From Octopus bimaculoides (taxonomy: Eukaryota): 54,271 nt of DNA. Numbering within the stretch: the stretch's first letter is position 1; every line of letters begins with the position of its first letter. The stretch is from assembly GCF_001194135.2 (NCBI RefSeq), contig NC_068982.1, forward strand, positions 165,880,921 to 165,935,191. The letters run 5' to 3'. The translations under genes were made by a program, and so were the position numbers. The notes beneath the pieces are model-generated. The model saw only the letters and a list, made by a program, of their open reading frames with translations, searched no databases and was not told the DNA's origin. Shown one piece after another: positions 1 to 54,271 of this stretch.

Positions 1-11915: not shown

Positions 11916-12079
11916 ATTATTTACATTATTTACAATTGACGGATATTTGTCCTCATCTTGTTTGTTGTTAACACAACGTTTCGGCTGATATACCCTCCAG
12001 GCTTCATCAGGAAGATGAGGACAAATATCCGTCAATTGTAAATAATGTACATAATTCCTCATCTCTTAAATATAGAACT
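11915..12079 (-). mobile_element. 5'-truncated copy of the HHR-bearing SINE-like element with an inverted tail
   Basis: Perfect 38-bp inverted repeat (11922-11959 / 12012-12049) flanks the HHR core. Both the core and the tail are homologous to 38769-39027. Confidence 0.8.
11971..12010 (-). ncRNA. Minimal hammerhead ribozyme (canonical core, 5' arm of stem I lost)
   Basis: CTGATGA-A-GCCTG(GAGGGTATAT)CAGCC-GAAAC-GTT-GTGT; stem II has one mismatch. Confidence 0.7.
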
Positions 12080-12944
12080 TATTAGGATCTATTTTAAAAC
12101 GGGGGGCCACATTTTTCATTAATGTTTTACGTAGTGTTTTTGGTACCGAAAGACTTTCAAACTTCGTATACTTATCTATTTTGTGTTATAGAACAGAAAA
12201 ATATTTTTGTATTCGAATTTATTTCACGTAAAAAATTGTCTTATTTCGATAATTTCAACCAATCACTGACAAGTATTNNNNNNNNNNNNNNNNNNNNNNN
12301 NNNNNNNNNNNNNNNNNNNNNNNNNNNNNNNNNNNNNNNNNNNNNNNNNNNNNNNNNNNNNNNNNNNNNNNNNNNNNNNNNNNNNNNNNNNNNNNNNNNN
12401 NNNNNNNNNNNNNNNNNNNNNNNNNNNNNNNNNNNNNNNNNNNNNNNNNNNNNNNNNNNNNNNNNNNNNNNNNNNNNNNNNNNNNNNNNNNNNNNNNNNN
12501 NNNNNNNNNNNNNNNNNNNNNNNNNNNNNNNNNNNNNNNNNNNNNNNNNNNNNNNNNNNNNNNNNNNNNNNNNNNNNNNNNNNNNNNNNNNNNNNNNNNN
12601 NNNNNNNNNNNNNNNNNNNNNNNNNNNNNNNNNNNNNNNNNNNNNNNNNNNNNNNNNNNNNNNNNNNNNNNNNNNNNNNNNNNNNNNNNNNNNNNNNNNN
12701 NNNNNNNNNNNNNNNNNNNNNNNNNNNNNNNNNNNNNNNNNNNNNNNNNNNNNNNNNNNNNNNNNNNNNNNNNNNNNNNNNNNNNNNNNNNNNNNNNNNN
12801 NNNNNNNNNNNNNNNNNNNNNNNNNNNNNNNNNNNNNNNNNNNNNNNNNNNNNNNNNNNNNNNNNNNNNNNNNNNNNNNNNNNNNNNNNNNNNNNNNNNN
12901 NNNNNNNNATATATATATATATATATATATAATATATATATATC

Positions 12945-13098
12945 TACGACGGGTTTCTTTCAGTTTCCGTCTGCCAAATCCACTCACATGGCTGTGGTCG
13001 GCCCGAGGCTATAGTAGAAGAGATTTGCCCAAGGTGCCACGGAGTGGGACTGAACCCGGGACCACGTGATTTGTAAGCAAGCTACTTACCACACAGCC
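12945..13098 (-). mobile_element. SINE family B 5' half (tRNA head plus core)
   Basis: Matches 47410-47560; abuts (TA)n and a gap. Confidence 0.88.
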
Positions 13099-13628
13099 TT
13101 AAATATTTTTTTGGCACATCTAAATATTGTTTACTCATTAGTACCATAACTGCAAGCTACACATCTTTAACCATCCCTTTAAATCAGCCTCCCTGCTGTC
13201 ATTCATTTTATTTCTCGTGCCATTTTTTATAGTTTTATTAATTCATTATTATCTCTACCCACAAATGTCACTGGTTCCAAAGTTCATTCATATACTCATC
13301 TGCTATATTTTTATTGAATTGTTCAACTACATTCTTTGACTCTTCGAATGATCACCCACCGTATTTTATTCTCTCCCATGAATATATTCCTTTCATGTCC
13401 TCCTCTTTGATTGTGTGCTGTGTGTTCTTTTCTCCTCCTTTCTTTTCATATGTTCCCTTTTCTTTAATTTTCTCTTCTTTGTTTCTTTTTTCCCTTTACT
13501 ATATTTTTCTCCACCGCCCCACCCTCTGACAAGAAACATAGATGATATGCAAACCCGATCATTTTTCAGTCTTAACTTGCCTACACTCAGCCAAACTAAA
13601 ATATTACTCTCTTCTATCCCTTATGATT

Positions 13629-13706
13629 GACTTCGCCTTTCATCCTTTCGAAGTCGATAAAATAAGTATCATTTAAGAAATCGGATTGATGTAATCGACT
13701 AGCTCC
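13629..13706 (+). mobile_element. SINE family A core fragment
   Basis: gcctttcatcctttcgaagtcgataaaataagta...gatgtaatcgact. Confidence 0.75.
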
Positions 13707-15820
13707 TTTTATTGTAAAAAGAATTAATGTTTACTACGTTATTGAGTACGCTTTTTCCCGATAATAAACAATAAACAGATACATTCATGGACACATGTAC
13801 AAGCATTATGACACAGAAAATATACACAATTGCACACATCAATATTCAGTGAAATATACCACCTCACGCTCCATTAGTGGTTTTTGTGACACTTACACAA
13901 ACCCTTATATGTACACATGCACACTCACATACTTGCATGCATTGTGATTATAGCTCTTAAATAGTAAATTGTTAACCATACTATGATCTTAGCTAAAACG
14001 CTGAGAAGCGGCATTTTGACAGACATGAAATTGAAGATTTTAAATTGTTTTTGTACGAGCAAAATTACAGACCGTATTCCGAAATAGTCGATTACACTTT
14101 AGCTCAAAATACCATAGCCTCAGGATGACTGCATATGCACTTTTGCGTTTGTGTGTGTGTGTGTGTGTAAGGGTGTGCGTGCGTGTATGTATATGTGTGT
14201 GCATACATATGTTATATACATGTAGACATTATGTATATATATATATATTTGCTTACATGCACATGTATGTATATATATAATTGCTTACATATATGTATAT
14301 ATATTTGCTTACATGCACATGTACACTCGCTTATGTATGTATGTATGTACGTACGTACGTTAAATGTGTACGTACTTTCATACAGACACACACTCAAAAC
14401 ATTCACTCAAAAATATATTTGTGTTTTCACCCTCTTTTCTGGAGACATAAAAATGTTAATAGCTTTGAACATCAATAGTTAATTACAATTCATGAATTAT
14501 ATATCACACTTTCCACATATTCCGGAGGCGAAACTTCGCACCTAAATATATTCGTTGTGGGAATCTTAGCAATTAAAATTTCTCTTCTGCTCAATTCAGT
14601 ACCCAGCAAATGAGGACACATGATAGTACTTTGATTATGTTCTTTCTTATACTCTTTGCAGTCATTATATTTTTGTTTTGCTTTACTTCTTACGTTTTGT
14701 TTAGAATAATTCTAATAAATTTTATAGATTGCTATCATTTTGAGTTTAATTAATATTCACTAATGAAGTATTAATTGGTTATTTAAAAATCATAGTTTGA
14801 ATTTAAAACAAAAATTAGATTGATTTTCTTTGATAAATTTATTGCTTTGTTTCAGCTCTTTCTAATGGCAATATCAAAGCAAATTGTTACGGTTTCACCT
14901 TGAGGAAGATGAGAGCTTTATTTTAACTTCCATGGTTTTCCGTCACATAATTCGTTTATTGTTCCTAGAAGTTAAATACAAAACAAATTATATTTGAAAT
15001 TAGCAAACCATTTAAACTAACAATTGCACTGCTAAAAGAAACTTAATCGTTTGTGATAAAATTATTTTAGCCTTGATCTTCTGTCATAACTCCATTCTCT
15101 TCTAAGATGTTTTAGAGCAATAGTAAAACGATACAACTATTTTACTAATACTTTATTTTATCGCTTCAATCCACGCGAAGGATGGAAAGTATGCAGAACA
15201 TGAATTCAAAAGACAAAGGTTCGTAAGAAAATACATCAAGAATTTTAGTGTTTCATTGTTTCGTTTTAATGTCAAAGAGTACCGTCTTATTGTATCACAT
15301 AGATGTGCTTTCATACAGTCATTCTTATTTTCATAACTCTCATAATTTATTTTCATAACTCTCATTTTTATTGCTAGTCAACTAACATTATTTTAGATTA
15401 GAAGCACAGGATACGTTGAAAAATGCAGACCCTGATAAACGAAAGACAAAATGGTAAAGGCTGAACTTCGAATTATTATATACCTGCTCGAACTCGGTTG
15501 GCCAAGGGTTAAAAATGAACCAGTATTATAAGATTCGAATGAATATGGGAGTATCTACGAGGTCGTTCTGCTTGATTTTTTATTCATTACATGTTCTGTC
15601 TTAAAGAAATGCCACCATGGAAAATGTAGCCCTAGGTATACAAAAAGATCAAATGGTTAGAAACCGAATATATTTCATCACATGTCTAGTGAATCAGTGT
15701 TGATCTAGGGCTAAACAACAATAGTGTACTATTCGTTGACAACGAAAAGCAAAGGCAATCGAGTCGCCATTCACTATACACAAACTATGACCAATATTAA
15801 TCTATTTTTGTAAAGCTCTA

Positions 15821-15990
15821 AGCTAACGGAATCGTTACCGCGACGGACAAAATGTTAAGTTGCATCTCTTCCGGCTCTTTATGTTCCGAATTCAAATTTT
15901 GCTGAGGTCAACTTTACCTTTCATACTTTGGGGTCGATAAAATAAAGTACCGCCTCGGTTCAAAATTGCTGTCTTTTTGCCAAAATTAGT
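15821..15990 (+). mobile_element. SINE family A, degenerate
   Basis: gaatcgtta..ttcaaatt..gaggtcaactttacctttcat..ggggtcgataaaataaagtacc. Confidence 0.72.
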
Positions 15991-16332
15991 AAGAAAAATA
16001 TATTCTTCAAAAGAGGAATTTGTCCTGGTCATTCACAGAAACTTCAGCATTGTTTCTGAGATTTAACTATGCTATCTTGAGCTGTTTTCATGAACCAACG
16101 ACCGTTCATCCCACAAGAAACATCAACCAATCTCTATCAACTTAAAAAAGTTAGCTCCTTAAATAAGGAAAGGATAAATTTGATAATGTAGACTGACATA
16201 TTCCGAAGTGACAAAATAGTCACAGATGGAATGCCTTTGAATACATTCAGAGTTGATCTGTGGCTAAACAAGCTGTTTAACTTAATGTCGTTAGAGGCAG
16301 CGTGCATGTTAGTTCAGGTTCACATAATCAGG

Positions 16333-16711
16333 TTGTTGTTGGCACTCCGTCGTTTACGACGTCGAGAGTTCCAGTTGATCCGATCAATAGAACAGCCTGC
16401 TCATGAAATTAACGTGCAAGTGGCTGAGCACTCCACAGACCTTAACGTAGTTCTCGGGGATATTCAGCGTGATACAGAGTGTGACAAGGCTGACCCTTTG
16501 AATTACAGGCACAACAGAAACAGGAAGTAAGAGTGAGAGAAAATTGTGATGAAAGAGTAAAGCAGGGTTCGCCACCATCCCCTGCCAGAGCCTCGTGGAG
16601 CTTTAGGTATTTTCGCTCAATAAACACTCACAACGCCCGGTCTGGGAATCGAAACCGCGATCCTATGACCACGAGTCCGCTGCCCTAACCACTGGGTCAT
16701 TGCGCCTCCAC
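16333..16711 (-). mobile_element. Full-length tRNA-derived SINE (family C) with target-site duplication
   Basis: Minus head gtggaggcgcaatgacccagtggttagggcagc...ggtttcgattccc (A and B boxes), short (AAC)n tail, and CACATAATCAGG at both 16321-16332 and 16709-16720. Confidence 0.9.
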
Positions 16712-17149
16712 ATAATCAGGATCATATAGATATTAATACAGTTTTATATTATGAAGATATGCATGAATACTAATGGTCATTAACTTATTTTCTCCTACAA
16801 AACCACGTTACTATAGTATATCTTGCATTATTATTGTAATATTGACAAAAGATTCTATTTAGTATCACAAATCATAATAGCAGTTATATTAGTGTTTCTA
16901 CGCATTCATTTGCAACGCTCATAAATGGTGCGACTAGTTTTAAAACCGTGACCATTCCGCCTTATTCTTTCGAATTTTATAGTCAGGACTTCATTGTATA
17001 TTATATTTATCTAATTTTGAAATAGAGAATGCTATTTAAAGACGGTTTACCTTCTAGCTAGCTATATAGCAAACACTGTTGTTTAAAAACCTTGCAAATT
17101 CATCAAGAATCCATTTTTGTCATTCATGCTTTTAAACTGGGGTACCTTT

Positions 17150-18130
17150 CTTGCTACAGTTAGGGTATCATACATCTATAACAGAGAAATATGAAAACTT
17201 CCAGAGTTTGAAGCGCACTGAAAGTATGGTGTAGTTGGGAGCAGTTGCGAGTCTCCTGTCTTGTACATGGGTGAGTCCCATGCTGATGTGCTGAATATTG
17301 CACATTCGGCACAATGATTAGTTTGATTCCTACTTGGAATACATCGGCTCTGAGCATGTTCGTTCTCTTTCTGAGTGCAAAATTTAGAGCCATATGCAAT
17401 TCCTCATTTTGTCATACTCCAACTGATATTTTTGAAGAATTGTCATACTCCAACTGATATTTTTGAAGAATTGTCATACTCCAACTGATATGTCTGAAGA
17501 ATTGTCCATATCAAATATTATTATCTTTTCATCTGAACTATATTTATTTCTGTATCAGTTTTGCATCAATTTTTGCTTAATTATGCTTAATGTTAGTATT
17601 TCTGGTATGCAAAATTATGAACTGCCTTTGTATGCAGTATAATTGGTTTTGCGTTTCGTCTTTGTTATTTTGTATGGTTTTATATCTGTTTCAATGTAGC
17701 TAAAGATAATTGTTGAAATTGTGATAGGCCTCCTCATTTTTTATAAATATATGTATGTATTTATGTATGTATTATGTGCACCGAGGTTTTTGTGATGTAA
17801 TCTAAACTTCGTTACAATCTTGGTTGTATATTTGCATTTGGAATCACGAGTAGTTTCTAATTACAACCTTAGGTTACTTCTGAGATTGTCAGTGTGATGA
17901 TTGCCCTTTAATGTTATATTGCAATTCCTTAAATAATTTCTGTCCGATAATCTGTTTCGTTTTTGGCATCTCGTACAATATCTCTTTCAAATATACATAA
18001 GTACTTATATGCATCATTTATGCTTAGTTTCTTTATTTTCAGATTGATTTTCTTTACAAATATATACTTATTTGATTAGCCTTCCTGGGTGAAAAGTGGT
18101 TTTCTCGTGCTTGTTTTGGTTTTATGTTTT
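17150..18130 (-). mobile_element. Decayed R4/Dong-like non-LTR retrotransposon, C-terminal region
   Basis: Minus-strand remnants IKKLSINDAYKYLCIFE (cf. YKYLG), LHHK..GGL and CRMC..IQHI (CCHC-like); many stops. Confidence 0.5.
17409..17506. repeat. 31-bp tandem repeat, about 3.2 copies
   Basis: TTGTCATACTCCAACTGATATTTTTGAAGAA twice perfectly; the third copy has 2 substitutions. Confidence 0.97.
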
Positions 18131-19385
18131 AGAGCGAAAGGGAAAAACAGGATATTGTGATGCTTGTGCTCCTCACAAGGTTAAATGAGGCGTGAGGGGC
18201 AAGTGAAGTCAAGCGAGAATCGAATCGACTTCCCATAATATAACATTTATCTCAAGGTGCTCGTCACGTTGGTTTGCATATCTGAATTTTTTGGACGGTA
18301 AAAGCTAATAAGCAATTAATAGCTAAAAGCAAAATTCCAGAATTGTTCTTATAGTAAACGTAACATCATTTCTGATATACTATATTTCTTCCAAGAAAAA
18401 GACAAATGACGTATTGAAAGGAAATAATTGTGCAACATGATCACTATATTAAACTAAACGAAATGGCAATTTGAAACTCTATCCATATGTCAAGAGAGAT
18501 TGAATTGCTCTTTCGTTAAGTAAGAAATACAATACACTGACAAATTTTCAATCTGCAAATACGCAGTTATTTGATTATTTAGTGAATAATTATCGAGGAC
18601 GTATACTTCATTCAAACTTTAATATGAAATATTTGAGAAACAAAGCCGAAATAAATATGGTGAGGATTATATTTTCAACTTTAAATAAATCATGATATCA
18701 ATAAGAGAGAAATTATTTAACCTTATGTTAAGTATAGAATATGTTTACAGTTAGTCGATCTAACACATACACATACACACATAAACACACACATGGTAAA
18801 AATGTGCTTCCTTATACATGATTATGGGTTCAGTGGCACCTTGTTGTATTGTAGCCTCGAGTCTACCGAAACCTTGTGCATGGAATTAGTAGACTACCAA
18901 ACCAACATATATATTTTATGACTTTATCCTCACTCAAAGTGTGATATGCAAGACGTCTTTATATGTCTTCTATAGCAGACACTTTGACCGTGACTATGAA
19001 CTAGTATTGTGTAAGTTCAAATTTCGGACTCGTAATAAAATAGTGCAGAACCACCAAAGCATACTGTTACTGATAATTTAGATCAATCAGATATATTAGA
19101 ACATGTACAAAACTAGTTCAATGTTATCAGTTTTCATTGAACTTGTAGGAATCTCAAGAAACACGTATGATTTAGGTGCCATCATCATCTCGAGATTCGA
19201 AGGAAAGACATAGAGACTGGTTTGATAGCAATAACAATAAAATACACCAGTTGATGGAGTCAAAGCAATCAATTTACAGGGCTTTTTTGGATCCCAATAC
19301 AAAGAATAATATTTCTTTAGAGCGCTCCTACAACTCGTAGAAAGGAACATGGCCATAAATTTCATCGGATATCTTGACAGAAAGT

Positions 19386-19505
19386 TTCCCAAGGAGGCGG
19401 CCGTTTACGAATCGTTCGGAATTTATTTTGCGCGATTCTTGCGACGAATGCACGGTGCCAAGTGGGCCACTTTTGGTAAGCAGAACTGGTGATGTGGGAT
19501 GAACC
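19386..19505 (+). pseudogene. 28S (LSU) rRNA fragment
   Basis: 19446-19505 GAATGC..GTGCCAAGTGGGCCACTTTTGGTAAGCAGAACTGGTGATGTGGGATGAACC matches the conserved eukaryotic LSU core as I recall it. The upstream GC-rich part has a GAATCG/CGATTC stem, consistent with an expansion segment; the left boundary is approximate. Confidence 0.85.
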
Positions 19506-19531
19506 CTAACCCTAACCCTAACCCTAACCCT
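19502..19531 (-). repeat. Interstitial telomeric repeat (TTAGGG)5
   Basis: Five perfect AACCCT units on the + strand. Confidence 0.95.
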
Positions 19532-22500
19532 TAGAAAAATATTTGCAATTAAAAGATGTAGAAACAGTCTTAAAAGACCCAGCTGATTCATCACAATGTA
19601 AAGAACACTTTTTGTACTTTTTAATAATTCTGAGTTAATATGGAAATAATTAATGAATTTCCAAAAACAAACATGTGGACACGCATGAACGACATACCCG
19701 AGTATGTGAAGTTATTTTAGGCCTTGATGGAATACCCAGAGAATCCTTGAAGGCAGAGGACAACACTGTAACATCTACAGAACATTAGATGATAGTTGCT
19801 TACTGGGAAGGAACTCCAATTTCATAGGATTGTATTAATGATGTACACGTGTTCATACATAAAACTAACATGATTTTCTCATCTTCGTGACTTCAGTAGA
19901 AGTGTGATGAACACCAGATACGACTCTGTCAAATATTTGTTGACCTCACTAAAGCCTTTGATATGATCATCAAAGAATCTTTATGGAGAGTCCTTCACAA
20001 ACTTGGCTGTCTATCAAAATTTGTACGCATGTTTAAAGAACTGAACCGCAATTTGAAAGCAAGGATTGCATTTAATAGAGAGATTTCAGATGAAATTGTC
20101 ATAGGCAATGGAATAAAACAAGGTGACATTCCAGTACCTCATTGTTTTCAATATATTTCCCTACACTGATATCTTATGTCTCGCAAAACTCAGAAGTACT
20201 AAAATAGGATTCTGTACTTCGGATAGACTTTCAATTTACGTTAAAGATTTTTATGGTTCTCATTAGAGAGTTATGGTATACAGATGATGTTGGCTATGTA
20301 GAACATGCACAAGAAGAGATACAGATCATAACGGACAGATTTTTCTGTTGCATGTGATGTCTTTTGTCTAACTCTAAGTTTAAAATTACCTCGCCGGCAC
20401 CTAGTGAACATTATGTGGAGCCTACTATCTATGTGGAAACATATTAAGAGTGGTAGATATATTTCCATATTTTGAAATTCTAGTATACTGAGAATCGAAA
20501 AGGCAAGTATGGTTTTTGGTAAACATGAGAAAAGTCTGTGGTCAGAGGCATTACAGCTCGCATTAAAATCAATATTTACAAGAAATGCATACTGACAGCA
20601 TTCTTGCATGCTTCTGAGACATGGAATCCTCATAGTAGGCATGTAAAAATGAGAGATTCCACAGAAAATGCACCAAAAAAATATTAAAGGTAAAATGGGA
20701 GGATTTGCTGTTAGATACGGAAATACTAGATGGCTGGTTGTGTATCCATTTAGTCATATTTGTACAGAATCAAATGTGATTGAGAGGGTATCGTGTCGGT
20801 ACATCAGATGGAAACTGTCCAAGCAGTTATTTTATGGGGAGTTTCAATCTCGAAAACGACCACAACATAAGGCAAAGCAACTGTACAATAAATGCCTTTG
20901 TGACGACTGAGCTAAGAAATATTTGAATAAGGAGTGATAGAATTTTGGTGATGTAGGACTGTAAAAGAATATATATTTGACTGTAAAAGAAATATATTTG
21001 ACTGTGTTTCAGTTTGCGGAAAATCGTGGAAAAAAAGGAAGTTAAATATTACAGTATCAGAAAAAAATGAGATATACACATGTTGAAAATTTACGAAGTG
21101 CAAAACATCATATAATGATTAAAATGAATTTTAAAACTGTAAATATGTTATAACTATAGCTAAAATATTTTCTATATTGAAAAGCAAGAAAAATATAAAA
21201 TAAAATTTGCATATCACAAGAAATTTTCAACCTGCATTAATTCGAGTTATAACATTTTTTATAACAAAATAATAATATGAAGCGAAATATCTCGCACTTT
21301 AAAATATAAATACNNNNNNNNNNNNNNNNNNNNNNNNNNNNNNNNNNNNNNNNNNNNNNNNNNNNNNNNNNNNNNNNNNNNNNNNNNNNNNNNNNNNNNN
21401 NNNNNNNNNNNNNNNNNNNNNNNNNNNNNNNNNNNNNNNNNNNNNNNNNNNNNNNNNNNNNNNNNNNNNNNNNNNNNNNNNNNNNNNNNNNNNNNNNNNN
21501 NNNNNNNNNNNNNNNNNNNNNNNNNNNNNNNNNNNNNNNNNNNNNNNNNNNNNNNNNNNNNNNNNNNNNNNNNNNNNNNNNNNNNNNNNNNNNNNNNNNN
21601 NNNNNNNNNNNNNNNNNNNNNNNNNNNNNNNNNNNNNNNNNNNNNNNNNNNNNNNNNNNNNNNNNNNNNNNNNNNNNNNNNNNNNNNNNNNNNNNNNNNN
21701 NNNNNNNNNNNNNNNNNNNNNNNNNNNNNNNNNNNNNNNNNNNNNNNNNNNNNNNNNNNNNNNNNNNNNNNNNNNNNNNNNNNNNNNNNNNNNNNNATAT
21801 ATATATATATATATATATATAATGTTTGTATGTATATAATGTTTGTATGTATATGTATGTATGACTTTAAATGTAGAATATAATTTTTACATGTATATGC
21901 ACAATTAAACACACACACACATCTATACACGAGTTTATATAAATTAGCTATGTATTTATGTGTGTATGTATGCAAGTTATCAGAGGTACTCGGCGTGCCC
22001 AGATGTCGAGTGTGTAGAAATATTAATTCTTAAACTTAAATGACTTATAGCAAATTCTTATGCAATGCTTTTAGTATGTAATTATATTTACATATTTTTT
22101 ATCGTAATGCAGATACACGCTTAAGTTGAATTTTCCCAGGTTTCTATGGTGTTTGAAACTGTTTGAGAATGTATTTATTCATAGCTTAATGTTATGATAT
22201 AAGAAATTTCGAAATTTATATTTTACTTTATACCTATTCTTGTAATTCTAAATTGATAGGAAACGCATATTTTTGCAATTTTAACAGAAATGTATCCTAG
22301 AGTTCTGGAGTGAACAATATTTATTTTTATCTGCGACCAAAGACAAGTCGGTTTAGGGGGCATACAATTCTAGATGTTAACTGTTACTATTATTTGCCTA
22401 ATGAATTTCTCCACTGAGAGTTACATCTGCAATTCCTACCGAAGCTATACGAAATGTTCATCATCTTTATCAACCGTGGAGAGAACATTATTTTCAATGG

Positions 22501-23051
22501 TAATAAGTGAATACAAGTGACCTAAATAATGCTCCTCCGAAAGATGTCCGGAGTAACGTTACTCAAGAGGATGCGATGCTCATAGACCAGGAAGTCTTCC
22601 CTGGTGGGGTCGCTACTTCTCCGCATTGAGAGGTCACAACTCTGATACTACGGATATGTAATTATAAGGTGGCACATCGATATATACTAATAAAAGATGG
22701 AGGTGGAAATAGCACAGAAGTAAGTCTAAGACATTTCAATTGAAGAGGGAATTTAATAAAAGATTATATAAATAAAAATGTTACCGGTTTCAATGTATTT
22801 CATCTTATCAAATATCAGTACAAATTTATAAAGATTTGACAAATTTGAAGTAAAAATAGTTTATTTTTTGTCTGGTGGTCAAGAATATGTCTTGAGTTTT
22901 TTCGTTGAAATCTTCTTTAAATATAGTTTAGTATAGAATTCAAAGTGTTAGAAAGTGAGAGAAGGGGTGTCCATTGTCTAAAAGAAATCTTTGTGCGCAT
23001 CTGCCAAGGGAGTGGCTAAAAAAATAGTTATTGAATGGGTTTTATGTCCAC

Positions 23052-23120
<69 letters not shown>

Positions 23121-23391
23121 NNNNNNNNNNNNNNNNNNNNNNNNNNNNNNNNNNNNNNNNNNNNNNNNNNNNNNNNNNNNNNNNNNNNNNNNNNNNNNNN
23201 NNNNNNNNNNNNNNNNNNNNNNNNNNNNNNNNNNNNNNNNNNNNNNNNNNNNNNNNNNNNNNNNNNNNNNNNNNNNNNNNNNNNNNNNNNNNNNNNNNNN
23301 NNNNNNNNNNNNNNNNNNNNNNNNNNNNNNNNNNNNNNNNNNNNNNNNNNNNNNNNNNNNNNNNNNNNNNNNNNNNNNNNNNNNNNNNNNN

Positions 23392-23470
<79 letters not shown>

Positions 23471-24393
23471 TGAGGTGATCATGCGGATAAACAAATTAGA
23501 CACATCAAATATATTAAATACGTCAAATACAAAAAATGTATATATGAATATACGCAAAATGAGCGAAAGCAAAACATGGAAAATTTCAGATGATGAATTT
23601 CTATGTATAATTATATAGTTATTTATAGTAATAGGTCCAACTTACACAGAGTACAAACGACAGAGAAAATATTATTCCTAAGTATATGGGCATGTATATA
23701 TGCTTGCGTAGGAGGAGGGGTATATGAAGATGTATGCATACAACCTCCGAACCTTTCCAGCTTGAACATCTACAAAGATGACTCAGATTGTTTCAAAAAT
23801 GATCTTGAAATAAAATAACCCGAAAGTCTCTCAAAGCAAGATAATATAATGGAACTTTAAGAATTTACGTCAATAATACAAGCCATATAAATAGATATTG
23901 ACCGAGAGTGAAAAGACATTGCTCTTGGAAATAATATTCCCAAAACCATACATGACCTTATGACATGAAGAAAAAAGATCTCCTATCACTCAAATATACA
24001 ACTTCATGACAGCGAGAAGAAATGTGATGATAACGCGAAACTATAGAAACACTTGAATGCAACATAAAAGTGGATTGGGTAAAATAACATTGCAGTTCAA
24101 TCCCAAACAAGTTATAGAGTGGTCCTAATTTATACAACCGACCAGTAATCATTCAATAGAAACACTCTCCGGGTTACGCTGATTATGTCATTTATTGGGG
24201 CAGAACTCCTAGTCAGGTGAGTCTAGAAAGCCATGCAGACACACAATAATTCGTATTTAATTGTATGGATACAAATATATGTTTGTGTGGATGATGTTCA
24301 CATATACGACACACATATATATATATATATATACGTATACATATGTATATAGATAAATACATTGAGTAGGTGCGGTCGATAATATACGTATGA

Positions 24394-24432
<39 letters not shown>

Positions 24433-24919
24433 NNNNNNNNNNNNNNNNNNNNNNNNNNNNNNNNNNNNNNNNNNNNNNNNNNNNNNNNNNNNNNNNNNNN
24501 NNNNNNNNNNNNNNNNNNNNNNNNNNNNNNNNNNNNNNNNNNNNNNNNNNNNNNNNNNNNNNNNNNNNNNNNNNNNNNNNNNNNNNNNNNNNNNNNNNNN
24601 NNNNNNNNNNNNNNNNNNNNNNNNNNNNNNNNNNNNNNNNNNNNNNNNNNNNNNNNNNNNNNNNNNNNNNNNNNNNNNNNNNNNNNNNNNNNNNNNNNNN
24701 NNNNNNNNNNNNNNNNNNNNNNNNNNNNNNNNNNNNNNNNNNNNNNNNNNNNNNNNNNNNNNNNNNNNNNNNNNNNNGGTAAACTTAGACAGGTGCCGTT
24801 ATTATATTTTGACAATCTTTATTTTTTGCTATAAAGCTGACACATCTATTTCTTTATTCTAACTCATTTTGCACTTTATAAAGTATTTATAAATCGTTTT
24901 TTGCTATTTTTGTTTAGAG

Positions 24920-37447: not shown

Positions 37448-38716
37448 CTAACTGCTATCCGATAACGCGACACCACCACCACATAATTATATGTAGATCT
37501 CCATCTGTTTTACTAATATTTACCATTAAATCGTTGCTACTACATTTTATTCCATTGCATTAACCTCTTTTCTCCAATATTGCACACTTACCTAATCAAA
37601 ATTTCTCTTGTCGAGGTAGGCTGTACAGTCGATTAGGCTATCGACTCACCTAATTATTACTTCCTGCTCTACTGCAATCGCCTGCTTATTTCTACAAAAT
37701 TGATATGCATATCGTATCAAAGAATCAGCATTTTTGTTTTATTCTTTTGATTGTCTCTCCAGGCCTGAGTGTTTCTTGTTCATTTTTCACTGTTTTTTTT
37801 TCCGTTAGTTTTTGTTATTGTTTGGATGTTCGATCCGTTTATACTATGCTTACGTTTCTTTTGATTTTCCGTATCTACTAAGAACCACCTGTTTATCGGC
37901 ATCATTATTTTAGTACTTAGACTAAGTTTAATCAATAGTGAAACAAAAATTTTAACGTCGAAGTGATTTTATTTATCTTTTCAAGATATGTGTGTGTTTG
38001 TGTGATTTTTGTTTTTTCTATCGTTTGTTTTAGTTAAATCGTTGCTATTGTTTGTTTTTAATTATCTCATTATTTTTCACATCATCAAATTTCCCATTGA
38101 AGTTATTTTACTTTCCATTTTGTTTTTCTTTTGTTTTCATTTTGATTTTAGGAGGTTTCTCTTCATTACCCTATTTTAATCAGCTCTTCCAAAGATTCTA
38201 TGATCATTGTTGCGTATAAAATAGGCATAAAAAAGCGAATTTTTGCGAAAGGAAAGAAACGTGCAAGAGAAGAATTCGTTCCTTACTATGTAGAGTTCCT
38301 TTGAAGCATGATTCNNNNNNNNNNNNNNNNNNNNNNNNNNNNNNNNNNNNNNNNNNNNNNNNNNNNNNNNNNNNNNNNNNNNNNNNNNNNNNNNNNNNNN
38401 NNNNNNNNNNNNNNNNNNNNNNNNNNNNNNNNNNNNNNNNNNNNNNNNNNNNNNNNNNNNNNNNNNNNNNNNNNNNNNNNNNNNNNNNNNNNNNNNNNNN
38501 NNNNNNNNNNNNNNNNNNNNNNNNNNNNNNNNNNNNNNNNNNNNNNNNNNNNNNNNNNNNNNNNNNNNNNNNNNNNNNNNNNNNNNNNNNNNNNNNNNNN
38601 NNNNNNNNNNNNNNNNNNNNNNNNNNNNNNNNNNNNNNNNNNNNNNNNNNNNNNNNNNNNNNNNNNNNNNNNNNNNNNNNNNNNNNNNNNNNNNNNNNNN
38701 NNNNNNNNNNNNNNNN

Positions 38717-38755
<39 letters not shown>

Positions 38756-38768
38756 GTGTGTGTGTATA

Positions 38769-38959
38769 TGATATACTCTCCAACCTTCATCATATGTCTT
38801 GGGGACATTTCGATCCTGAGTTCTCATTCCTAAGGTATTTTTCGATGTTATCATTATTATTATTAGTAGTAGTAGTAGTAGTATTCAGGTCACTGCCTGG
38901 AATCGAACTCGGAATCCTGAGGTTAGTAGCCCGTGCTCTTATCACTACGCCATATGCCC
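38769..38959 (-). mobile_element. tRNA-headed SINE-like element leading into a hammerhead ribozyme
   Basis: Minus strand: GGGCATA-TGGCGTAGTGA (A box, 38952-38942), GTTCGATTCC (B box, 38908-38899), (TAC)n(TAA)n, a spacer, then GACAT-ATGATGA-AGGTTG-GAGAGTATATCA, homologous to the HHR at 11985-12010. Confidence 0.85.
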
Positions 38960-39027
38960 GATGAGGACAAATATCCGTCAAATGTAAATAATATAAATAA
39001 TGTACATAATTCCTTAAATATAGAACT
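38960..39027 (+). mobile_element. Inverted copy of the element's 3' tail joined to its 5' end
   Basis: GATGAGGACAAATATCCGTCAAATGTAAATAAT...CATAATTCCTTAAATATAGAACT matches 12014-12079. Confidence 0.85.
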
Positions 39028-39517
39028 AGTATTATATGTTTCGGCCAATATTCATGCTTTTCGAGTCACTGAGCAGAAGTGCAAAGTGCTCAGTCGTAAA
39101 TGTCTAGGTCCGTCTTGTATAACAAACAGCTCAGCTGTTAACCGTAAAAAAGGCGTTTTGACTTTAACGTTGACATAAATTGCTGAGATGTAAAGGCGAT
39201 GAAGATACGGACAATAATGATACTAAAATTTCAAAGGATAAAAAAACTACGAAAAGAAAAGGATCGCATGAAAAACAAAGAAAACGAGAACTTCGCAAGT
39301 CCTGAGCCAACTCCTTGCCGTCTATCCCAGGAGACCACCAGTACCCGACCGATGGCAAAACCTTCCGAGCACGCATCTGGCTGATCGACCACAAACGGAT
39401 ACACTTTGTCCAGCCTTCTTCTCCCGTGTGATGCCCTTTTCATCGTCGACAACGACAGACGGACGAATATCATTTACTCTTTTTCTCTCTCTCTTCCTCA
39501 TTCTCTCTCTATCTCTC

Positions 39518-39566
<49 letters not shown>

Positions 39567-40351
39567 NNNNNNNNNNNNNNNNNNNNNNNNNNNNNNNNNN
39601 NNNNNNNNNNNNNNNNNNNNNNNNNNNNNNNNNNNNNNNNNNNNNNNNNNNNNNNNNNNNNNNNNNNNNNNNNNNNNNNNNNNNNNNNNNNNNNNNNNNN
39701 NNNNNNNNNNNNNNNNNNNNNNNNNNNNNNNNNNNNNNNNNNNNNNNNNNNNNNNNNNNNNNNNNNNNNNNNNNNNNNNNNNNNNNNNNNNNNNNNNNNN
39801 NNNNNNNNNNNNNNNNNNNNNNNNNNNNNNNNNNNNNNNNNNNNNNNNNNNNNNNNNNNNNNNNNNNNNNNNNNNNNNNNNNNNNNNNNNNNNNNNNNNN
39901 NNNNNNNNNNNNNNNNNNNNNNNNNNNNNNNNNNNNNNNNNNNNNNNNNNNNNNNNNNNNNNNNNNNNNNNNNNNNNNNNNNNNNNNNNNNNNNNNNNNN
40001 NNNNNNNNNNNNNNNNNNNNNNNNNNNNNNNNNNNNNNNNNNNNNNNNNNNNNNNNNNNNNNNNNNNNNNNNNNNNNNNNNNNNNNNNNNNNNNNNNNNN
40101 NNNNNNNNNNNNNNNNNNNNNNNNNNNNNNNNNNNNNNNNNNNNNNNNNNNNNNNNNNNNNNNNNNNNNNNNNNNNNNNNNNNNNNNNNNNNNNNNNNNN
40201 NNNNNNNNNNNNNNNNNNNNNNNNNNNNNNNNNNNNNNNNNNNNNNNNNNNNNNNNNNNNNNNNNNNNNNNNNNNNNNNNNNNNNNNNNNNNNNNNNNNN
40301 NNNNNNNNNNNNNNNNNNNNNNNNNNNNNNNNNNNNNNNNNNNNNNNNNNN

Positions 40352-40431
<80 letters not shown>

Positions 40432-41015
40432 GTAGATGTATTTATGCATGCATATAGGTATGCATGTAGGTATGCATGTATGTTCTATTCTATTTTTTAC
40501 TCGTTGAAGTCTTCCTGGAAAGAAGGAGCTGGTTTCTAACAAAGATACAAACTCCATCGCTTGAATGTATATAAACAAAATGATGTTACATTTCGAACAT
40601 CAGAAAAGTCTTGCATATTTTTAGCGTTCCACTTACAGATTGTATTTGTAATGCATGTGCTAGCTGGTCTGTTTCTTTCTCTGAAAACTCTTAAGCGTAT
40701 ACTAACAAAACCAATTGCACCAAATTATAAATGTAAATTGATAATCTGGCTATAATCTTGTCACATTAGAAGCTAGTATTTAGATGATATTTTGGAGCAG
40801 CTACTGATTACATGTGTGATGTTTTCCGTATAAATATGACATAATCCCCTTGGGGACCTAAACTTTTACTCTCTTTTTTTTAATAATGTAATTTGTAGCA
40901 GTCTCCTAGAATGTTTAGTCCGTGTGCACCTCTGACATGATGTAGCGGTCGTGTGTCCAAGAAAGCCTACACTTCGTGTATTTATATAGTATGTACGTGC
41001 AATGATGCACAAATC

Positions 41016-41083
<68 letters not shown>

Positions 41084-41296
41084 TGTATTTCGTGTTACGT
41101 TAAGAAGCGGAGCACGGTCCCTAATTTATCGACTCGAGTAAAATATAGGAAACTACTTCAAATATTTTTCAAATGCTTTAACTGAGGAAGGTTTACGTAA
41201 TTGATGCATTTCCTATTATATATTACGCAAACCTGAAACGTACGTATAACATTATTTCAAAACATCGCTATTTGATTTGACGTAAATTTTACAGAT

Positions 41297-41339
<43 letters not shown>

Positions 41340-41628
41340 AATAAAGGAATAAATGTAGAACAAATACCATATGTATATATTCTTGGCTTACTGGAGTTGT
41401 CTCCCATTTGAGTAAAGAATAAATAAATGCTTTGCTACATTTGCGACGAACTCCAAATGGGATGAGGGGATAATCTCAATAATGAAAATATTTTTGGAAT
41501 TGGCTTATCATTTACGAAAAAACTCATTGTCTGCAGGCAAGTGGACAGCCGTAAACTTGTTTCTGTATGAAGAGACGTCATTAGCACTGCAGCACTGCAA
41601 TTCGCACACACACACATATGAATGTATG

Positions 41629-41682
<54 letters not shown>

Positions 41683-42427
41683 GATAGATAGATCTTTTTA
41701 GTTTCCTGATCGTGTGTTGTGACTAGAACAATTACATGATGGTAGATTTATTAATAACACAGACACATCGTTCTTATCTTACATGAACTATAATATAACA
41801 TTATTTGTAATAATGATATATCTTATTATACTATGTACGTTATCAATTGTTCGACTGTCATCGATGAATGCAGTGTGGGTTTCTAGTAGTTTCTTTTTCC
41901 ATTTCAATTTCAATTGTTACTTCTCTGGGGTTTTTTATACTTTCTTGAAGACAGCATTGAAGTGATAGACCGGACCAGTTTTGACCATATACGTCTGCCT
42001 TCTGTTTTCGTTTTCTGTTTATACTCTTTCCTATTACTTTATCATACAATCTTGATATATATTTTTTATTTGTATTTGATACTGGTATGTTTTTTCTGTT
42101 ATTGGAGAACAATCAACTCCATTTCAATTGTATATGAACACAAATGTATACCGAAGAAATTCAATACAAGTCAATTAACATTAAATTTAGACTCAGCATC
42201 AAGACGAAAGAATCTATACTTGGACATTGGTTATCTTAAACTCAATTCAACTTTTTTCTGAATATAAAAAATACAAAACAATAGTGAATCGTGTCAGAGA
42301 GAATTGAAATAATTCAAAGTAGATAGATGTATAATTACGCTAAGGTCTCTACAAAATTTCTCTTATTCTTATGGCCATAATATACATACATACCTGCAGA
42401 CAGACAGACAAACAGATAGATAGATAT

Positions 42428-42459
<32 letters not shown>

Positions 42460-42535
42460 GTATAATCACAATTTGTATGCTAACATATATATATATGTAC
42501 ACACATATGTATACACATATACGTATATATATAAA

Positions 42536-42596
<61 letters not shown>

Positions 42597-44230
42597 ATAT
42601 ATACATAAATACGTACAGACACACACATATTTATATAGACAGACAGACAGAATGATCGGCTATAGTGAGAAAGACTCTTAATGTAAGCTGTGTTGAAACA
42701 GATTTTGTTGTATTTTGGCTAATCAATAGGCCATAAGAAATATACACTGGTTCTATTGCACTTCAATATTATTCTTCAATTGGTTTAACTATTTAACCAG
42801 TTAACTAATCGATTGCTTAATTAAACATTCAGTCAATCAGTTCTTTTTGTCACCTTCGTGACCTCTGCAATGATTTCTCTTTCTACTCCAGGTCAGCTTC
42901 CGACCTGGCGTTTACATACAAACGTAATGTATAAATGAGAATTGATGCCGCAACGATTTACCCTATGAAGCAGCGTATCTCTATGCATAGGCATTCTTTG
43001 TCCAACCCTCAACTTCACTTACAGAAAATGTCCACAGTTTAGCTGATACTAAGAATGCTACATATTGAAATGGTCGCTGGCGAAATACGTCATACCGTAC
43101 CGGAGAGAGAGCAGACGTCCCTGGTAGTAAAGAGAGGTTGGAGTTTATTATTCAACAATTTATCTTTTCAATAACCGTAAAGAATTTGGCATTTGCTAAA
43201 CACACTGGAAAAGTCAAGCATTCCAAAATTGCCAGATCGAAAACCAGCTTAACCACGATGAGATACGTTAGTACTCTGTTGATATTCAAACTGACATGGT
43301 GGCAAAAGCTACGCTATTCTCGGGGAATTATTACACTAAATATTGTCTAATATCTTCTACATGAACAACTCTGTCTCTATACACTTACACCAACCCCTAC
43401 TTCACCCTATATACTCCAGCTTTGCTCACATCAACAGCATTTTTGTGGAAATCGGGGGGGATACTACTTCTCTTATTAAACAACGTGACACATGGGTATA
43501 GAATGCCAGAAGCAACGATTTTGAACACATGTGATACTCACATCTTCCAGTGGAATACTGTGCGAGTATCTTACAACCATAGGCAGAGTACATATGTAAA
43601 CACGCACTGCCTTATTGCAGTACCCAATGCACTTGGATAATTTACACCGTATAATATGAAAATACGCAAATACGTTTCACATGAATGTTTTAGAGACCGA
43701 ATGGTGAGCGTGTACACGTATGTGATAACGTGAAATACCTTCGTCACATTATATGGCATGATAGGCAAGGTGACTAAGCTTGTGTCTATCTGAGTGAGCA
43801 CCTAAGGTGCATCTGTGTGTGAGTGTGTGTGTGTGTGTCTGTCTGTTTGTATGCCTTTGTGTACTGATGGCTGCGCATGTGTGTATGAATCTGTGTGTGT
43901 TTACACACGCGCGACAAAGAGAGTGGTTGTGCGTGTGTGTGCAGGGGCGCAGTAGTCAAATCGCTGCTGCCCTGAGAAAAAAAAACTGTTCATGAGCGTA
44001 CCATACCAAGCAAATGCCAGACTATGTGGAATATATTTAAATATTAAAACTACCATATTGTCTCGGTTCAACTTCTGCTTTGTGCCACTGACCCTGTTCG
44101 TAATATTATTGCTATTGTTGTTGCGATTTTTGTTGCTACTGTTGTTGATGCTGTCATTGAATCTTCGTTGCCATGGGTTTACTCCATCTTTTTCTCTACT
44201 TTCTACTTGTGTTTATACGTGTATAGTTGA

Positions 44231-44331
<101 letters not shown>

Positions 44332-46769
44332 AATATATATAGAGAGAGAGATCAGGCATGTCTACAAGCGTACGCCTCTCATTCACCGTTAATCTATCTT
44401 AACACCGTCCTACTACTGCACATGTTGTCATCCTCTGCCCTGTCATCCCAAAATTGCATAGCTGGATTATATTCAGGCGCACATCTCACTAGGCTTTAGG
44501 CTAGTTACTTCGATAGTTGTCCTAAGATAACATCTCTCGTTGACGTGAATTGTTAAAAACACAATAAATATCGTAGGGAGACGAAAATTCGTCCCAGTAG
44601 CGGTCAGTGTGAGCGCTAAATTCATTTCCTCCTTTTTGGTCTTATCAATGGCCCGTACTCGAAGTCAGATATATATTTGTGGGAGAATTCATCACCTTCT
44701 ATATAGAAAGTATCAGATAAAATATTCACTGATGTTGTGGATAGCAACGCATCTGAATAAAATCCAGTATACGAAATTGAGGCAGTATTAAATTAAAAGA
44801 ACCATCTATGTATCTCAGGATACATGCCGCAGTTAGTGGCCTATCAACAGTGTATATACTATGATATATAGATGGCTGCTTAAATTTGATGTCTCAATTG
44901 CGTATACCGCATACATACACAAACACGCACACACATACTCAAACATTCATTTCCTCTTCCTTCTGGAAAACGTTTCGAAGCATCAAATAACATCAGAGTT
45001 TTATGTTACCCATGGTTGTTTTTATGTTGAAAAGTATGACTGGCTATACCACCTTAACTGTCTCACAGTACAAAATGAAGATATTTGCTGCCTTGGTCAT
45101 AATTTAAATGCATCTGGTGTAAAAAAAAAATACCATTTGTAACCTATTTTTGAACACATCCTCCATTTTGAATACGCAAACATGTCTTGAGCACACAAAC
45201 CTGTTTGGACAAACAACCTGTTTGAAAACGCAAACTCGTTGGGAAAACGCAAACCTTTATTTGAATAACTTCATGTCATTTGTCAACATGTAACATTATT
45301 TCAAAGAAATGTTTTCCTCTGCTACATTACTGCATCCTCGAATGCCCCCCACCCTCCACAAAAAAATTTGGGGCTTTGTGCCTAGAGCAGAAATGAATAT
45401 TTCTACACAATTTTCATATCGGTTGCATTTTCTTTATCAAATAAATTCTAACAATAAAGTTAACGGTAAAATACTATTTATATTTTTGCTTATTTCACTT
45501 ATATTAATCAGCAATTCTGCCGATACTTATCAGAAAATCGAATCAACTTCACCACTATGTTGTTACTAACGAATAGATCACTTGAAGATATCTTTCGACA
45601 CTCGCTCATACCAACCAAACCCACCATTCTATTCAAGATGCTACGTTTATCATCTTTCACAGTCGACAAACAGATAGTCCCTTCAAGATGTATTACGTTC
45701 TGTTAAAAACAGAATATTTGATCTGTGTACCAGCTGTCAACAGTCAACGGAGAGCCAATTTCACCATCTTTCAACGAGAGTTTAAACAAGCAGTTTGGCT
45801 AAAGATTGCAGCACAGTGGTGTACATGCATTCATACAGACCTAATTGTGTAATACGCAAGCAAACGTTTATCAGATGTACATCTTATTTAGACCTACGTG
45901 TATAAAACATCACATGTACTTCTGCCGCACATACATACGAATAGCATCTTATTTGCACACGCCTGACAGGCAATCAGCAACATGTATGCATCAGATGTGC
46001 GCAGATCTCAAGCACATCTAGCATGCACGCTTCATTTATTCCTGTAATTCATTAGTGTCATCATTCATTTTCTCCTCATTTTACTGCTCCTTGTTAATTC
46101 ATATTCCTTTCGTAATATACATGGTTTTGTAATGAAACCATGTATAGCCATAAAGAGTGAGGGGAAAATCCAGCAGAAATGTTCAGTCTCTTTTACTTCA
46201 AACCTCCAGTTTAGTAGTGGCAATATCTTCGACAACTACAGCTTATCGTTTTTGTAACAGCAAAAATAAAATAAGATACAGTCTTCATTAATAACAACAT
46301 TGATAGCATTCGTTTCAGACAACGCTCTCAAATTGCACACATATACATAGATACACACAGACATGTATGTATGTTTAACTTCACCGTCTATGTTTGTGTT
46401 TTTGTCGCTATTAATGTGGAAATTTCTGGGGATGTTTGTGATTTAAATCTTATCTAGGATACATTCAAATAGTCCAACTGTTGATATGAGAACAAATACT
46501 GTAGGCTACACAAAAGCTTTAGTTCTTCAGTCAGCGTTTTACTATTCTACATCAAGGTTAAAATTATATTTGAGCCACAAAAATATTTAAGCTCACTGAA
46601 TGGGACCCTGGAATGTTAGAAAAGATGAGATCTACTGTAATAGTAAAATATTTTAGATATCCAGTAAAAAATATTCTATAAACGATTAACAGTGTGTATG
46701 TTATTCTATAAAATACCAACAATACTCAATCAATAAACTCTAATACTTCTATCAATGAATGAGTTCAAA

Positions 46770-46970
46770 TAGAATGCTTCATGATAGTTCTTCCGACTCC
46801 ATTTTCTGACTTCAAATCCCATCAAGGTCCGTTTTGCCTGTCATCAGTTTAGAATCGATAAAATAAGTATCAATTCTAGGCAGTGGATTAGTGGAAATGT
46901 TAGAATGTGGGACCGGATGCCTTGCGGTATTTCTTCTGATATTTTCCGCTCTGAGTTCTAATACTCGAAT
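46770..46970 (+). mobile_element. Two old SINE family A fragments
   Basis: ttcaaatcc..ttttgcctgtcatc..tcgataaaataagta, followed by a second head-like gcagtggattagtggaa..ctgagttct. Confidence 0.55.
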
Positions 46971-47159
46971 AGCACATTTAATCTAATGACTAGTTTAATG
47001 CCACCTTGTTGCACTTTATCGTGGTTTTAGTGCATTTCATTCTGATGCAAACATTTAAAACAGGTGTCCGGTTTGAAGATACGTTACTACATCTGTCTCA
47101 CCAGCCTTGAAGATCTTCTACATTGTCACAAGCAGCACTGCCTTCCATTGTCCTGACTA

Positions 47160-47369
47160 TACTCTTTTACTTGTTTCAGTCATTTGACTGTGGCCATGCT
47201 GGAGCACCGCCTTTAGTCGAGCAAATCGACCCCAGGACTTATTCTTTGTGAGCCTAGTACTTATTCTATCGGTCTCTCTTTGCCGAACCGCTAAGTTACG
47301 GGGACGTAAACACACCAGCATGGGTTGTCAAACGATGTTGGGGGGACAAACACAAACACACAAACATAT

Positions 47370-47402
<33 letters not shown>

Positions 47403-47570
47403 CATATATACGACGGGCTTCTTTCAGTTTCCGTCTACCAAATCCACTCACAAGGCTTTGGTCGGCCCGAGGCTATAGTAGAAGACACTTGCCCAAGGTG
47501 CCACGCAGTGGGCCTGAACCCGGAACCATGTGGTTGGTAAGCAAGCTACTTACCACACAGTACTCCTATG
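47160..47570 (-). mobile_element. Full-length tRNA-derived SINE (family B) with an internal microsatellite
   Basis: Minus head ctgtgtggtaagtagcttgcttaccaaccacatggttccgggttcag, ccttgggcaagtgtctt core, an internal (TA)/(TG) tract at ~47350-47410 and a gtaaaagagt tail. Confidence 0.93.
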
Positions 47571-48268
47571 AGTATATGAAAAAAAAATCACACACGGAAA
47601 GAATATATCTGAAACGTATGAATGTGTGTTTGTATGTGTTCTGGTGTTGGATGGTCAGTCCCAATACGACAATCCATAATTGTAACTTTAATCATTTACT
47701 TAATTCTGATATTCCATTAAAAATTATTTCGTGCATAAAATGTGAATTATTATTCTATGAATCCATTGAAATGTAATTTATTCAGTTCTTTGTTTCATCA
47801 TTGGACAACTCTTATCGCTATAAAAACATCGTTCATATCATTAGCTTTGAGAAGAATTATATGTTCTTTAGCTAATGTTAAGAATTACCCTAATTCAATC
47901 TGAACCTGGAGATCGGGGACAAAACAGAAATAAAAAGTTAATGAAAACAAATTTTCATAACAGACATATAAATGACACTATTATTCTTCTAAAATATTTC
48001 CTTCAGGTTTCTGGATAATCCGTTGTTGTAACTTACTAATGTGTTGTGTATGTTAATAATTTTGAACTCTTGGTGGCATCTGTTCATTTTAGAATGTTCT
48101 GCAGAGAACAATTTGATTGATTTTTTTTGTTTATTCCACTTCTAAGAAGTATTTTAAACACATCTTTGCAAACAAATCATACTATGGCAATTATATAGCC
48201 CTCTTTCCTTCCTTCCTCTCCAACTCTGCTCTCTTTCTCTCTCTCTCCCTCTCTCTCTCTCTCTCTCC

Positions 48269-48302
<34 letters not shown>

Positions 48303-48320
48303 TTTCTGGGNNNNNNNNNN

Positions 48321-48386
<66 letters not shown>

Positions 48387-49619
48387 TTTCTGGGAAAAAT
48401 CATGTTAATCCCTAAAATTAATAAAAAGAGCAAGCCCCACCCAAAGTATAGGCCCATTATTTTCCTTTCTTGCGGCTTATAACGCCTTAGCTGCAATAAT
48501 AGAGAAAAGGGTAAATAATCATTCCAAACATATGCTTTCACAAGAGCAGAAATCTGTCACAGATTTTCATATGGATATAAGGATCAATAACCTATCAACA
48601 AAGCCATAACGGAAACTGTGGAGAGAGAATGAGAGGGGTCTGAATATGGCATATAATGGTTACCAAGTCTTTTCGGGTACTTTCTACCAGTTGATCCTGG
48701 AATCCATTAATCATGCGCAAAGTTAAGTTATCAACAGTAATAAGTACAGCAAACAAATCAAAGGCAATTTTGTGGATAGCTAAAGGAGGGAGGGCAATAC
48801 AAAAAGTAAACCCCACTTCTACTAGAGAAGGAACATTCCAAGGGGACTTCATCTGACTATATTTTTCTATTGGTTTCGCGTTGGCAGATTTAACCAAAAA
48901 GTTAATGCAAACTGAACATGAATAAAAGTGCTACGAGACGATGGTTAATCACTCTCTGTATGTGTACGACTTCAAGTTTTCTGCTGCAGTTGATAAGTAA
49001 TTAGAAATACAGTTATAGCCTATATAATGATTTACGAAAGGAATTGATATGAGATTCGCATTGGAAACATTCATCTTGGAAATCTTGAAAAGAGAAAAAA
49101 ATTAATATTATCATTCTGATGATAATTATTAAACCGAGATGGACGAATAAAACCAAGCACACTCTCTACGACGGAAATTCAAAATGCATCACTCTCAATC
49201 AAACATAAAAGATTATATTAACAAAGAATACAATGAAGTAGAAGACTTACAAGTAGAAATTATAGATTATTTACCGTAGGACAACAAAGAAAAAAATAAC
49301 GGTAAATTATTATAAATAGCTACAAAATACAAAATTTGTGTGTGTGTGTGTTTTCTTAGGGTAGTCATCAAATAGAAAATGGAAACTGAAGGGGGAAAAA
49401 ACAGTTGTAGGAAGAAGGAAAACGAAAAATAAAATTGTTAAAGAACTAAAAATAAGCTACAGAATTTCAAATTAATATAATGACTTGAAAAGTCCCTTAC
49501 AAAATCAATACGTGAGAAGCTGAATAGGAAGTAAAGAAAAAATTTCAACACTGATTTAATAGAGCGGGTTTCAAAAGTTTTTTTCTATTGTGGTACGGGG
49601 TCAAATCCTTGTCACTAGG

Positions 49620-49880
49620 ACTACCAGAAGTATATAATGGTGCAGAAAGCAAAGACCATTGCAGAATATGAGAAAGAACAATTATTCAAGGGTCTATATG
49701 AACAAACATCACACCATTATGAAGTTGGTGCAAAGGAAATTATGCCACTATTATGAAATACCGACTGAATAGAGTTGGCAAAGTAACTCTTATCTGAAAT
49801 ATATCAATGTATAAAAACCGAGACATGGAGATTAATCAATCCAATATCGTTGTCAACAAACATGGATTACTACCTTCATA
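49620..49880 (+). mobile_element. R4/Dong-like LINE fragment (start of the restriction-like endonuclease region)
   Basis: LCHYYEIPTE*SW and KVTLI*NISMYKNRDMEINQSNIVV resemble the recalled KVTILWD..TDR.I.ANRPDIVV motif. Confidence 0.42.
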
Positions 49881-50602
49881 TCGAAATATCTTAATCACAT
49901 ATATGTATATATTTACGAAAGAGGAAAATTGTCTTAATATAAAGATTTAGATATAGAGACAGCCAAAGTGTTCGACATTTCAAACGGACACGATCCTCAT
50001 ATTTATAGGTGTTTTGAAAATTATTAAAACATGTAAACAAAAATACACAACCAAAACCTAACAACTGACATTTTTACACAAAGAAAAATAGCACTACAGC
50101 ATATTTCATGGACACGCTGCAAGTCCCGCGCTCAAAAATTTTTCTGAAAAGTTCAATTGTGGAATAAATTTTTCCTTGTTTTACTAAAGACTGACAACAA
50201 CATTTTTAATATCAAGGTTAACAAGTATTTTTGCCTAATTTTGGCAGTTTCCATTATATTAATATTTTTATTCGTTCTTTATTGCCATTTCATTTCATTC
50301 GTTTTATTAGTTCCTTCATTAACATATCGTTTACCGTATTTTATTGCCTTTTCATTGTATACCATTCGAATATCTTATCAATTATGTTATTGTCATCTTT
50401 TATTTGTTATCTTCTATATAAATGTATAGAGTCCTGTGACATTAATGCCGCTTCTTCTCCTTCTAATTCGTTTACTGGAAGTGGCTTTCGGGGTGATGTT
50501 GAGTAAAAAATAAAAATTCCTTCAACACATTCGTACATATAACGCACACGCACACACACATACACACACACACACACATACATACATACATACATACATA
50601 CA

Positions 50603-50636
<34 letters not shown>

Positions 50637-52108
50637 GCTCTTATCCAATAAATACAAAAGCGTGTTCGGTTATGTCGGGTAAGCTCTCAATAATAATAAA
50701 CTTCTAAAATAATATTGAGAAAAACAAGAAGCATATTAAAAAGAATCAATTATTTTTATTTACCCTTTTGTAGACATGAAGAAGGACAGCTGAAGCCAAT
50801 ATACAAAGAAAGCAAGTTACAGTGGAACTACATCAACAATAAATAAGCAGCAAAAGAATCCACGAAAAAGGAGAATCATGTAGTTTCTCCACGTGTTTCG
50901 GTGTTTCCCCACGCACAAACTCAAATTGCCAAAAGAGTGACGCAAATTTCTCCTCTCTCCTTTTCTTTACACAAACTATACTAATGAGAAGTATTTCCTT
51001 TCAACCATCCCTTTTTACTTCAACCAACTTCTAAAGCCATTGTAACTGGGCTGAGGAAGACTACTTTAGAACTTGTTGATTGCAAGGCACGTCCTGCACG
51101 TGACCACCTCTCTAAAATAAACCCACAAATAAGCAATATACGATATACAGTGAGTACAGTTTCATCACCCTATGAGCATGTCAAAGAACTTCGGTTGCTG
51201 GTACTTCAGTTCTTCTACAGATTGTCCTCTGAAGCACTTGCAGGAGGTGCAGAAATAATCCATAATCCACAGCCTATAAGTGCCCTACAAATGCAGAGCT
51301 TAACTATAATCTCTTCCAGATCATTGTTGTCCACAGTCTCCACAAACTAATCTTCCATAGAAGGCAAAAGTTGACTTTATGCTAAGTGTATTACACAGGT
51401 GATGAAAAATAGTGATCGTTTGGCAACATTCAAATGCCCCACTTTGCGTTCGTTTGACCAGAGACTGAACCTTAATCAAAGAATGAGATGCAGAGAGGCG
51501 TACCCCATGAAAGGCTACGATTATCTGTAAATATATCATCGTTAGCACGTACCTGCACACCATAAGATATGGCATGACGAGACCTTTAGGTGTGGTTGTT
51601 GTCAACAAATATACTTCATTACCAACAGCATCTGTCCTTTTAAACAAGAAGCGAAAGAATATACACTTCAATTTTGGCAGTTGTCCTGTGAGGCAAGTCA
51701 TGACTATATATGCAACACTATTAGCTGCTTCCGTATGGCTTTTCAGCGATATTTTTCTCTTTGACCATTTGCAAGTGAGATTACTTTCCAACATAGTTTT
51801 TCTTCACTAGTGGCCTGCTCCGAATAAGACACCACTTTGCATTTGTCTCCAGGTGCCGAGCTGCAAGCCCGCCAGTTTGTACCGGTAAATACCTGTTGCT
51901 GTTCTCTCCTGGTACTCTTCTAACATCATGCCACGTTTGTCGATTTCCCACGAGCCTGACACCATGACTTCAGATAGCTTCAGCAAACTAGTGCTCGAAG
52001 CAATATGCTCTCTTTGCTTACGGGCAAGAAAGGGAATAGCTCTTCCAATATTTGCTTCCTGAATTTAACACACTTCAGCGAAAGTACGACCACTGCTACC
52101 CAAAATGC

Positions 52109-52148
<40 letters not shown>

Positions 52149-52346
52149 GTTTCAAATTTTGCCACAAGAGCAGCAATTTTGGGAGAGGGGATGAGTCGAT
52201 TACACCGACCCCGGTGTTCAACTGGTACTTAATTAATCGACCGCGAAAGAATGAAAGGCAGTATTTGAACTCAGAACAGAACTGCGAGCGAAATACTGCT
52301 TAGCATTTCTTCCAGTGTGCTAATGGTTCTACCAGCCCGCCGCCTT
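52109..52346 (-). mobile_element. SINE family A with a long (ATT)n tail
   Basis: Head ggcggcgggctggtagaacc, gagttcaaata, the shared core and a tail at 52109-52147. Confidence 0.88.
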
Positions 52347-52496
52347 TTAAAAATTTTTCAGTAGACAGCCACGGGACACGAAAATAATAATAATTATTAT
52401 CCTTTCTACAATAGGTGTTGGTTAGTTTCGTTTTTGTTTCCCCAATATGCGGAGTTCTCGACTGGTAGTACTTGCATATGCAACTTGTTTGCAAAA

Positions 52497-54250
52497 CATC
52501 GCTTTTGTCTGTAGTTGGAAACGTACTTGCCCTCATACTCTTAGAACGTTTAAGTACCTTCATAGTTCCAAATATAATGTCTGAGTCTCAATGTGGTTTT
52601 CGCTCCTCCAGGGGCACAGTTGATTGCATCTTTAGTATCATACAATTTCAGGAAAAGTGCATTGAACAGAATCTTGCCCTATACTATTGCTTTGTTGATT
52701 TAAGCAAGGCATTCGATACTGTTAATCGAAATCCTTAGGAAAATAGGTTACACAGACAAATTTGTGAAGATGATCGGGGATTTGCATCAAAATATGAAGG
52801 CTAGAGTTAATTTTGGTGGTAGGCTCACTGAATGTTTTGCCGTGGAAATGGAGTAAATCAAGGAGATCTTGATGCACCACCCTCTTTGCAATATACTTTG
52901 CTGTTGTGCTGCACTCGATTTTTCAAAACTTTGAGGAGGGTATTTACATAAAATATCGAACAACAGAGAATATTTTTTATCTGACCAGACTGAAATTCAA
53001 AACAAAGGTTTTTACTTCACTCAGTAGGGAACTCTTATACGCTGACGATTGCGATCTAGTCAGTCACTCTGAAACGAGCCTGCAATCTCTTGTATCTGCA
53101 TTTTACACAGCTTGTGATGATTTTGGTTTGACCATCAGCTTGGAAGAAAACAGTTGTAATGGTTCAACCTGCACGTGGTACTGTTTGCAACCCCACTAAA
53201 ATTTTTAAGGATAAGTTACTTGAGGTTGTGACTTTCATTTACCTTGGAAGCTCTGTAGAAAATGATGGAAATTTGGACACAAATTCCAAGGGCAGCACAA
53301 GCATTTGGTGCTTCAGAGTCACGCGTTTGGCGCCTACGACATGTAAATAATAACATAAAATTGGCACTTTACAAATCGTTTGTCTTACCATCCCTGTTGT
53401 ATTCTTCTGAAAAATGGACGTGTTATGAAAGACATTTCAAACTGTTACAACGATTTCACCAAAAGTGCCTTCGCCGCATTAAATAGGGCTTTTTTTTACT
53501 CCAGGCACAGATGTCTTTGCGTCTGCAGGCATCACTTCAATTAAATCAATGACTCTTAAAATCAAATGAGATTGACTGGCCATAGTGTTCGAATGGCGGA
53601 TGAACGCACTCCCAAATAGCTGTTTTATGACGCGCTTGCAGAGTGAAAAATCAATCAGTATAAACCTAAAAAGAGGTTTAAGGACGGCATAAGGTGTACC
53701 ACGAAGTCACTTGGGATGGATCCAAAGGCCATAGAAACCTTTGCTTCGGATCGAGCTGGATGGCGAACAAAAGTGTGGAGTTGAGTGAAAGCCTTTGAGG
53801 AGGGCAGAATAACACATGCAAGAGAGATTTAAAGAATAGTGTTGTGATTTAGGTGAATCTCAGTGACTTTTTTGTGTGCAAAGTTTGTAACAGATCATGA
53901 GTTTCTTTTTCATTTGAAGACCCATGAAAAACAAACCTCTACCAACTAATCTATCTATATATATCTGAGCACACCTTTCAATACTGTGTATGCCATAAGG
54001 TCCAAAATTTTAATGGAGGCCTCAAAAGACATTTTAAGATACACAAAAAACAGAACTTAACTGCAGCTCCCGGTGGTCCAAATCGATTTTGCACTCTGTG
54101 GGTGTCTTTTCAATACATTGTCTAGTTTAAAAAAGCTACATAAGACGCCAGGATGAATCTGAGGTGTAGGTACAAGAAATAGTCAGAATCTGCATAAGGA
54201 GTAGGTAACCACCATGTATGTATGTATGTATGTATATATGTATGTATGTA
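52497..54250 (+). mobile_element. 5'-truncated RTE-clade LINE: RT, C-terminal zinc fingers, 3' UTR and (ATGT)n tail
   Basis: SLLSVVG..ESQCGFRSSRGTVDCIF..FVDLSKAFDTV, GV.QG, ELLYADD, F.YLGS, LLYSSEKW and RFHQKCLRRI; disrupted by stops and frameshifts. Confidence 0.95.
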
Positions 54251-54271
54251 TATATATATATATATATATAT

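What the first reader, a model, noticed from the sequence alone, without database searches (positions are those of the whole stretch)
19386..19531. 28S rRNA fragment fused to (TTAGGG)5 and inserted inside an RTE LINE
Seen: a conserved LSU rRNA segment ends at GGGATGAACC and runs straight into AACCCT x5, sharing AACC. RTE coding remnants lie on both sides (GYLDRK before; KDVETVLKD..KEHF after). On the minus strand, TTAGGG repeats ending in GGTT continue as antisense rRNA. Established: TTAGGG is the molluscan telomere repeat; short interstitial telomeric tracts can mark repaired breaks; G-rich 3' ends can prime reverse transcription, as with endonuclease-deficient PLEs and L1 at telomeres. Inference: repeats were added at a break, their 3' end annealed to rRNA through 4 nt and primed cDNA synthesis, and about 20 RTE codons appear to have been lost at the site.
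Basis: partly seen in the sequence, partly recalled or inferred. Interest (0 to 1): 0.8.

Follow-up and report, generated by a model that had tools for sequence, protein, structure and literature searches.

The report
rRNA-plus-telomere-repeat scar inside a LINE
A 141-base patch, made of a piece of large-subunit ribosomal RNA joined through four shared bases to five telomere repeats, replaces about 80-90 bases of a dead LINE retrotransposon; it is most likely the scar of a chromosome break mended by reverse transcription, a known kind of event seen here with an unusual RNA.

Summary
Window 19391-19505 (+) is a sense fragment of eukaryotic 28S rRNA. It runs without a gap into five perfect AACCCT units (19502-19531), and AACC (19502-19505) is shared by both. 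The patch sits inside one decayed APE+RT LINE copy that is collinear on both sides. About 26-30 LINE codons are missing at the site and there is no target-site duplication. On the minus strand the order is (AGGGTT)5 followed by antisense rRNA. That is the order expected if a G-rich telomeric 3' end was extended by reverse transcription of rRNA, and the opposite of a healed rDNA end. The closest known case is the vertebrate TERC-ITS: telomeric repeats plus a retrotranscribed telomerase-RNA piece inserted at double-strand breaks. Here the RNA is 28S. I could not reach the host genome, reads or orthologous loci. Copy number, one-step origin and RNA versus DNA source therefore remain untested. The 'RTE' label was not tested. 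This is a new variant of a known kind: a single-locus molecular fossil of moderate interest.

The parts
18893..19390 (+). Left flank: decayed non-LTR LINE (end of the endonuclease domain and the linker before the RT), ending in ...IGYLDRKFP
   Evidence: tblastn places P0001 aa53-88 at 19200-19307 (E 9e-5), with further homologs. There is a weak endonuclease-tail match at 18893-19051 (E 0.045). In the MAFFT alignment IGYLDRKFP aligns to WWxxKAxE of the homologs.
19391..19505 (+). Sense fragment of 28S (LSU) rRNA, about 115 nt: an expansion-segment hairpin plus the conserved core ending in GGGATGAACC
   Evidence: Rfam LSU_rRNA_eukarya model positions 1125-1170, E 1.5e-7. 62 of 62 nt are identical to the 28S of L006 and L007, and there is a 12-nt match GGAGGCGGCCGT at 19393-19404. 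GC is 0.51 and CpG o/e 1.41, against 0.35 and 0.5-0.69 in the flanks.
19502..19505 (.). AACC shared by the rRNA fragment and the first telomeric unit (4-nt junction microhomology)
   Evidence: Read directly from the sequence. All real 28S sequences diverge from the window immediately after AACC. P(microhomology of 4 nt or more) = 0.016.
19502..19531 (-). Five perfect telomeric hexamers: (AACCCT)5 on the + strand, (AGGGTT)5 with the G-rich strand on the - strand
   Evidence: TRF: period 6, 5.0 copies, 100% match. It is the only such tract in the window; 0 of 100 shuffles reach the count.
19532..20907 (+). Right flank: the same LINE copy continuing (..KDVETVLKD..CKEHF.., GLDGIP, the RT domain FVDLTKAFD.., and the C-terminal part), with stops and frameshifts
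   Evidence: tblastn places P0001 aa227-274 at 19720-19863 and aa330-696 at 19867-20886 (E 9e-31). P0003 and P0013 blocks lie in several frames with in-frame stops. Homologs carry RVT_1 and Exo_endo_phos.
19863..19867 (+). Second internal deletion of the LINE (about 55 codons) with no filler. It is not part of the patch but shows that this copy has other deletions.
   Evidence: P0001 aa274 and aa330 map 3 nt apart.

Best explanation
This is a one-off repair scar. A double-strand break occurred inside an old, dead LINE copy and about 80-90 bp were lost.

On the minus strand, the 3' end at the right-hand side of the break (window 19532) acquired five TTAGGG-type repeats ending in ...GGGTT-3', most simply added by telomerase. 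That G-rich 3' end then annealed by its last four bases (GGTT) to AACC in a 28S rRNA molecule. A reverse transcriptase (telomerase itself or, more plausibly, a LINE RT) copied about 111 further nucleotides of rRNA. [quoted passage not shown]

Shown: the anatomy, the polarity, the 4-nt overlap, the loss of LINE sequence, the absence of a target-site duplication, and the undecayed state of the patch.

Inferred: that the repeats were made at the break, that the rRNA piece came from RNA and not rDNA, which enzymes acted, and that all of it happened in one step.
For: (1) rRNA identity and exact junction.
(2) Five perfect repeats, unique in the window.
(3) Polarity: sense rRNA followed by the C-strand, i.e. 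G-strand followed by antisense rRNA. This cannot arise by healing a broken rDNA end, which would give rDNA followed by TTAGGG. It is what extension of a G-rich 3' end gives (reading, plus established telomere polarity).
(4) 4-nt microhomology, P = 0.016 for a random junction.
(5) The same LINE copy is collinear on both sides, with about 26-30 codons missing exactly at the patch.
(6) No target-site duplication and no poly(A).
(7) The patch has GC 0.51, CpG o/e 1.41 and no difference from real 28S over 62 nt, whereas the LINE has stops, frameshifts and CpG o/e 0.5-0.69.
(8) Precedent: short interstitial telomeric tracts inserted at breaks, half of them with deletions (PMC2246262, Table 1). [quoted passage not shown]
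(9) 28S fragments are known substrates of LINE reverse transcriptases (18 28S/LINE-1 chimeras; bioRxiv 10.1101/2025.02.02.635956).
(10) TTAGGG is the only experimentally determined cephalopod telomere motif (PMC13218726, citing Adachi 2014), if the host is a cephalopod.
Against: - No empty orthologous site, so a one-step origin is not shown.
- Copy number in the host genome is unknown.
- The fragment is internal to mature 28S, so nothing distinguishes an RNA source from an rDNA source.
- The junction between the right flank and the repeats shows at most 1 nt in register with the repeat (TCTA|AGGGTT), so there is no positive signature of telomerase seeding.
- The age contrast between patch and LINE is qualitative. 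The LINE's divergence from its own consensus could not be measured, and a short tandem array can stay perfect through slippage.
- The host species, its telomere motif and its own 28S are not known from the data.
- The assembly is a gapped short-read draft (13 N runs).
Confidence: 0.5

Rival explanations
1. DNA-level filler. The break was repaired by microhomology-mediated or non-homologous end joining that captured two DNA pieces: an rDNA fragment (for example from extrachromosomal rDNA) and a telomeric DNA fragment. Alternatively it copied about 141 bp from a pre-existing telomere-to-rDNA fusion elsewhere in the genome (templated insertion). No reverse transcription is involved.
For: The 4-nt overlap, the loss of flanking sequence and the lack of a target-site duplication are equally typical of MMEJ or NHEJ with filler DNA. 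The fragment contains nothing (intron, spacer, poly(A)) that marks it as RNA-derived. rDNA and telomeric DNA are both abundant and both form extrachromosomal circles (established knowledge; t-circles are discussed in PMC8537989).
Against: It needs two unrelated DNA fragments at one break. The authors of PMC8537989 judged the analogous t-circle scenario unlikely for that reason. The observed polarity (G-strand 5' of antisense rRNA) is required by the priming model but has only a 1-in-2 chance here. No second locus is known.
Confidence: 0.2
2. Part of a repeated unit. The 28S piece with its (AACCCT)n tail belongs to a multi-copy element: an rRNA-derived SINE-like retroposon with a telomere-like tail, or a LINE subfamily whose master copy already carried the patch. 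On this reading the locus is one copy among many.
For: rRNA-derived SINEs exist (28S- and 5S-derived SINEs are cited in bioRxiv 10.1101/2025.02.02.635956). Retroelements with telomere-repeat 3' ends exist (endonuclease-deficient Penelope-like elements; PMC8557442).
Against: There is no target-site duplication, and target sequence is lost at the site, which is not what endonuclease-driven SINE insertion gives. The fragment is an internal 28S piece with no pol III promoter or LINE-derived tail. There is no second copy in the 54 kb window. The generalised junction pattern had no hit in two large collections, but those collections hold few animal genomes.
Confidence: 0.12
3. Made during the LINE's own retrotransposition. 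The LINE reverse transcriptase copying LINE RNA jumped to a C-rich telomeric RNA, then to 28S rRNA through AACC, then back to the LINE RNA about 85 nt further upstream. The patch would then be as old as the LINE copy, and no chromosomal break in an existing copy is needed.
For: LINE reverse transcriptases switch templates and form chimeras with 28S rRNA, mostly in the same orientation as the LINE, as here (bioRxiv 10.1101/2025.02.02.635956). The rRNA is in sense orientation relative to the LINE. The DWF-to-DGIP interval is 526 bp here against a median of 172 aa (516 bp) in homologs, so the length is roughly preserved.
Against: It needs three successive switches and a C-rich telomeric RNA template. 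Known chimeras put the foreign RNA at the 5' end of a truncated LINE, not in its middle. The patch looks younger than the LINE. The length match is explained by other small deletions in the interval.
Confidence: 0.08
4. Assembly or library artefact. A chimeric read or a misjoin of high-copy rDNA and telomeric reads was placed into this contig.
For: The window is a gapped short-read draft with 13 N runs. Both components are high-copy sequences.
Against: The patch is flanked on both sides by the same single-copy LINE remnant, in the same strand and order. The nearest gap is 1.8 kb away, at 21314. A 4-nt overlap cannot cause a k-mer misjoin.
Confidence: 0.05

Closest known systems
TERC-ITS loci of vertebrates (Nergadze et al. 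2007, PMC2246262; Sola et al. 2021, PMC8537989)
   Same: A short tract of telomeric hexamers directly abuts a fragment copied from a cellular non-coding RNA, inserted at an internal site together with deletion of flanking sequence. In the same-orientation subclass (4 of 41 loci) the model is repeat addition to the break's 3' end followed by continued reverse transcription. That is exactly the architecture here.
   Different: The RNA piece here is 28S rRNA, not telomerase RNA, so a switch to a second RNA molecule is required (here through 4 nt). A one-step origin is not demonstrated because no empty orthologous site is available.
Short interstitial telomeric sequences inserted at double-strand breaks (PMC2246262; PMC7215372)
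   Same: A few perfect hexamers at an unrelated internal locus, often inside repeats, with deletion of flanking sequence in about half of the loci and added 'random' sequence in about 17%.
   Different: The added sequence here is identifiable (28S) and is joined in register through AACC. The microhomology between the break end and the repeats is 1 nt at most.
Endonuclease-independent LINE-1 insertion at breaks and at dysfunctional telomeres (Morrish et al. 2002, 2007; from my own knowledge, also cited in PMC2246262)
   Same: A free DNA 3' end, including a telomeric G-rich end, primes reverse transcription of an RNA after annealing over a few bases. The products lack target-site duplications and are accompanied by target deletions.
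   Different: The RNA copied is rRNA and not a LINE or poly(A) RNA. The primer is a 30-nt internal telomeric tract and not a chromosome end.
28S rRNA/LINE-1 chimeras and rRNA retropseudogenes (bioRxiv 10.1101/2025.02.02.635956)
   Same: Internal 28S fragments of 50-482 nt are reverse transcribed and fixed in the genome next to LINE sequence, mostly in the same orientation as the LINE.
   Different: In those cases the 28S piece sits at the 5' end of a newly inserted LINE, with target-site duplications. Here it interrupts an old LINE, is linked to telomeric repeats and has no target-site duplication.
Endonuclease-deficient Penelope-like elements at telomeres (Athena, Coprina; Gladyshev and Arkhipova 2007, from my own knowledge; PMC8557442)
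   Same: The polarity is the same: sense RNA sequence followed by C-strand repeats, produced when a G-rich overhang anneals to a short complementary stretch and primes cDNA synthesis.
   Different: Those are self-encoded retroelements that carry the complementary repeats at their 3' ends and live at chromosome ends. Here a cellular rRNA with a chance AACC was used once at an internal site.

Membership tests
Short interstitial telomeric sequence inserted at a double-strand break | Short tract of exact telomeric hexamers at an internal, non-telomeric locus | tested here: met
   AACCCT x5.0 at 100% identity, 19502-19531. It is the only such tract in 54 kb, and 0 of 100 shuffles reach the count.
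Short interstitial telomeric sequence inserted at a double-strand break | Flank modification typical of end joining (deletion and/or added sequence), judged for insertions within repeats from the repeat consensus | tested here: met
   About 26-30 LINE codons are missing at the site relative to 23 homologs, and 111 nt of non-telomeric sequence are added.
Short interstitial telomeric sequence inserted at a double-strand break | Sudden appearance: an orthologous locus in a related species is empty | not testable with these tools
Short interstitial telomeric sequence inserted at a double-strand break | [quoted passage not shown] | tested here: inconclusive
   On the minus strand...TTTCTA is followed by AGGGTT. 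At most 1 nt is in register, and the original LINE sequence at the break is unknown.
TERC-ITS | The fragment next to the repeats derives from telomerase RNA | tested here: not met
   The fragment is LSU rRNA (Rfam RF02543, E 1.5e-7; 62 of 62 nt identical to real 28S).
Endonuclease-independent retro-insertion at a break | No target-site duplication, no endonuclease-type target, and target deletion | tested here: met
   The best shared word between the flanks is AGAAA, which does not abut the left junction. The deletion is shown.
Endonuclease-independent retro-insertion at a break | Microhomology between the priming 3' end and the RNA | tested here: met
   AACC is shared at 19502-19505; P = 0.016 for 4 nt or more.
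Endonuclease-independent retro-insertion at a break | The inserted sequence derives from RNA and not from DNA | not testable with these tools
   The fragment lies inside mature 28S and has no processing mark.
   Homolog P0003 has Exo_endo_phos and RVT_1. Window remnants are collinear with it.
   No classified LINE library was available. Homolog P0001 ends in C2H2-type zinc fingers (zf-met), which I do not associate with RTE (from memory only).
rRNA-derived SINE or other repeated unit | Many dispersed copies with the same internal junction | not testable with these tools
   There is no second copy in the window. The junction pattern had 0 hits in metagenome and prokaryote collections, which hold few animal genomes.
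rRNA-derived SINE or other repeated unit | Target-site duplication with an intact target | tested here: not met
   There is no target-site duplication and about 80-90 bp of target are lost.

The most novel reading that the evidence does not exclude
This would be an 'rRNA-ITS': fossil evidence, outside vertebrates, that a telomeric 3' end made at an internal chromosome break can leave the telomerase template, anneal by only four bases to an abundant cellular RNA (28S rRNA), and be extended by reverse transcription to bridge the break. That would extend the TERC-ITS pathway from telomerase RNA to arbitrary RNAs, and from vertebrates to molluscs. It also predicts a genome-wide class of (TTAGGG)n-antisense-RNA patches.
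Probability: 0.4. Interest if true: 0.55.

Novelty: new variant of a known kind. Interest (0 to 1): 0.4.

Why it matters
If the reading holds, the locus records RNA-templated break repair started from telomeric repeats in an invertebrate, using an RNA other than telomerase RNA. That bears on two open questions. One is whether telomerase or LINE reverse transcriptases patch germline breaks with whatever RNA is at hand. The other is how short interstitial telomeric tracts and their unexplained 'random' additions arise. It also suggests a simple genome-wide search: telomeric hexamers followed by the antisense of abundant RNAs. By itself it is one neutral scar in a dead transposon with no expected function.

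Tried and rejected
1. Same locus or junction in other assemblies. The exact look-up of the 88-aa minus-strand ORF spanning both junctions (19328-19594) found nothing on record.

2. Homology search with the junction ORF against 5.8 billion proteins gave no hit at E of 10 or less. This is weak evidence, because short matches cannot reach significance in so large a database.

3. The generalised junction pattern GGTAAGCAGAACTGG-N(0-30)-CCCTAACCCTAACCC had 0 hits in metagenome contigs and genome contigs.

4. Host 28S. A 28-nt pattern from the expansion segment had 0 hits in genome contigs and viral contigs. Only foreign 28S sequences were obtained, so the lineage-specific hairpin tip remains unmatched.

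5. RNA folding of the fragment gave z = 0.47, no thermodynamic signal, and says nothing either way.

6. A whole-window Rfam scan at E of 0.1 or less gave only microsatellite-driven miRNA chance matches and a sub-threshold U2-like match. No other rRNA piece was found. No tRNAs were found.

7. I first read GGTGATGTGGG as two CpG-to-TpG decay events. I rejected this because L006 and L007 carry it natively.

8. A healed rDNA end or a natural rDNA-telomere boundary is rejected on polarity: healing gives rDNA followed by TTAGGG, not CCCTAA.

9. A literature search found no report of an rRNA fragment abutting interstitial telomeric repeats in the held library.

Full report
**1. What is there**

Window 19340-19600 reads, on the + strand: LINE-derived sequence ...ATCGGATATCTTGACAGAAAGTTTCCC; then AAGGAGGCGGCCGTTTACGAATCG...GCGACGAATGCACGGTGCCAAGTGGGCCACTTTTGGTAAGCAGAACTGGTGATGTGGGATGAACC; then CTAACCCTAACCCTAACCCTAACCCT; then TAGAAAAATATTTGCAATTAAAAGATGTAGAAACAGTC..., which is LINE sequence again.

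Rfam's eukaryotic LSU rRNA model matches 19461-19506 (+) at model positions 1125-1170 with 37.8 bits and E=1.5e-7. The whole-window scan at gathering threshold is empty only because the piece is short.

Tandem Repeats Finder reports AACCCT x5.0 at 100% identity, 19502-19531. The 12-mer AACCCTAACCCT occurs nowhere else in the window, and none of 100 shuffles reaches the observed count.

**2. Is the left part really 28S, and has it decayed?**

A 36-nt core pattern retrieved five 28S-bearing metagenome contigs. All are identical to the window from GGTGCC to GGGATGAACC and then continue AAACG or ATACG, where the window continues CTAACCC.

A protein search with the six reading frames of the fragment found two antisense-28S ORFs. 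Their contigs, L006 and L007, are identical to the window over 62 nt (19444-19505), including GGTGATGTGGG. I had first taken GGTGATGTGGG for two CpG-to-TpG changes; it is a native 28S variant.

L006 also has GGAGGCGGCCGT (window 19393-19404) just upstream of TTGCGACGAATGC. In the window the two blocks are separated by a longer hairpin tip. The rRNA-derived part therefore starts at about 19391-19393 and is about 115 nt long.

The lineage-specific tip could not be matched to anything, and folding energy is uninformative (z = 0.47). The host's own 28S was not obtainable, so 'matches the host 28S' remains untested.

**3. The surroundings**

The patch lies in a single decayed non-LTR retrotransposon on the + strand. 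A stitched translation found one homolog, P0001. An exhaustive phmmer search with P0001 found 117,352 relatives.

tblastn places P0001 aa53-88 at 19200-19307, aa227-274 at 19720-19863 and aa330-696 at 19867-20886. Closer homologs behave the same way, in several frames and with in-frame stops. Homolog P0003 has Exo_endo_phos and RVT_1. A weak endonuclease-tail match reaches back to 18893.

The element is an APE-type LINE.

In a MAFFT alignment of 23 homologs from the DWF motif to the DGIP motif:
- the left flank IGYLDRKFP aligns with WWxxKAxE;
- the right flank KDVETVLKD..CKEHF aligns with KDGTTLIxD..RWQEHY;
- the stretch between them (VQEAANRKDSKAMYSLMKEIYGPKPSNIT in P0001) is absent.

About 26-30 codons (80-90 bp) are therefore lost, and 141 bp (19391-19531) are gained.

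There is no target-site duplication. The best word shared by the two flanks is AGAAA, which does not abut the left junction. The same LINE copy has another clean deletion of about 55 codons at 19863/19867 without filler.

No other copy of this LINE or of the patch occurs in the window. A second LINE at 52499-53946 is a different, 5'-truncated element that does not cover the relevant region.

**4. What the anatomy implies**

- Polarity. The sense rRNA strand is followed by the C-rich telomeric strand. Equivalently, on the minus strand, 5'-(AGGGTT)5 is followed by antisense rRNA. Healing of a broken rDNA unit by telomerase would give rDNA followed by (TTAGGG)n, and natural chromosome ends have the same polarity. 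The observed order is what results when something is added to the 3' end of a G-rich strand.
- Junction. AACC is shared. The bases on either side differ between the rRNA (G before, A or G after) and the repeat (T before, C after), so the overlap is exactly 4 nt. The probability of 4 nt or more at a random junction is 0.016. An annealing step was therefore involved.
- Target. Sequence was lost and there is no target-site duplication. This was a break repaired by end joining, not an endonuclease-driven insertion.
- Relative age. The patch has GC 0.51, CpG o/e 1.41, five perfect repeats and no difference from real 28S over 62 nt. The LINE flanks have GC 0.35, CpG o/e 0.5-0.69, in-frame stops, at least six frame changes and three or more internal deletions. 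This suggests the patch is younger than the LINE copy. The contrast is qualitative because the LINE's divergence from its own consensus is unknown.

**5. Best explanation (confidence about 0.5)**

A break in the dead LINE was resected. The minus-strand 3' end at 19532 received five telomeric repeats ending in GGGTT-3'. This end annealed to AACC of a 28S rRNA and primed synthesis of about 111 nt of cDNA. The cDNA end was then joined to the other break end.

The published precedent is the family of interstitial telomeric sequences inserted at breaks. Half of them come with deletions and about 17% with added sequence (PMC2246262, Table 1). The TERC-ITS loci are the closest subset: 41 loci in 22 vertebrates. 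For those where the repeats and the RNA-derived piece share orientation, the authors propose that telomerase adds repeats to the break's 3' end and that 'telomerase or another reverse transcriptase' then continues on the RNA (PMC8537989, section 3.2).

Here the RNA is not telomerase RNA, so a switch to a second RNA molecule is needed; the 4-nt overlap is its trace. LINE reverse transcriptases do copy 28S fragments: 18 28S/LINE-1 chimeras with a median length of 269 nt are reported in bioRxiv 10.1101/2025.02.02.635956. From my own knowledge, they can also extend telomeric 3' ends (Morrish et al. 2007), and endonuclease-deficient Penelope-like elements use G-overhang priming (Gladyshev and Arkhipova 2007; see also PMC8557442). 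TTAGGG is the only experimentally determined cephalopod telomere motif (PMC13218726), if the host is indeed a cephalopod, which I could not verify.

**6. Rivals**

- DNA filler capture, or copying from a telomere-rDNA fusion locus (0.2). It fits the overlap, the deletion and the missing target-site duplication equally well. It needs two DNA fragments at one break, and the polarity is then a coin toss.
- A repeated unit (0.12). This is untestable here. The lack of a target-site duplication and the target deletion argue against SINE-type insertion.
- Triple template switching during the LINE's own retrotransposition (0.08). It fits the sense orientation, but it needs three jumps and a C-rich telomeric RNA, and it conflicts with the apparent age difference.
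- Assembly artefact (0.05). The draft has 13 gaps, but the nearest is 1.8 kb away, and the same unique LINE flanks the patch on both sides in register.

**7. Limits**

The junction ORF look-up, the protein searches and the DNA pattern scans cannot stand in for a search of the host genome. The collections hold few animal genomes, and short peptide matches cannot reach significance in a database of 5.8 billion proteins. No literature report of an rRNA piece abutting an interstitial telomeric tract was found in the held library. That is absence of evidence only.

**8. Verdict**

This is a new variant of a known kind (an interstitial telomeric tract with a retrotranscribed RNA piece, here 28S instead of TERC), of moderate interest.

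Noticed in passing
window 19863-19867: The same LINE copy has a clean internal deletion of about 55 codons (P0001 aa274 to aa330 map 3 nt apart) with no filler, between ..VHVFIHK and NMIFSS...
   Followed up: partly
window 52499-53946 (+): A second LINE remnant from the same large superfamily but a different family. It is 5'-truncated (starts at P0001 aa289), up to 58% identical to P0001 in the RT, has stops and frameshifts, and shows no DNA similarity to the LINE at 19-21 kb.
   Followed up: partly
window 13877-14012 (-): A sub-threshold match to U2 spliceosomal RNA (29.9 bits against a gathering score of 46, E 0.034). It may be a decayed U2 pseudogene or a chance match.
   Followed up: no
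window, 13 N runs (e.g. 9448-10387, 21314-21796, 23121-23391, 39567-40351): Where I looked, the assembly gaps sit next to microsatellites (TG, TA, GA, TC runs), which is typical of a short-read draft. The many Rfam 'miRNA' matches at E of 0.1 or less are artefacts of these microsatellites.
   Followed up: no
window 17409-17506: A 31-bp unit repeated 3.2 times at 97% identity (TTGTCATACTCCAACTGATATTTTTGAAGAA), about 1.4 kb upstream of the LINE remnant. Its origin is unknown.
   Followed up: no
L006 and L007 (ENA metagenome contigs), region around the 28S core: Two GC-rich, divergent eukaryotic 28S sequences share 62 nt of exact identity with the window's fragment, including the semi-conserved GCGACGAATGCACGGTGCC and the GGTGATGTGGG variant. 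The source organisms are unknown.
   Followed up: partly
window 19212-19737: The interval from the DWF motif to the DGIP motif is 526 bp in the window, against a median of 172 aa (516 bp) in 23 homologs. The 141-bp patch almost exactly offsets the summed deletions in the interval. This is probably coincidence.
   Followed up: partly
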